Assembly: GCA_937625935.1 (NCBI GenBank)
Contig: OW569350.1
Coordinates: 558,001-622,000 of the forward strand
Direction of reading: 5' to 3'
From: Tetramitus jugosus
Lineage: Eukaryota; Protista; Heterolobosea
Length of the DNA: 64,000 nt
Of the stretch, positions 1 to 64,000 are shown piece after piece. Both the position numbers and the translations under genes were made by a program. The notes under the pieces were generated by a model. It was not told the origin of the DNA and did no database searches. It saw only the letters and a program-made list of their open reading frames with translations. How positions within the stretch are numbered: position 1 is the stretch's first letter; each line of letters begins with the position of its first letter.

Positions 1-14
1 AGAATGGATCGTTG

Positions 15-1340
15 ATGATGGAAGACGAAGATGAAGATGAATCCTTTTTGCCAAGTCGTGCTGCTTTTACTCGTGCAGAAAAGTCAAACATGATTAAGCT
101 TTCAATCATGATTGCTATGGTGATTGTTTTGTTCCTTGCTGAGATTATTGTGGGTTATATTGGAAAGTCATTGGCTCTCATTTCTGATTCGTTCCATATG
201 CTGAGCGATGGCGTGTCTTTGGTTGTCGGTTTAGCAGCAATTATCGTACGTGTTTCTGTTTCGCGCCCAATTATTTTGGCGCTCATTTATTTTTTGTGTA
301 TCTGTGTACAGTTTTTTGGGTTGGTTGTTGGCCGCAGCAGCTTTGCTAACAAGCATTTTACTTTTTTCATACAACAACAGATTTCAAAGAAGAAGGCAAC
401 ATCCTCGTTGTCCTATGGCTATGGTCGTGCTGAGCTCTTGGGAGGTCTCATCAATGGTGTCTTTCTGATCAGTGTCGTCTTCTTTATTTACCTCGAAGCC
501 ATTCAAAGGTTCTTTGAGCCTCAGAAAATTGAAAATCCACTCTTGGTGTTGATTGTTGGTGCATTGGGTATGGCAGTCAACATCATTGGTATGATCATGT
601 TCTGTGGTCACGCTCACCATCATCATGGTCATGATCACGACCACGGACACGGTCATGGTCACTCCCACGACCATCACGAGCACAATCACGATCACCACGA
701 CCATGATCATGACCACGATCACGAACAAGGTCACAATCACAGTCACAATCATAGCCATGTTAACTTTAACATGCTCGGCGTGTTTTTGCACGTGTTTGGT
801 GATTTCTTGGGATCGATTGGTGTGGTTGTCACTGCCGGATTATTGCTCATCTTCAATGTGGACAAGCACAAATGGTTGCTCTACGTGGATCCAGCCATCA
901 GTGCCATTTTGGCCACCATTATCCTGTTTAGTTCTATTCCGTTGGTAACAAACTGTGCAAAGATTCTGTTGCAAAGAGTACCAAAGAACATTGCTATCCG
1001 TAATCTGAAGACTGAGATTCGTGCTGTTGAGGGAGTACACGATGTCCACGATTTACACATTTGGCAATTTGTCAGCTCAAAGGTCATCTCTTCCATGCAC
1101 GTCAAGGTGTATACAACCAGAGATTTCTATGCCATTGCATCCGATATTCAAGCCATTATGCACAGATATGGTGTGCATTCCACCACAATTCAACCAGAGG
1201 CGATAGTTGAAGGAAAGAGATCCTCATGCGAATTGATTTGCACCGAGAGTTGCTATGAGAATATGTGTTGTCCACCACAGCAAAAGACTGGACCTACCAC
1301 AAGAGCTCAACTTACACTCACTGCCCACCACGAACATTAA
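15..1340 (+). CDS. Cation diffusion facilitator (CDF) zinc transporter, ZnT1/Zrc1/Cot1-like; probable intron 246-380; frame is open to the window edge, so the start may lie upstream
   Basis: TM2 motif SDSFHMLSD, SYGYGRAE motif, long His-rich loop, TM5 LHVFGD, C-terminal VHDLHIW and HSTTIQPE. GTACGT...CAACAG at 246-380 (135 nt) interrupts the conserved AAII|ISKK junction. Confidence 0.93.
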   Translation: MMEDEDEDESFLPSRAAFTRAEKSNMIKLSIMIAMVIVLFLAEIIVGYIGKSLALISDSFHMLSDGVSLVVGLAAIIVRVSVSRPIILALIYFLCICVQFFGLVVGRSSFANKHFTFFIQQQISKKKATSSLSYGYGRAELLGGLINGVFLISVVFFIYLEAIQRFFEPQKIENPLLVLIVGALGMAVNIIGMIMFCGHAHHHHGHDHDHGHGHGHSHDHHEHNHDHHDHDHDHDHEQGHNHSHNHSHVNFNMLGVFLHVFGDFLGSIGVVVTAGLLLIFNVDKHKWLLYVDPAISAILATIILFSSIPLVTNCAKILLQRVPKNIAIRNLKTEIRAVEGVHDVHDLHIWQFVSSKVISSMHVKVYTTRDFYAIASDIQAIMHRYGVHSTTIQPEAIVEGKRSSCELICTESCYENMCCPPQQKTGPTTRAQLTLTAHHEH

Positions 1341-1392
1341 CTCTTGACACCCGAATAAAGTTGTACAAAGATCCTTTCTATTTATTGTATGA

Positions 1393-3816
1393 CTATCCTC
1401 TGTTCACTGATGGACGAGCAAAATTGTAGAAGATCGGTATCAAAATAAGGAATACAACGAAAACGACAACCAGAACCATGATCAACCAGTATGGAATACC
1501 GGTTTCAACCTTTTGTCTCTCCATGGCTGACAAGAAGGACAAAATACCTTGGAAGTCCTCATTGGTTGCAACAATTGTTTTCAGGGTATCAATATTGGTT
1601 GGGTCTCCATTTTCCTTGGCATTATGGAACAGACTGTTCAGAGCAGCAAGTGTTGAAGGTAATAAATATCTGTGATGCAAGAAGCCATCTGTTTCGTCTT
1701 CAGTCTTTTGTCCCTTTTTCTTTGCTTTGTTACGGTTTGTTAAATGAGTGACCATAGTTTCAATCACGTTTGCTTCCAATAACTTGCTAAAGATTGGACC
1801 TGCATTCTTATAAGGCTTGATTAATAATGAGAAATACTTCAATAGGACCATCGCACTGTACCGGAGCTCCCATGCATTTGTGTCTCCCTTCTGACCATTG
1901 ATATCAGCAACCAATGTATCGACGAGTGAGTAGTCCTTCTTCTGATCATCATGCTCTTCCATTGCAATCACTCTCTGAGCCAAGTCCTTGCATTTAATGA
2001 GAGAGGACAATGCTGCATAAGCATTCATGACTAATGGCCTTCTCTGATTCGTAGTATTGGAGTTAATGTTGACAAAAATTGGTTTCTTGTACTTGATGAG
2101 AGATACAAGTCTAGCGAGCAGGTCTTCCTCTGCTGAAGGTTGCAAGCAATACTTTTTCACTACTTGATTGGTGATCTTGCTGGACTTTCCGCAAACCTTT
2201 GCAATAATATAACAGCAGAGTGATACAATATATACATCGTTACAAATGTTATGTTCCTCCTTCGAGTCTGCCTCAGGGTCAGTAAATGCGTACAGTACAG
2301 CAATCGCTGCGTCACAAACATATTGCAAAAATGATTGAGGAATAGTGTGCTCATGATTCATCATCACGCTCAACGTATACAGAGAGTTCTCCACAATCTC
2401 ACGATAATCAATTCTAAATTTGTTGTCAACCACAGCTCCACCCAGTTCGGAAGCCTTTTGAATCATATCACTGTCCAACAAGTCACTAAACAAGTCAATC
2501 ACATTGATATCGGACAACAAATCCACAAATTGTTCAAATCTGTCTTGAGATGTTGTCGAATTCAACGCATCGGTCAACAATTGCAAGCACATAAATACAA
2601 TATAACTCCAAGCAACTGTCTCACGGCGATTTGGTGTCTGATTCAACACAAAGTCAATCGCAGAACGCAACGACTCCTTGTTCAACAATTGTTGTTTCAT
2701 TTTCAAGAGCGCAGACACATTTTCTTCGTCAAATGAATTCGGATCAGTGTTCGTTGATTCTTCACTCTCCTTCTTGTCCTCACCGAACATTGCCTTCTCT
2801 GGATCGAAATCCTCCTCGTCCATCTCATCCAACTCCTCTTCCTCTTCAATCTGCTGCTGTAGCTTCTTTTTTCTGTTTTCCTTGTTGACATTCTTGTTGC
2901 TTGCTTGAGTGGCACCACCAGTCTCTGCCTCCTGTTTCTCTCTCTCTTGTCTCTGTGTGTTCTGAATATAATTGACCTGAGCGGCTCTTGCTACTACAGC
3001 TCTATACACACTCATCAACAGAGTGTACCACTGAATACACATGAATTTGATGACTGACATGGGTGGTCCATTCTTCAGCACTGGTGAGATCCATACATGA
3101 ACAATTCCACACTCCATAATTTTGTTGTACTTTTGATGAACAGTCAATTGGAACAGCAGAGAGTGAATTCTGAGAGCAGAGACGGATCCTCCGTGAGTGG
3201 GAGTCAGAGCAGCTGCTTCCTTCTTTAGGAATGTGACACACTTTTGAATCGAATCATCGGAAAATGACTTGATGGTCTGCTGTAGCTCCTGTTCTCTTTC
3301 TTTTGTGAGTTTTTTCCTCTTTTTTTCTTCGACTTTAGCGGCGGCCGATGATGTGGATCGTGTCAGTGAGGAACTATCGTCGCTACTGCTGCTGTTGATA
3401 TTTTGACTCTTTGGCTGAACTTTTTCAAAAATTTTTTGATACAGTGAATCCATGTGTTCATTCACAGCGTCATCAGTGTCCAATTGTGAGCGAGTTTCGA
3501 GTCGATGTTTAATATTGAGTTCATTACATATTTGAGCCATCAACTCTTCGAACGCTTGCTTTTGATCATTTGACGAGTGTTGTTTCAAATGAGAATTGGC
3601 AATCATTTGTGAAATTTCATCGTCATGTTCCACTGATGAAGCCGCATTGGATGATTGTTGCTTCATGATTGATAGAGAGGGAAGAACGACGCGTAGCAGA
3701 GACTCTCTCACGTACAATTGAAGTTGTTGCATGGTGGATAGCTGTTGGAAAATGGCATCCACAGAGAGTGGTGCTTGTGTGGATGGTGTTGTTGATGATT
3801 TGATGGGCTTGACCAT
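1393..3816 (-). CDS. Large helical (ARM/HEAT-like) protein with a C-terminal transmembrane anchor; function unknown
   Basis: About 807-aa open frame from the first ATG at 3816; acidic linker; hydrophobic C-terminal segment IPYWLIMVLVVVFVVFLILIPIFY; AATAAA signal near the convergent 3' ends. Confidence 0.75.
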   Translation of the reverse strand: MVKPIKSSTTPSTQAPLSVDAIFQQLSTMQQLQLYVRESLLRVVLPSLSIMKQQSSNAASSVEHDDEISQMIANSHLKQHSSNDQKQAFEELMAQICNELNIKHRLETRSQLDTDDAVNEHMDSLYQKIFEKVQPKSQNINSSSSDDSSSLTRSTSSAAAKVEEKKRKKLTKEREQELQQTIKSFSDDSIQKCVTFLKKEAAALTPTHGGSVSALRIHSLLFQLTVHQKYNKIMECGIVHVWISPVLKNGPPMSVIKFMCIQWYTLLMSVYRAVVARAAQVNYIQNTQRQEREKQEAETGGATQASNKNVNKENRKKKLQQQIEEEEELDEMDEEDFDPEKAMFGEDKKESEESTNTDPNSFDEENVSALLKMKQQLLNKESLRSAIDFVLNQTPNRRETVAWSYIVFMCLQLLTDALNSTTSQDRFEQFVDLLSDINVIDLFSDLLDSDMIQKASELGGAVVDNKFRIDYREIVENSLYTLSVMMNHEHTIPQSFLQYVCDAAIAVLYAFTDPEADSKEEHNICNDVYIVSLCCYIIAKVCGKSSKITNQVVKKYCLQPSAEEDLLARLVSLIKYKKPIFVNINSNTTNQRRPLVMNAYAALSSLIKCKDLAQRVIAMEEHDDQKKDYSLVDTLVADINGQKGDTNAWELRYSAMVLLKYFSLLIKPYKNAGPIFSKLLEANVIETMVTHLTNRNKAKKKGQKTEDETDGFLHHRYLLPSTLAALNSLFHNAKENGDPTNIDTLKTIVATNEDFQGILSFLSAMERQKVETGIPYWLIMVLVVVFVVFLILIPIFYNFARPSVNRG

Positions 3817-4424
3817 GGTAATCTCCAATTTTTTTTTTGATTGCTATGTTGTTTTGTTGTTGATGGAAACAGAATCAGAACCATTTTTTCTGTGGGCGGA
3901 GATTCCAACACGAGCAAATTATTGTTGTAAGAATATCGGACTAATGTCGTTGTAATAGCGGGGATAGTCTTAGTGGAAGTGTCATGGTCGGAAATTGGGC
4001 TGCATGGATTGACTGAGCAGCAGTAGGTCCTTTATTCGCGAGAATGCTTGTTCTTCTTTGGTCTTCCTTTTGTTGGAATCCCCACAAAGAAATGAAAAAA
4101 AAGTATCTTATTCGCTCAACAATTTATTTTTGAAGGTTCAAAAACCACATTGCATTTTTTTTTTTTTTTTACTATGATGAGGATCAGAATGGTGAGGTGG
4201 AATATCAGCCACAGTGGTGAGTACTCTCTCATGACCAATATGATTGTATGACGCAAATGTACCGACTGTGCTGTGCTGGAACTAGTGAGTGACCGTAGGA
4301 GCGGGCTCTGGCACGGCTTAAATATCGACCCTTGCACTTACTCGTAGATCCAGCACAGCCGATTCACAAATGCACATTCAATCATCCAGTGTCATCTGTA
4401 CAGTGCACCACAAAAACCTCAAGG

Positions 4425-5426
4425 TCAGCAGTAATGACCCAAACCTTTTTTCCACATAAACATCCCACATGCCACAAACACACAACCAGTCAGTAGGGCA
4501 TGATTGTGTCTAAACTCTGTGCTCAGTGACCTGCATGTTTTAATAAAGCAATTCACATGTTCAACTACTATCTGCTCAGACCTTGTCACCCTCAAAAATT
4601 CACGACAACCGTCGCCGTGAATCATGTTGCTTTTCAACCCTGCAACGACATAGTCCACATTCTGGAATCCGGGATCACCCAAAGCAAAGTTTTGTCCTTC
4701 TTCATTGCAAATACGTTGGAACAAGCCACATCGCCTCGCACATGCCGAATCCGACAATCTTCCTGGATAATTAGTGCTAAAAGCAATGATGTTGCCATCG
4801 AAATCCACAAGCAACAACGTTTGAATCCAGTGACCATTCTTATCGTTGCGATACCATCTGTGTTGTGCAGCAGACGGTTTCTGAATCATATGTGCAGTCC
4901 CATCAATAACAAATATGATGCGCTGACTGACAGACGAAGATAAGTCACTTAGCTTTTTGTTAGGAATATATTGTATAAAGTGTTCAACCATATAAGGGAT
5001 CGTTGCGTTGATACATTTGGAAACAACATATTCCGAGACGCCAAACTCGGATGATAGAATAGAATATCTCGGGTACTGGATGATCCAGTACATTGTCAAT
5101 AGGATCTGGTTTTCAAAAGTGAGGCATTTGGATTCATCACTCATAATGAGTTCAAATCTTCGCATTGCTCCAACAATCTCGTCAAACTCATTCTGAGTAA
5201 TGTGGAGTAGCTGCTTGAACTGGCGATCGGAGCCAGAAGACCATCTATTGTAAACATCGTTTCCCTTGTACGACTGCCTCCTCTTGTTCTTGACCACACC
5301 GCGTCCAAGGCCATGATTTGTTTGGGATCTTCTCATGGCTGATCGCCCATAATCAATCGACTCTTCACTCAAGCATGAAAGGAGAAGTAAGATTGTTGCC
5401 GCCTTCACCTTTTTGTTGCTGTTCAT
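4425..5426 (-). CDS. DDE_Tnp_4 (HARBI1/PIF-Harbinger/IS5-like) transposase
   Basis: HTH region FKQLLHITQNEFDEI...YSILSSEFGVSEYVVSK; catalytic motifs IDGT, PGRLSD, LGDPGF, IVVEHVNCFIK; first ATG at 5426. Confidence 0.88.
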   Translation of the reverse strand: MNSNKKVKAATILLLLSCLSEESIDYGRSAMRRSQTNHGLGRGVVKNKRRQSYKGNDVYNRWSSGSDRQFKQLLHITQNEFDEIVGAMRRFELIMSDESKCLTFENQILLTMYWIIQYPRYSILSSEFGVSEYVVSKCINATIPYMVEHFIQYIPNKKLSDLSSSVSQRIIFVIDGTAHMIQKPSAAQHRWYRNDKNGHWIQTLLLVDFDGNIIAFSTNYPGRLSDSACARRCGLFQRICNEEGQNFALGDPGFQNVDYVVAGLKSNMIHGDGCREFLRVTRSEQIVVEHVNCFIKTCRSLSTEFRHNHALLTGCVFVACGMFMWKKGLGHYC

Positions 5427-5495
5427 TGTTTTGTTGAAGACGAGGTTGACTTCAACAAAAGCTTTGAAAACCAAACCAAGAAAAAACATCTCGAC

Positions 5496-6497
5496 ATGTT
5501 CACAACCGATATCAGCGCTGCCCTACTTAGTGTACGATCGACAACATCATCACAACAATCATTACCTGGTATCTCACCATCACCACCATCAGCACCATCA
5601 AACGGTGCCAGTCAATTAGACCAGTCATCATCAAATCAGTCACAGGATTCTCGAGTATCTGATGCTCTTGGATTCCCTTCAGATGATGAGGATTTACTTG
5701 ATAAGGCTATTTCTCCCGTTACACTCAGAAGTTCTAAATCTCCTCGTCAACCGGTCGTTCGGATCAATAAAAAATGGTCGCGCATTCTTTGTTCCGCATA
5801 TGTCATGTGCGATCTGAAAATGGATTCGCTGTTCCGAGAAAATCGCGTTCGAACCGTCATGGCCCAAATAAAGAAGGCTATGGAGGAGAAGACAAAACAG
5901 CCTGTCAACGAAGAGACCGTGAAATTGAAGATTCAAAATCACATCTATTCAAAGAACACAGCCAGAAATGAGAAACAGGGGAACAGGTTGGGAACGAAGA
6001 AACGAAGCGCTGTCATTGCCGGATTGAATGAAGATACCTCCGAGGACGAGGTTGATATTGTGCCCGATGTGGTTCGACCCCTGAGTGATCTTGAGCAACT
6101 GCTCGAAGATGGAGAGGATGATCATGCGTCGTCATCCGTTGACAGTGAAACAATCCGAACAGCAGATAATTTCTTGGAGTTCTCTCGACAGGAGAAATCG
6201 AACACCCAAATTAGGAATGAAGCGATCTCCGAGAAACGAGGCGAGAAAATTTCTCTGTCAAACAAGATCAGGCGCCAAGAGGAATCTCGCGACAGAATGG
6301 AAGAGATGAAGACCATGGTCATGGCTTCATGTATGAGAATTCTTGAAGGTGGTCAAGCGACCACCACAGAAGATGAATTTTCGTCCAGGCTTTCAAGGAT
6401 TGAGCAAGCCCACAAGGACACTCAAAGAGATGTTGTTGCTATCAGGCAGTTGATGGACCGCTTGTTGCAACACTTGGATGGCGAAGAACAACAATAA
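5496..6497 (+). CDS. Second transposon protein, probably a Myb/SANT/trihelix-like DNA-binding partner with a C-terminal coiled coil
   Basis: Intact 333-aa ORF inside the TIRs; helical segment KKWSRILC...VNEETVKLKIQNH followed by an acidic tract and heptad repeats. Two-ORF layout is typical of Harbinger elements. Confidence 0.6.
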   Translation: MFTTDISAALLSVRSTTSSQQSLPGISPSPPSAPSNGASQLDQSSSNQSQDSRVSDALGFPSDDEDLLDKAISPVTLRSSKSPRQPVVRINKKWSRILCSAYVMCDLKMDSLFRENRVRTVMAQIKKAMEEKTKQPVNEETVKLKIQNHIYSKNTARNEKQGNRLGTKKRSAVIAGLNEDTSEDEVDIVPDVVRPLSDLEQLLEDGEDDHASSSVDSETIRTADNFLEFSRQEKSNTQIRNEAISEKRGEKISLSNKIRRQEESRDRMEEMKTMVMASCMRILEGGQATTTEDEFSSRLSRIEQAHKDTQRDVVAIRQLMDRLLQHLDGEEQQ

Positions 6498-6751
6498 ATT
6501 GAATGGAACCTTCCACTTTATTTTACAACGAATAAGATCTGCAGAACCATCCCCAACAGCTTGGAAGATTTTGGGTGCCCAAAATCTTGTCAAACAAAAT
6601 TCAGAATAAAAGCCCTAGTGCCAAGGTTTTTGTGTGGAAAAAAATTTTCCTATCTGGTTGGACAGCCTGTCCTGAACCACAACAACTGCAAAACAATCAA
6701 TTTGTTTTGATTTTCACTGAATAGCTCAAAAGATTATTTTCATCCCAGCGA

Positions 6752-8203
6752 ATGAGAGGAACAGAAGAATTGGTTTCAACACCTGCCATGGATTACGGCA
6801 CGGATATTCCTTCAAATTTTGGTATCAATTATCAGGATACAGATGAAGAGAGTGAATTATTGTTGAGAGCAGGAGATGCTGAGAGCTCGCCGTCGACACC
6901 GCCTCAACCAAGTACGTTGGTTCGTTTTGTGAATTATGTGAGGAATTCTGAATTCGTGACTAGTGACGACTGGTGGTCAGTTTACATAGGATTTGTCATG
7001 TTTACAATCACGGTGCCTCTCGTGCTAAAGTTATCCATGTCTATGCCAGTGTTTAGCAAGTGGAAATCGCGTGTTAGAGATACGCTAGTTGGTAACGATT
7101 CTGTGGTTTTGAAACTGTTAGCATTTCATTACATTACACTATTGATGCTGGCTATCGCATTTAAAGCGATGAAGAAGAGTGTCAATGCATCATTAATTGC
7201 AGGCTTTTCCTTAGTGTTCTGGATATCGGTCATTTCGAAGATCATAGGAGCTAATGTGATATTAAAGAGCGGTGGCTTAGGAGATTCCGTGTGGGCCATT
7301 ATTATCGGAGCTCTAATTACGAATACTGTATTCTTTTCGCGGAATCAACTTCCTGACTGGCTCAAGAATGTTGTTGTAACTGAATTCTATATCAAGATTT
7401 CTGTTGTGCTGTTGGCTGTGGATTTGAGTTTGTTTGGTCAGATTGGCCTCCAAGGATTTATTACTACTTGGGTAGATACACCAATTGTGTTGGGTGTGAT
7501 GTTTCTTGTGGGTGTTTTCATCTTTCGGTTGAGTAAGGACGATTCCATTATCTTAGTTGGAGGTGCAACGATTTGTGGATCATCCGCCGCTACTGCTATC
7601 ACGAGTTCCATCGGAGGAGATAAACAGGTTGCAAGTCTGGTGATAGCAATTATGTCCTTTTTCACTGTCCCTCTAATTCCAACGATGCCACTCTTTGCTA
7701 CAGCCTTGAAAATTAATCCCAGAGTGTCTGGAGCTTGGATAGGAGGAAGTGTAGACAGCACGGGTGCAGTGATTGCAACAGCCTCTTCACTTGGTCCTAC
7801 AGCACTTGAAACAGCAGCAATTGTCAAAATGATGCAAAATATTATTATTGGACCGGTGTGCCTACTTTTGACCGTCATATGGACCAAGAAATTCAACCCA
7901 AAGGTACTGTACGATCGATTTCCAAAGTTTGTACTCGGTTTCATGATTCTATCAGGCATTATCTCTGTCGCTATCCCTCGTGCCACGAGATCTATTGCTC
8001 AAAAGAACGTGTTTATTATCTCTGAATGGTTCTCTTCGTTCGGTTTTGTCTGCATTGGTCTAGAGCTCAACATGCGTAAGCTTTTTGAAGACTTGAAGAA
8101 GAATGGCATACGATTCATAGCACTCTACATCATTTGTCAATTGATGGACCTGTGCACCACTTTTGGATTTGCTTATGTTTCTTTTACTTTCTTGAAACTA
8201 TGA
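6752..8203 (+). CDS. YeiH/UPF0324 putative sulfate exporter (PSE) family multi-pass membrane protein
   Basis: About 12 TM segments; motifs GGATICGSSAATA, GAWIGGSVDSTGAV, AAIVKMMQN, RFPKFVLGF. Confidence 0.8.
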   Translation: MRGTEELVSTPAMDYGTDIPSNFGINYQDTDEESELLLRAGDAESSPSTPPQPSTLVRFVNYVRNSEFVTSDDWWSVYIGFVMFTITVPLVLKLSMSMPVFSKWKSRVRDTLVGNDSVVLKLLAFHYITLLMLAIAFKAMKKSVNASLIAGFSLVFWISVISKIIGANVILKSGGLGDSVWAIIIGALITNTVFFSRNQLPDWLKNVVVTEFYIKISVVLLAVDLSLFGQIGLQGFITTWVDTPIVLGVMFLVGVFIFRLSKDDSIILVGGATICGSSAATAITSSIGGDKQVASLVIAIMSFFTVPLIPTMPLFATALKINPRVSGAWIGGSVDSTGAVIATASSLGPTALETAAIVKMMQNIIIGPVCLLLTVIWTKKFNPKVLYDRFPKFVLGFMILSGIISVAIPRATRSIAQKNVFIISEWFSSFGFVCIGLELNMRKLFEDLKKNGIRFIALYIICQLMDLCTTFGFAYVSFTFLKL

Positions 8204-8354
8204 GATAGCACGTACATTCCAATAAAGCTGAAAGCAGCGAGGTTACCCAAACTCTTGAGTTCGGAAAAAACTTGTGGCACATAGAGAATTCAGCTTGGAA
8301 GCAATTGTTCGCATTTTTAGTGAACTTGTCCACACAATATTCACACAAACAAAC

Positions 8355-11300
8355 ATGTTGAGTAAGGCTGCTGCTTTCGGAAGTAAGACCAAAGAAGAGT
8401 TCAGACAGAACCATGATTTTCCTGAAGTGGTAGGCATGCTTGATGATAGTGATGATGAGATTGAAGAGATTGAAGAGATGGATGCACTAATGACTGGTGA
8501 TGATAGTACTGATGAAGAAGTAGATGATGAAATTTGTGTTGCAGAAATGGATGATGATGAGGAAGAAAGTGATGATGACACTGGTTCACAGACCGCGGAG
8601 AATGATGCACGGCTCAATATTATTTGGAAGAGAGATCCAGAGAGAGAAGGAGACAATGCTTTGGGTGTTTTTGTAATTGCTGGTCAAACCATTCCCAGGG
8701 ATATCTTTCATTCCATCATGTCATTTGTGCCAGCATATCCATTCTATTTCAATTTGAGATCAGTGTGCTCTCAATGGCTCTATGAATTTCAAGATGAAAT
8801 CTTTCCAAAGGTCACATACTTGAGTCTGGTGGACGATGGAAGGCCAAAATATTATTTCAAGGATAGTGGTCAGTTGGTTCAGTTCAAGCCACTAGGGGCA
8901 GCTGGAAAAGGATATCGATTGAGAGAACTTGGTGATGAGACCAAGTACTATGACAGGGCTCATATTTTTACGTTCTTGGCAACTGTGTTTCCCAATGTGA
9001 GGCATCTACGATTGGGAGTGGGTTCATGTATGAGACTCGGTGACTTCCATGATTGTGTGAGGACTTTGGTATCAAAGTTAACTCAACTGGAAACAGTTGA
9101 TGTTTTGGGCACTCGTTATTCGTACTTTAAGAGAAGTGATCAAGTTTCGTTAAGCGAAATTTCATTGTGCATCATTGCTCAGTCGTTGCCTATTTCGACC
9201 AAGACTCTCAATTTTATTGGCGTAACTCTTCAAGGTCCATTGAGTATGCTGAAGATCTTTTCAGAAAAGGGACGATCGCAAACAAATATGTCTGCGCTCA
9301 ATCGGTTGACACGAAACAACCCACGGCCGATTACTGTGGATGTTCAGCACTTAAGTTTGCCTTACATCATTTTGTGTGCCCAACCATCTATTGATTGGAC
9401 ACGCATCAAAGAAATGTACTTCCACTTTGAGGTATTAGTCGTGAAGTCAAGTAGGAATTCCTCCACTCCCATACAGGCTCCTGTTGCATCACATGTCGAT
9501 TACTTGAATTACATGTCGAAGAAGCAGGGAATTTTCTTATCACACATAGGAAAGCCTATGAAAGTAGATACTGATGAAACAATGGAAGCAACTATCGATA
9601 TTGCTGTTTCAGAGTATCCTCATTTCCAACCACTTCTCTCTCTACCTGAAACGAAAAAGGTTGCTCTACTCGCTACTCATACTAAATTGGACACAACTTT
9701 TGTTTGCAACAATGTGTCTACAGCAGCCAAAGCCTTGGAAGTGCTTACTGATCCCGAACGAATGAAATATCCAGAATTGGTATTGGATATCAATAGGACG
9801 TTTGAACAAGTCCGCTACCCCTTACCATGCACTCTCCTCACTATTTTGATCCAGAACTGTTCCAATGAAGCAGTAATTAGCTTGATTAAGACTATAGTAG
9901 AGAGGCACAAACCTTCTATGGCTGTTCATGGCGTTCAAAATTATCTTCTAGAGCTAATCATGAATCAACCATTTTCTCCTCTCAGAAGCAACATGATGAG
10001 ATATTTACTGTCTATTAGTCCAGAACTAATAGCTCTCGGAAACTCAGAAGGAGTTATTAACAATGACCAAAAAGATCTCCCTCTCATACAGCGGTTCCTC
10101 TCTCGACATTTGACTGCAGAGTGCTTGAAAGATCTCAAGTACTTGGTTGAAGCAGGAGCATCAATCACCCAAGTAGACCAAGATGGAAACAATATTCTTC
10201 ACTCTGCCTGTAAGATGGTGAACATGGATATAGTGAAGTACATTCTTTCGATATGTCCTGAGAGTTTTATGTTCGAAAGAAACAGGAAGGGCCAAACCCC
10301 CATCGAGTTAATTTACCCACCTAACTGGTGCCTCAATAATTCTGACATTAATGTCCAAGTTCAGTTCCTTCAAGAAGCTGCCAAGTTACCTTGCTTCAGT
10401 AAGCAAACGCTGCCAAGTTACCAAACATCACATGGCAATTTACTCCATGTTGCCTCTGAGAGTTCAGACATAGAAACAATCCAGTGGTTGCTGGAGAATG
10501 GTTTTGACGCCAACGCACTGAATGAGAAGGGAGAAAACGCCCTCTTCTATTCCAAAGTGAGTGGTCGAAGGAAGAAGCCTACAGGCAAGCAAAGTGCATT
10601 TGTGGATGACTGTGCCGCTGAATTAATCAAAGCAGGTGCGAAGGTTGATCTTGAAAACAACGAGGGAGGAACTCTTGTTATATCAGCTCTCCGTAACAAG
10701 AATTATGCGGTGATTAATATGATTATCCAGAAGCCATCGATATCCTCCAAACCATTGGCAGAGCTCTTGGGCCCAAGAGCGCCACAAGGGCTCAATGCAT
10801 TGCACTTTATTGTACAGAAGATGATCGAAACAACCGTTGCAAGGTCATTCACAGACATGGACAAAAAGATTGGTGTTTATCCTGTTGCACGACATTGTGC
10901 GCTTCTTTGCCTTGAGCACTATCCAGAAATGTTGTATGAGCGTTCTGAAGCAACAGAGGAGGATTTGAAAGATATTTCTGGTGTTAGTCCTCTTCAAATA
11001 TTGTTGAAGGCATCCAAAGGCTTACTCTTGTTGAAAGATTTATCGATCAAGCTGAGTGATATTGCCAACAAGCCCGTTTTTTCAGATTCAAGCAAGAACA
11101 AGGGTGATGTAGCTCCTATTCCCGTACTGTACCTCGCATTGGAGGTCGCATTGGACATCCCCATGTTCGACAAGTTGATGGACTGCACGAACAACGTACT
11201 AGTCAGAGATGAAACACAGGAAACAAAGCCCAATCTTTTACACATTGCTGCAGAAAGAGATGCTTCTCTAATTAAGTGTATTCTAAAGCACTGGAAGAAA

Positions 11301-12353
11301 AGGTTTACGAACAAGGAAGATTTATCAAAACTAATCAACCAGCCCCTAGAAAATGATACTGTCGGTGGGAGAAAGCCCAGAAATGCTGCATTACTTGCCT
11401 GGAGTCAATATTCCTTTGAGCGATTCTCTATACTCTGGTCGTTTATGAAGCCGTGTTCGTCACAGTTCGATTGTCCAGTTCAAATCGCCTTGGCAGAGAA
11501 GAAGTACTCATACGCCTTCTCTGCTGTCCAACAATTCGATATTATCCCATCCAAAGCTCAATTGCATCAGATGATTAGGAGCACCTTGGTTCAAGGAGCT
11601 GTTCACCAAACAAATGAGAGTAAGTTTGTTTCTCTTATGACTCAAACTGAAGAAGAGCAACCAACTCCATCATGGCTTCATTTGTTAATGCAAAACCCAT
11701 CTGAGGCAGTTGACTCCGAAGAACAGTGTGAGTTCAAGTCCTTGAGCACATTGCAACTTGTGGCGTCAGGGGTAGCGAGCTCCATATTCAACTGGTTAGT
11801 TCGCCACTACGGTGATGATCCAATGTTGAGTACTGCTGTCAAGGCTATTGACCCCCGCACAGGAAACACACTCTTGCACTTGCTGACAAGTGGTTCACAG
11901 AAACAAATCTCTGGGAAAGACTTATCCTCCATCCTCTACCCTATTGTTGATCAATTTAGAACGAAAGGAGTTGCACCAAAGCAAACAAAACAGATCAAGA
12001 CTAAGCCTCCCTCTCTTGATTACTTGAATACAAAAGAGTTGACAGAGTTCATCAATGCACAGAACAAGGGTGGTAGAACTTGTCTTCATAATGTCGCAGT
12101 GAACGATATTCAATCTGTTCTCCACGACCTGCTCGTTTATGGAGCTAATACAGAGATCAAGGATGTCTATGGTCAAACACCCTTGAAACTCATGGACAAT
12201 GATTCTGCGACCGCGGTTCAAAGGTTCTTGGAGATGCGAGATGGCAAAAAGCCTGAAAAGCAGAAGAGAAAGCTGAAACAGTCTTCCAACAGTGAAGAAG
12301 AAGTTGAGGAAACTGTCACTCGAAGAAAAAGAAGAAGAGTGACCAAAAAATAA
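8355..12353 (+). CDS. F-box + LRR-like + ankyrin-repeat protein
   Basis: F-box-like IPRDIFHSIMSFV...LRSVCSQW; ankyrin repeats DQDGNNILHSAC, GNLLHVAS, GNTLLHLL, GGRTCLHNVA, YGQTPL; basic NLS-like C-terminus; first ATG at 8355. Confidence 0.85.
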   Translation: MLSKAAAFGSKTKEEFRQNHDFPEVVGMLDDSDDEIEEIEEMDALMTGDDSTDEEVDDEICVAEMDDDEEESDDDTGSQTAENDARLNIIWKRDPEREGDNALGVFVIAGQTIPRDIFHSIMSFVPAYPFYFNLRSVCSQWLYEFQDEIFPKVTYLSLVDDGRPKYYFKDSGQLVQFKPLGAAGKGYRLRELGDETKYYDRAHIFTFLATVFPNVRHLRLGVGSCMRLGDFHDCVRTLVSKLTQLETVDVLGTRYSYFKRSDQVSLSEISLCIIAQSLPISTKTLNFIGVTLQGPLSMLKIFSEKGRSQTNMSALNRLTRNNPRPITVDVQHLSLPYIILCAQPSIDWTRIKEMYFHFEVLVVKSSRNSSTPIQAPVASHVDYLNYMSKKQGIFLSHIGKPMKVDTDETMEATIDIAVSEYPHFQPLLSLPETKKVALLATHTKLDTTFVCNNVSTAAKALEVLTDPERMKYPELVLDINRTFEQVRYPLPCTLLTILIQNCSNEAVISLIKTIVERHKPSMAVHGVQNYLLELIMNQPFSPLRSNMMRYLLSISPELIALGNSEGVINNDQKDLPLIQRFLSRHLTAECLKDLKYLVEAGASITQVDQDGNNILHSACKMVNMDIVKYILSICPESFMFERNRKGQTPIELIYPPNWCLNNSDINVQVQFLQEAAKLPCFSKQTLPSYQTSHGNLLHVASESSDIETIQWLLENGFDANALNEKGENALFYSKVSGRRKKPTGKQSAFVDDCAAELIKAGAKVDLENNEGGTLVISALRNKNYAVINMIIQKPSISSKPLAELLGPRAPQGLNALHFIVQKMIETTVARSFTDMDKKIGVYPVARHCALLCLEHYPEMLYERSEATEEDLKDISGVSPLQILLKASKGLLLLKDLSIKLSDIANKPVFSDSSKNKGDVAPIPVLYLALEVALDIPMFDKLMDCTNNVLVRDETQETKPNLLHIAAERDASLIKCILKHWKKRFTNKEDLSKLINQPLENDTVGGRKPRNAALLAWSQYSFERFSILWSFMKPCSSQFDCPVQIALAEKKYSYAFSAVQQFDIIPSKAQLHQMIRSTLVQGAVHQTNESKFVSLMTQTEEEQPTPSWLHLLMQNPSEAVDSEEQCEFKSLSTLQLVASGVASSIFNWLVRHYGDDPMLSTAVKAIDPRTGNTLLHLLTSGSQKQISGKDLSSILYPIVDQFRTKGVAPKQTKQIKTKPPSLDYLNTKELTEFINAQNKGGRTCLHNVAVNDIQSVLHDLLVYGANTEIKDVYGQTPLKLMDNDSATAVQRFLEMRDGKKPEKQKRKLKQSSNSEEEVEETVTRRKRRRVTKK

Positions 12354-12541
12354 GCGCTCAAACAGTGAATCGTAAAGGGGTATATTTTACTGGCCGATGA
12401 AATTTTTTCCCGCCATTTCTTTTACGTTCCATAAAACTCTGGAAAGCAAAGCTTTCCTCCCAGATGCACAAAACCCATCACACAAAATCACCATAACAAA
12501 AAACAAAAAAACCAACCAGATATCCAAACAACAACAACAAC

Positions 12542-13324
12542 ATGAAACGATCCTTTCACTCTGCCTTCCAACCTGTCATGTGCTTATCTGATGGATGTGA
12601 TTCATTCATCATGAGTCATCCAACAGTCTATTTTAACCACCACAGTACTACTCCATCAACAACAACAATGAGTACAACTCAAAACAATCATCATCATTTC
12701 AACAACCAACAATCATCATTTGATCAGCATCAAATGGTTGAGGACAATGAAAATGTTCCTCCTCCTCATCCACTTTACAAGAGAACAAAACTCTCATCCA
12801 AACCATCACATGTCATGACAAACAATGGATATTGTATCCGAAATTTTCATGTTGATCTGAACAAGAACAACAATAACAATAATAATAATAATAGCAACGA
12901 AACAACAAGAGTGGATTCGTGGGACTATAGCAATACGAGTCATGTTCAGCACTTGAACTTTTTGAAAACTTTTGCAAGCTCAAGTACTACTGCTGGTAGT
13001 AGCAGCAGTGGCAATGCGAGTCAATCGAGACAAAATATGAATAATAACTACAACAACAATACTATTGCTGATCAAATTCTCATGTACTTGACAGTTTGTA
13101 CAATGAATGGCAAGAAGATGATTGTTGCACTCAACAGGCAGGAAGCAACCGTGTATGATCTAAAGCAGAGCATTCTTCGGAAGATGAATATGGCACCTGA
13201 CAAGCAGATTTTGTTGTTTGAAGGCAGACCTCTGAATGATTTGTCACTCAACCTGTATCATCAATGTCATCTGAGAACGGGTCATGCGATCCAGATCATC
13301 AGCCCCATGAATTATCAGCCATGA
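12542..13324 (+). CDS. Low-complexity N-terminus plus C-terminal ubiquitin-like domain
   Basis: MYLTVCTMNGKK...TVYDLKQSI...APDKQILLFEGRPLND matches the ubiquitin fold; no C-terminal GG. Confidence 0.8.
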   Translation: MKRSFHSAFQPVMCLSDGCDSFIMSHPTVYFNHHSTTPSTTTMSTTQNNHHHFNNQQSSFDQHQMVEDNENVPPPHPLYKRTKLSSKPSHVMTNNGYCIRNFHVDLNKNNNNNNNNNSNETTRVDSWDYSNTSHVQHLNFLKTFASSSTTAGSSSSGNASQSRQNMNNNYNNNTIADQILMYLTVCTMNGKKMIVALNRQEATVYDLKQSILRKMNMAPDKQILLFEGRPLNDLSLNLYHQCHLRTGHAIQIISPMNYQP

Positions 13325-13383
13325 ACAAGTCAATAAAAAGGAAGACCAACAAGGCCCAAACTTAAGTGTCGTTAAAAACAAAT

Positions 13384-15144
13384 TTATTGTGAAACTTCGG
13401 AGATGAGTGGTTGACCCACTCTAACCTTTTGTCCACTCTTTACACAAAATTGCAGATCCATATCATCTGGTGCTTCAAAGATCAAGACAACAGTAGAACC
13501 AAGCTTAAACTTGGCCACTTCTTCTCCTCTCTGCACATTCATTCCACTGGGGAAGATACGGTCGTGAGTGTAAGTTCTATTTGGACAACGTTGCTCAAGA
13601 TCGGCATCTGGATTCTCTGGTACCTTTGGAACAAAGGATGAAATTCTGTGTGGCTTCTCATTCGTGACAACTTGTTGATCAAAATTGAGTTCAATACTGC
13701 CAACATTGTAGGCACCAACAGCTGACAATGAGAAGAAGTACTTTTCTTGTTGTTGGTCTAGTTCTTGATCAGAGACAGTCTTAGCATTCCATGTTCCCTC
13801 AATCACAACTCTCTCATTGACAGCAAACAGACCCTTAATGTGCTTCACAAACACAGGATTCACAGGCAACAAAGCACCAGGGAAGTGCTTTCTTCTGTTG
13901 ATTGTCCAATCAGCAGAACTGTGAATTCTGTGATAATCACCAGGTGCCAAATAAATGACACACTGGTACAAGCTAGTCTTCTTCTTAGTTGGTTGTTGTT
14001 GATCGTCGTCATACAAGTTGCTTCTCTTTCCCAAGAATGATCTGAATGAATAGTTCAATCCCTTGACGTGAGTAATGACTGGTTCGTTCAGCTTTTCACG
14101 ACCATTCTCAACTCTTGTGCAGCTATATACAGTTCCATCGACTGGAGAAACCAATGGAATGGTTGGATGAACAGGTCTCATATCATCCTTCAATGGTCTA
14201 GAGAAGAAATCACCTAGGCAACGATAGGACTTTAGTGGATATCTCATCTCATCCAAATTACACTTGAAGGCAATGGTCCATGCCATGTACATTGGTTCTC
14301 TGGCCCAGACAGGGAGTGTAATGTGATGGAATTTTCCCCAAATGTAAGAAGCAATGTTCCAAGGCAACAAATAGAGCAACCTTTCATGAGTAATGTCAGA
14401 GGAAAAGCTCTCAGTCTCTTGTTCCTTTGTCTTCATCTTGGATATAGTAGCAGTGCTATTGCTACTACTACTACCACTCTCTCTTGTCAAATAGTAGACC
14501 ATGGGAGTCAACAGAGAAGCCAATGTCATGGTAGAGCTAAGCACAACTGTGGAGGAACCAGTCAAAAAGTACAACACGGCTGCCATCATTGTACAAATCA
14601 TGACAATCAACAAGCCACAAGTCATCCATCTGTTTGCACTTCTTGTCTCGTTATTACTAGGTTTGCTATCATTGATCAAGTCATCCTCTTCATGGTTGAT
14701 TTTGTTGTGCGCTCGTCTGTCGGATTTCACCGTAGTGGATGTCGGAGTATTAGCTGAGGCACCCCTGATGCGATGAACACAAATTTCACTATTGAGCTGA
14801 GACATGATGACCTTTAGATTTTTCAAGCTCTCATCAACCATTGTCTGACACTCATCAGACAATTGACTCACATGCTTTTTCCATTTTTTTACAATTTTTT
14901 CAGTGCTCGTCACATTGAGATAACAATATTGATGAATGTGATGCAATTGCTCAGTAGTTGATTGTTGTTCATTCATCATCTTGACACTGTTGAACACGAG
15001 AGACAATTGTTCAGTGAGTGAACACTCAAACTGTGCACTACTGTCCTTGGTGACGAGTGACTTTAGAGATTTGTAGTTGATGTAGGGTCTGAGGGACAAG
15101 TCTTCTTCACTGACATTGCGCCTCCAAAATTTATTCCACTTCAT
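13384..15144 (-). CDS. Phosphatidylserine decarboxylase with an N-terminal SPX-like domain and a TM segment
   Basis: PSD motifs FFSRPLK, SPVDG, YLAPGDYHRIHS, NERV, VGAYNVGSI and the autocleavage motif FKLGSTVVL. N-terminal MKW..YINYKSLK and LNVTSTEKIVKKWKK resemble SPX motifs. Confidence 0.92.
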   Translation of the reverse strand: MKWNKFWRRNVSEEDLSLRPYINYKSLKSLVTKDSSAQFECSLTEQLSLVFNSVKMMNEQQSTTEQLHHIHQYCYLNVTSTEKIVKKWKKHVSQLSDECQTMVDESLKNLKVIMSQLNSEICVHRIRGASANTPTSTTVKSDRRAHNKINHEEDDLINDSKPSNNETRSANRWMTCGLLIVMICTMMAAVLYFLTGSSTVVLSSTMTLASLLTPMVYYLTRESGSSSSNSTATISKMKTKEQETESFSSDITHERLLYLLPWNIASYIWGKFHHITLPVWAREPMYMAWTIAFKCNLDEMRYPLKSYRCLGDFFSRPLKDDMRPVHPTIPLVSPVDGTVYSCTRVENGREKLNEPVITHVKGLNYSFRSFLGKRSNLYDDDQQQPTKKKTSLYQCVIYLAPGDYHRIHSSADWTINRRKHFPGALLPVNPVFVKHIKGLFAVNERVVIEGTWNAKTVSDQELDQQQEKYFFSLSAVGAYNVGSIELNFDQQVVTNEKPHRISSFVPKVPENPDADLEQRCPNRTYTHDRIFPSGMNVQRGEEVAKFKLGSTVVLIFEAPDDMDLQFCVKSGQKVRVGQPLISEVSQ

Positions 15145-15658
15145 AATGTTGTTGTTCGTGTTTTTTTGTGTGTTGGATATTTTGATTTTCGAAAAAAAGA
15201 TTATGAAAGGAAATGATGCACAGTATTATTAACCAATTAAAAGTGGTGGTTGAAAGATGACTGGCTCGAGCTGGTGACTATTACAGGTTATGGCGTCGTG
15301 GAGAGATTTCAAAGAAAAACTTCTCGGTGTGTAATATTCGCTTTTTTGTGTTGGTTGGCACGAGAAAAAAAGAATTTCGGGTCGATTTTTGTGTTTTGGT
15401 GTTTGTAGGGGTTTTTTTGAGTTATTTTGTAAAGTTGGCGACATTGTCGGCTGTAATCTGCGGAGTGAAATTTCTCTGTCCGCAAAAGATATCCGACGTT
15501 CAATTCTCCTTTTTCACGACATGGCGAACAAGCACAATTCTCCAAAGAACCAATCAACTTGAAAAGATCGCTGCCAGCAAAGCAAACAATCTCAAAAACA
15601 ACAAACAACAAACAAACACATAAAGTATCTATTTTAGAACAATCATCACCATCGTACC

Positions 15659-16519
15659 ATGACAGAATATCCTTTTGACATCTCAAGGGCACGTGAAACT
15701 GCAATCGAAGCCGCACTAGAAGCAGGAAAGCTCATTTGCTCAGCACTTTTGAACCATACTGAGCAAACGATGAAGACAAAGTCTACTACGACAGATTTGG
15801 TCACAGAAACTGATGAAATGTGTGACCGTGTCATTATTGAGCGATTGAAGCGGGATTTTCCAGAGTTTGACATCATATCGGAAGAAACATATAACACCGC
15901 ATCGGAGTTGAGTGAAAAGCCGACTTGGGTCATTGACCCCATTGATGGAACAACCAATTTTGTTCACAGAAATCCCGCTGTAGCTGTGTCGATTGGACTG
16001 ACGTATGCAAAGCAATGCGTGTTGGGTGTGATTGTGTTGCCAATGATGAAAGAGACCTATGTAGCAATCAAGGGACAAGGAGCTTTCAAGACTGATATCC
16101 ATCATGATCAACCATTCCAAATTTCTGTGAGCTCGAATCGCACATTGGACACGAGTCTACTGAGCAGCAACTTTCCTTATGCGAGAGGCAATGAATCACT
16201 GGATCCTGTTCACTCACGGTACAATGCACTGCTCAAGAGTGGTGTAAGAGGTATTAGAGGCTCTGGCAGTGCTTGTGTCAATCTTGTTCAAGTGGCTTGT
16301 GGTGCCTTGGAAGGATACTTTGAAAATGGTTTGCAGAGTTGGGATATGGCAGCAGGAAAGGTGATTGTGGAAGAGGCTGGAGGTGTTGTTTTGGATGTTG
16401 ATGCTTCACCAATCGATATCATGAAGAGAAGAATCTTGGCATGCAACAGTATGGAGCTGGCAACGCAAATCAGTCAAGTGCTCGTTCAATCCGATCAAAA
16501 ATTTGCCACAAACTTGTAA
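15659..16519 (+). CDS. Inositol monophosphatase (IMPA/SuhB family)
   Basis: DLVTETD, ISEE, WVIDPIDGTTNF, GSAC and WDMAAG signatures. Confidence 0.95.
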   Translation: MTEYPFDISRARETAIEAALEAGKLICSALLNHTEQTMKTKSTTTDLVTETDEMCDRVIIERLKRDFPEFDIISEETYNTASELSEKPTWVIDPIDGTTNFVHRNPAVAVSIGLTYAKQCVLGVIVLPMMKETYVAIKGQGAFKTDIHHDQPFQISVSSNRTLDTSLLSSNFPYARGNESLDPVHSRYNALLKSGVRGIRGSGSACVNLVQVACGALEGYFENGLQSWDMAAGKVIVEEAGGVVLDVDASPIDIMKRRILACNSMELATQISQVLVQSDQKFATNL

Positions 16520-16554
16520 TAAATGAAAAGTATTTCACACAAAAACAATTCGAT

Positions 16555-18508
16555 TTATAGTACAGTTGTTTGTCGTTTGTGAGTAGCCTCTTGCTCTTCA
16601 TATTGATTCAATCTTCTCAGTAATAGACCATTGGCTTCGCTGAGAACGTTGCAGCGTTTCTCAGATTCGTGTAACTTTTGTGTCAGCTCGAATGTTATCT
16701 TTCGTTCTTGTTGTTCAAGTTTGCTATTGTCAAGATTGAGCTGTTGTATTCTTGTCTTCAAGTCTTCAACTTCTTGGATGTGGGGAGGTATTGGGACTCT
16801 CGCTAACTGATGGTGATTCGTGTGTACTTGGAGTCTCCTGTTCTCTGACTCCAGTTTGAGTAGTTGTCGATCTTTATCTGCCAACTGATTCCTCAAGAGC
16901 TCTAAATCTTTTGATAAATCGTTCTTCTTGTAGTGATCAATACTTGTTTGGTATTGGGACAATTTTTCTTCCAATTCTAGCTTTTCTCTTTCAAGTGAAG
17001 TCACACGGGTAGTTACTCTCTTCAGCATTGCTTTTTCTTCTTCGATTTGCTTTGTTAATCCTTGTCTCTGAGCTCCATGCTCTGATAATTGCTTCTTTGA
17101 CTCTTCGTGCATCTTTTCGTACACTGCAATCCTTTTCTCCATTTCTGAAACTTTTGAGGAATTTTGGTTAACTAGCGTCTTCAATTGATCAGCCTCTAGG
17201 GACATGTTAGAATTTTGGTTTTGGGATTGTGACACGGTTTTTCTCAACTCTTCTTGCAGCTTATTGAGCTCTTTCTCTTGTGTGGATATTTGGGATGCAT
17301 ATCTCTTGTTCGCTTCCTTCTCCTTTGTTAAGAAAGTGTGAAGTTTTTCGTTGCGCTCCCGTATTCCTTCAATCTCTTCGACTTGCTGTTGCAGTAACTT
17401 TCTAGTATCCATTTCATATTTCAACTTTTTCTTTAATCGTACAACTTCTGCCATCGTCACATTTTCAACTGGAGTTGATTGAGACGGAGAAGAAGTTGCA
17501 GAAGAAGCTGCCTGTGATTCCAATAATTCATATTTTCGCTTCATTTCTGCAAGTTCGTTCACCAGTTTAATATTCATTCTATGAGTCAGCTCATTATCTC
17601 CCTCTGAAACTGCTGGGACTCTCTCTTGTTCTTTCAAAGGTTGTTCTTTTTCTCTCTTTCTTTGTTTCGGCTCAGACTGTTTTAGTGCTGTTTGAAGTTC
17701 TGATATCATCTTATCTTTCCTTCTCGAGTCAGATTCTATTCTATCTAGCATAATCTTTGTTGCGTCCAACTTTTCCTGGGTAGCATTTACTTTAGTTTTA
17801 AATATCTCTATACTCTTCTTGTGATCCTCTCGTTGTTGGGTTAGAGTCGAAAGTCTCCTTTGTAATTGGGAGATTGTTTTCAACGCATCGGCGTTCGCTT
17901 TACTCAGTATTTCGTATGCGTTTCGTATGGCACTGTTTGTACTAATGTTAGAGGCTGTTATGTCAAACAAACTAGTCGATACTTCTGCTTTTAGCATCTC
18001 TAAACTCGTATAGTGTTTGGTCGGAGAGGATCTTGCATTCTCCTAACAACTTTGCGTGAATATCGAGGTAAGAATGGGAACATAGGTGCAGTGAGTTACT
18101 TACAGAATTATCCCATCCTTTTTCCTTGGATCGATGCAAGTCGGTTTTTACATCTTTTACCTCCTTAAACTTCTGATGGTGAGTAAACAAACAATATTTA
18201 TCATTCTTTGCGTCATAAGGTGGTAATGGATTCTCCGTTGCTATGATTCTAGAATTCCATTCAGGATTCTTTGTCCTAGTCGCTTTTGAGGTGTGATTGT
18301 CCTGAACAGAGCGAGATCGCTGCCTAGAGAACGACTTTATTCTGTCCTTGTCCGATTTCGATCTCTTCTTACTCGATGAGAAGCGCTTGGTGTTCTCAAC
18401 AACAAAGGAGGAACGAGCTCGTTTGTTTTCTGATACCCAAGAGGCAAAGTCTTCGGTGTCATCCTCATCTGAAAAGTAGTTGTTTGTCTCTAGCAATGCA
18501 TTCGTCAT
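16555..18508 (-). CDS. Long coiled-coil protein, two exons (18104-18508, 16555-18042; intron 18043-18103)
   Basis: A 61-nt GTAAGT...TTAG intron joins the 178-aa and 480-aa ORFs in frame (WDNS|ENARSS...LEMLKAE); extensive heptad repeats. Confidence 0.72.
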
Positions 18509-18617
18509 TTATCCTCTGTACGCTGCTGAGCACATTACCTTCTCAACTCTTTGAACAAATATTTGTCGACGTAAAATTGGTTTCTCCTCCAGTAGAGCAT
18601 TATGGTACAATTGGTTT

Positions 18618-20444
18618 TTATTCGTCATCGGCCAACACACTAAAAGGATTTTGATTGCCTGTTGAAGCGAGTTCCTGCTCATCCTCGTCCTCATCATCTT
18701 CTTCATCCTCGTTGGTTTCTTCATCGGCTTCTTCCCCGTCACTATCAATCTCATATGTTTCTTCGTTGTCACTGTCTTTATAATAGTCGGCTGACATTGC
18801 TTCTTCCATGTCCAGTCGTTGATGTTGTTGTTCAATTTCCAGCAAATCAATCTCATCTGTCTCTACCTTCCTCTCAGGTAATCGGCCGGCTGGAGGATCG
18901 AATGCAAGAAGCACTGGGAAGCCATAAAGTGTTTCTCTGAGAATCTCATTGGCAGCACGGTAAACATCAGGTCTAGCCATTCTTGTGGTAACGTAGCCTC
19001 TCTTCAACGCATACGCAACACAAATGCCCCAAGCACTCCATTCTTCAAATCCTTCGTCCTTTGGCAGTTGTAGCTTGTATATCTTTTCGAGAGCAACTCG
19101 CTCAGCCAAGTACTGGATTGCTGAGTATGGTTCTCTCACTTGTGCAATTGGGAAAATACCACAGAGTACCTGCAAAGATTTTGGCATGTCAGTTGCAGGG
19201 AACACTAAGCCAGGAGAGTCACACAATCGAATGTGCTTTCCGACAAAGTATGTCTGGAAGTGCTTGGTATGTCCAGGTGTGTAACTGGCACTGACAACAG
19301 TCTTTCCGACCAATCCATTCAACAGACAGCTCTTGCCCGTGTTTGGATGACCAATTAATCCAAGTGTAATCACGTTTTCACCAGTCTTCTTCAGTCTTTC
19401 AAGTTGTTCCTTTTCATTCTTCTTTGTGACCAACTCCGATTGTTGTTCATCCTCATCTTCTTCGTCACTTTCACTTTCATAGACACCAGATCCCGTTGCC
19501 TCCTTTAGCTTTTCATTGGCTCGATCAATCAACTCCTTCCAATACTGTGGCACGTTTGGCTTGCCTGGAATCTCAATATCCTTGCACGCACTCCAAATCT
19601 TGTGCACCAAATGATAATCCACTTGCTTTTTCCTTCGTCGAGTCTTCTTCTCCTTCTCGTCATGCACAGCAGAAGTATACGTAGAGAACGCAACAACCTT
19701 CAACAATGGATAGTGCTCTGAAAAGTACTGAATCCATTTCTGAGTCTGTTCCTCACCAACCAAATCACACTTGTTCAACACAAACACCAACGGTTTCTTG
19801 TGATACTCTGTCACATAGCGGTACAATGACTGAGGAAAGTGAAACAATGGATGACGAATGTCAGCCACCAACAAACAAATATCAGACAACTCAATCACTC
19901 TCCACAATTGTCTCCAAACGTTCAAATTGTGTTCAAAATGATTCAAGTGCAACCTCGAATACTTTTTGTAAATATTTTCCAAGTACTTGTTAAAATAAAT
20001 TTCTTCTCGTTTTTCGAGCATGGTCGAATCCATGTCTCTGTTCCACTCTGGTCTCACAGGCATGTCCAACGACGTGTATTCAATCTCACCAGTCAAACTC
20101 TCCTTGTTGTCTTCCGATGGACTTGTTCTCTTGAGAGGCAACCTAGACTGACGAATTCGTTCATCAATCAAGTCTTGTGATTCCTTTTCGAAAAACGTTC
20201 GCAATTTACTCTTCTTGTCCGTCACAGATGAAATCATGTTACTACCACTGCTGCCAACATTAGCAGATGATGCACTTGTTGTATCATTTGGATCCTTTTT
20301 GATAATGGTAGTTGTGGTAGCTGTGGGTCTGTACTCTGGTTCATTCCAATCCCATTCACCAGTGTTTTTGGCGCGTTTTTTTTCTCGTTTTTCTTGTAGT
20401 TGCTTCTTTTTACTTGCGTTTCCAAATGGTTTTTTTCTGGTCAT
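18618..20444 (-). CDS. GNL1: Circularly permuted GTPase of the GNL1/Lsg1 (HSR1) family
   Basis: FEHNLNVWRQLWRV, G4 NKCD before G1 GHPNTGKS, G2 TPGHTKHFQT, G3 DSPGL, PDVYRAA. Confidence 0.88.
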   Translation of the reverse strand: MTRKKPFGNASKKKQLQEKREKKRAKNTGEWDWNEPEYRPTATTTTIIKKDPNDTTSASSANVGSSGSNMISSVTDKKSKLRTFFEKESQDLIDERIRQSRLPLKRTSPSEDNKESLTGEIEYTSLDMPVRPEWNRDMDSTMLEKREEIYFNKYLENIYKKYSRLHLNHFEHNLNVWRQLWRVIELSDICLLVADIRHPLFHFPQSLYRYVTEYHKKPLVFVLNKCDLVGEEQTQKWIQYFSEHYPLLKVVAFSTYTSAVHDEKEKKTRRRKKQVDYHLVHKIWSACKDIEIPGKPNVPQYWKELIDRANEKLKEATGSGVYESESDEEDEDEQQSELVTKKNEKEQLERLKKTGENVITLGLIGHPNTGKSCLLNGLVGKTVVSASYTPGHTKHFQTYFVGKHIRLCDSPGLVFPATDMPKSLQVLCGIFPIAQVREPYSAIQYLAERVALEKIYKLQLPKDEGFEEWSAWGICVAYALKRGYVTTRMARPDVYRAANEILRETLYGFPVLLAFDPPAGRLPERKVETDEIDLLEIEQQHQRLDMEEAMSADYYKDSDNEETYEIDSDGEEADEETNEDEEDDEDEDEQELASTGNQNPFSVLADDE

Positions 20445-20675
20445 GTTGTTTTTTTGATTTTTTGGTTATGTACAATATGTTGTAGTGATCGATCTGCTTT
20501 TTTGTTTTCTTTGTTGTTGTTCTCTCGGGTGTGATCACAAGGGATTTTTTTTCTTCTTGTTTGATCTCGCGCCTTCAATGATTTGCATGAAAGTTGTTCA
20601 TGGACAGGATTTTCGAGATTGAAGTTCAGGCTATCGATAAAAAAAGAAGATGAGTAACTTATTCGATTGAGGAAA

Positions 20676-21755
20676 ATGTGGTGCACATCTGATGATGAAT
20701 TTTATTGCATTTTATTGTTCTGTCCATTGACTCAGTTGGCTCAATTGAGATTGGTATGTCAAGAGTGGAATGGAATCATTTCACATGGACTTCATTCCAA
20801 TGCCATCTGGAAGCCATTTTATCAAAAGATGATTGCCTGTGCTGCACAAACTGCACAACAGCCAACAAATGATGATAATGGTGATGATGGTGATGGAGAA
20901 GAAGAAGAAAAGTGTTGCAATGAGGGAAATGAAGAAAACAAGCAAGAAGAAGAGAAAGAACAACAGTTGAAGATGAGTCATTACTTTAACATGTTTTATC
21001 GATTGATGAATGAGCTTCCTGTTCTATTGGACGAAACACTCATTGATCAGAAAGCCAAAGATACATTTCATTCGATTGAGAAAAGTGAATGGAAAGTGAG
21101 TTCGTATTACATTGATGATGAACTTAGGGGAGTTCGTGTCAAGATGTTCAAGGTGAACGATGCAATGAAGAAGAGTGGAGAGTTAATGGGTGAAGAAATG
21201 CATCGCGTTTGTGTGATTCGAAGTCTCTTGTGTGAAAATGAACACAATGTGTTGTTGAGTGATGATATTCAGATAGGGTACAAAAGAGACTTTACAGAAA
21301 TACCGCTCTATCGTCTGTGTCATGCTACATTGCACTCCAAGCTTCCACGACACTCGTTTGTGCCAACCAAGAAAAAGAATTATTTGGATGAAGATTACGA
21401 GTATGAAGAAGTTGGAATCTCTCCGAGTATGGGCTCGAACATTGACGAGATGGTGCCATTTGTTCACCAGGATAAAATCTCTGAATCTGGCGAGCATATG
21501 GAAAGTGGGAAAATTGAAGAATATTTGAGTCAACTCTTTTATACTGTATTGCCTTGGGATGACTCGAACTTTATTTCAAAGAGTGATGTTACAGAGTTGT
21601 TCAGGTACAAGACGGAGGATGAATATGGATTTGCACCCAGATTCTTCAATGCATCTATGCGGTGGTATCACCTTCTCAAGATTACGACACTCTATTGCCC
21701 GCGAATTTCCACCATCGCGGTGGTAATGATGCTTCGGCATGAAACAGTTTGGTAA
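20676..21755 (+). CDS. F-box protein (paralog A)
   Basis: N-terminal SDDEFYCILLFCPLTQLAQLRLVCQEWN F-box; near-identical to 33676-34731. Confidence 0.8.
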   Translation: MWCTSDDEFYCILLFCPLTQLAQLRLVCQEWNGIISHGLHSNAIWKPFYQKMIACAAQTAQQPTNDDNGDDGDGEEEEKCCNEGNEENKQEEEKEQQLKMSHYFNMFYRLMNELPVLLDETLIDQKAKDTFHSIEKSEWKVSSYYIDDELRGVRVKMFKVNDAMKKSGELMGEEMHRVCVIRSLLCENEHNVLLSDDIQIGYKRDFTEIPLYRLCHATLHSKLPRHSFVPTKKKNYLDEDYEYEEVGISPSMGSNIDEMVPFVHQDKISESGEHMESGKIEEYLSQLFYTVLPWDDSNFISKSDVTELFRYKTEDEYGFAPRFFNASMRWYHLLKITTLYCPRISTIAVVMMLRHETVW

Positions 21756-21863
21756 GCATGTAAAAACATTAACAGAAGTTAAATCTTCAGAGAAATTCAT
21801 AAACATTCCACCAATTTGGCGGATTCTTACATTGTATTCTTTACTTTGGTTTATGTGCGACAA

Positions 21864-24134
21864 CTAGAGACAAGGCTCATTTGCAGGGGGGATCGTTTCA
21901 AGCATCTTTTTAGCCTTCTTCAATTCCAATTGACGGAACAGTTTGAGCGTGTTTTGATGTCTTTCATTGGGAGAGAACTTCTTGAGAGAACAAAGTGCAG
22001 CTTGTATACCTCTCAAGTATTCGTTCTTCCTTGAGTTTTTGATACCTTTCTGTGCTGCTCTCTCTTGAACACCACGGGAGAGTTCACTGAGTGTTGAGTT
22101 CTCAAACATTGCATACACATCGTTAATGTGTCCGAGTGTCCGATTGATCCTGCTCTGGGTGCTGTTCATAATCTGATGAACATACAACCAAGCATTTCCT
22201 TCTTCGATTGGATCTATGTCGTGCTGCAAGCTCATTTGAGTCAACACTCTATTGTCAATCGAGTACTGATGGTTGACATCATCATATGTGATTGAGAATC
22301 TGATCAAATCAAACACGGCATCATGGACATCACTCGGTAGTTGACCCTCGTTTGTATAGTAGCAATTCAAGGTATCTCTTCTGAACCATTGTAAGTGCTC
22401 AAGTCTATGGATCATTGGGTAATAGTAAATGAATCTCCTACTGTATGTTTCATTGTTTTGTTCAATTGAAAACTCCAATGCTCTCAACTCAAACGGATCT
22501 TCTGAATCACTCAATTCGTGCGGTATTAGATCAGCAATAAGTGATTGAATCATTGATTTGACTTCAGGCACCATTACTTCGTATGAAAATGGAACCGATT
22601 TCTCAATCAATGGAAGAAATATTCGCTTCGTGAGAAACATGGCACAAAGTTGCCAATTCAACTGCTGTTGATCTAAAAGCTCAATAATCTCAGACCGACA
22701 TAATTCTCTCCAATCTGATCCATCGCTTATTACTTGCGTAATGGACCGTATATTGAGATCCACTGAGAATTCATTCTTTCTGTACTCAAAAATATAAGAG
22801 TATTGATTGTCTCTCGGTTCACAATATCCAAGTTTCCTCCAATCAATCCAAAAGGTTTCTGCAATGTCAATTGATCCATTATTGCTGCTGTGGTTTTCTG
22901 TTACTTCCTCAACTCTCCATTGTTCTCCATTCCAGAACATTAGGAACAAATGTGCATTCTTATAAGCTCGATAGCAATGTATTGTGCTTTCATGTGGATA
23001 ATCTGCTCTTCCATATCTGGTATTACCTTCATAGGAAGGAATAGTTACCTCGTGAGGTACAGGTAAGCTCATTGCCTCCATCTTAATCTGATTATTTCTT
23101 TTTGACAGGATCATACCGTTGCAGATATTTACCATAGGATGCTCGCTTTTCGTTTCATGACCATCTGCAAAGAGTTGATAAAAACGTTGTTGTTCATTGT
23201 TAGAGGCAAGTTCCTTGATATGAACCGAGAAGTACGTCGTTAAGTCATGAATATTGCCCCTGACAAATGACTGCAAATGAATCAAGGAATTAGCATCTGA
23301 ATACAATCCATCATTGGTTGTTTTGTGTTGCGCCAATTGTGTAAACTCTTCCAGTGATTGGCTCAACTGCTTCTCAAACAATTGTTGATATTCGGAATGA
23401 ATCTGTTGCAGAGAGTATTCGCTCTGATTCTGAGCCATTCTCATCACCAAGTAATGCATGTCGTTACCTACTGTATAGTCATATATTCTATGATTATGTT
23501 CCTTGTTCGCCAATTGTATCGCCCAATTCAAGTATCGAAACGTATACACAAACAACTTTCTGCCCTTGCTCAAATCGTTCTCCTTCACAATTCTGTTATA
23601 TGCCTTTTGCCATGTTCTTGCAATCTCATTCAATACGCTTTCTCTCAGTTTTGGCATTCTCAATGTAAATGACTGCACTACACTGAGATCATTATGATAT
23701 TGATTGAATGGAAAACAGCATTCATTCTTCCAAAAGTGTTCATGGTTTGGATCCATGTTCGAAAACATGGCAAACAACACCCAAATGCAATGCTCGTGCA
23801 ACAAATCCATAAATACTTCATAACTATACACACTTACATTATATAGATCCCTACATTCGATCATTAATCTTCTGTACTGTCGCCTAGAGTTCACCAAGAA
23901 GCCTTCCATCTCACACTTTGAGAACTCTTCTTCTTGTGATGCCAGTTGAAGCTTCGTGTAATCTGAAATTTCTTTCTCTAGATCAGCCAAGTAATTCCTT
24001 TCATCTGGCTTCAAAACAACCAGGACATCATAGTCGGAATCTGGCAAATGTGTTCCATAGATTCTCGATCCAAACAAGAAAACGTTCTGAACTTTGGTAG
24101 GATCAATCCGAACAGTATCAAAAAATTCGTTCAT
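21864..24134 (-). CDS. Pol-beta-superfamily nucleotidyltransferase fused to a degenerate RNA-ligase-like region
   Basis: FLFGSRIYG..DSDYDVLVV NTase motif; helical segment KGRKLFVYTFRYLNWAIQL; downstream PMVNICNGMIL, FWNGEQWRV, YSYIFE; first ATG at 24134. Confidence 0.7.
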   Translation of the reverse strand: MNEFFDTVRIDPTKVQNVFLFGSRIYGTHLPDSDYDVLVVLKPDERNYLADLEKEISDYTKLQLASQEEEFSKCEMEGFLVNSRRQYRRLMIECRDLYNVSVYSYEVFMDLLHEHCIWVLFAMFSNMDPNHEHFWKNECCFPFNQYHNDLSVVQSFTLRMPKLRESVLNEIARTWQKAYNRIVKENDLSKGRKLFVYTFRYLNWAIQLANKEHNHRIYDYTVGNDMHYLVMRMAQNQSEYSLQQIHSEYQQLFEKQLSQSLEEFTQLAQHKTTNDGLYSDANSLIHLQSFVRGNIHDLTTYFSVHIKELASNNEQQRFYQLFADGHETKSEHPMVNICNGMILSKRNNQIKMEAMSLPVPHEVTIPSYEGNTRYGRADYPHESTIHCYRAYKNAHLFLMFWNGEQWRVEEVTENHSSNNGSIDIAETFWIDWRKLGYCEPRDNQYSYIFEYRKNEFSVDLNIRSITQVISDGSDWRELCRSEIIELLDQQQLNWQLCAMFLTKRIFLPLIEKSVPFSYEVMVPEVKSMIQSLIADLIPHELSDSEDPFELRALEFSIEQNNETYSRRFIYYYPMIHRLEHLQWFRRDTLNCYYTNEGQLPSDVHDAVFDLIRFSITYDDVNHQYSIDNRVLTQMSLQHDIDPIEEGNAWLYVHQIMNSTQSRINRTLGHINDVYAMFENSTLSELSRGVQERAAQKGIKNSRKNEYLRGIQAALCSLKKFSPNERHQNTLKLFRQLELKKAKKMLETIPPANEPCL

Positions 24135-24460
24135 CGATAGAGATCTAATGAGGATAATTCTTGTGTGTCCGTTCTTGTTTTTCTTTGACCCAAGGTTTGT
24201 CTGCAAGATCAATTTGCATTCTAGTTCTTGTTCTTGTTCGTACTTGCACTTCTATTGATTGTGTTTCTCCGAGATATCTCTCAACGTAAAAATAGTCCCC
24301 AATGAATCAACGACATCAGGGTGTTGATCTGTCTCTGATGGATGCACATTGAAAACGAAAACTGATCAAGAAGCAGAAAAGAAGAAGAACTGAATTTCTA
24401 TTTGCTGAGAAACCTCAACAACTATTGTAACAGTGTATTGCTTTGTATCACACGAACAAA

Positions 24461-25459
24461 ATGATATTCTTTTGTTTTGTACTGCTCTTGTTGGTCACTG
24501 GCACCATCACTCTCATGTACCTTAACTATTTTAAGCCTTCTACGATTGATCCAAAGGGAAAGGTCATTCTTGTGACTGGAGCTGCTGGAGGTATTGGTAG
24601 TCAATTGGTCAATGATTTGTCTGCCAGGGGATGTGAGGTCATTGCCTGTGACATCAATGCAGATCGATTGAAGGAACTGTATGAAAACAGATCGAATGTC
24701 TATGTAGAGCAGGCGGATGTGACCAATGTGAAACAGATTGAAGAATTGGGGAAAAGAGTGAGACAATTGCTCAACGACAAGGGAAAGGAGTTGTTTGGTT
24801 TGGTGAACAATGCCGGTATTGGACCTACTGAATCGTCTTCGCTCGTGGATAAGTCCGAGGAACAAATGATGAAGATGATCAATATCAACTTGTTGGCTGC
24901 TCATCGATTCGTCAAGGAGTTCTATCCAATCATGACTCGATTGCAGGACAATGTACAGAAAACTGCCCAGCAACGAAATAAGTTTATTGGTGGCTCCATT
25001 GTGAATATTAGCTCTGTTCTAGCTACTACATTCCCTGGTTTCATTAGCTTCTATCCAACTACCAAGGCTGCCCTCGCTTGCTATAGTGACTCTCTGAGAA
25101 GAGAATTGAGATTTAAGAAGGTCCGTGTATCATACATTCAACCTGGAGCGATTCAAACACCTATTTGGACACCGCCCGCCATTGAAAGTAACTCTGAGTA
25201 TGTCAAGGAACTCGTTGTCGTAGCCTTAGCACAAAAGAGACTCCATGAGTTGAAGAAACAACCTCCTTCAGTTGTCTCTGACTGTATCATCAAATGTTTG
25301 TTCACTATTAGAAATTGCGGATATGATGGAATTGAGTCCATGATTGCTGAGAGAGATTGGTTCAAATACCTGGGCTACAAGTTCTTGCCCCTGATGCCGA
25401 CCTGGGTGAATGAGTGGTACTTTAGACAGATCGAACAACCATGGTTCATCCTAGGATGA
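24461..25459 (+). CDS. Classical short-chain dehydrogenase/reductase (retinol/17-beta-HSD-like) with an N-terminal anchor
   Basis: TGAAGGIG, NNAG, NISS, YPTTK catalytic motif, IQPG. Confidence 0.93.
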   Translation: MIFFCFVLLLLVTGTITLMYLNYFKPSTIDPKGKVILVTGAAGGIGSQLVNDLSARGCEVIACDINADRLKELYENRSNVYVEQADVTNVKQIEELGKRVRQLLNDKGKELFGLVNNAGIGPTESSSLVDKSEEQMMKMININLLAAHRFVKEFYPIMTRLQDNVQKTAQQRNKFIGGSIVNISSVLATTFPGFISFYPTTKAALACYSDSLRRELRFKKVRVSYIQPGAIQTPIWTPPAIESNSEYVKELVVVALAQKRLHELKKQPPSVVSDCIIKCLFTIRNCGYDGIESMIAERDWFKYLGYKFLPLMPTWVNEWYFRQIEQPWFILG

Positions 25460-25793
25460 ACATACAAACAGAGTGGTACAATATTCCGTGAAATAAAATC
25501 TGTGTGCCATGCTCAAGCAAATCTGGTGGATAAAGTTTGCAGATTCGTAGAAGGCCTGACGGGCAGACCGCATCTTTTCTCCTCTGAGGCGGTTAATTGT
25601 TTTTTGTAAAACTCTCATCGGGATAAAGAGTTGAGCTGTCTTTGAAGCGGCAACCGCAGGAGCTGAGCGCGCGGTGAATCCCCGTTGGGCACACGCATGC
25701 AACACCCACACACAAAAACTACTGAGGAAAAAAACAAACGAACTCCAAGCACCCTCTCTCAAACACAACATCCCTTTTACATTACTCAACAAA

Positions 25794-26586
25794 ATGAACG
25801 CAAGACTCTTAGCTTCTTCCATGAGAATGGCCAACAAGAAGGCTCTCTTGGCTCGTGTCTCCCAAAACAACAAGCTTTTCATTGTACCAGTTGCTCCAAA
25901 GCAAGCTGTTCGTTTCTTCCAATCCCCAAAGAAGGCTGAAGAAGCTGGATACATTGATACATTGGTTGGTGTCTATGAAGACCCTGCTTATGGATTGGAC
26001 TTGAAGCCTGATGAGTGGAGAGAAGGTCAAGCTTTCCATTATGTTGCTGAATTTGGTATCATGATTGTTTCTGTGCCTGGCATCATTGTTGCCACCTTGT
26101 GTGCTTCCTTCTTGGCTTGGTATACATTCTTTGACAGCCAAACTTCGTATGTATCACAGGTTGCATGTGTGTGTGTGATTGTTCACCATTTTACTGGTGA
26201 ATATTTTTTTTTGGACATTTCATTTTTGCCGCAAGAATTTTTTCTGACAAGACGCGTGTTTCATTTTTATTTTCCTATGTTACTGGCTGGTGGTGATTCA
26301 ATTTGGCGCACATTCTCATTTACAGTGTCTTCAGAAACAATCCACATCCATACTTTGCTATCAACAACGGTATGGACCTCCATCAAACCAGAAATCCAAT
26401 CTGGAGCTGGGCATGGCCATTTGGTCCTCACTCTGACTTGAAGGTTAGATTCTACTATGAAATTCAAGACGCAATGTATGTAACAAACACAAGATATTTT
26501 TTTGTGCTTGCATTTTCAGATTTGCTAACACAGGACCACCACTATCTTGTATCACACACAGTGAGAGAAAGCAGAAGATGAACTAA
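25794..26586 (+). CDS. Small single-TM, probably mitochondrial protein (weak NDUFA4/B12D-like resemblance); introns 26147-26325 and 26476-26533 or -26561
   Basis: Basic amphipathic presequence MNARLLASSMRMANKK; one TM; GTATGT donors and CAG acceptors give TS|VFRNNPHPY in frame; last exon ambiguous. Confidence 0.55.
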
Positions 26587-26936
26587 ATTACTCTTCAGGG
26601 ACGAATTCATGACAAGTTTTTTTTTGAATTTGAATGAAGGATATTTATTGTATGGTTGAATGGTTGTTTCTCAAATGATTACCGAATGTTTTCTCCCGCG
26701 TTCTTGTCTTTTTGAGCGACGTGTTTATTTTGTCGTTTATTTGTTTGTAGAGCTTTGCATGGAATCGTTCTTGTTCGCCACACAATGTCTCTTCATGTTC
26801 ACTTCTTGGTGTTCTTCTAACCAACGATGCGATTTCCACACAATCGTTTTTGCATTTTAAAATGCAACACATTTGCGCAAGATAATAATTAATTGAACCT
26901 AGATTGCATTTCGCGTTTCTGTGCATGCAAAAGTTG

Positions 26937-28108
26937 TTACGAGGTGCCGCGATTTTTCTTTGAATATTCTATTGCCTTTTCCTCCTGTTCCATGTCGTCT
27001 CGTATACTCACTGGAGGATAACACCACAATCGATAGCTATTCGTTCGTAGCTTACTGCTCTTCAAAACTTTGCGATACAGTTCTGGCAACGTCTTTTCAC
27101 ATGGGCCCAGAATATGCTTGACATACTTGTTGCGACCACCACAAAACGAAACACAATCCTTTGTCGTCACATTAAAATTGTAAAACATTTTCTGTTTTCC
27201 GTTCTGGTTGGACCGACTGTCCACTCGTCCAATAATCTCCTGCGTCACACCGACAGACATGCTCGTTCCCACAAAAATGATCACATCTGCCTCATCAATC
27301 CACTTGAGACACTTGTGCCACTGATAGAAATCATGACTCTCATACAATTCATCAAACAACAACACCTGAGGCAAGCACGGTGCCTTACAATTCGGACACA
27401 TGGGCGTCTTTTCAATCACCAAATTTCCATCGGTGAATTTTGTGCCTTTTTTTGGACAACAATCCCGCTCTAGCTCAATCCCGCCAATGGACTCCCGCTG
27501 ACTGTAGCGACAATTTTTCCGATAGCACTTGTAGAGACCGAGTCGACCATGCACTTCGACCAATGTGTTATTCTTGAGTGACGTTTTAGAATGGAGTCGA
27601 TCCACGTTCTGCGTAATGACACGTGCATTATGAACGAGTTGACAAATGTGAGCAATGGCATAGTGACCTGCATTCGGTTTCGCCGTATAGTACTCTGGTC
27701 GCTCATGCGTGTGCAACCAAAATTCATTGTACCATTTGAGTTCATTGCTCGTAAACATTTTTCTCGTTCCCCATTCGAGCACAAAATTCTGAATTCGGAT
27801 CCGAATTCATGCACGCACACATGTGTGAGTCACTTGTTCAAGTCACAAAAAAAAAAGCAAAGTGAGACAATGTTGAAAGAGAGACATACGTTCCAAACAG
27901 AACCCTTCTCTGAACGATAGGTACTGATACCACTGGCCACAGATAGTCCAGCACCCGTCACAAACAGTACATTCTTACCAGAGGAGAGATCATTGGCCAG
28001 GGTGTTGAGATTTTTGATGGTGGAGACTGAGAATTGAAAATCAGATTTACTATGGTTTTTGTTGTTATTGGTGTTGTTCAGTAGTGGTGGTGGTGGTAGT
28101 TGACTCAT
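26937..28108 (-). CDS. Sirtuin (Sir2-family NAD+-dependent deacylase); intron 27789-27889
   Basis: [31 protein letters not shown], two CxxC pairs, VLLFDE, VGTS; a phase-0 GTATGT...TTCAG intron joins the two ORFs. Confidence 0.92.
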
Positions 28109-28279
28109 GTTTTTGTTTTTTTATGGCGATGTGCTGCTTTTTTGGTTCAGACATGATGCTGGAAGAAGAAAAGGTAGCAGCGTATTTTCCCGATAGGTTT
28201 TATTGACTGCAGATATTCAAACAATACCGAATGACTTAAGTGCACACAAGAAGGAAAAGATGAAGCGAATACTCTCAAA

Positions 28280-29683
28280 ATGAAGAGCTGGAATTATTGT
28301 TTAAAAAATTTGACATTGAAACACTTCGAACTCTTTGTGAATCACAAGTGGAGGAAGTTACTTTATCACGTGAAACATGAATTTTGCCAAGGAGTATTTT
28401 GCAGATGGACACAAGAATTGCCACTGTTGCCCGAAGTGCAATCTTACATTTTCTGCAGAAAACTCCCTTATTTGAAGGCATTCACTCAGATGACGCGAAA
28501 CCCTTGAGTACTTTTTTGAGTGAGGTAATTCCATCTGAGGAGAGAGCTCCCATCCAGTTCGAGATTGCTCTCCTTTCCTCAATGTGTAATCATATCGTCG
28601 CTCTGGTTCAATCACCTGAAGGTGACATCTACGCGTTTGAGGATCCAGATTGTCTCAAATCTATAGTAATTTGGCGAGAGGATAACCTAGAAATGTGTGT
28701 CACTGCTAATCACCTACCAGATGATAAGAGCGACGAAGAGTCAAACACCAAAGACAACACACCTGGAGATCTTGAACCCTCAAGATTGCAAACGAAGCAA
28801 CAAGGCCATTCGTCAAACAGTGGGACAGACTCATCAGCATCTTGCTCTCAGAGAAATTACTGTTATTGCAGCATTCAGAGGATCGAGAGAGAACTCAATT
28901 TGGTCAAAGTATCTGTGTTGGAGAAGTCTGATCGAACATATGCTTCATGCTCATGAGACCTGCGTTTACGAAAATATCATTGGGCCAACCAAGTGAGAGA
29001 ACTTTGATGACTCGCATCAAAGAGTTAAACCATGTGAACATATCCAGAGTACAGCCACTTCGAGATCAACTTGTTCCCTGATTGGATGAAATCGATGGTT
29101 GAACCTTATAGAGTGTTGCCACAGTGTTATGTCACTGTCACTGAGCCATTAATTCAACAGAAGAAGGTTATCTGTCGCACCTTGAACGGAGTTCTACGAG
29201 GATTAGAACAAATTCACTCTGTTGGTGTGTTTCACCACGATCTTTCAATGTCCAATGTTTAGAGCAACAGGTACAACTCTGAAGGAGCATGAGTGAGGAA
29301 AAGAATTTGAGTTGTGTGATCTAGTGTTGATCGACTTTAACTATGGAAACACGTATAAGGTGGGCGATATAGTTCCTGGTTGGATATCGTATGGAACAAA
29401 ACCATTTTCTGCTGGTGTTGTTTTTGCTCATTATGCAAGATTAACAATTACAAGAACGGAATGGTTCATGCCTTTGCCTGATGAACATCATTACATGGAT
29501 TATATTGATGAGATTGAAAGGTACCTTTCTGGTGATTCTCTTGTGCACTATTGTGGTTCATACTTTGCATCTCTTTATGCACGACTTATTTCTGGTCTGA
29601 TTGCTCAAATGCATGAAAGATTGAGCCTTCAAGAATCATTGGCAATCGTGAATGAGATGAGTCGCCTATCCACACATATCTGA
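28280..29683 (+). pseudogene. Fragmented protein kinase (FunK1-like) pseudogene
   Basis: Catalytic-loop-like HHDLSMSNV followed by a stop, then LIDFN and GTKPF in a different frame; several short broken ORFs. Confidence 0.55.
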
Positions 29684-29687
29684 CTAT

Positions 29688-32600
29688 TCACTCGCTTAAC
29701 CACTGTTGATTTAAGCTGGAAAGAGTCTTACTGATTACATCTGATGTGATGGGCGTACATTCGAGCTTAATTAATTCCATATGGTGGGCCGTATTATTAA
29801 TATGGTATCGACCCTTCTCCTCTGCTCGAACAACTGGAACACCTTTGATGAACATATCAAGCATAGGCCAAATTGTTTTTTTGTCACGATCAGATTCCAG
29901 CAGATTATCATGTAGATGTTGTTTTGTAAGGTCGAACCACTCTGAGTAGCTTTTGACAACTACTATGTCTGGCTTGTATGCTCGCATAACAGCAACAAAA
30001 TCCTTCCATTGTATTCCCATACTATGAGGATTCAAGATGTTAAAGCTCTGAGATCCTTCTGTATTGTGCCTTACTACCGTTGATACGATGAACTGCGAGA
30101 CAAAGTCCACTGGACACAGCTCTAATACTCCTTCAGCATCTGAATATGGATCAGGAAATTGAGGGACTCGGTTGGCAATCAAAAAGGTATAAAATAATCT
30201 AGATACCCAATCTGTTATGTTGGATCGGCCAGTGAGAGAGGATGAAGATATCATTCCGGGACGATATATTGTTATAGGAATGGAATGCTGTTGAATTGCA
30301 ATAGCTATAATTTGTTCCGCCACATTCTTGCTCTGGGCATATCCTTCCACCAGTTTCTGTGGTTGGAATGAATCTTCTCTAACATTAAAATTCTCTTCAA
30401 TATCACAATCCGATGGGAAAATTGAAGTTGATGAAACATAATGAATATGTTTTTGTACTCGTCCAGTGACTGATAGGCGAATAATCTCTCTAGTACCATC
30501 TACATTTGTGGATTTATGAGCTTCATATGGCAGATAGGCATTTACCAAGGCACCATTATGAATAATAGCATCGATGTTTTGTGCCAATTCTTCGAATTGC
30601 TGTAATGATAGACCTAATAACGGCTCAGACAGACTACCAAAAACAGGGATAATTCTTGATTGATCCTTACACTGTTGAAGCAAGGTCTTAGTTCTTGTAC
30701 TTTCTCTTACTAAGCAATACACCGTTACTTGGGTCGAACTCAACAGTACTTCGAGTAAATGACTGCCAAGGAAGCCAGTAGCTCCCGTTAATAGTATAGC
30801 GTTGATATGAGTTGGATATTCAGTGCACTGCTTGGTTATATCCAAATAGATATCCTGGCTAAAATCGATGACCTTTGGCTTGGAAGGTGAAATGAAATCC
30901 TTATTCTTAATATGATTCGCGATGTTCCTCAAGTAAGACTCCTTAAATAGCTCTTCTTTAGGCACCGTAATATTATAATCTCTCTTAATTAGTTCAATGA
31001 GACGTATTGCAGATATGGAATCTCCACCAACTTGAGTAAAATCTGTTTGCTCAGCAGAAATCCCTTCCTTATCCAGCACTGTAGAGACCATACGTAGTAA
31101 TTGACTCTCTAATTCAAAATCCTTAGTGTCAATATTCTTGGCAACTTCGTTCAATTTTCCTCTGTATTTCTTGAGTAAATTAGGTCTATTCAGTTTGAAA
31201 GAAGGAGTGAGTAGAGTATTTCCTGGTGTGAATGATTCATCGAATTCTAGAATAATATCCCTCGGTACTTCGTATGGAGGAATTTCCTTTCTTCTGGCTA
31301 TAAAGATAACATCCTTATATATTTTAGCTCGGAGTTCCTCTTTGGTTAGACCTAATTCGATTACCTGCTGATTGGGTACGACTACTGCGAGCAAATATGA
31401 TTTGTCCATTTCGCCATGAATGAAAATCTGATCTATCATAGTACTCTCTAAGAATATACCTTCAATTCTGCTTGGAGAGATGAACTCTCCTTGCTGTAAC
31501 TTGAAGACAAACTTTTTCCTGTCAATAATTCGTACTTTCCCATTTTCCAATAGTTCTCCAATATCTCCAGTTCTAAAATAACCATCGTCTGTGAACGATT
31601 CGTTCGTATTCTCAGGATCCTTATAGTATTCTGTTACCATACCACCGGTCTTGACAACAATTTCTCCTCTCGGGTTTGGTTTATCTTCAGATGTGTAGCC
31701 CATATCAGGAACATCGAGGAGCTTAAACTCAACATGACTCAGTAGCTCTCCATTAGATGCTATTCCGCCACTCTCACTCGTACCATACCCATCAAAGACA
31801 TCACAATCGAACAGATCGCTAATAAATTCCTTTACATGGTCACTAGTGTACGCGCCACCTGTGACTATATACTCGGTGCGTCCTCCTAGAAGTGAAGAAA
31901 ACTCTTTCTTCAAATCTAACTCGATTCTATTTGTATCAACAACTCCATCTACATCCATCCTCGCTTGTAATAATCGATGATTCAGAACCGATTGATATTG
32001 AGAATATATAAAACTCCAAATTCTTGGAGGTCCAAGCAGTATTGTAGGTCTTAATAACTTTAAGTCATCAAACAAACTCTCAATAGATCCAGAATATAGC
32101 CCTGTTTGCCCACCCTTGCATAGTCCTTGAAGATACAATTTTCTATCTGTCAGATGAGACAATGGCATGTATGAAACTTGTATAAGTGGATCTATACTGC
32201 GACTATTTTGTATCTTTACATCTTGTAACATCTCATACCAGATGTGTTCATTACATACACTTCCTTTTGGAAACCCAGTTGAACCACTCGTGTAGACTAA
32301 GGTAACGATATCCTCCTTTTTTCTATCAACGATCGTAAAACTAGAAGGATCAGGTGTGATTTCTCGTCCATTACGAATTAGTGAATCGAAAGTTATGATT
32401 TGGTCATCAATTTGAGTATCTGAGATTATGGTTCGTATCGACGGACAAGTGCGAACTAGAGCGAGTGCTTTTTGAGTCATATCATCACCGATACAAATGA
32501 TGGTATTCAAACCAGTCTGGTTGACGATATGTTCCATCTGCTCGACACTGAAAGTCGAGTGTAAAGGCACGCTTGTATACCCAGAAAATAAGCATGCCAG

Positions 32601-33503
32601 ATCAGCGAGCAACCACTCTAAGCAATTGGATCCAAGTATTCCAACAAATGAATTATATGGAACAATCTGACGTACTCCCATAGTAAAGCATACACACAGT
32701 GCAAAAACATCTTCATAAGTCATCCATTCATATTCATTCGACAGTCCATCAGCATTTCTCTTTCTATAACCAACACAAGGTTGTTTTGCAAAATATTGAA
32801 AGCTGCTCTTTATAATTCCTGCGCTTGTCTTACCTAAAAGTACTCTATCTTGCAACTCGAAACGGTCAGGATTATCTGTTAAAATGGATATGTTACGAAG
32901 TGTCATTTGACGAATTTTTGGAGGAGGTTCCTCCCGACGGGTGTCATCATCGGTAATACTAGTACCATATTCTTCATTCATTTGACTCGATCTCTCATAA
33001 TACTGTATTTGCTTCTCTTCCAAATTCTCATTGTCCAACAATTCGATATCACTATTCCCCAATGGATCATCCAACACGACAGTAAAGTTTGGATTTTCCA
33101 TGGCATACGTGACTCTTTCAATATATTGACTCATTTTATCACCACCACTGCCTGATGAAGAAGACAATTTTCGATCATGGCCACCTCCACTGCTCCGCAC
33201 AACACCCACATAGCTCATCTCGTTCATTTTTTCACAAAAAGTTTTCATAAGAGAGTAAATTGACACTTGTTCTGTTTCATCACCACTCGGTGGTATGTAC
33301 AAATCAATACCAGTAATCTCAATGGAGCATGAGTCTGATTTTGTGATGATTCGTTCGAGTTGTTCCTTTTTATGGACGGTTGTAATGATTTTCTTGCCAT
33401 AGTTCTGGTGGAGGTTATGATGATGAGACATTGGTTGCTTGTTTTGACGTAATCTGATTGGCCTATGTGAATGGCGAGTTGCAATTTGACAAAGACGTCT
33501 CAT
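29688..33503 (-). CDS. Carboxylic-acid-reductase-like A-T-R enzyme (acyl-adenylation, carrier, thioester reductase) with an N-terminal ZPR1-like domain
   Basis: YTSGSTGFPKG, GYGTSE, FRTGD, IIDRKK; phosphopantetheine site GGDSI; reductase LLTGATGFLG and YAQSK; N-terminal ITKSDSCSIEI, FTVVLDDPLGNS, YERSSQMNEEYG. Confidence 0.9.
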   Translation of the reverse strand: MRRLCQIATRHSHRPIRLRQNKQPMSHHHNLHQNYGKKIITTVHKKEQLERIITKSDSCSIEITGIDLYIPPSGDETEQVSIYSLMKTFCEKMNEMSYVGVVRSSGGGHDRKLSSSSGSGGDKMSQYIERVTYAMENPNFTVVLDDPLGNSDIELLDNENLEEKQIQYYERSSQMNEEYGTSITDDDTRREEPPPKIRQMTLRNISILTDNPDRFELQDRVLLGKTSAGIIKSSFQYFAKQPCVGYRKRNADGLSNEYEWMTYEDVFALCVCFTMGVRQIVPYNSFVGILGSNCLEWLLADLACLFSGYTSVPLHSTFSVEQMEHIVNQTGLNTIICIGDDMTQKALALVRTCPSIRTIISDTQIDDQIITFDSLIRNGREITPDPSSFTIVDRKKEDIVTLVYTSGSTGFPKGSVCNEHIWYEMLQDVKIQNSRSIDPLIQVSYMPLSHLTDRKLYLQGLCKGGQTGLYSGSIESLFDDLKLLRPTILLGPPRIWSFIYSQYQSVLNHRLLQARMDVDGVVDTNRIELDLKKEFSSLLGGRTEYIVTGGAYTSDHVKEFISDLFDCDVFDGYGTSESGGIASNGELLSHVEFKLLDVPDMGYTSEDKPNPRGEIVVKTGGMVTEYYKDPENTNESFTDDGYFRTGDIGELLENGKVRIIDRKKFVFKLQQGEFISPSRIEGIFLESTMIDQIFIHGEMDKSYLLAVVVPNQQVIELGLTKEELRAKIYKDVIFIARRKEIPPYEVPRDIILEFDESFTPGNTLLTPSFKLNRPNLLKKYRGKLNEVAKNIDTKDFELESQLLRMVSTVLDKEGISAEQTDFTQVGGDSISAIRLIELIKRDYNITVPKEELFKESYLRNIANHIKNKDFISPSKPKVIDFSQDIYLDITKQCTEYPTHINAILLTGATGFLGSHLLEVLLSSTQVTVYCLVRESTRTKTLLQQCKDQSRIIPVFGSLSEPLLGLSLQQFEELAQNIDAIIHNGALVNAYLPYEAHKSTNVDGTREIIRLSVTGRVQKHIHYVSSTSIFPSDCDIEENFNVREDSFQPQKLVEGYAQSKNVAEQIIAIAIQQHSIPITIYRPGMISSSSLTGRSNITDWVSRLFYTFLIANRVPQFPDPYSDAEGVLELCPVDFVSQFIVSTVVRHNTEGSQSFNILNPHSMGIQWKDFVAVMRAYKPDIVVVKSYSEWFDLTKQHLHDNLLESDRDKKTIWPMLDMFIKGVPVVRAEEKGRYHINNTAHHMELIKLECTPITSDVISKTLSSLNQQWLSE

Positions 33504-33675
33504 GTGACTCAGCTTTAGATTTGATTTTTGGGCATCAAAAACACAGTTGTGACAACAAATCTACGGAAACTTGGGCTGGACCGAAACGAGGAATGTTTTC
33601 GCGATCCATTGGCCTTCTTCTTTATTGAGACAGGGATCATCCAATTTTTCTTTGTGTCCTTCGATATCCATTTGT

Positions 33676-34731
33676 TTACCACACTGTTTCATGTCGAAGC
33701 ATCATTACTACAGTGATGGTGGAAATTCGGGGACAATAGAGTGTTGTCACATGGAGAAGGTGATACCACTGCATGGATGCATTGAAAAATCTGGGCGCGA
33801 ATCCATCTTCTTCTTGTGCAATATACTGAAGCAATTCTGTAACGTCACTCTTTGAGAAGAAGATTGGGTTAGCCCATGGCAACACAGAATAAAAAACTTG
33901 ACTCAGATGCTCTTGAATTTCATCATCTTCAATCATATCCTCTCCAGTTTCAGCGATTTTATCCTGATGGACAAACGGGGTCATCTCATCTTCATCTCGC
34001 ATATCAGGAGAGATTCCAACTGCTTCATCCGATGTGGATTCATTCTTGGTTGGCACAAACAAATGTTGTGGAGGCTTGGAGTGCAATGTAGCATGACACA
34101 GACGATAGAGCGGTATTTCTGTAAAGTCTCGTTTGTACCCTATCTGAATATCATCACTCAACAACACATTGTGTTCATTTTCACACAAGAGACTTCGAAT
34201 CACACAGACACGATGCATTTCTTCACCCATTAACCCTCCACTCTTGTTCATTGCATCGTTCACCTTGAACATTTTGACACGAACTCCCCTAAGTTCATCA
34301 CTAACGTAGTATGAATTAGATTTCAGTTCACCTGATTCTGCCTTCTGAAATGCGTCTTTTACTTTCTGATCAATGAGTGTTTCGTCCAAGAGAACAGGAA
34401 GCTCATTCATCAATCGATAAAACATGTTAAAGTAATGATCCATCTCCAACTGTTGTTCTTTCTCTTCTTCTTGCTTGTTTTCATCATTTCCCTCATTGCA
34501 ACACTTTTCTACTTCTTCTCCATCATCACCATCATCATTTGTTGGCTGTTGTGCAGTTTGTGCAGCACAGGCAATCATCTTTTGATAAAATGGCTTCCAG
34601 ATGGCATTGGAATGAAGTCCATGAGAAATGATTCCATTCCACTCTTGACATACCAATCTCAATTGAGCCAACTGAGTCAATGGACAGAACAATAAAATGG
34701 AATAAAATTCATCATCAGAAACCTCCAACAT
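33676..34731 (-). CDS. F-box protein (paralog B), inverted relative to paralog A
   Basis: Long blocks identical to 20676-21755 at protein and DNA level. Confidence 0.8.
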   Translation of the reverse strand: MLEVSDDEFYSILLFCPLTQLAQLRLVCQEWNGIISHGLHSNAIWKPFYQKMIACAAQTAQQPTNDDGDDGEEVEKCCNEGNDENKQEEEKEQQLEMDHYFNMFYRLMNELPVLLDETLIDQKVKDAFQKAESGELKSNSYYVSDELRGVRVKMFKVNDAMNKSGGLMGEEMHRVCVIRSLLCENEHNVLLSDDIQIGYKRDFTEIPLYRLCHATLHSKPPQHLFVPTKNESTSDEAVGISPDMRDEDEMTPFVHQDKIAETGEDMIEDDEIQEHLSQVFYSVLPWANPIFFSKSDVTELLQYIAQEEDGFAPRFFNASMQWYHLLHVTTLYCPRISTITVVMMLRHETVW

Positions 34732-34799
34732 GTTTTTGTGGGATGTGAAGAAAGCTAAGAACAGATTAATTTTCTCGAGAGTATGGTTATCTATTCATA

Positions 34800-37000
34800 G
34801 ATATCCAAGCCTGACCTCATAACTTGTGCCACTTTTTTCAATACATACTGACATGTCTCTTCGCTAGCGAGTCTTTATACATACGTTTGATGCATCACAC
34901 TGTTTGGCCGCGTTTGAGGTCATACGAATACCGTGGCAATGCATCCTGTCGGCACGCCACTTATGGTAGGAGTGTTTTGCACACTACTGTCTGTTCCTTG
35001 ACTGATACACATTCTATCTGTCTTTGTGTTCCTCCTTTGAGGTTAGTGTGCAGTCAACTATTTTTTCTCCTTGGTTCTTTCTGCTTGATTAGATTGCGTT
35101 CTCATTAGCAGGTAGACTTGTTCTTGCTCTTCTTCATCATCAGGGTTCTCCTCCTCCCATTGCTCAGTCTCTTTCTGTTCATGCTGCTCCGTGGAGCCAC
35201 TCGAAGAACTGCCACCAACGCTTGCTGATGCACCTTGTCTAACAGAAAGCAGCCATACATGACATTGACACCAGTTTGGAGATGTTGTTGAAGAATCCAC
35301 AGTGAATCTCTGCTAGCTCTCACCTAACGTTTCTCTTCCTTGTGAGAGGGAGTTTAATTTTTTTGTCGCCAGGAAGCCCAATCTTGCTGTCTATCTTAAC
35401 TGCTTCCATTTTCTAGTTTTTTTTCGACAGTAAAACGTGGTGTTTCGCTAGAATGATCACACGGTTCCCAACTTCTGTCTTTATCACTTCTAACCTTTTT
35501 TGACTGTGTCTGAGTTTAACTCCGCAAGGTATCAACTTCAATAGTACACGTCCAACATAGATTGTGGGGTTGGGTTCCTGGGGAAGCGTTTCATTGCTAC
35601 CGATCCGTGCTTAACCAACATCCTTTCCAGTCTGTCACCTTGTATCCCCCTGTCCAATCAGTGAACTCTGACGCATACTTGAAAATAGGGTGAATACATG
35701 TGTTCACTACCCTTTCCGCCTGTCTGGGAGTTAGGTTCATCATTTTCCACCTAATCATCAGTCTTTGGGACTTGTTCCATGCCTGCTCAATTTGTTGCTT
35801 TGTGTCCCTTAAGGTTGATAAAGAGACCCAGTGTTGAAAGGCTCGTGATTGATGTTGTACCACATCACTTTTAACATTGTGTCATTTCAAACTGGGTTTG
35901 ATTCATTTCAGCATTGTGAGTCGTAACTATTGTTGATGCAACCTCTTTGCTGACTTATATCATGTCTTTCATCTAAGCCATCCTTTCGGTGGTTTTGAGG
36001 AATGCCTTCTTCCTCGAGTTCTCCGATAGTGTTGTGTTGGTTCCTCGTTTGCCACTGCTTAATTGAGCCGGCTCAAGGAAACTTTGTGGCTGTATTTGAT
36101 CTTCCACGTTGTTTGGAATCACGGATGTTTCTTGATGTTGATCTACATCACTGGTCTCTGCTAGCATCATTTCCCTATGTACTAACTGTCGTATCCCTGT
36201 CAAAGTTATGTTGTGAAACTTCGCACTATGGTGATCACTTCACTTTCTACCACCACTAGCTCAGGAGTAGTCTCTAGCTGTGGCTTGGGCAACTTCTTGT
36301 TTCGGCATTGGAACCAGTTTGTTGCCACCTTGACCCTTTGTCTTTCCTAATTTCTTGGTGAGTTCTGTGACCTGTCGACGCAGTCCGTCAACCACCGTCA
36401 GCAGCTCCTCATACATCTTGGTCAATCTCTTGTTCACAGCCATGAGAGGATCATGTGGTCTCTCGACGTATCGAGTGACCGTGGCCTTGACCTTGTTCTC
36501 TCCGCTGAGCACTGCTCGTGCATAGGTTTCATCACCCATGACCACGAAAGCAGTGTCACGCTTCTTTAGCACACTGGCAACCTTCTCAGGTCCCAGTAGC
36601 TTCTTGATGTCGTCCACTGACATGTTCTTCATGCCATGGACGACCACCTTTCTTGTGCAATCAACACTGCGCTTGGGTGCAGCAGTGCTGTTGCCAATCC
36701 TCCTCTGTTTGTTGAATAGCTCTACAACCTCATAGATGCGGTCACCCTTGACCGTCACCCATGCAACAAAGAGTTGCTGGCCTTTCCTCTTGATGACCTG
36801 GACTCGGTTGAGCCAGTCACCAAACTCCTCTCCTATCTTTCTTGCCAAAGATGACTGAGAGACACCATTTCCGTTGCCAGTAATGACGACCTCTCTGTCA
36901 CTTGGCCTAGAGCCTTTCCATGCAGTGGTCCATACTGCATAACGGCTGTTACCGTATTCCTTCACCAAATTTGTTGAATCACCAGACATGTGATTCCGTT
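34800..37000 (-). mobile_element. Degenerate non-LTR retrotransposon copies (ORF1 plus ORF2 remnants), probably two stacked elements; left boundary approximate
   Basis: Intact ORF1 part at 36261-36989; post-RT fragment LTPRQAERVVNTCIHPIFKYASEF (35597-35863) matches RQLARIVNTYIHPVFLYACEF near 45895-45957. Confidence 0.65.
36261..36989 (-). CDS. Retroelement ORF1-like protein (RRM-like + coiled coil), probably prematurely terminated
   Basis: Clear paralog of 37141-38385 (shared RYAVWTTA, RVQVIK, VAWVTV, KVV.HG.K, DTAFVVM, LTKMY.ELL). Confidence 0.7.
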   Translation of the reverse strand: MSGDSTNLVKEYGNSRYAVWTTAWKGSRPSDREVVITGNGNGVSQSSLARKIGEEFGDWLNRVQVIKRKGQQLFVAWVTVKGDRIYEVVELFNKQRRIGNSTAAPKRSVDCTRKVVVHGMKNMSVDDIKKLLGPEKVASVLKKRDTAFVVMGDETYARAVLSGENKVKATVTRYVERPHDPLMAVNKRLTKMYEELLTVVDGLRRQVTELTKKLGKTKGQGGNKLVPMPKQEVAQATARDYS

Positions 37001-37016
37001 TTCTGCGTTTTTTTTT

Positions 37017-38399
37017 AAATACAACAAATGGTGCTCACGCACCACGTTGCGGAACTTTTATTTTTCTTTTGCGTGAGAGCAGGCTTGCCTGCTCTCAATT
37101 GTCTAACATGATGTGGTGCTTGCCCAGTGGAGTGGCAGGCCTACGCAACAGGATTCATTCTCTTCTTGGAATGTTGTTTTGATCCCTTCTTCAGGGATTC
37201 GTTGCGAGGGCCTCCACTACCATCTGGAGCACCACTGGTGAGGTCAGATGGCTCCGTAGTCCTAGCCAGTTGGTAGGACCTACGGAGAGCACCTGACTTG
37301 ATACTGGCCAACCTGGCCGGGATCTTGTTGGCAGCAGTGTCACCAACGGTGACACGTGCTGATCGCTTCTTGTGTTCGTTGAGTTGGGGACTCTGTAACT
37401 CACAGTCGGGGTTACTGAGATCCAACTCAACTGGATCTTCTTCGGTGGTTGTGCTTCTTGCACGGTCCACCATGATTGCTCGGGCAGCAATCTCTTTCTT
37501 GACTTTCTTGAACACCTCGGAGGTGTTCAATACTAGCTCGAGGATTGCTCTGTTACGAGCATCCTCATCAATGGTGTTGTTGGTTGGCTCTTGGGAGACC
37601 GTAGTTGGAGTGGCGGGATGGGACTCCGGCATGATCGACTCCCAGTCATCGGTCGTAGACGGAGTCGAAGGTTCGGATTCGGAGATTCGCTCCGGCGTCC
37701 TTGGAGACGGGGACGCGAGGGGAATCCGGTTGACGGAAGCCATATCTTTTAACACACTGACTTGGTGGCGCAGGTCGTCCACCACAGCCAGTAGCTCTTG
37801 GTACATCTTGGTCAGCTTCTTGCTGACAGCCTTGACCGGATCACGTTGGCGTGGAAGGAAGCGCTTTGCTTCCACCTCCACTGGCATGGATTGAACGTTC
37901 CGAAGCAAAGCTTCGGCATACGTTTCGGACTCCATCACAACAAAGGCGGTGTCGTGCTTCTTGAGCACGTTCTTGACCTTTGTTGTGCCAAGCATGGCCT
38001 TGATGTCGTCCTCAGTCTTACCTTTAACTCCGTGGAGGACGACCTTCTTGGCACAATCTACGTTGTGCTTGAGTGCTGCCTTGCAGCCACTCATCTTCTT
38101 GTTGCGGTTGAAGGATTCAACAAATGGGTAAATGTTGTCATCAACAACAGTTACCCACGCAACAAACCTCTTGGGGCCCTTCTTGATGACTTGGACCCTG
38201 GTGAGCAATTCACCAAAATCCAAGCCAATCTTCTTGGCCAAGGCAGCCTTGGGAGAGTCATCACACTTTCCAGTGATGATGACCTCCTTGCTGCTTGGAG
38301 CAGTTCCTCTTGGTGCTGTGGTCCACACAGCATAGCGTGGATTCTCATACTCGCGAACAACAGGGGTGTGTGTTCGTTTTTTCATCGGCGTTTTTTAAA
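37017..38399 (-). mobile_element. ORF1-only polyadenylated retroelement inserted upstream of tRNA-Ala
   Basis: Flanked by the direct repeat TTCTGCGTTTTTT (37001-37013, 38400-38412); the 3' end on the minus strand reads AATAAA...TTGTTGTATTT-poly(A); a single 414-aa ORF fills the element. Confidence 0.8.
37141..38385 (-). CDS. Retroelement ORF1-like protein (RRM-like domains, coiled coil, disordered tail)
   Basis: Intact 414-aa ORF; RRM-like KKVVLHGVKGKTEDDIKAML...TAFVVMESETYAEALL; heptad LTKMYQELLAVVDDLRHQV; higher GC than host genes. Confidence 0.72.
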   Translation of the reverse strand: MKKRTHTPVVREYENPRYAVWTTAPRGTAPSSKEVIITGKCDDSPKAALAKKIGLDFGELLTRVQVIKKGPKRFVAWVTVVDDNIYPFVESFNRNKKMSGCKAALKHNVDCAKKVVLHGVKGKTEDDIKAMLGTTKVKNVLKKHDTAFVVMESETYAEALLRNVQSMPVEVEAKRFLPRQRDPVKAVSKKLTKMYQELLAVVDDLRHQVSVLKDMASVNRIPLASPSPRTPERISESEPSTPSTTDDWESIMPESHPATPTTVSQEPTNNTIDEDARNRAILELVLNTSEVFKKVKKEIAARAIMVDRARSTTTEEDPVELDLSNPDCELQSPQLNEHKKRSARVTVGDTAANKIPARLASIKSGALRRSYQLARTTEPSDLTSGAPDGSGGPRNESLKKGSKQHSKKRMNPVA

Positions 38400-38455
38400 T
38401 TCTGCGTTTTTTCTTTCATTGCGCTTTTCTTCCATAGTTAGGGTATCATAATGGA

Positions 38456-38528
38456 GGGGGCGTGGCTCAGTTGGTAGAGCGCTTCCTTAGCATGGAAGAG
38501 GTCCTGGGTTCGATTCCCGGCGCCTCCA
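38456..38528 (+). tRNA. tRNA-Ala(AGC)
   Basis: Acceptor GGGGGCG/CGCCTCC with G3:U70; D arm TGGCTCAGTTGGTAGAGC; anticodon arm CTTCC-TTAGCAT-GGAAG; T loop GGTTCGATTCC. Confidence 0.97.
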
Positions 38529-38899
38529 GGAATTTTAAATATTGCACTTTCTACAGAAAGGCCAAGTTTTTGTGATAACTGGCTTGGTACCGCAGTGGTG
38601 AGAACTCGACCAATATGATTGAATGTTGCATGGACCTCATATGAGTTTCAGACCGAAAAAGGAACGCTACTTCCTTTGTTTCTTCCTTCGACGAAGTTCT
38701 CTCATCAGACGGTGCTGTAGTAGATGAATTTTTCAATGAGAGTGGCAGATCACAACAACTATTTACACACCTAACTCTAACAGTGTATTTATAGATACAA
38801 TTATCGGCTTCTGTCAGCTCATCAACAAGCATAGAAAGTAAAATATTGGCTTCGGGTTTGTCATTGCCAAACCATACGCAGAACAGAATATTTTAAAAC

Positions 38900-39350
38900 T
38901 TACATCTTTCTTCGAAAGAGCTCATTACAGACCAAATAAATAGGAATATCTGATACCTTTGAACTTCTTGCTCCATAGTTAAGAATGAAAACATAACCAC
39001 CCGATTCATTCTTAATAGGTGCTGCTATCACCTTATACACAAGACCATCATATACATCAGTAATCTTGTTTTTATTCAAGTTGAATCTGCAACGACGGTA
39101 GTGTTGTGCAAGGTCGTAGAAAGCTCGATCATTCTCTAATCGCTTCAATAATTGTTCAATTGAATTACTCACAAGAAGGATTCATCTTACAAGTTCCATT
39201 GCATGATGGTATACCCGAAACGATACGATGGTGTCTACAGAAGTATAGTCTTTTTAACTGCATATCATCTATGGATTCAAACTCTTCAACTTCAGGTCTA
39301 TTGGATTTTTTGTTCTTCATCTTCCCTGCCCTCACCCACTATTAAATTCA
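38900..39350 (-). mobile_element. Remnant of a CACTA/Mirage-like DNA transposase
   Basis: Fragment SIEQLLKRL...KITDVYDGLVYK resembles the DI/VxDGxxYK motif of En/Spm/Mirage transposases; frames are broken. Confidence 0.4.
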
Positions 39351-40280
39351 AGTTGATTGGGATCGGGTGAGGAGGAAACCAAGTATTATTTGCTATTGGT
39401 GGCGCACTGCGATCTTTTAATTTATTGTTGTAAGTGGAGAGGTAGTCATCAAAGCACAAAGTAAAACTCAAAATTTTTCTTTGTTAACTACTATTAACAA
39501 ACTAACCCATAACTTCTATTGCGTATGTCAAAAAGCGAAACTGTAGTTGGCTGTCGTTATTGATTCCGTCATACCGTTATGCATCACATCAGCTCTTTAC
39601 TCTGGATGTAAAATAGTCATTCATGTAGACATGCTTTCGAATCTACTTGGACTCCCTACCAAACTTCAAAGTTCGTTGAAAGCACTATGAGGCATTTTAA
39701 GAAAGAGAAGAAGAACAGAAGTGACCGATCTAATTTCAACAAGTAGATTAGAAGTGAAAGAAGTGGTGTGTCCTATGGTATCGCAGAAAGTATTTGAAGT
39801 CCGTGGTTGATAAAGGAGACGAGGAGAATTTCTAGAGTTAGAAAACTCCTTCAGTTAAAGGTGTCTCTTGCTTTAATTTTTTGAAATAAAGTGGAAGTTT
39901 TTTTCACTTCATTTAGGAAAAAAGAAAGAGTTGTGGTCACGAGTGTATCATCTCATTATTGAAACTTTTAGTATAAATAATAAAGTTGTGGTGTATAGTG
40001 CTCATGTTTAGGCACACTAGATTTGCGTCCAGCCCGAATACCTGTGTTGCACGTTAATATATCACAACTAACAAACAACAACATTTCACTCTCAAGCCCC
40101 ATCGTGGAGTGTTTGAACCCAAACCGAAGCAAAGATTGTTGATTGGCGGGCAGAAGTTACCTTCCGAGTTCGTTTCACTGGTTATGGGCCATCAGATGAC
40201 TCGTGCGAGAGAACTGGAGATATTCAATCAACAGCCTCCAATTCTTTGTGTTTCTTCTTTTTTTCTTCCATCCTTTCCAG

Positions 40281-41125
40281 CTGGCTGTTATTCTGACAAA
40301 CTCACATGAAAATTTCCTAAAAATTTATGTAATGAAAAAATCTCGGATAATGCGATATTATGAACTATCCAACCCTGCCTGTCTATGAATGCATACAAGG
40401 GTTTAGTTATGTGAAAATACATCGACATGAGACAAGAAAAAATTAAATGTTCCATCTTATTCCTTTTGATCTCTGCCTCAAATTTCCTGTGATAGATGTT
40501 CTCATAAAAACTTTCCATTCTTAAACTGAATTCAACAACAATTTCGTGAGAATGACAGTAGAAGCGGGCTATGGTACGGCTTAAATATCGCCCCTTGCAC
40601 TTACTTGGAGATCCAGCGCAGCCGATACACAAATGCCCATTCAATCCCGCGTCGAGAAATACAGCCACCAAGAATTAAGGTGAAATGACCCAAACTTTTT
40701 TTCCTCATGTACATTCCACATGTAACAAACACACAACCAGTGAGAAGAACGTGATTGTGCCTGAACTCAGTGTTCAACGACCCACATGTGGAAAAAAAAC
40801 TATAAACATGTTCAATTCCAATCTCTTCTTGTCACTCTCAAGAACTCTCGATAATAATCACAACAAACCATATTGATCTTGAGTCCCGCCACCAAGTAGT
40901 CCACATTTTGAAATTCGGTCGAATTAGAGAGATGATTGCTACAATATTCCTCTTAAAATTAAAATCATAACGTTTGAATCCAGTGACCGTTTTTATCTTC
41001 CTGTACCATCGATGTTGACCAGAGGATGGCTTCTGAATCATATGCGCGGTTCCGTCAATAACAAATATGATTCTTTCCCTTGTTGAGGAACATGGTCGCT
41101 CGTTGGGTAAAAATTGAACGAAGTA
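40281..41125 (-). mobile_element. Decayed partial relative of the Harbinger-like element at 4025-6616
   Basis: 40558-40650 aligns with 4294-4390, and 40684-41070 aligns with the transposase 3' half (4432-4920), with indels. A TIR-like GGCTGTTATTCTGA at 40283-40296 lies at the same spacing as in the intact copy. Confidence 0.8.
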
Positions 41126-41230
41126 AGTATCTCTTAAACAGCAGATTAATTACAATCCCAAAAATGAAGTGATGGCAGCAGTTCTTCATTCACGATTCAC
41201 TACAGTTGCAAGACAAGGAGTCAAAAACTC

Positions 41231-41310
41231 TGACGAGGGCGGGATTTGAACCCGCGCCCCGAAGGACTGCGGCCTTAACACAGCGTCTTAGACCACTCGA
41301 CCACCTCGCC
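41231..41310 (-). tRNA. tRNA-Leu(AAG)
   Basis: Reverse complement GGCGAGG...CCTCGTCA; anticodon arm CTGTG-TTAAGGC-CGCAG; long variable arm; GGTTCAAATCC; TTTTT terminator just downstream. Confidence 0.96.
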
Positions 41311-41353
41311 ATCTTATTAAACTAAACTTTACGGAATGGGAGTTTGTACCAGA

Positions 41354-44300
41354 GTGACCCGTACTCACAAAACAAGTCAATAAATGAGCAATCGTGTGCT
41401 TGCTGCGCAAGCACACATGGTTGTATGGCAAAAAGAAAAGAAAAAGGAGTTGGGGCACCATGCCAGGTATGAATGTTTTGCTTCACGAAGACGAGTACTG
41501 GATTTGAAGATGCTCGACCTTACGAGCGTATGATTATCAAGCGTATCCAGTCTGGTACACTGATAATGCTCATGAGTGCGAAAAGTGTAGTATTGCTTGG
41601 AGCCTCCCTAGCGGGGACGCGAGATTGCTCCTCCGTTCGGGTAAAATAAGGAACTCACAGCTGTTCGATGACGATGGTGTCATGGCAATGACATACGAAG
41701 AGGCGAAGAAAAGGTTCAAAATGAAAGGGATCGGACGAGTTAAGTACATGAGAATACGGGCCTATATGGAACTTCTCGGCAAGCCGTGTGATGAGACATT
41801 TCTTGCAAGACGAAAAGTTCAGAGAGAATTGATTGTAACGGTGAAGGATGTTAGAATTGACAATCCTAACATCAGAGAAGGTCTGACGGAAGAACTTAAG
41901 AAGGCTAGAGCTGAGGCTATTGGTACAAACAAGAATTGGTGGTTAGAATCTGAAATGTCGAAGGAAAAGGAATGGAACCACTTTTTGAAGTGTCCATTCG
42001 GCCTAGAAAGGAAAGAACTTTGGTTCTATCATCAAGTCAGGAGTGGTACGCTTCACACAAAGATGGTGATGAGGAAATTGTACAATGCCAGTTTAGATGA
42101 AAAGTGTCTTAACTGTGGGGCTGCACCGGAGAGCATTTTACATCTGTTGGTGGAGTGTGACGCTGCCATTTCAGCCAGAAAGAAACTCGTAGAAGAGATG
42201 AAAGCTAAATTGGATAGGTTGATGCTACCGGACTCAGCCAAAATTGTGCTCTGGTTTGACGATACAATATATGAAAAGGGCAAGATACAACCACGAAATA
42301 TCAAGCGATCCTCTGAAGGGCTGTTAGAGGGACTAATGGGAAAAGAGGGGGACTTTAGGAAAGAACTATTGGATGAAATGGTGCTCTCCGGCAGGAAACA
42401 AAGGGAGGCAGAGAAGGTGATAAGATGTATGGTGGATTCCATGAAGAGGACCTGTGTCAAGGCACTTCACAAGGTATATATTAATTCTGTCGTGAAAAGA
42501 AGTGAAGCACTGCTCAGCACCTGACGGTGCTGAGCGGAATCATGACTCACAGTAGTGTATTGAATAAAGAGGCAACAATTGTTGTATGGAAAAAAAAAAG
42601 AGTTTGTACCAGAAATTGGATTGGGATCGCCCAGCAATCGAATGACTGCAAACAGTAGTAGCGCTCTGCGAGTGTTACTAACAAGAAAGAGGAGACGCTC
42701 TCCGAGCGTCACAAGGACGATCTGGGAGACTAAAGAAAGCAGAGAGTAATAAAAGAGCAATCGCGTGTTGTTTTAAAAAAAACAAAAGTTTGTACCAGAA
42801 TTTAACAACGGAACGCCTCCAAGTGGTTAGAGTAGAGTGTACCAGTGAAACCATGTACATTGCTCATCATTACGGTCCACATAAGATTGATGTTTCCCAC
42901 TACAACTATGTCAAAGAAACAATGAGCAGTATCGATTCATCTGGTAAGGTCTGGTAAGGTTCTATTTGGAGGACAATGTCATCTAGAATTGATTCTACAT
43001 GGGCCAACAGGGCAGCTCTAAGTGTCTTCCGAAACATAGAAGGGTTCACAAGAAATGGGGCTCTGAGTGATACCAACGTGGAAGTGGAACACAAGACTGA
43101 CACCTGGTTACCCGGGCTGGCTGTGGAGTTGTTTGGCGAACAGAGGACTACAAAGCGCTAGGTGGATAATAGGCTGTGAGAAGACTTATCCAGGGTACTA
43201 GGACTCACCACGAACCTTAAGTGGTGTGCTGTCCGAATGCACTGTTGTGGTGAGTCATGCAGCGGCATAGAGATAGAGTGAAAGAGGAGAAGGTATGGTA
43301 GTTTTTAAATTTATGAGATGCTATTTCAGAGTCGATCATGCTCTGGAATGGTTCGTGGCCCAGGTGAAAATAACACAAAGGCCGTTATTTATGTCGTTAT
43401 TTTTTAACATCTCTATGGAGTAGTGGACATGGATACGCTATGTCCCAAGTGCAAATTTGAACAGGAAACTGTGTTACATTGTCTCGTTAGATGCCCGGTG
43501 GCGATAATGGCAAGAAAGCTGTTGATGAAGTTTCCACCAAGCTGAGTAAAATGGGTCTTCACAAAGACCAAAGAGTAGACATGTGGTTCGACAACCAACG
43601 ATGGCGGAACGGCGCATTACTAGTCAATAAGCGGAGGAAAAAAAGAAAGGAATGCATGCTTGGTATGTTGTGTATTGAAACAAGGGTGCTGAAACAAGAC
43701 GAAGAGTGGAATAGAGAAGAAGAAGGTAAGGGAGAAAGTCCAACAATTTGTAGATCATACAAAGAGGAGATGTGTGGAGGACACTGATGCGACGCCTCTT
43801 CACGAGTTCAAAGGAGATCACTGGTTGCTAATGCTCTAGAGCAACTACTTGAATCAATAATGATGGCATTCTGCCGTCGCGAAATCGATATAGAGTATCA
43901 ACAAAGAAGTAAAATGAGTAACCAATGGTTGTATTTAAAAAAGAATTAAATAACGGATGCAAACAAACGGGAACACTCCCTCTCCAAGACATGCGTGTGC
44001 AACCCTCTAAAAGGGTGTTTCAGTCAACCGCCTTAAAGTAGTAATCAGGGCAACGACCAACAGGAGGTGGCGAGACACTGTGATGAAGTCACTGACATTC
44101 GCTCAACCTATAGTTGGAGTTGCGTCACTGAGCATGAATGTGAGCAGTATATGGAACACAAAGTGGAACAGCATAGATAGAGAGTAAGAAAGGAATTAAA
44201 CCTGATGGTCGAAGCACTGAGCAGAAAGGTTGCCCAAATGGAGCCCATGATGAAGAAAATAATTCTAAGAAAAGAGCCAACGATGATCCAGGTCTTCCAC

Positions 44301-46700
44301 ACGGAAGACCAGGAACGTGCTGATGAAGAGAGTAAGTGATGATACTAACATACAACAGGAAGCAGAAGCCAGCAACTGAAATCTTCAACAGAGCAACGAT
44401 GTGATGCAAGCCGAGCCTTCTCTATCTCCGCAGCAAGGCCTCAGCAAGAGCACTAGCGCACTAACGAGCAGATCTGCTTTCAACGAACTGGCAGAAATAA
44501 AACTGGTGAGTAATCAGGACACTCTCGTTAAGAGGTGTAAAAGATGCGCAGGATGAGGAAATAATTGATTAATACGCCAGCTCGGTTACCTCAATACGAC
44601 AGAGTGATACTTCTGTAACTAGGGATGACATTATTAGTGTGTTGGAGCAAGGGAATGTTGACATTCTCTTCCTTACCTACTACAAAGGAACAATGTCCTC
44701 CACCATTGATTACACATGGGCGAACAGAGTTGAGTTGACCTTGAGCAGCAACGTGCGAGTTATAGTTAGTGACGGCGCAATAAGTTACCACATCCCAACT
44801 AGGGTTTCAGCGAAAATTGAATACCAGGAAGGAGGTGAGGTAGAACGACCAAACTTTCTATTCCCGAAGACAAAGTACGACAAATGGTGGTCCTATGCAA
44901 CACAAGTGCTTGGTGACTTGTCAAGGCACCGAGTGGAAAGGTGGGACGATACGGACAATGTGTCACTATAACTAAGGATTGAGATCTTTGGAAGAGATAA
45001 TGTGAGAAAACATTGGGCAACAATACCCGTTTGAGAAGACTACTAAAATTTCGAGAGTTGTTATTGAAGTGTCTTGTGTGTGGAGAGACTGAGGAAGGGA
45101 TCCATAGGACAGTCAGTCACTATGTAGGTCTACCGCAACTCTCAATAGAGTCAGTCTGGGATTGGGTATTGTAAATCAGAAGTTGCAAGGTTCAGACAAT
45201 GGGATCCAGTGGATCATCAGAACCTGGGAGTTCATCAACCCAATAAAGTTCTTCTCCAGAGCTAGTGCAAAGAAGGCCAATCGAGTCAGACTACTCACAG
45301 TTCAGAAAGGTGGTATGACCCACAGTGATAGGGAGAGTATGAGGAGCGTCCGCCTGCTTCTTCGAGGCGGCATTCTCGAAGGAGACCTGTCTTACCTCCA
45401 ATAAATTAGCGCTCCCTAATGGATGAGATGCACAGGGCGTTATCAGCAAGGAGTTCATCGATATCACTACAGAAGAAGTCCGTGATGTAATCAAATGGCT
45501 AAGGAACAGGAAGTGTCCTGAGCCCGATGGTATCCACAATGAGATGTTGAAGCTGTCGAAGGCTGAAAACAGGGACTACAACTGGGAGTTTGCCAATATC
45601 CTGTCAGGGCTTCAACAAAATACCGAAAAGTGGACCATTTCCTGTGATGTGGAAAGAGTGCACAATTGTCCCTGTCTACAATCTGAACATAGCGAATTAC
45701 AGACCTATCTGTCTGTTGAGTGCCTTGTGTCAAAACTCATCACACGGCTGCTCAACTCTCGTTTGCAGTGAAAAGACCTTCAGTGCGCTGGGACTCTTCA
45801 CTAACTTGTCTAATTGTAGTGAGAACCAAACAAAAGGAGCAAGCGCAGGAGGTTAAGAGTGATCAACTGCCTGAGCCTCATGAAACTCACTCCGAGGCAA
45901 TTGGCAAGAATCGTCAACACATACATCCATCCAGTGTTCCTCTACGCGTGTGAATTCACACACTGGACAAAAGGATGGATTAGTTGCAATGAATCGGTAC
46001 TCGTCTGATTTGCTGCAGTGGAATCTATGCACACCTAACACCTGGTTGATAGCCAGCAAGTTACAGGTATACATGGTGCTGATCATACCATTCGTATGCG
46101 GATCTTTACGTCCCGTTGTTATCACTTCCAAACAGAACAATACCAGTTAGAATCTCTCAGTCGACACACCCCCTCTACTATTTAACGATGGCAATCTAGT
46201 CGGATTGTTGACCTCCTTCTGGTTTTATTCATCAAGTTGTGGTGGAACACGAGCTGCATATACCAACGAAGGTGTCAGAAGTGCAATACAAGACTGGTGA
46301 GAGTTGCAACAATGATAGAATATGCATGATCTTCCCCAAGAACAAGCTGGATAGTAGATGGGCGAACTATGCTACTAAAGTGCTGTCCGGTCTGTCTTAT
46401 CAACAGATAGAGGATACGAGTTATCGATCAAAGCCTTGGTTGCTCGGGCTACAGAGTTCTTTGGTGACCATAGAGCACCCAAACGTGAGGTGGGTAATAG
46501 GTGTGTGAGAAAGTTCTTGCTTGATTAACTCCTCATCGGAACCGTAATTGCGTAAGGTACTCGCAAACTATGGTGGACGTTTTTCCGTGGAGATTCAAAG
46601 GGAATCAATATTATCTACTCTGAGAATCATCAACCATAGACTCCATAAAGCGAGGACTAGACATAATAATAGGAGATTCAGATAGTGGGAATGGGTTGCA
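41354..46700 (+). mobile_element. Head-to-tail stack of at least five non-LTR retroelement fragments upstream of tRNA-Leu; right boundary approximate
   Basis: Poly-A 3' ends near 41430, 42590, 42775 and 43937; repeated target GAGTTTGTACCAGA; APE-endonuclease remnants (TMSSRIDSTWAN, TMSSTIDYTWAN); RT remnants (KCPEPDGIHNEMLK, WKECTIVPVY...NYRPICLL); CCHC remnants. Confidence 0.85.
41625..42524 (+). pseudogene. 5'-truncated retroelement ORF2 C-terminus with a zf-RVT-type CCHC zinc finger
   Basis: KCLNCGAAPESILHLLVEC; the ORF ends about 65 nt before a poly-A tail. Confidence 0.82.
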
Positions 46701-47063
46701 ATAACGTCAGAGTTCGTAAATCCGAGTAATTCTTGTTCACGGCAAGTTTGGGTCACTGCTGGGTAACTCTTAGTTTGGTCTGGCCAGTGTACAGCAGTAT
46801 GGGTTTGACGTCGTTGGTGACAACGTCTCGCCCTGCCTTGTTCCTGTACATATTAGGAAACTCCTCATATCCTTAACATTACTTTCGTTGCAGCCAGATT
46901 TGCTGTCGCTTTTGTTCCAACAGATTTTGATATCGTCCATTATCCCGCTCGGAATTGTAAAAGCACAAAGAAGAACCCACACAAACGAACACGTTTTCCT
47001 GCTTCCCCTCATCATCCAAAAAAACAAAACAACATACCCCATATTCTTATTATTTCTAGAACC

Positions 47064-47438
47064 ATGAAATTGATTGCCACTACTCTTCTCGCACTTGTCC
47101 TCTTGTGCTGTTTTGCTTCTGCTATGGCCTATAGACCATACGTACCAACGCCATACGTCCCAAGAACCTTCTCTGACATTGGTTATGCCTGCTGTGTCCC
47201 TGGAAACCCAAATGCTGAGTTCTGCAAGCACGTCAGATGTTCCAAGCCAATGAGATACCTCTCTGATGTTGCTCCTCCAAGAAGAACCATTCAACGTCCA
47301 AAGTTGAACAAGAAACTTGTCGTTCCAAAGAGATTCAAGCTCGCTCGTCCTTCCAAGAAGGTGTCCAAGGAGTCCTTGAGCGATATGGCTTTCTGTTATG
47401 GAAGCTATTGCTATGTTGACGGCAATGTCTACTACTAA
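47064..47438 (+). CDS. Small secreted cysteine-containing protein, possible peptide precursor
   Basis: Signal peptide MKLIATTLLALVLLCCFASA; biased codon usage; AATAAA at about 47483; three [FL]SD motifs. Confidence 0.75.
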   Translation: MKLIATTLLALVLLCCFASAMAYRPYVPTPYVPRTFSDIGYACCVPGNPNAEFCKHVRCSKPMRYLSDVAPPRRTIQRPKLNKKLVVPKRFKLARPSKKVSKESLSDMAFCYGSYCYVDGNVYY

Positions 47439-47737
47439 GCGATTGGTTTGTGTTGATTTTTATGATGTGAGTTGGTACTACGAATAAAAATCAGACGAAT
47501 TGCTTTGCCTCGATTTTGTTCAATGTGTGGATTATTATCACAGTTTGGAATTAAGATCATTGACAATAAGCAATCCAACAGAATACTATCGATGAAATGA
47601 CTCGACACACACACAGTTTTGGTCTTTTTGGTTGGGGTTGTTGGACTGGCTATTGGCTTGCATTTGCACCTCCGTTCGAAGTGTTAGCTTCCAAGGGTCG
47701 AACACGAATGGTCCAATTCAAAAGAAATCCAAGTGGT

Positions 47738-49188
47738 TTACTCGGATACAACAGTCATATCACACATAAGTCCCTTTTGTTGAGCGGCAAAGAGCTTGCT
47801 GGAGAAGACGGAATGAATCTTTTTTGGCACATTGTACAACATGATATGCAAACCTGATTGACCACATGCCACACGTAGTTCGCGATGGGACTCAGTTCGA
47901 GAAACAACCCTTGGCAGACATATTTCACCAACCTGTCTATCCCGCAGCTGAAAGATGTCGCCTAATCCGGAACTTTTAATTTAAACAAGAGAGGATGAGT
48001 GAGTTTTTCGACGTATCAAACAGAAAACAATACCAAGAGTACAAACTTTCTATAACCGCATGTGTAGGCACCTCCTTCTTTCGTTGTAAACACCGTAAAA
48101 TTTGTTCCACAACTGTAATCGAGCACAGTTCCAATTGACAGAGGAATATGAGTGACAATTGATTGTTGATAAACAGCAGGAAGCCCTAGAGCACCATGAT
48201 CATTGGCTCCGCATCCATAAAAAGTGTTTGACTCAGTTCGAAACACAGTGAAGCAACCTCCACACCTTGCATCAACAAGTTTCTCATGTGGAGGAATCCC
48301 AGTAACTAACGATGGACTCGCTACGTCACCCAATGAGGATGAGTTTAAACCGCATTGACCATGATTATTATAGCCCCAAGAGTAAGCTGATCCATCCTCT
48401 GTGATTACTATGGTGTGCCACTGTCCACACACTGCAGTTTTGATTCTCTTCAATCCATTGGCCAGATCAGGATGATTCACTTTGACAGGAAGTGGACAAG
48501 GTTGACTCTGATGACCCTGACCCAGAGATCCAAATGCACAATATCCAGAAGTATAAACGCAATCATCAACCGTTACAAACACTGTGTGGTACGCGCAAGG
48601 TGCAACACACTTCAATTTTTTGCCTTCAATGTTGTCCAGCTTTTCCACACCATAAATGTTGTTCGATCCAGTGGACAATCCACATTCACCATAGATGTTG
48701 TATCCTGATACGTACACACACTCATATCCTTCACTAATGAACAATGAATGCTTATTTCCACACTTTGTTTCCACAATATTACAATGGGACAACTCTGGTA
48801 TCAATGTCACTTGACTCACAACGACGATCGCCTTCGCCTTTGCACAACTACCACTCCCATTATCACCGCAACAAAACACACGTCGAAAATTGGTCACAAA
48901 CAGTGAGCGATACTCACCACAAGAGACATTGACAACGTATTCATTTGGTTGCAAAAGTTCCTCCTCGGACATGAAATCCTCTCCCATCGAACCGTATTGC
49001 ACCACCTGAGCCAATGACTTGACAGTATCAGAGCCGGTATCTGGTGAACGCATCAGATATTCATTTTTGGTACCCTTTTGTTCATAGTACGGGTGATTGA
49101 ATCCTGTTTGGTGATCACGAGTGTCTCCTGCACCATAGACATTCAACTCTCTGGTGACAAGAATTTTGGGATGTTCGCCGGCTGACAT
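47738..49188 (-). CDS. RCC1-repeat protein; probable intron about 47973-48047
   Basis: Repeats such as VSCGEYRSLF, CGNKHSLF, VCGQWHT...YSWGYNNHGQCG; splicing extends the frame to VACGQSG...LMCDMTVVSE*. Confidence 0.85.
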
Positions 49189-49402
49189 TGTGATTGATTT
49201 TGTTTCAGAACAGGAACTCGGACTGTTGCCGTGAAGAAGAACAAGGTCTTCACCTCCGGTTCGCACAAAAATATATATTTTGTTTTCAATTGAAAGTTCT
49301 TAAAGCTCCTTTGTTTCCGTGCAGTAGTTCTGTGGCTCTTGACCCGATAATCTCAGCCCCCCAAAATGCTTGGGCAAATTAGAAAATTTCTATAAATAGA
49401 AA

Positions 49403-49485
49403 GCACTGATGCTCGAGCGGTCAAGAGGTTGGACTTGAAATCCAATACCGGAAACGGTGCGCAGGTTCGAATCCTGTTCAGTGCG
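49403..49485 (+). tRNA. tRNA-Ser(TGA)
   Basis: Acceptor GCACTGA/TCAGTGC + G73; anticodon arm TTGGA-CTTGAAA-TCCAA; long variable arm ACCG-GAAA-CGGT; GGTTCGAATCC; TTTT downstream. Confidence 0.95.
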
Positions 49486-49584
49486 AACCTTTTGTCATCC
49501 TCACAAATAGATTTTCTGATCAAAAACACGCTGCTGCCAGCAAACAACCTGCAAATAAAAACCACAAGATCACACACGCCAATC

Positions 49585-51081
49585 ATGATGTCTCAACAAT
49601 CTGCCAAGCGCATCCTCCTGCGCTCCTCTACTCGTTCAAAATTTTGGACTCAACAAGCTTCTTCATTCCACACGACTCGTCCCGTTCAGAGTCAACCCTA
49701 TCAGGCATTCAATCCAACGAATGGCAAGCTCATCAAATCATACAAGTTCCTCTCTCCTCAACAAGTGGACGAGGCAGTTGGAAAGAGTCAAACGGCATTT
49801 GAGCAGTACAGGCACACTTCCATGAAGGAAAGAAAACAATTGTTGCTCCAGTTGGCTCAGGCATTGGACGACAACAAGCACGAATATGCAAGAATGATGA
49901 CTGAAGAGATGGGAAAGACCATTGTCGGTGCAGTTCAAGAGATTGAAAAGTGTGCAATGAACTGTAGATACTATGCCAATCATGGTGAAGAGATGGCTCG
50001 TGATGAACAAGTGGACGAACACTCTAGAGTAGTGTACTTGCCCATGGGTCCCATTCTTCAAGTAGCTCCCTTCAATTTTCCATTCTGGCAAGTGATTCGT
50101 TTTGCTGCTCCTGCATTGATGGCTGGTAATGTCGTCCTGATTCGACACTCTCACTGTACACCAAACTCTGCACAAGGATTGCAACAATTGTTTGACTCTA
50201 CGGATTATCCAACTGGCGTCTATCAAAATTTGTTTGCTGATAATGAAACTGTGGCTCAAGTGATTGCGGATCCTCGTGTCAGAGGTGTCACCTTCACCGG
50301 CAGTACAGAAACGGGAAGAAAGATTGCTGAAATGAGCGGAAAGTATCTGAAGAAGCATGTGCTAGAGTTGGGAGGCAGTGATGCGTTTATTGTCTTGGGA
50401 GATGCTGATTTGAATGCTGCTGTTGATACTGCTGTTCTCTCACGTACAATGAACAGTGGTCAATCCTGTATTGCTGCCAAGCGCTTTATTGTCGAACAGT
50501 CAGTGTACGATGAGTTTGTACAACGATTCAGCGCTGCATTGAGCAAGCTTAAGATTGGTGATCCAATGAAAGAGGACACTCAGATTGGACCTATGGCCAG
50601 AAAGGACTTGAGAGACAAGTTGCACGAGCAAGTTCAGCACGCTGTTTCCGATGGTGCAAAGCTTGTTGTTGGTGGCAGCATCCCTCAAGCAGAAGGCTTC
50701 TTCTACCATCCAACACTCTTGAGCGAAGTAACCACAAGTAATTTGGCATTCAGAGAAGAGTTGTTCGGCCCTGTCGCATCTGTCATTCGTTGCGAGAACG
50801 TTGCTCATGCCGTTCGCTTGGCCAACATGTCTGAATTTGGATTGGGCAGCACAATCTTCACCGGTGATGCACAAAAGGCCGAGTATGCATGCAGACACTT
50901 GGACACTGGTATGACATTTGTGAATGGCATCTGTAGATCCTCGCCAAACTTGCCATTCGGTGGACAAAAGAACAGTGGCTACGGAAGAGAGTGTGGTTTG
51001 CCAGGTTTGAGAGAATGGACCAACATCAAGAGTGTTTGGAGCAAGGAGGGCGGTTTCAAAGACACCCCACAAGTCGAGTAA
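49585..51081 (+). CDS. NAD(P)-dependent aldehyde dehydrogenase, succinate-semialdehyde dehydrogenase (GabD1/Sad-like), with a mitochondrial-type presequence
   Basis: PFNFPFWQ, FTGST, LELGGSD, catalytic Cys in NSGQSCIA, EELFGP, PFGGQKNSGYGRE. Confidence 0.92.
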   Translation: MMSQQSAKRILLRSSTRSKFWTQQASSFHTTRPVQSQPYQAFNPTNGKLIKSYKFLSPQQVDEAVGKSQTAFEQYRHTSMKERKQLLLQLAQALDDNKHEYARMMTEEMGKTIVGAVQEIEKCAMNCRYYANHGEEMARDEQVDEHSRVVYLPMGPILQVAPFNFPFWQVIRFAAPALMAGNVVLIRHSHCTPNSAQGLQQLFDSTDYPTGVYQNLFADNETVAQVIADPRVRGVTFTGSTETGRKIAEMSGKYLKKHVLELGGSDAFIVLGDADLNAAVDTAVLSRTMNSGQSCIAAKRFIVEQSVYDEFVQRFSAALSKLKIGDPMKEDTQIGPMARKDLRDKLHEQVQHAVSDGAKLVVGGSIPQAEGFFYHPTLLSEVTTSNLAFREELFGPVASVIRCENVAHAVRLANMSEFGLGSTIFTGDAQKAEYACRHLDTGMTFVNGICRSSPNLPFGGQKNSGYGRECGLPGLREWTNIKSVWSKEGGFKDTPQVE

Positions 51082-51343
51082 TATTTATTTTGTAACAACA
51101 ATGTATCAATATAATACAAATCCAAAGAGTTCCGTCAATCACACCCAAGATAATTCCGTTCTTGTGTGTTCTTTCGAGCGTCCAAAAAATTCCCCCGAAA
51201 ACACAAAACGCGAAAGCTCGAACGACAACAACAGCAACTCAATCAACTCACAAGAATAACAACAGAATTGTGACTCTCAAAATATATTCATCATCAAATC
51301 ACATCATCATCATCATCAACAATAACAAATCATCATCATCATC

Positions 51344-51943
51344 ATGGCCAAACGACCACAACACCAAGCACGTTCCTCTCTCTTTAACGTCAATCACAAC
51401 AACAATAATAATAACAATAACAATAACAATAATAACAATAACAGTAATAATAACAAGAATACAATTGTTCACATTCCCAATAGCAACAACAGTACCAACA
51501 ACAACAATCAACTATTTTTAGAACAACAGAATGATGCAGCCGAAAAGTCATTCAACGATTACACATCACTCCTGCGAAAAAATGTTCAATCACTAAAGGA
51601 CGTGGTTCACTACATGAACGATGAAGTCTTGTCGGATCATACATTGATTGATCAGACCAATACGAGTGCAGATTCCAATCGATACTCTCTCAAGAATTCG
51701 TACAAAAAGTTGCAAGAAGATGTAATTCAAGTGAAAACGTGCAGACAAGTGTTAATGTTGAGTTTCATTATAGTCATGGTGTTTTTCATTGTGTTTTATG
51801 GAGGAAAATTTTTTGTTTTTCAAGTGTTGTTGGCAAAGAGTGGAAATCACATCAATAGCAGCAGCAACAATGGTGGTAGTAGTAGCAACAGTATAGGAAA
51901 TCAAGTGAATACGAACAGTGTGGCGAAATTGGTGACAAAATGA
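51344..51943 (+). CDS. Qc-SNARE, Bet1/Sft1-like
   Basis: LEQQND...LRKNVQSLKDV heptads followed by a TM segment; poly-Asn N-terminus. Confidence 0.62.
   Translation: MAKRPQHQARSSLFNVNHNNNNNNNNNNNNNNNSNNNKNTIVHIPNSNNSTNNNNQLFLEQQNDAAEKSFNDYTSLLRKNVQSLKDVVHYMNDEVLSDHTLIDQTNTSADSNRYSLKNSYKKLQEDVIQVKTCRQVLMLSFIIVMVFFIVFYGGKFFVFQVLLAKSGNHINSSSNNGGSSSNSIGNQVNTNSVAKLVTK
51397..51456 (+). repeat. (AAC/AAT)n trinucleotide tract encoding poly-Asn
   Basis: Directly visible tandem AAC/AAT units. Confidence 0.9.
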
Positions 51944-52285
51944 ACATGATGATCACACAACACACACTGTATGCTAGTCGAGAGAAGAATGATCACCACG
52001 GAGATCATTGTTTCTCGTCAAAGAAGAACAAAATAGAATTGATATACACACGCACGTGGCCACTGCTTATCGAAGGTGTTTGTGAAAAGTGAAAAATTTT
52101 TTAGGTTCCGTTCCACTTTTGAAACACAACACATGAACATGAACTGATGATTACCAGTTTATGTGATTGTCATCCGCAAAACAAATGGGATGATAATTGT
52201 CAGTCATAACAGACCATAATAATAGTAATAATAAATAAATTATATTGTAATTTGATAAATTATGTCGCACGAGATGTGAAATCCC

Positions 52286-55200
52286 TTAGTTGAAAAATTG
52301 ATCAAAGTCTGAGACGAGATCAATGCTTGCCGAAGGAACATACTTGCGGTTCGATTGCTTGTTTTCTCGCTTCTTGGATTGTCTCTTCTTCTTTTGAGGT
52401 GTTGAACTACCGAGGAATGAAGTTACGATTTTGATACCTCCAGAGAGGAGAGAATGAGAAGAGTCTGCTTCTGGTTCGGTGGTTTGTTGCTGCTGTTCGT
52501 TGTCTTCGGCTTGAGAGTCATCTGGTTGATTCATTGCTTCGAGCTGTTGAACTTGTTGTCTTGTGTGATCCTGTTGCTGTATCGTTTCCAGCTTCCGATT
52601 TCGTTGATAGCTCTCGAGATCGTACGAGGCCATATTATTCCACAGGGCTAATCTCGGTTTGTTGAGACCGAGTGCAACCTCTACTCTTCGCAAGCGATGT
52701 CGTTTCACGATGGAGATCTCTTCCTCATACTCCAATCTCTGCTTTCTTGTCATTTGCTGTGCTGGTGGAGTTGTTGATGCTTGTTGTGGAACTGATGGGC
52801 TACCACTGGTGGGCGATAGTGTTCTCATGAGGCCGGACTGATTCTTGTGCTTTGTGCAGATGGGACAGGTGGATAGATTGATCATTTTGAGGCAATTATT
52901 GTGAAATGCGTGGCCACAATCAAACAGCTTGACCTCGTTCTCTTCTGCATCAGACACATTGTAACGGAAGGAGGACAATCGATATTCACAGACATAGCAT
53001 CTATGATTTAATGGCTTCACACCTCTATTGTACAACTTTGAGTAAGTTTTAAACATCCAATAGAGGTCCTTATCCATTAGATGTTTCATGCTTTGATATG
53101 TAGTTCCTTCGAATGTACAGTTTGTAAACAGCTCAGTTAAAGATTCCTTAAAATGACCAAAATGATCGCTGCCGTATCTCTCGACTGTAAACTCTAGAAT
53201 CTCTGTCCACTCAAACACACTGCTCGTGATCATACTACTATAGATAATCTTAATATAAGATCCAAAGCATATTTGTAACCATAAACCAGCCAACTTTGGT
53301 ATGTTGTGAGCTGCCAGCGGATTGTTCATGGCTTGTGCTTGTTCTGAGCGTAAACGAAGTAACCCATCTTGTAGTTGACTCAATTGACTCCGAAGCTTCG
53401 ACAACTTTTGTTGCAATTGTTCGAGGCGTTCTTGACTAAACTCCTTGATAATATGTTTTTCTAAAGCAGCAATATTGTCCTGTGAACTTTGAATCATTAC
53501 TTCGTGCTCGCGAATATTCTGCTCCACAGACTTGTCATTGTCCAAGTCTAATAGTATATTTTCTTTGATGCTGATCACTGGCTTATCGTAGTTGTACGAG
53601 GTTGGTGATGTGGGTGTTCTTGGTGATTCAGTAGAGTGTCGGTTTCGTGGTGTACTGACACCTCTGTAACCAGTTCGTTGCTCTCTCTGTAGCTGAACAA
53701 AATTATCCAGCAAGCTGTACCAAATATGTTTTAGTCTCTCGGGCTCTATTGTTTCGTTGACTGCATTCCTGTCACACACAGAAATTGCTTTCATCAAATT
53801 TTTGCTGACCCGCTGAGATTCTGGCGAGTCGAGCACATTCTTGCCGCCGAGCAGGGGTACCTGTGGTGTTCGACTCAAGGGTTGATTATTATTTCCAGAT
53901 AGATTATGAGTTGGATTGATATACTGGAAGGCTTCTAGATTCAAATACCGGTCGTTACTTGGATCCAGCATTTTTGCTTCCTGCATCAGTCTCTTTTTCA
54001 ATGCAAATATGTTGTCACTCAAAGTCTCCAAATAGAGACCAACAGCGCCAACAACATCACCAACACGCTCTAACAGATAAGCACTCGCATCAATAATTCT
54101 ATACTTTTGACAACTATTAACTGCATAATCTAGATCATATTGTCCCTCGTGGAATCTCAAGTATGGAAGAACATTCTTTGGTTCGTGTTGACACAAAAGA
54201 GCCAAGAATCGCTGATGTAAATCGTCACCAACTCTAATACCTCTTTGAGATAGTAGTTGACTCATTGAATCACTGACAGCACTTTGTTCGCCTCCTATTC
54301 CAATAATATTCCGCAAGAACTTAAATTGAAGCTTTGGGAAGTCTGATAGAGCACCAATAATCTGTTCGTATTCTTCAGTGAAGTGATAGATGATTAGGTG
54401 CGAAGTTTCATCATCATTCAGATCAATCAGAAGAGATAAATTGTTCGTTATTGCTGTTCTTAAGGTGTTATAACCCTCAGCTGCTTTTTTCGAATTTCTG
54501 GATTGTTGGTTCATTGTCTCCTTCAACTTTGTGAGAGTCGAATGAATATACTGGAAGATTTGAGGACGCAGATTTTGGTCCTTGAGATATGAATCTAGAA
54601 TTCGTTCATAGTTTTCATACTTGGTCTGAAGATGTACTGATACTTTGTAAAATTGTGCCTTCTCACATACTTGCAACAACTTGTCCACATCTAGTTGAGT
54701 TTCATCACCAATTCTCTCTACTACATTCATTAATTGCTGTTGGATACGATCTTTTTCCTCTTCTTGAATTATCACACCTTTGAATCCAAGAACCGCAAAC
54801 GTTCGATGAACCAGTTCTGCATCTACAGGCAATGTTCCAAGAGACATGAATGGTAGAAGCAGTTTTAAAAATGACACTACTTCATCCAAATTAGGTAGCC
54901 AAGCTGTGAGACTATCGCTCGCGCTCTTGTTAATTTCCCATGGACTAAATGCATCAATTTTTCTATGAATCATCACAGAGACCAGAACTTCTAAAATGTA
55001 TCGTTGAGTAATCTGATCATCAGGTGCAAAATCATTCCAAGGAGTTGTCGGTGTTTGGTCATTGAGTGACATATTGCTGATTTCCAAGAAATGACGCACA
55101 TCCAAGGCAAGAAATCTTATCAAATATGGAAGGTTTCTTTGAGAGCTCAGTACTAGTATCTCATCATCCGAGCTCGGGCTATCTGGCGCCGTACTATTAT

Positions 55201-58124
55201 CTGTGAATAAGAACTCGAGTAGTTTGATTTTTAAACTCGAGAGAACTTGATGAGGTATCTGACCGCTTGGATATTCTTCACCATTAAACAATTTGTTCAA
55301 ATATTCGAATAACATATTTTTCATCCGATCGAATGTCGAGATTTCTGTTTGAGGGAGGACTTTCTCTTCATCAGTCTCATCTACGCTCTCCTCTCTTCTT
55401 TTTAGTTTGAATACAATCCGAAGCAGGATCTTCAATGGTGATAAGTAATCCTTCTTAGCCCGATTCATTATGTACACATACGCTTTATACATTTTGTGCC
55501 TTAAACAGCGCACCAGCAAATCGTTAATGTTTCTATAGGGTTCAACATTAATATTAATTAAACACTCTTCTAGACGTCTGAAATCCTTCTTCTGAGTGCA
55601 TACAGCTACAAGTTCGCTCGTGAAATCTTCTGGCAATTTGCGGAGTCTGCCACAAACCACTAAGTTTTCAACAATTCTCAAAAATAATCGTGATTGTTGA
55701 CATTCTCTAAATCGTTCGAATATTCCTGTAAATATCAGGTCCTCTCCTTGAATTTCAAGTGCTATTTCTATACAATACAAGGCAACCTCCTCAAAGAATT
55801 TCTCCTTATTGGCTTCGTCGGTAAACGAACTAGACGAGACACTCAATAATTGGGCATCCAAATATTCAATCAAAATTTGACTGATAACTTGTCCCACAAG
55901 TAATTGCTGATAGAAAGTATCCGTGGGGAGCCCAATCACAGCCAACTCTCGTCCTTGATAAAAATCTAAGGCAAGTTGCAATGTATCCCTCCATGACCCA
56001 GTTTCGAGCAGAGCGTCAATTCGCTGCTTCCAACTCAGGACTTTCACTGACACAATCTGTTTTGATCCGAGAAGAAAAAGCATGCCCGCATTCTCTTCAT
56101 AGGAATGATGGTAAGACATGATCGGGACTTTGGAAACAGTTGCTTGATCGTTTGATTCAGATTTTTCCTCTATGTCCATGAAGCGAGAATGATGCACCAT
56201 CTCAATCTCTCTCACACTAATAGATTGGACCTTTTGTTGTACAAAGGGATCAGCAACCGTCATTTTAAAAGAGGAGTCAACAAATGCTAGCACCCGTTCT
56301 TCTAACCAGCACAGCCCAATTACATCGTGAGTAACATGCATATAGGACACACGATCCATCTCTAATGTTCTCCTCTCCTTATATATATAAAATTGAAATA
56401 GATTAATAATGTTTCCCCAACCGACTGCCAAGTGAGGATTTCTTCCTTTTACCTCCATCACCTCATTGTCTTCCTGTGGAACATACAAAGGAAGAGAAAC
56501 ACGTCTCCATGCTAAGTAAGGCACACTCGTAGGTCCTGCTTCAGTCGGCTTCGTGAGACGGTATAGAATTTGAAAGGTGGGAGCTGAACTGAGATTGACG
56601 ATGAGCACTTGAGAATCAGTTGCCACTGCAATAAGCATGAACACATTCGTTGGATGAGGAGCTAAACCGGCTCCCAGAACATTGACATGACGAATCGGTC
56701 CAAATTTTGCTTTTGGGCCAAGTACAAGCCTCACATCGGAAGAATACCCAAACAATGCCTTGCTCACTGTGACCATAAATAGCACGCTATGGCAGCTCAC
56801 AACAAACTGCATCTTATCATGCAAAAAACACACATTATCAATACTGTATGAAGGCAGTGACTTAATTTTGGAGGAGGATTCTGAGAGAAGTCCTGCAATC
56901 GTGAAACGCTTAAGCACAGATTTGGTTCTAGTGTCCCATAGAACCACTTGACCTCTTTCGTAACCACTTAAAATGAAATCACCAGATGGTGTGATATCCA
57001 AGCTAGTCACAGAATTACACTGATTCATATCCTTGTACTGTTTACCACTCTCATCTAAACATTGTATTAGAATCACAAAATCAAAGCAGAGCATCAAAGG
57101 ACAATAATCTCTCATGATACATACCGAGTCGTAATTGCGACACCTTACGGTCTTGTCTTCCAAACAACAAAACAATTCCATGAGAGGTACCAATCGCATA
57201 ATAGGCAGGACAAATTCGAAATGCACGAGCACGTCCCTTCTCTGTTCTATTAGTCTTTGCGCTCAAATAATCGCTCAGCTGTTTTAACACTTCTTGCTCG
57301 ACAAAGTGAGATCTCACACTCTGAATATGCTTTGCGCGCTTCTCTTCTTCATCCATATCGCTCACTTCGCTGTTTAATTGATCAGATAAATGTGATAAAT
57401 CAGTCATACTTGCTCCCCGTTCCAAATATTGTCTTGTTTCTTGACTAGAAAACAAATCGGCAGGAACTGAAGACGCAGAAGATGGCGAATGTATCGTTGG
57501 TGAGGCGACTCGCTTCGCAGACCGCAACAACCGATCAATATCATCAATTGCTTGTTGATCGACCTCCATCTCTTCTTCCTCCTGTTGCTGTACAATATCA
57601 TAATGATAGTCATCTTGGTTGTTTCGCATTTTTCGCTGCACCTCTTCTCTTTCTAACCGTTCTCTCTCTTCTCTTTCTTCCTTCTCCAATTTTCTTCGCT
57701 TATTCTCCAATTCAACTTGTTCTGCCTCGTGTCGCAACCTCTTCTCTTCTTCTTCTCTCTTGCGTTTCGTCAAATAATCTTCAATTTCTCGCCTTCGATC
57801 ATCATAATGCAATTCTTGCAACACTTCATCCACCAACAATGCATCACTACTATTCGTCTTATAAAATTGAGCACTGGCCAATGTTGATTGATCCATCAGT
57901 GCATCAAAACAATTTTTTGTCAAGAGTGATGATGGTGAATAAGGAGATTCGAGTGATTGCGCAGTTGATGATGTGAATGCATTGCTATTGCTATTGTTGT
58001 TGTTGTTGTTGATGATGATGCTCTCATCAATCAAATAATCACCAATATTGAAATCATTGACAGACGCCAATATGCTCTGCAGTAGTTGTTCATTTAGTGT
58101 GTCGTCGTCCTCGTCACCACCCAT
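52286..58124 (-). CDS. VPS8: CORVET subunit Vps8; intron 57055-57124
   Basis: WD40 region (AIGTSHG, VTSLDI...LSGYERGQVVLWD), HLAVGWG, SWKQRI, DYLSPL, clathrin-repeat-like region, C-terminal RING-H2 (C..C...FDCGHAFHNNC...CPIC); a 70-nt GTATGT...TTAG intron joins the ORFs in frame. Confidence 0.88.
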
Positions 58125-58327
58125 TTTTTGATTTTATGTTGTTGGATCAGGTTGACGATGATGATCGAGTGAATTTTGTTGTTGTTCTTCTGTTCTGTTC
58201 TGTTTGTTTTCTTTCGTTTTGATTTTTGGAGGAAGATTTTGCAAGAAGCTTTTTCGACTGTTCAAAAAGGGAGGAAGAGACGATGACGTGTGGATCACAA
58301 AAGAACGAGCTTATGGTGGTGTCTGTT

Positions 58328-59736
58328 TTATTCCTTGGCAGCCAACTTGGCTGCTTCTTCATTCACAACCTTCATGAGCTTGTCTGCACTCTCTGCCTTT
58401 TGGAATCGAATCAAGAATGTACTAATGTGAGACTCTCCCTTCTCATCTGTCACGTTTGCATTCAACAATGCACTCTTGTCTCCACGCTTGGTACACTTCA
58501 TTCCTGGGAAGACCATTGAATTCAAAATTACACTCAAAACATTCTCCTTTCTCATGATCAATCGAGCCTTTGATCCATCCTTTTGAACATTGACCTTCAA
58601 AACTCCTATTCCACGTTCCTTCCAGTCAATCACACTCTTTTCACCTTCTCCGTTCTTTATCATTTCAAATAGTTTGCCAGTTTCTTGATACAGAGTTTGT
58701 TCTTCTTCCTCACCAGTCTTCACAGGCTCATCAGAGAATTTGACATCACGAGCAACGAAATCTCCCACAACTTCACTCTCTTCAGTGGCACCCAAATCTT
58801 CTTCTTTTGGCTTGGAGTCACTGCCCCATGTTGGTACTTCTGTTTGACTGAATGAAGTGAAAGCGGATCCACCTTCCAAATTCAATGAAGATTGACTGAA
58901 ATCAAAGCTAAATGCCGGTGTTCCAGTAGCTGACGTTCCAAATGAGAAGGCAAATGGTGATTTTTGTTGTTCGGTAGTCTTCTTCTCCTCTTCAGCAGTG
59001 GTAGTAGTGGCGGTAGTGGTTGTAGTGGATCCTTCATCACTCTTGGCAGTCGTGTCAGCAGTGGCAACAGCTGGTGTTTCGAATGAAAACTTGAAATCAG
59101 GTGATCCGTTGAATTGGAATCCACCTGATGATGCTGCTGCTGCTGCTGCTTCTGTTGGCTTGTCTGTGGTAGTAGTTGTTGGTGCTCCGAATGAGAATGG
59201 AATAGAAGTAGTGGTGGTGGTAGTAGTAGTTGAAGCATCAGATGATCCCCATGTGAATCCACTAGCAGGTGCCTCAGAAGTTGTTGCTCCTTCATCAGTT
59301 GTTGATGTTGTTGTGGATCCGAATGAGAATGGAATCACTGGTGATGCTTCAGGTGTGGATGCGTCAGAAGAAGAAGTGACATGAGGCTTCTTTCTCTTGA
59401 CCTTGAATATTCTGTAGAGTTGCATCGTTCAACATCAAGTTCAGTTAACATTCACACAGGCACACAATGGTTTTCGAACGGAATATGATACAAAAAGGAA
59501 TAAGTGGTCAGCACATGAAATTTTCTTGCAAATGATAATCCAACATCACACACACACACACACATATTACTGGAATTGTGATATCATTGGTTGATTGATG
59601 AATATGATTATTACCTTCTCTTCGCTAATTCTTCTCCGTCGGCAGTTGGCATTTCACCAACATAATTCTTCTCGTTGTATTCCTCTTCTGGTTCCTGGTC
59701 TTTTGTGAGTTCTGATTCTGCTGATCTCTTGCTCAT
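58328..59736 (-). CDS. NUP50: Nucleoporin Nup50/Nup2; exon 1 59615-59736, intron 59412-59614
   Basis: Spliced N-terminus MSKRSAESELTKD...ELAKRRIFKVKR (NUP50 motif); FSFG/FTWG repeats; C-terminal Ran-binding domain (VKTGEEEE, WKERGIG). Confidence 0.85.
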
Positions 59737-59955
59737 TTTGTGTATACGTCGTTCGCTATTGTCGTCGTGTGTAACTTTTTTCAGTGTGTGATGATCGTTT
59801 CAAAGTTCAACAATTTTTATTGAGCGCTCCAAATCTGTAATTTTCTCCGAAATCAAATCGGAAGAACCAGGCAAAAATTTTTCATGCTTGTCTGTGTGAT
59901 GTGGGAACAAAAACAATTCACGCAGCAACAACAACAAGCTTAATTCAACAGAACA

Positions 59956-60297
59956 ATGGTCATCGCAAAGAGTTCATCATCCAAGAGAGCCAACATCAAC
60001 CCAACAACTGAAGGCTTCACTGTTCCATCCACTGGTCCAGCAGCAGTCAACACCAAAATTGATAATTTGAACTTTACGTCATCATCATCGTCCAGCACAC
60101 CAAAGATTGACCCTTTCAGTCATAGTCACCTCAATGTCTCTAAAAAAACATTCTCTGGTGCCAAGTGGATCGGAGCCGGACTTTTTGCTGTTGTTTTCTC
60201 CGTTTATGGATTTACGATGCATCAATTGTCGCAAGAAGATTTTAGTGATATTACCATACCAGAGTCGATCAAGCAACAGAGACAAAAGGAAGAGTAA
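59956..60297 (+). CDS. Cytochrome c oxidase assembly factor 3 (Coa3/CCDC56)-like
   Basis: Single TM GAGLFAVVFSVYGFTM followed by QEDFSD. Confidence 0.65.
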   Translation: MVIAKSSSSKRANINPTTEGFTVPSTGPAAVNTKIDNLNFTSSSSSSTPKIDPFSHSHLNVSKKTFSGAKWIGAGLFAVVFSVYGFTMHQLSQEDFSDITIPESIKQQRQKEE

Positions 60298-60732
60298 GCT
60301 AACTACCTACACTCATGTTATGGTTGAGTGAAAAAAAAACGGTGCATGAGTGTGTAAAGTAAGTACGTGGAGAGAAAAACAACAACAGAAAGGGGAATCG
60401 ACGATAGAATGTATGATGAGTAGAGTGGGGTGGCCGTTGTTTGATGATGCGATCAGATTTTTATTATAAAGCTCTCTACAACTGTTTGTCGCTTAGCGTA
60501 TACAACGTGCGCTCAATTTTGTACCCATTTTTGCTATTGTAGATATATATAAGAACAACAGTTAAAACACATAAATTCATTTTTCTTTGATTCAAATCAC
60601 TTTGTGGTTCAGTTTATTTCTTTGTATTGGGTTCATCCTTGCAAGATGAAATCTTCTCTCAGGAGTGGTTGTGAATAACCAAAATGCCCAATTCTGAAAA
60701 ATCAGAACAAACAAACACTTCACAGAAAAAAA

Positions 60733-62787
60733 ATGATACCATCCACACCTCCATCATCACGATCCGGTTTCATCCCAGACGAAACAGAAGAAGAAGAGGA
60801 AGACGACGAGCAAGAATACAGTACATCCAGTGCCAACAGCAGCGGCACAACAAACTCTGACAATGATGACACTGATCAGGATGATGATGATGATGACAGT
60901 CAAGAAGAAGAAGATGATGATGATAATAATGACAGCAGTGAAAATCATGATTCGAACAAGATGATGAAAACACCAACAATGAACAAGAAACAAAATCCAC
61001 CATCAATGATTGGCACTACAACTACATTGAGACACACTGCTCTCTTGAACAATAATAATAATAGAAATAATACTAGCAATAATAACAATAATAATCATAA
61101 TGAGAAGAAGAAAAATGAGGATGATGGTGGTGATGAACATTCGGGTTACATTTCATCTCCCCATACGAGCAACAGTATCACTCCGATTGCAACGCCTATT
61201 CATTTGCGTCGAAGAGTTTCTTCCTTTTATGATCAACAACCAGAGTCATCATCATCATCGTCGACAAGAAATCAACAAAAGGATCACAATGAACAAAATT
61301 TACCAACAAAAAACAAGAAGCATAGAGTATCGGATGCATTATTGACAGAGTATCGAAATGCACTCATGCAAGAGAGATCTCAGAGATTGATGCTACAGGA
61401 TTTGTGTTATCGTCAATTGAAACGATTGGAAAAGATGAAGGGAGAAGCAAAATCAAAGCACGAAGCTCTATTGGAAGTAGCGATGCGTAACATGTCACTC
61501 GAAGAAGAGTTGGACAAGTTGAGAAAGGATGCTACGACTACTCCTCGCTCTCCTCACGGTACCAATAATAGTGGTATGATGATGACGAATGAGAACAGTA
61601 GTGAATCATCTTCTGGTGCGAGTCAAGTCAAGAAACCTCAAATATTTATGAAGATGCTTGGATTGAACAAATCGTCAAGCAAGAGCAATCCAACAGTGCA
61701 GTCTCATCAACATCAGAGACAAAATATGACAAACACTGGTGGTGGAGCATCAATGAATGAAAGTGGTCATAGCTATGGAGTTGCAACGGATGAGCAGACA
61801 TCACCAGATACTAGCTCATTCAACTCTCCTATGCCTGCTAGTTATAGTGGCGCTCAGTCGACGAACAACTCTACATTAGATGATGAAGAAGTAGCAAGAG
61901 GTGAGTTGACAGTAGGAAGTGGGGTTGGTGGTGGATTTTCAATGCTCATGTCTTCCTTCAAGGAGAAGAGTGGAATTGATAAGGTGCCTAAAAAGTCTGG
62001 CAAGAATCAACAGCAACTCACCCAACAACAAGAAAAATCCATTGCAAAATTGGAGAGACAACTGGCTGAGTTACAGAATAAGGACGAAGAGACAGAACAA
62101 CGATTAAAAGCGAACGAAGAAGTGATCAGTTACCTGAAATCACAACACAGAGTAACGAGAGACCTTCTAGAAGGAACAAAGGGTAAACTGTCAAAATCAT
62201 TGCGCCAATGTAAATTATTGAATAAGGAGAGAAGTAGATTGAATGAAGAAGTGGAACAGTTAAAGTCACAACTTTCAGACAACATGAACAAGCTTGAGAA
62301 ATGGCAAGAGCTGTTACAAATTACTGAGGCAGAGGCAAAACAACTGAGAGAGCAAACAGTTCCAACAATGCAACAACAGATTACTGAGTTGAAAGACGAT
62401 GTGAATACTAAGAACTTGACAATTTCGCAGTTGAGTGATAAGTTGGTTCGCCTTAAAGATCAACTCAATACTGTTCGATTGCAATTACGGAAGTTTGCAG
62501 TGAGTCGCTGCCATAAGTTCAAACCAAAGACTGACGCTACAATAGTACTTCACAAAAATCCAATGAACAATGTGTTTATGATTGACATATTGGAGGGATC
62601 AAAGAATCAAAAGCTTCTTTACTCTTACCCTATGAATATGATCAGTGATGTGCAACTGACAGATAAGAGGAATAGATTTTGCATCACGTTTTCCAATAAT
62701 ATAACGGAGTGGTTTGAATCTGTGAACTGCAACGATGTGGTGGACAATCTCAGAGAGTTTATGATAATTGTTGGAGCGGAGCAGTAA
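60733..62787 (+). CDS. Low-complexity and coiled-coil protein with a C-terminal PH-like domain
   Basis: 684-aa ORF; acidic and Asn tracts, heptads, and a beta-rich C-terminus ending in a helix (EWFESVNCNDVVDNLREF). Confidence 0.7.
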   Translation: MIPSTPPSSRSGFIPDETEEEEEDDEQEYSTSSANSSGTTNSDNDDTDQDDDDDDSQEEEDDDDNNDSSENHDSNKMMKTPTMNKKQNPPSMIGTTTTLRHTALLNNNNNRNNTSNNNNNNHNEKKKNEDDGGDEHSGYISSPHTSNSITPIATPIHLRRRVSSFYDQQPESSSSSSTRNQQKDHNEQNLPTKNKKHRVSDALLTEYRNALMQERSQRLMLQDLCYRQLKRLEKMKGEAKSKHEALLEVAMRNMSLEEELDKLRKDATTTPRSPHGTNNSGMMMTNENSSESSSGASQVKKPQIFMKMLGLNKSSSKSNPTVQSHQHQRQNMTNTGGGASMNESGHSYGVATDEQTSPDTSSFNSPMPASYSGAQSTNNSTLDDEEVARGELTVGSGVGGGFSMLMSSFKEKSGIDKVPKKSGKNQQQLTQQQEKSIAKLERQLAELQNKDEETEQRLKANEEVISYLKSQHRVTRDLLEGTKGKLSKSLRQCKLLNKERSRLNEEVEQLKSQLSDNMNKLEKWQELLQITEAEAKQLREQTVPTMQQQITELKDDVNTKNLTISQLSDKLVRLKDQLNTVRLQLRKFAVSRCHKFKPKTDATIVLHKNPMNNVFMIDILEGSKNQKLLYSYPMNMISDVQLTDKRNRFCITFSNNITEWFESVNCNDVVDNLREFMIIVGAEQ

Positions 62788-62862
62788 CCGAGAAGCAAAT
62801 ACTAATACAACACTAATTTATTTTTCATCTCCACTTGATCATTCTCCTGAGTGTTTGGATCT

Positions 62863-64000
62863 CTAAAATGATAGAGCTCTCACTACTTCCTTCAACCTCT
62901 TACTCATATCATCATTCTGAGGATAGCTCAATTCGGCTGCCTGCTTGTTCACATCATCCAACTTCTGCTTGACTTGCTTTTCAAGTTTTTCCAGGTTGAT
63001 GGTATCTCTTGTATCGAGATTCTGAAGCTTCTCCTTAAATGACTCTTGGAGCAGATCGACTTTGGTCATTAATTCGGAATGCTTTGCCAATTGAGATGAT
63101 ATTTCCTTTTGAAACTTGTTATATGAATCCTTCATTCTTTTGGCTTGTGATGAGATGTTGGACTTGACTTGTTCCATTTTCTCGAGGTAGTTCTTGTACA
63201 GATCAGCTCGGTCTCTATCACTACAGGCAGCTAGTTCAGTCATCTTTTCATCCATGAACTCGATGACTCCTCTTTTTAGAGTTTCAATTTTCCTCCTCTT
63301 AGTTTCCATCTTCTTCTTGATTGCCGATTGCATGATGGTCATGACTCCCTGCAAAAGTTCACCTTCGTCTCCAAATTCTGAAAAGTTTGGAAAGTCAAGT
63401 GCTGGTGGAGGTGTTGACGAGATAACTTGTGAAGGATCGGATTCATCATCATTCTCTTCATCAGAGTCTACAACAGCATCTGTGATCGGTCGTTTCTTTC
63501 CTCGTCGACCTGGAGACACCTTATCGGAGAATACATGCTTTTTGATGGTGTCTGTTAGATCAAAATCGTCGAATGTTGTGTCGAGTTCACTCGTCTCAGT
63601 AAAGAGCCTTCTAGGTTTCAGTTTTGGTGCTGGCAAGATTGGTTTAGTAAATGGAGAAGGAGGTTTGGTAACATTCACAATCGATTGGAAGTTTTGCATG
63701 ACGGGAGCTAATTCGTCTTCAGGACTCTCTGGTTCTTCGTCCAAAACCTTCTCTAGTTCTTCTCCAGCCAATTGCTCAGGGGTTTTTGAAATTTCACCTC
63801 TCTTCTTTGCAGGTGGTTTGGCCTTTGCCTTGGTAGACTTGTTCACCTTCTTGGGAATAGTTTTTGCTTTGTTCTTGTCAGGCTTTGGAGTATTCACTTC
63901 TTCTACTTCTTCTGGTTGATTAACTTCTTTTGACTTCTTGTTCCTGGTTGTGGTTCTAGTGGTTCTCTGGACTTTAGGTTTCGCTTGTTTCTTGTTTGTG
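62863..64000 (-). CDS. 5'-truncated protein with a disordered basic/acidic region and a C-terminal coiled coil
   Basis: Frame appears to stay open to the window edge; C-terminal about 150 aa of heptads. Confidence 0.7.
   Translation of the reverse strand, partial: TNKKQAKPKVQRTTRTTTRNKKSKEVNQPEEVEEVNTPKPDKNKAKTIPKKVNKSTKAKAKPPAKKRGEISKTPEQLAGEELEKVLDEEPESPEDELAPVMQNFQSIVNVTKPPSPFTKPILPAPKLKPRRLFTETSELDTTFDDFDLTDTIKKHVFSDKVSPGRRGKKRPITDAVVDSDEENDDESDPSQVISSTPPPALDFPNFSEFGDEGELLQGVMTIMQSAIKKKMETKRRKIETLKRGVIEFMDEKMTELAACSDRDRADLYKNYLEKMEQVKSNISSQAKRMKDSYNKFQKEISSQLAKHSELMTKVDLLQESFKEKLQNLDTRDTINLEKLEKQVKQKLDDVNKQAAELSYPQNDDMSKRLKEVVRALSF

What the first reader, a model, noticed from the sequence alone, without database searches (positions are those of the whole stretch)
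13384..15144. SPX domain fused to phosphatidylserine decarboxylase
Seen: the N-terminus has MKWNKFW...YINYKSLK and YLNVTSTEKIVKKWKK. These match the SPX hallmarks MKFGK..YxxYKxLKK and LNxxGFxKIxKKxDK that form the inositol-pyrophosphate-binding basic surface. A TM hairpin and a complete PSD with LGST follow, in one uninterrupted ORF. Established: SPX is known fused to EXS, MFS, RING, VTC, ankyrin/GDPD and phosphate transporters; I do not recall an SPX-PSD fusion. Inference: PE synthesis placed under direct phosphate/InsP7-8 control, probably outside the mitochondrion since SPX occupies the place of a presequence. The SPX here is shorter than canonical.
Basis: partly seen in the sequence, partly recalled or inferred. 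Interest (0 to 1): 0.8.

Follow-up and report, generated by a model that had tools for sequence, protein, structure and literature searches.

The report
Compact SPX sensor fused to PS decarboxylase
A single gene in this small protist genome joins a real but unusually short phosphate-signal sensor (SPX domain) through a membrane hairpin to a complete enzyme that makes the membrane lipid phosphatidylethanolamine, a combination I found in no paper and in only one narrow group of relatives.

Summary
Window 13384-15144 (minus strand) is one uninterrupted 586-aa ORF with five parts:
- a 131-aa helical N-domain
- a disordered linker
- a two-helix hydrophobic hairpin
- a second linker
- a complete type-I phosphatidylserine decarboxylase (Pfam E 4e-49, LGST site)

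The N-domain is a genuine but compact SPX domain.
- Pfam SPX stays below its cut-off (15-26 bits against 27.8), so databases do not label it.
- A profile of the four orthologues significantly hits four proteins that are Pfam-SPX-positive. The iterated profile then hits every solved SPX structure (best E 3e-16).
- The 15 best structural matches of the AlphaFold model are all SPX domains (Z 9.6-11.4).
- All six residues that bind inositol (pyro)phosphate in yeast Vtc4 are present and invariant.

The genome also holds a second, canonical PSD with a presequence-like N-terminus and one membrane helix. This supports, but does not show, a non-matrix, cytosol-facing location for the fusion.

The fusion is rare. 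It forms one 50%-identity cluster among 1.84 billion representatives. A nested relative has lost the SPX part.

Regulation of the enzyme by inositol pyrophosphate is inferred, not shown. No RNA evidence could be obtained.

The scan had noted this same stretch before, not other DNA.

The parts
13384..15144 (-). Whole SPX-hairpin-PSD coding sequence, 586 aa plus stop
   Evidence: Uninterrupted ORF. Full-length orthologues have the same layout: P0001/P0121 at 96%, P0002 at 58% and P0003/P0122 at 60% identity.
14752..15144 (-). Compact SPX domain, aa 1-131. Helices at 3-10, 13-18, 24-32, 36-59, 64-91 and 97-131.
   Evidence: AlphaFold pLDDT 82.5. VIA-align top 15 hits are all SPX, Z 9.6-11.4, rmsd about 3 A over 121-140 residues. 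Foldseek top hit is 5ijj. The profile hits Pfam-positive SPX proteins. The iterated profile hits PDB SPX structures at E 3e-16. Pfam SPX itself is sub-threshold.
15061..15075 (-). Helix alpha-2 motif YKSLK. Y24 and K28 correspond to Vtc4 Y22 and K26 of the phosphate-binding cluster.
   Evidence: Invariant in all eight sequences of alignment A5. Residue roles come from PMC9911596.
14875..14898 (-). Helix alpha-4 lysine motif KIVKKWKK. K83, K86, K87 and K90 correspond to Vtc4 K129, K132, K133 and K136.
   Evidence: HMMER alignment to Vtc4 chains 5iit_A and 8i6v_E. Invariant in A2, A3 and A5. Residue roles come from PMC9911596.
14641..14751 (-). Disordered, poorly conserved linker, aa 132-168
   Evidence: pLDDT below 50. 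Variable in length and sequence between orthologues, always in frame.
14476..14640 (-). Two-helix hydrophobic hairpin, aa 169-223
   Evidence: AlphaFold helices 169-195 and 198-223. Hydropathy peaks are 2.49 and 1.36 in the window and 2.4-2.6 for both segments in P0002 and P0003.
14395..14475 (-). Ser/Thr-rich disordered linker, aa 224-250
   Evidence: pLDDT below 50.
13387..14394 (-). Type-I phosphatidylserine decarboxylase domain, aa 251-586
   Evidence: PF02666 E 4.2e-49. D336, H405, H408, G549, S550 and T551 are invariant across 52 PSDs. pLDDT is about 90.
13492..13503 (-). LGST self-cleavage and pyruvoyl-forming site, aa 548-551
   Evidence: Direct translation. G549, S550 and T551 are invariant and L548 nearly invariant.
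15659..16519 (+). Divergently oriented neighbour gene, an inositol monophosphatase, 514 bp from the SPX-PSD start. Context only, not part of the protein.
   Evidence: PF00459 E 6.6e-71. Its 75%-identical orthologue lies 1.7 kb from the PSD orthologue in L016.

Best explanation
This gene encodes one membrane protein. A compact but complete SPX domain (aa 1-131) is tethered by a disordered linker and a two-helix membrane hairpin to a catalytically complete type-I phosphatidylserine decarboxylase. Because the hairpin crosses the membrane twice, or dips in and returns, the SPX domain and the catalytic domain lie on the same side. SPX domains are cytosolic sensors, so that side is most likely the cytosol, on a non-matrix membrane. 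I infer that the SPX basic surface (Y24, K28, K83, K86, K87, K90) binds InsP6, InsP7 or InsP8. I further infer that ligand binding changes how SPX sits against the decarboxylase or its partner subunit, so that conversion of PS to PE follows cellular phosphate status. Shown here: domain identities, fold, conserved ligand residues, one ORF in four lineages, and a separate canonical PSD paralogue. Inferred: ligand binding, direction of regulation, topology and location.
For: PSD part:
- PF02666 E 4e-49.
- LGST and the invariant Asp, His and Ser are present.

SPX part:
- The profile of the 4 orthologues, searched against 1.84 billion representatives, gives only 6 hits. Four of them (P0125, P0127, P0128, P0129; E 3.8e-7 to 5.8e-4) are Pfam SPX above the gathering score. 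They include an SPX-Ank-GDPD and an SPX-HAD protein.
- The iterated profile hits all solved SPX structures, 5ijj at E 3.3e-16 over the full length.
- The un-iterated profile already gave SPX chains as 9 of its 10 best PDB hits.
- The AlphaFold model has pLDDT 82.5. Foldseek's top hits are SPX. VIA ranks 1-15 are all SPX, Z 9.6-11.4. The ESM Atlas top hit is an SPX-MFS cluster, TM 0.64.
- The six Vtc4 PBC/KSC residues (PMC9911596) are invariant.

One gene:
- The ORF is continuous, with the same MKWNKF start, in four lineages whose synonymous sites are saturated.

Location and signalling context:
- The hairpin is supported.
- A second PSD on contig C33 has no acidic residue in its first 60 aa and a single membrane helix. 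The fusion has 7 acidic residues in its first 60 aa.
- The genome encodes canonical SPX proteins, an IPK-family kinase and a PPIP5K N-domain.
Against: - Pfam SPX never reaches its gathering score on any orthologue (best 25.9 against 27.8 bits).
- The fold Z-scores lie in a range where helical bundles can match by arrangement alone (note).
- A nested relative, P0004, works without the SPX part, so the sensor is dispensable in evolution.
- No ligand binding, topology, location or regulatory effect was measured.
- The second hairpin helix is only moderately hydrophobic in the window protein (1.36).
Confidence: 0.6

Rival explanations
1. The N-domain descends from SPX but no longer senses inositol phosphates. 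It serves as a structural, oligomerisation or targeting module for a membrane-anchored PSD.
For: It is much shorter than canonical SPX domains and scores below the Pfam cut-off. The P0004 lineage has dispensed with it. No binding data exist.
Against: All six ligand-contact residues, and K2, are invariant in four lineages in which only 42 of 128 SPX positions are invariant and synonymous sites are saturated. An eroded sensor would be expected to lose some of these lysines.
Confidence: 0.2
2. The SPX domain senses inositol pyrophosphate but acts in trans. It recruits or releases another protein at the membrane, as plant SPX1 does with PHR factors, and does not change PSD catalysis.
For: Stand-alone SPX proteins work this way (PDB entry 7e40, seen). 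The two long disordered linkers leave the SPX domain free to move.
Against: The covalent fusion has been kept in three divergent lineages. In the other enzyme or transporter fusions (Vtc4, XPR1, Pho90) SPX regulates the attached module; this point is from established knowledge and PMC9911596.
Confidence: 0.12
3. The fusion is an annotation illusion. The ORF is open, but the cell makes only a shorter PSD from an internal start, for example near the hairpin, or the 5' part is untranslated.
For: No transcript data could be obtained. P0004 and P0005 start close to the hairpin.
Against: The first ATG and the following MKWNKF are identical in four lineages. The frame stays open through linkers that vary in length. 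The domain folds with high confidence and keeps functional residues. Untranslated sequence would not stay this way at saturated synonymous divergence.
Confidence: 0.05

Closest known systems
Gde1-type glycerophosphodiesterase (SPX-ankyrin-GDPD; SPX structure 5ijj)
   Same: An N-terminal SPX domain attached to an enzyme of phospholipid head-group metabolism. 5ijj is the best sequence and fold match. P0128, a compact-SPX protein of this architecture, is one of the few significant sequence hits.
   Different: Gde1 is soluble and breaks down glycerophosphodiesters. Here the output is a membrane-anchored, pyruvoyl-dependent decarboxylase that synthesises PE. There are no ankyrin repeats, and the SPX domain is about 45 residues shorter.
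Yeast Vtc4 (SPX-TTM-TM polyphosphate polymerase)
   Same: An SPX domain regulates an attached catalytic domain on a membrane protein. The PBC residues Y22, K26, K133 and KSC residues K129, K132, K136 all have counterparts here.
   Different: The output enzyme and pathway differ. Vtc4 SPX is longer (about 180 aa) and works inside a hetero-oligomeric complex.
Mitochondrial Psd1 / PISD (type-I PSD)
   Same: The catalytic domain is of the same type: LGST motif, best hits named 'proenzyme, mitochondrial', 35-45% identity.
   Different: Psd1 has a cleavable presequence and one inner-membrane anchor. This protein has an SPX domain and a two-helix hairpin instead. The same genome keeps a Psd1-like paralogue on contig C33.
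Psd2 and plant PSD2/PSD3 (type-II, non-mitochondrial PSDs with regulatory N-terminal domains)
   Same: By analogy, a PSD outside the mitochondrial matrix that carries an N-terminal regulatory or targeting domain.
   Different: From established knowledge, type-II enzymes have a GGST site and C2 or EF-hand-type modules. Here the site is LGST, Pfam finds no C2 domain, and the tree places the protein among type-I sequences.
XPR1 / PHO1 (SPX-EXS phosphate exporters)
   Same: An N-terminal SPX domain on a membrane protein. XPR1 SPX structures are among the top fold matches. The genome has its own SPX-EXS gene.
   Different: The output there is a transporter, not an enzyme, and the SPX domain is canonical in length.

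Membership tests
SPX domain (Pfam PF03105) | Score at or above the Pfam gathering cut-off (27.8 bits) | tested here: not met
   15.2 bits on the whole protein, 21.6 on aa 1-125, and at best 25.9 on P0002:1-150. Only the alpha-4 region aligns.
SPX domain (Pfam PF03105) | Statistically significant sequence homology to accepted members | tested here: met
   The profile of the 4 orthologues hits P0125, P0127, P0128 and P0129 at E 3.8e-7 to 5.8e-4 in 1.84 billion proteins. All four are Pfam SPX above the cut-off. The iterated profile hits solved SPX domains at E 3e-16 to 1e-6.
SPX domain (Pfam PF03105) | Domain starts at residue 1, with the MK(F/W)xK helix and the alpha-2 Y..LK motif | tested here: met
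   MKWNKF and YINYKSLK are present. M1, Y21, Y24, K25, L27 and K28 are invariant in A5.
SPX domain (Pfam PF03105) | Phosphate-binding cluster and lysine surface cluster (Vtc4 Y22, K26, K133; K129, K132, K136) | tested here: met
   The counterparts Y24, K28, K87 and K83, K86, K90 follow from the HMMER alignment to Vtc4. They are invariant. Residue roles come from PMC9911596.
SPX domain (Pfam PF03105) | SPX fold: N-terminal helical hairpin packed on a long helical bundle | tested here: met
   The model has pLDDT 82.5. VIA ranks 1-15 are all SPX; the best is 5ijj_A at Z 11.4, rmsd 2.9 A over 122 residues spanning model residues 2-133. Z values of this size are not decisive for helical bundles taken alone.
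SPX domain (Pfam PF03105) | Binds InsP6 or PP-InsP | not testable with these tools
   Needs ITC or a similar assay on purified protein.
Phosphatidylserine decarboxylase, type I (PF02666) | Pfam score above the cut-off over the whole domain | tested here: met
   167.4 bits, E 4.2e-49, profile positions 2-197 of 198.
Phosphatidylserine decarboxylase, type I (PF02666) | LGST self-cleavage motif and conserved Asp, His and Ser | tested here: met
   LGST at aa 548-551. D336, H405, H408 and S550 are invariant in 52 sequences.
Phosphatidylserine decarboxylase, type I (PF02666) | Self-processing to alpha and beta chains with a pyruvoyl group; PS decarboxylation | not testable with these tools
   Needs a biochemical assay.
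Mitochondrial Psd1 subtype | N-terminal matrix-targeting presequence followed by a single inner-membrane anchor | tested here: not met
   The first 60 aa hold 7 acidic residues and fold as SPX, and there are two hydrophobic helices. The C33 paralogue has 0 acidic residues in its first 60 aa and one helix.
Type-II PSD (Psd2-like) | GGST site and C2-type N-terminal domains | tested here: not met
   The site is LGST. No C2 or other Pfam domain is found. The protein groups with type-I sequences.

The most novel reading that the evidence does not exclude
Inositol pyrophosphate binding to the fused compact SPX domain directly switches the self-processing or catalysis of a cytosol-facing type-I PSD. 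This would be the first case of the eukaryotic phosphate-status signal acting directly on a phospholipid-synthesis enzyme, and a minimal (about 130 aa) SPX sensor useful as a model.
Probability: 0.4. Interest if true: 0.75.

Novelty: new variant of a known kind. Interest (0 to 1): 0.62.

Why it matters
SPX domains are the receptors through which eukaryotes read phosphate status from inositol pyrophosphates. Their known outputs are phosphate transporters, the polyphosphate polymerase, transcription-factor inhibitors, a ubiquitin ligase and a glycerophosphodiesterase. A fusion to phosphatidylserine decarboxylase would add de novo synthesis of a major membrane phospholipid to that list. It would do so as a single polypeptide that can be expressed and assayed.

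It also shows two other things. A type-I, mitochondrial-type PSD has been re-deployed with a new anchor and a new N-terminal module. And sub-threshold compact SPX domains escape routine annotation, so other hidden SPX fusions may exist; two candidates turned up here.

The limits are that the fusion occurs in only a narrow group of little-known protists, and that no function was measured.

Tried and rejected
- A single-sequence phmmer search of aa 1-175 against PDB sequences gave nothing meaningful.
- The word-indexed protein search restricted to aa 1-135 returned only the 96% orthologue.
- An hhalign comparison of the 4-sequence profile with an alignment of the genome's own four SPX proteins aligned only helix alpha-4, at probability 14.7%. 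Both profiles are too shallow, and the genome's own SPX proteins carry long low-complexity inserts.
- dN/dS per region was uninformative. The close pair differs at too few sites, and the distant pairs are saturated at synonymous sites.
I therefore did not use read laying and have no expression evidence.
- The ESM Atlas feature search returned only ordinary PSD clusters.
- Searches for the accession of the P0004 assembly found no paper.
- I did not identify the organism. The PSD tree places the clade nearest to dictyostelid and unnamed protist sequences.
- A hidden upstream SPX exon in the P0004 locus was considered and rejected. tblastn finds no N-domain in the 3.2 kb upstream, and another gene occupies that space.
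- A mitochondrial presequence reading of the N-terminus was rejected on composition and fold.

Full report
**What is in the sequence**

Window 13384-15144 holds, on the minus strand, one ATG-initiated ORF of 586 aa. The surrounding window is compact and rich in long ORFs, with GC about 0.41. It belongs to a 26.35-Mb assembly in 56 contigs. This looks like an intron-poor unicellular eukaryote. I could not name the organism.

**The decarboxylase part**

Pfam PS_Dcarbxylase matches aa 311-581 at E 4.2e-49, covering profile positions 2-197 of 198. In an alignment of 52 PSDs, D336, H405, H408, G549, S550 and T551 are invariant and L548 is nearly so.

The nearest named relatives are annotated as mitochondrial PSD proenzymes, at 35-45% identity. 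The site is LGST rather than the GGST of type-II enzymes; that distinction is from established knowledge. The enzyme part is therefore a complete type-I PSD.

**Is the N-domain an SPX domain?**

- Pfam SPX matches only helix alpha-4 and stays under its gathering score of 27.8 bits. It gives 15.2 bits on the whole protein, 21.6 on aa 1-125, and at best 25.9 on an orthologue. This explains why the public copies are labelled PSD only.
- A 4-sequence profile of the orthologous N-domains already placed SPX chains in 9 of its 10 best PDB hits, though at weak E-values of 0.02-0.4. The N-terminal motif and the alpha-4 motif aligned in the correct order.
- The same kind of profile (A3) was searched against 1.84 billion representatives and returned only six proteins at E 0.001 or better. 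These were its own cluster, one low-complexity protein, and four others: P0125, P0127, P0128 and P0129, at E 3.8e-7 to 5.8e-4.
- All four of those are Pfam SPX above the cut-off. P0128 is an SPX-ankyrin-GDPD protein and P0129 an SPX-HAD protein.
- Adding the four to the profile gives full-length matches to every solved SPX domain. Examples are 5ijj at 3.3e-16, CtVtc4 at 3.5e-11, rice SPX1 at 6.7e-11 and XPR1 at about 1e-9.

This is a standard two-step transitive homology argument, and I regard membership as established.

**Fold**

AlphaFold on the four N-domains gives a confident helical model: pLDDT 82.5, with helices 3-10, 13-18, 24-32, 36-59, 64-91 and 97-131.
- Foldseek ranks SPX structures first, with 5ijj at E 0.019.
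- On re-alignment the 15 best chains are all SPX domains, Z 9.6-11.4. The best match, 5ijj_A, has rmsd 2.9 A over 122 residues spanning model residues 2-133. The first unrelated bundle, CorA, comes at Z 9.5.
- The best ESM Atlas match is an SPX-MFS cluster, TM 0.64 over 133 residues.

Such Z values alone would not be decisive for a helical bundle. Here they agree with the sequence evidence.

**Ligand residues**

In yeast Vtc4 the phosphate-binding cluster is Y22, K26, K133 and the lysine surface cluster is K129, K132, K136. Mutating them reduces InsP6-stimulated activity (PMC9911596).

By the HMMER alignment to Vtc4 and the alpha-2 motif, the counterparts here are Y24, K28, K87 and K83, K86, K90. 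All six, and K2, are invariant in the four orthologues. Y24, K28, K83, K86, K87 and K90 are also invariant after adding the four accepted SPX proteins.

Across these lineages only 42 of 128 SPX positions are invariant and synonymous sites are saturated. The domain is short because helices alpha-3 and alpha-4 are shorter than usual and there is no variable insert. No core element is missing.

**Linkers and hairpin**

A full-length model shows five segments:
- SPX
- a disordered stretch, 132-167
- two helices, 169-195 and 198-223, separated by two residues
- a second disordered stretch, 226-250
- the PSD fold

Hydropathy peaks are 2.49 and 1.36 in the window protein and 2.4-2.6 for both segments in P0002 and P0003. 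A hairpin puts the N-domain and the enzyme on the same side of the membrane. That topology is an inference from the model, not a measurement.

**One gene or two?**

Full-length orthologues with the same start (MKWNKF) and the same order of parts occur in metagenome and Logan contigs:
- P0001 and P0121, 96% identity
- P0002, 58%
- P0003 and P0122, 60%

The linkers vary in length between them, always in frame. This argues strongly for one coding sequence.

**Distribution and history**

In a quick maximum-likelihood tree, the window protein, P0001, P0004, P0002 and P0003 form a fully supported clade. P0004 comes from NCBI assembly GCA_037189345.1 and is 71-75% identical in the enzyme part. It sits beside the window protein (support 89), yet it lacks the SPX domain and the first hairpin helix. 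Its locus has no SPX-like sequence in the 3.2 kb upstream, where another gene lies. I read this as secondary loss.

P0005, the sister lineage, has the hairpin but no SPX. The simplest history is a hairpin-anchored PSD that gained SPX once and lost it once.

Only one 50%-identity cluster in the representative library carries this N-domain. No paper in the library pairs SPX with PSD, apart from one incidental co-mention. I could not run an InterPro-style architecture query, so fusions of PSD with a canonical SPX domain elsewhere are not excluded.

**Context in the genome**

The genome has exactly two PSD matches. The other one, on contig C33, is 540 aa. It has no acidic residue in its first 60 aa and one hydrophobic helix, as expected of a mitochondrial Psd1. 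The fusion has 7 acidic residues in its first 60 aa.

The genome also encodes canonical SPX proteins, including an SPX-EXS protein, an IPK-family kinase and a PPIP5K N-domain. Inositol pyrophosphate signalling is therefore plausibly present.

**Mechanism**

My preferred reading is as follows. The basic surface of the compact SPX domain binds InsP6, InsP7 or InsP8 in the cytosol. Binding repositions the domain relative to the membrane-anchored PSD or its dimer partner. PS-to-PE conversion on a non-matrix membrane thereby follows phosphate status, while the C33 enzyme covers the mitochondrial pathway.

By analogy with Vtc4 and XPR1 I would guess that ligand binding activates, but the direction is open. 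The steps shown and the steps inferred are listed under the best explanation.

Rivals are a non-sensing SPX relic, an SPX that acts in trans on another protein, and an internal start that bypasses SPX. I weight these at about 0.2, 0.12 and 0.05.

**Verdict**

This is a new domain architecture within two well-known families. It is restricted to a narrow protist clade, and its function is untested.

Noticed in passing
window 15659-16519 (+); L016:3431-4327: An inositol monophosphatase gene (PF00459, E 6.6e-71) lies head-to-head with the SPX-PSD gene, 514 bp apart. Its 75%-identical orthologue lies 1.7 kb from the PSD orthologue in a species 60% identical, but on the other side and two genes away. 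This could be residual synteny or co-regulation of inositol and phospholipid genes.
   Followed up: partly
G000:C33:115738-116721 (L003:904-2526): A second PSD gene, 540 aa, with a presequence-like N-terminus and one membrane helix. It is probably the canonical mitochondrial enzyme. It sits on a long branch in the PSD tree.
   Followed up: partly
L001:3208-4557 (P0004, NCBI GCA_037189345.1): The closest non-identical relative of the enzyme part lacks the SPX domain and half of the first hairpin helix. An endonuclease/exonuclease/phosphatase-like gene lies upstream on the other strand.
   Followed up: yes
proteins P0129 (364 aa) and P0127 (317 aa, Phyllostaurus siculus transcriptome): Other compact SPX domains are fused to unusual partners. 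One is an SPX-HAD hydrolase, named phosphoglycolate phosphatase by its source. The other is an SPX followed by hydrophobic segments and a weak Exo_endo_phos match.
   Followed up: no
L005, L006, L008 (G000 contigs C35, C7:427 kb, C37): The genome's canonical SPX proteins carry long low-complexity inserts between helices alpha-2 and alpha-3. L005 is an SPX-EXS protein.
   Followed up: partly
window 12542-13324 (+): A 260-aa protein with a C-terminal ubiquitin-family domain converges on the PSD gene, with only 59 bp between the stop codons. The same convergent pair is kept in the P0122 loci.
   Followed up: partly
window 8274-12353 (+): A very long ORF of 1359 aa with an acidic N-terminal stretch. 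I did not analyse it.
   Followed up: no
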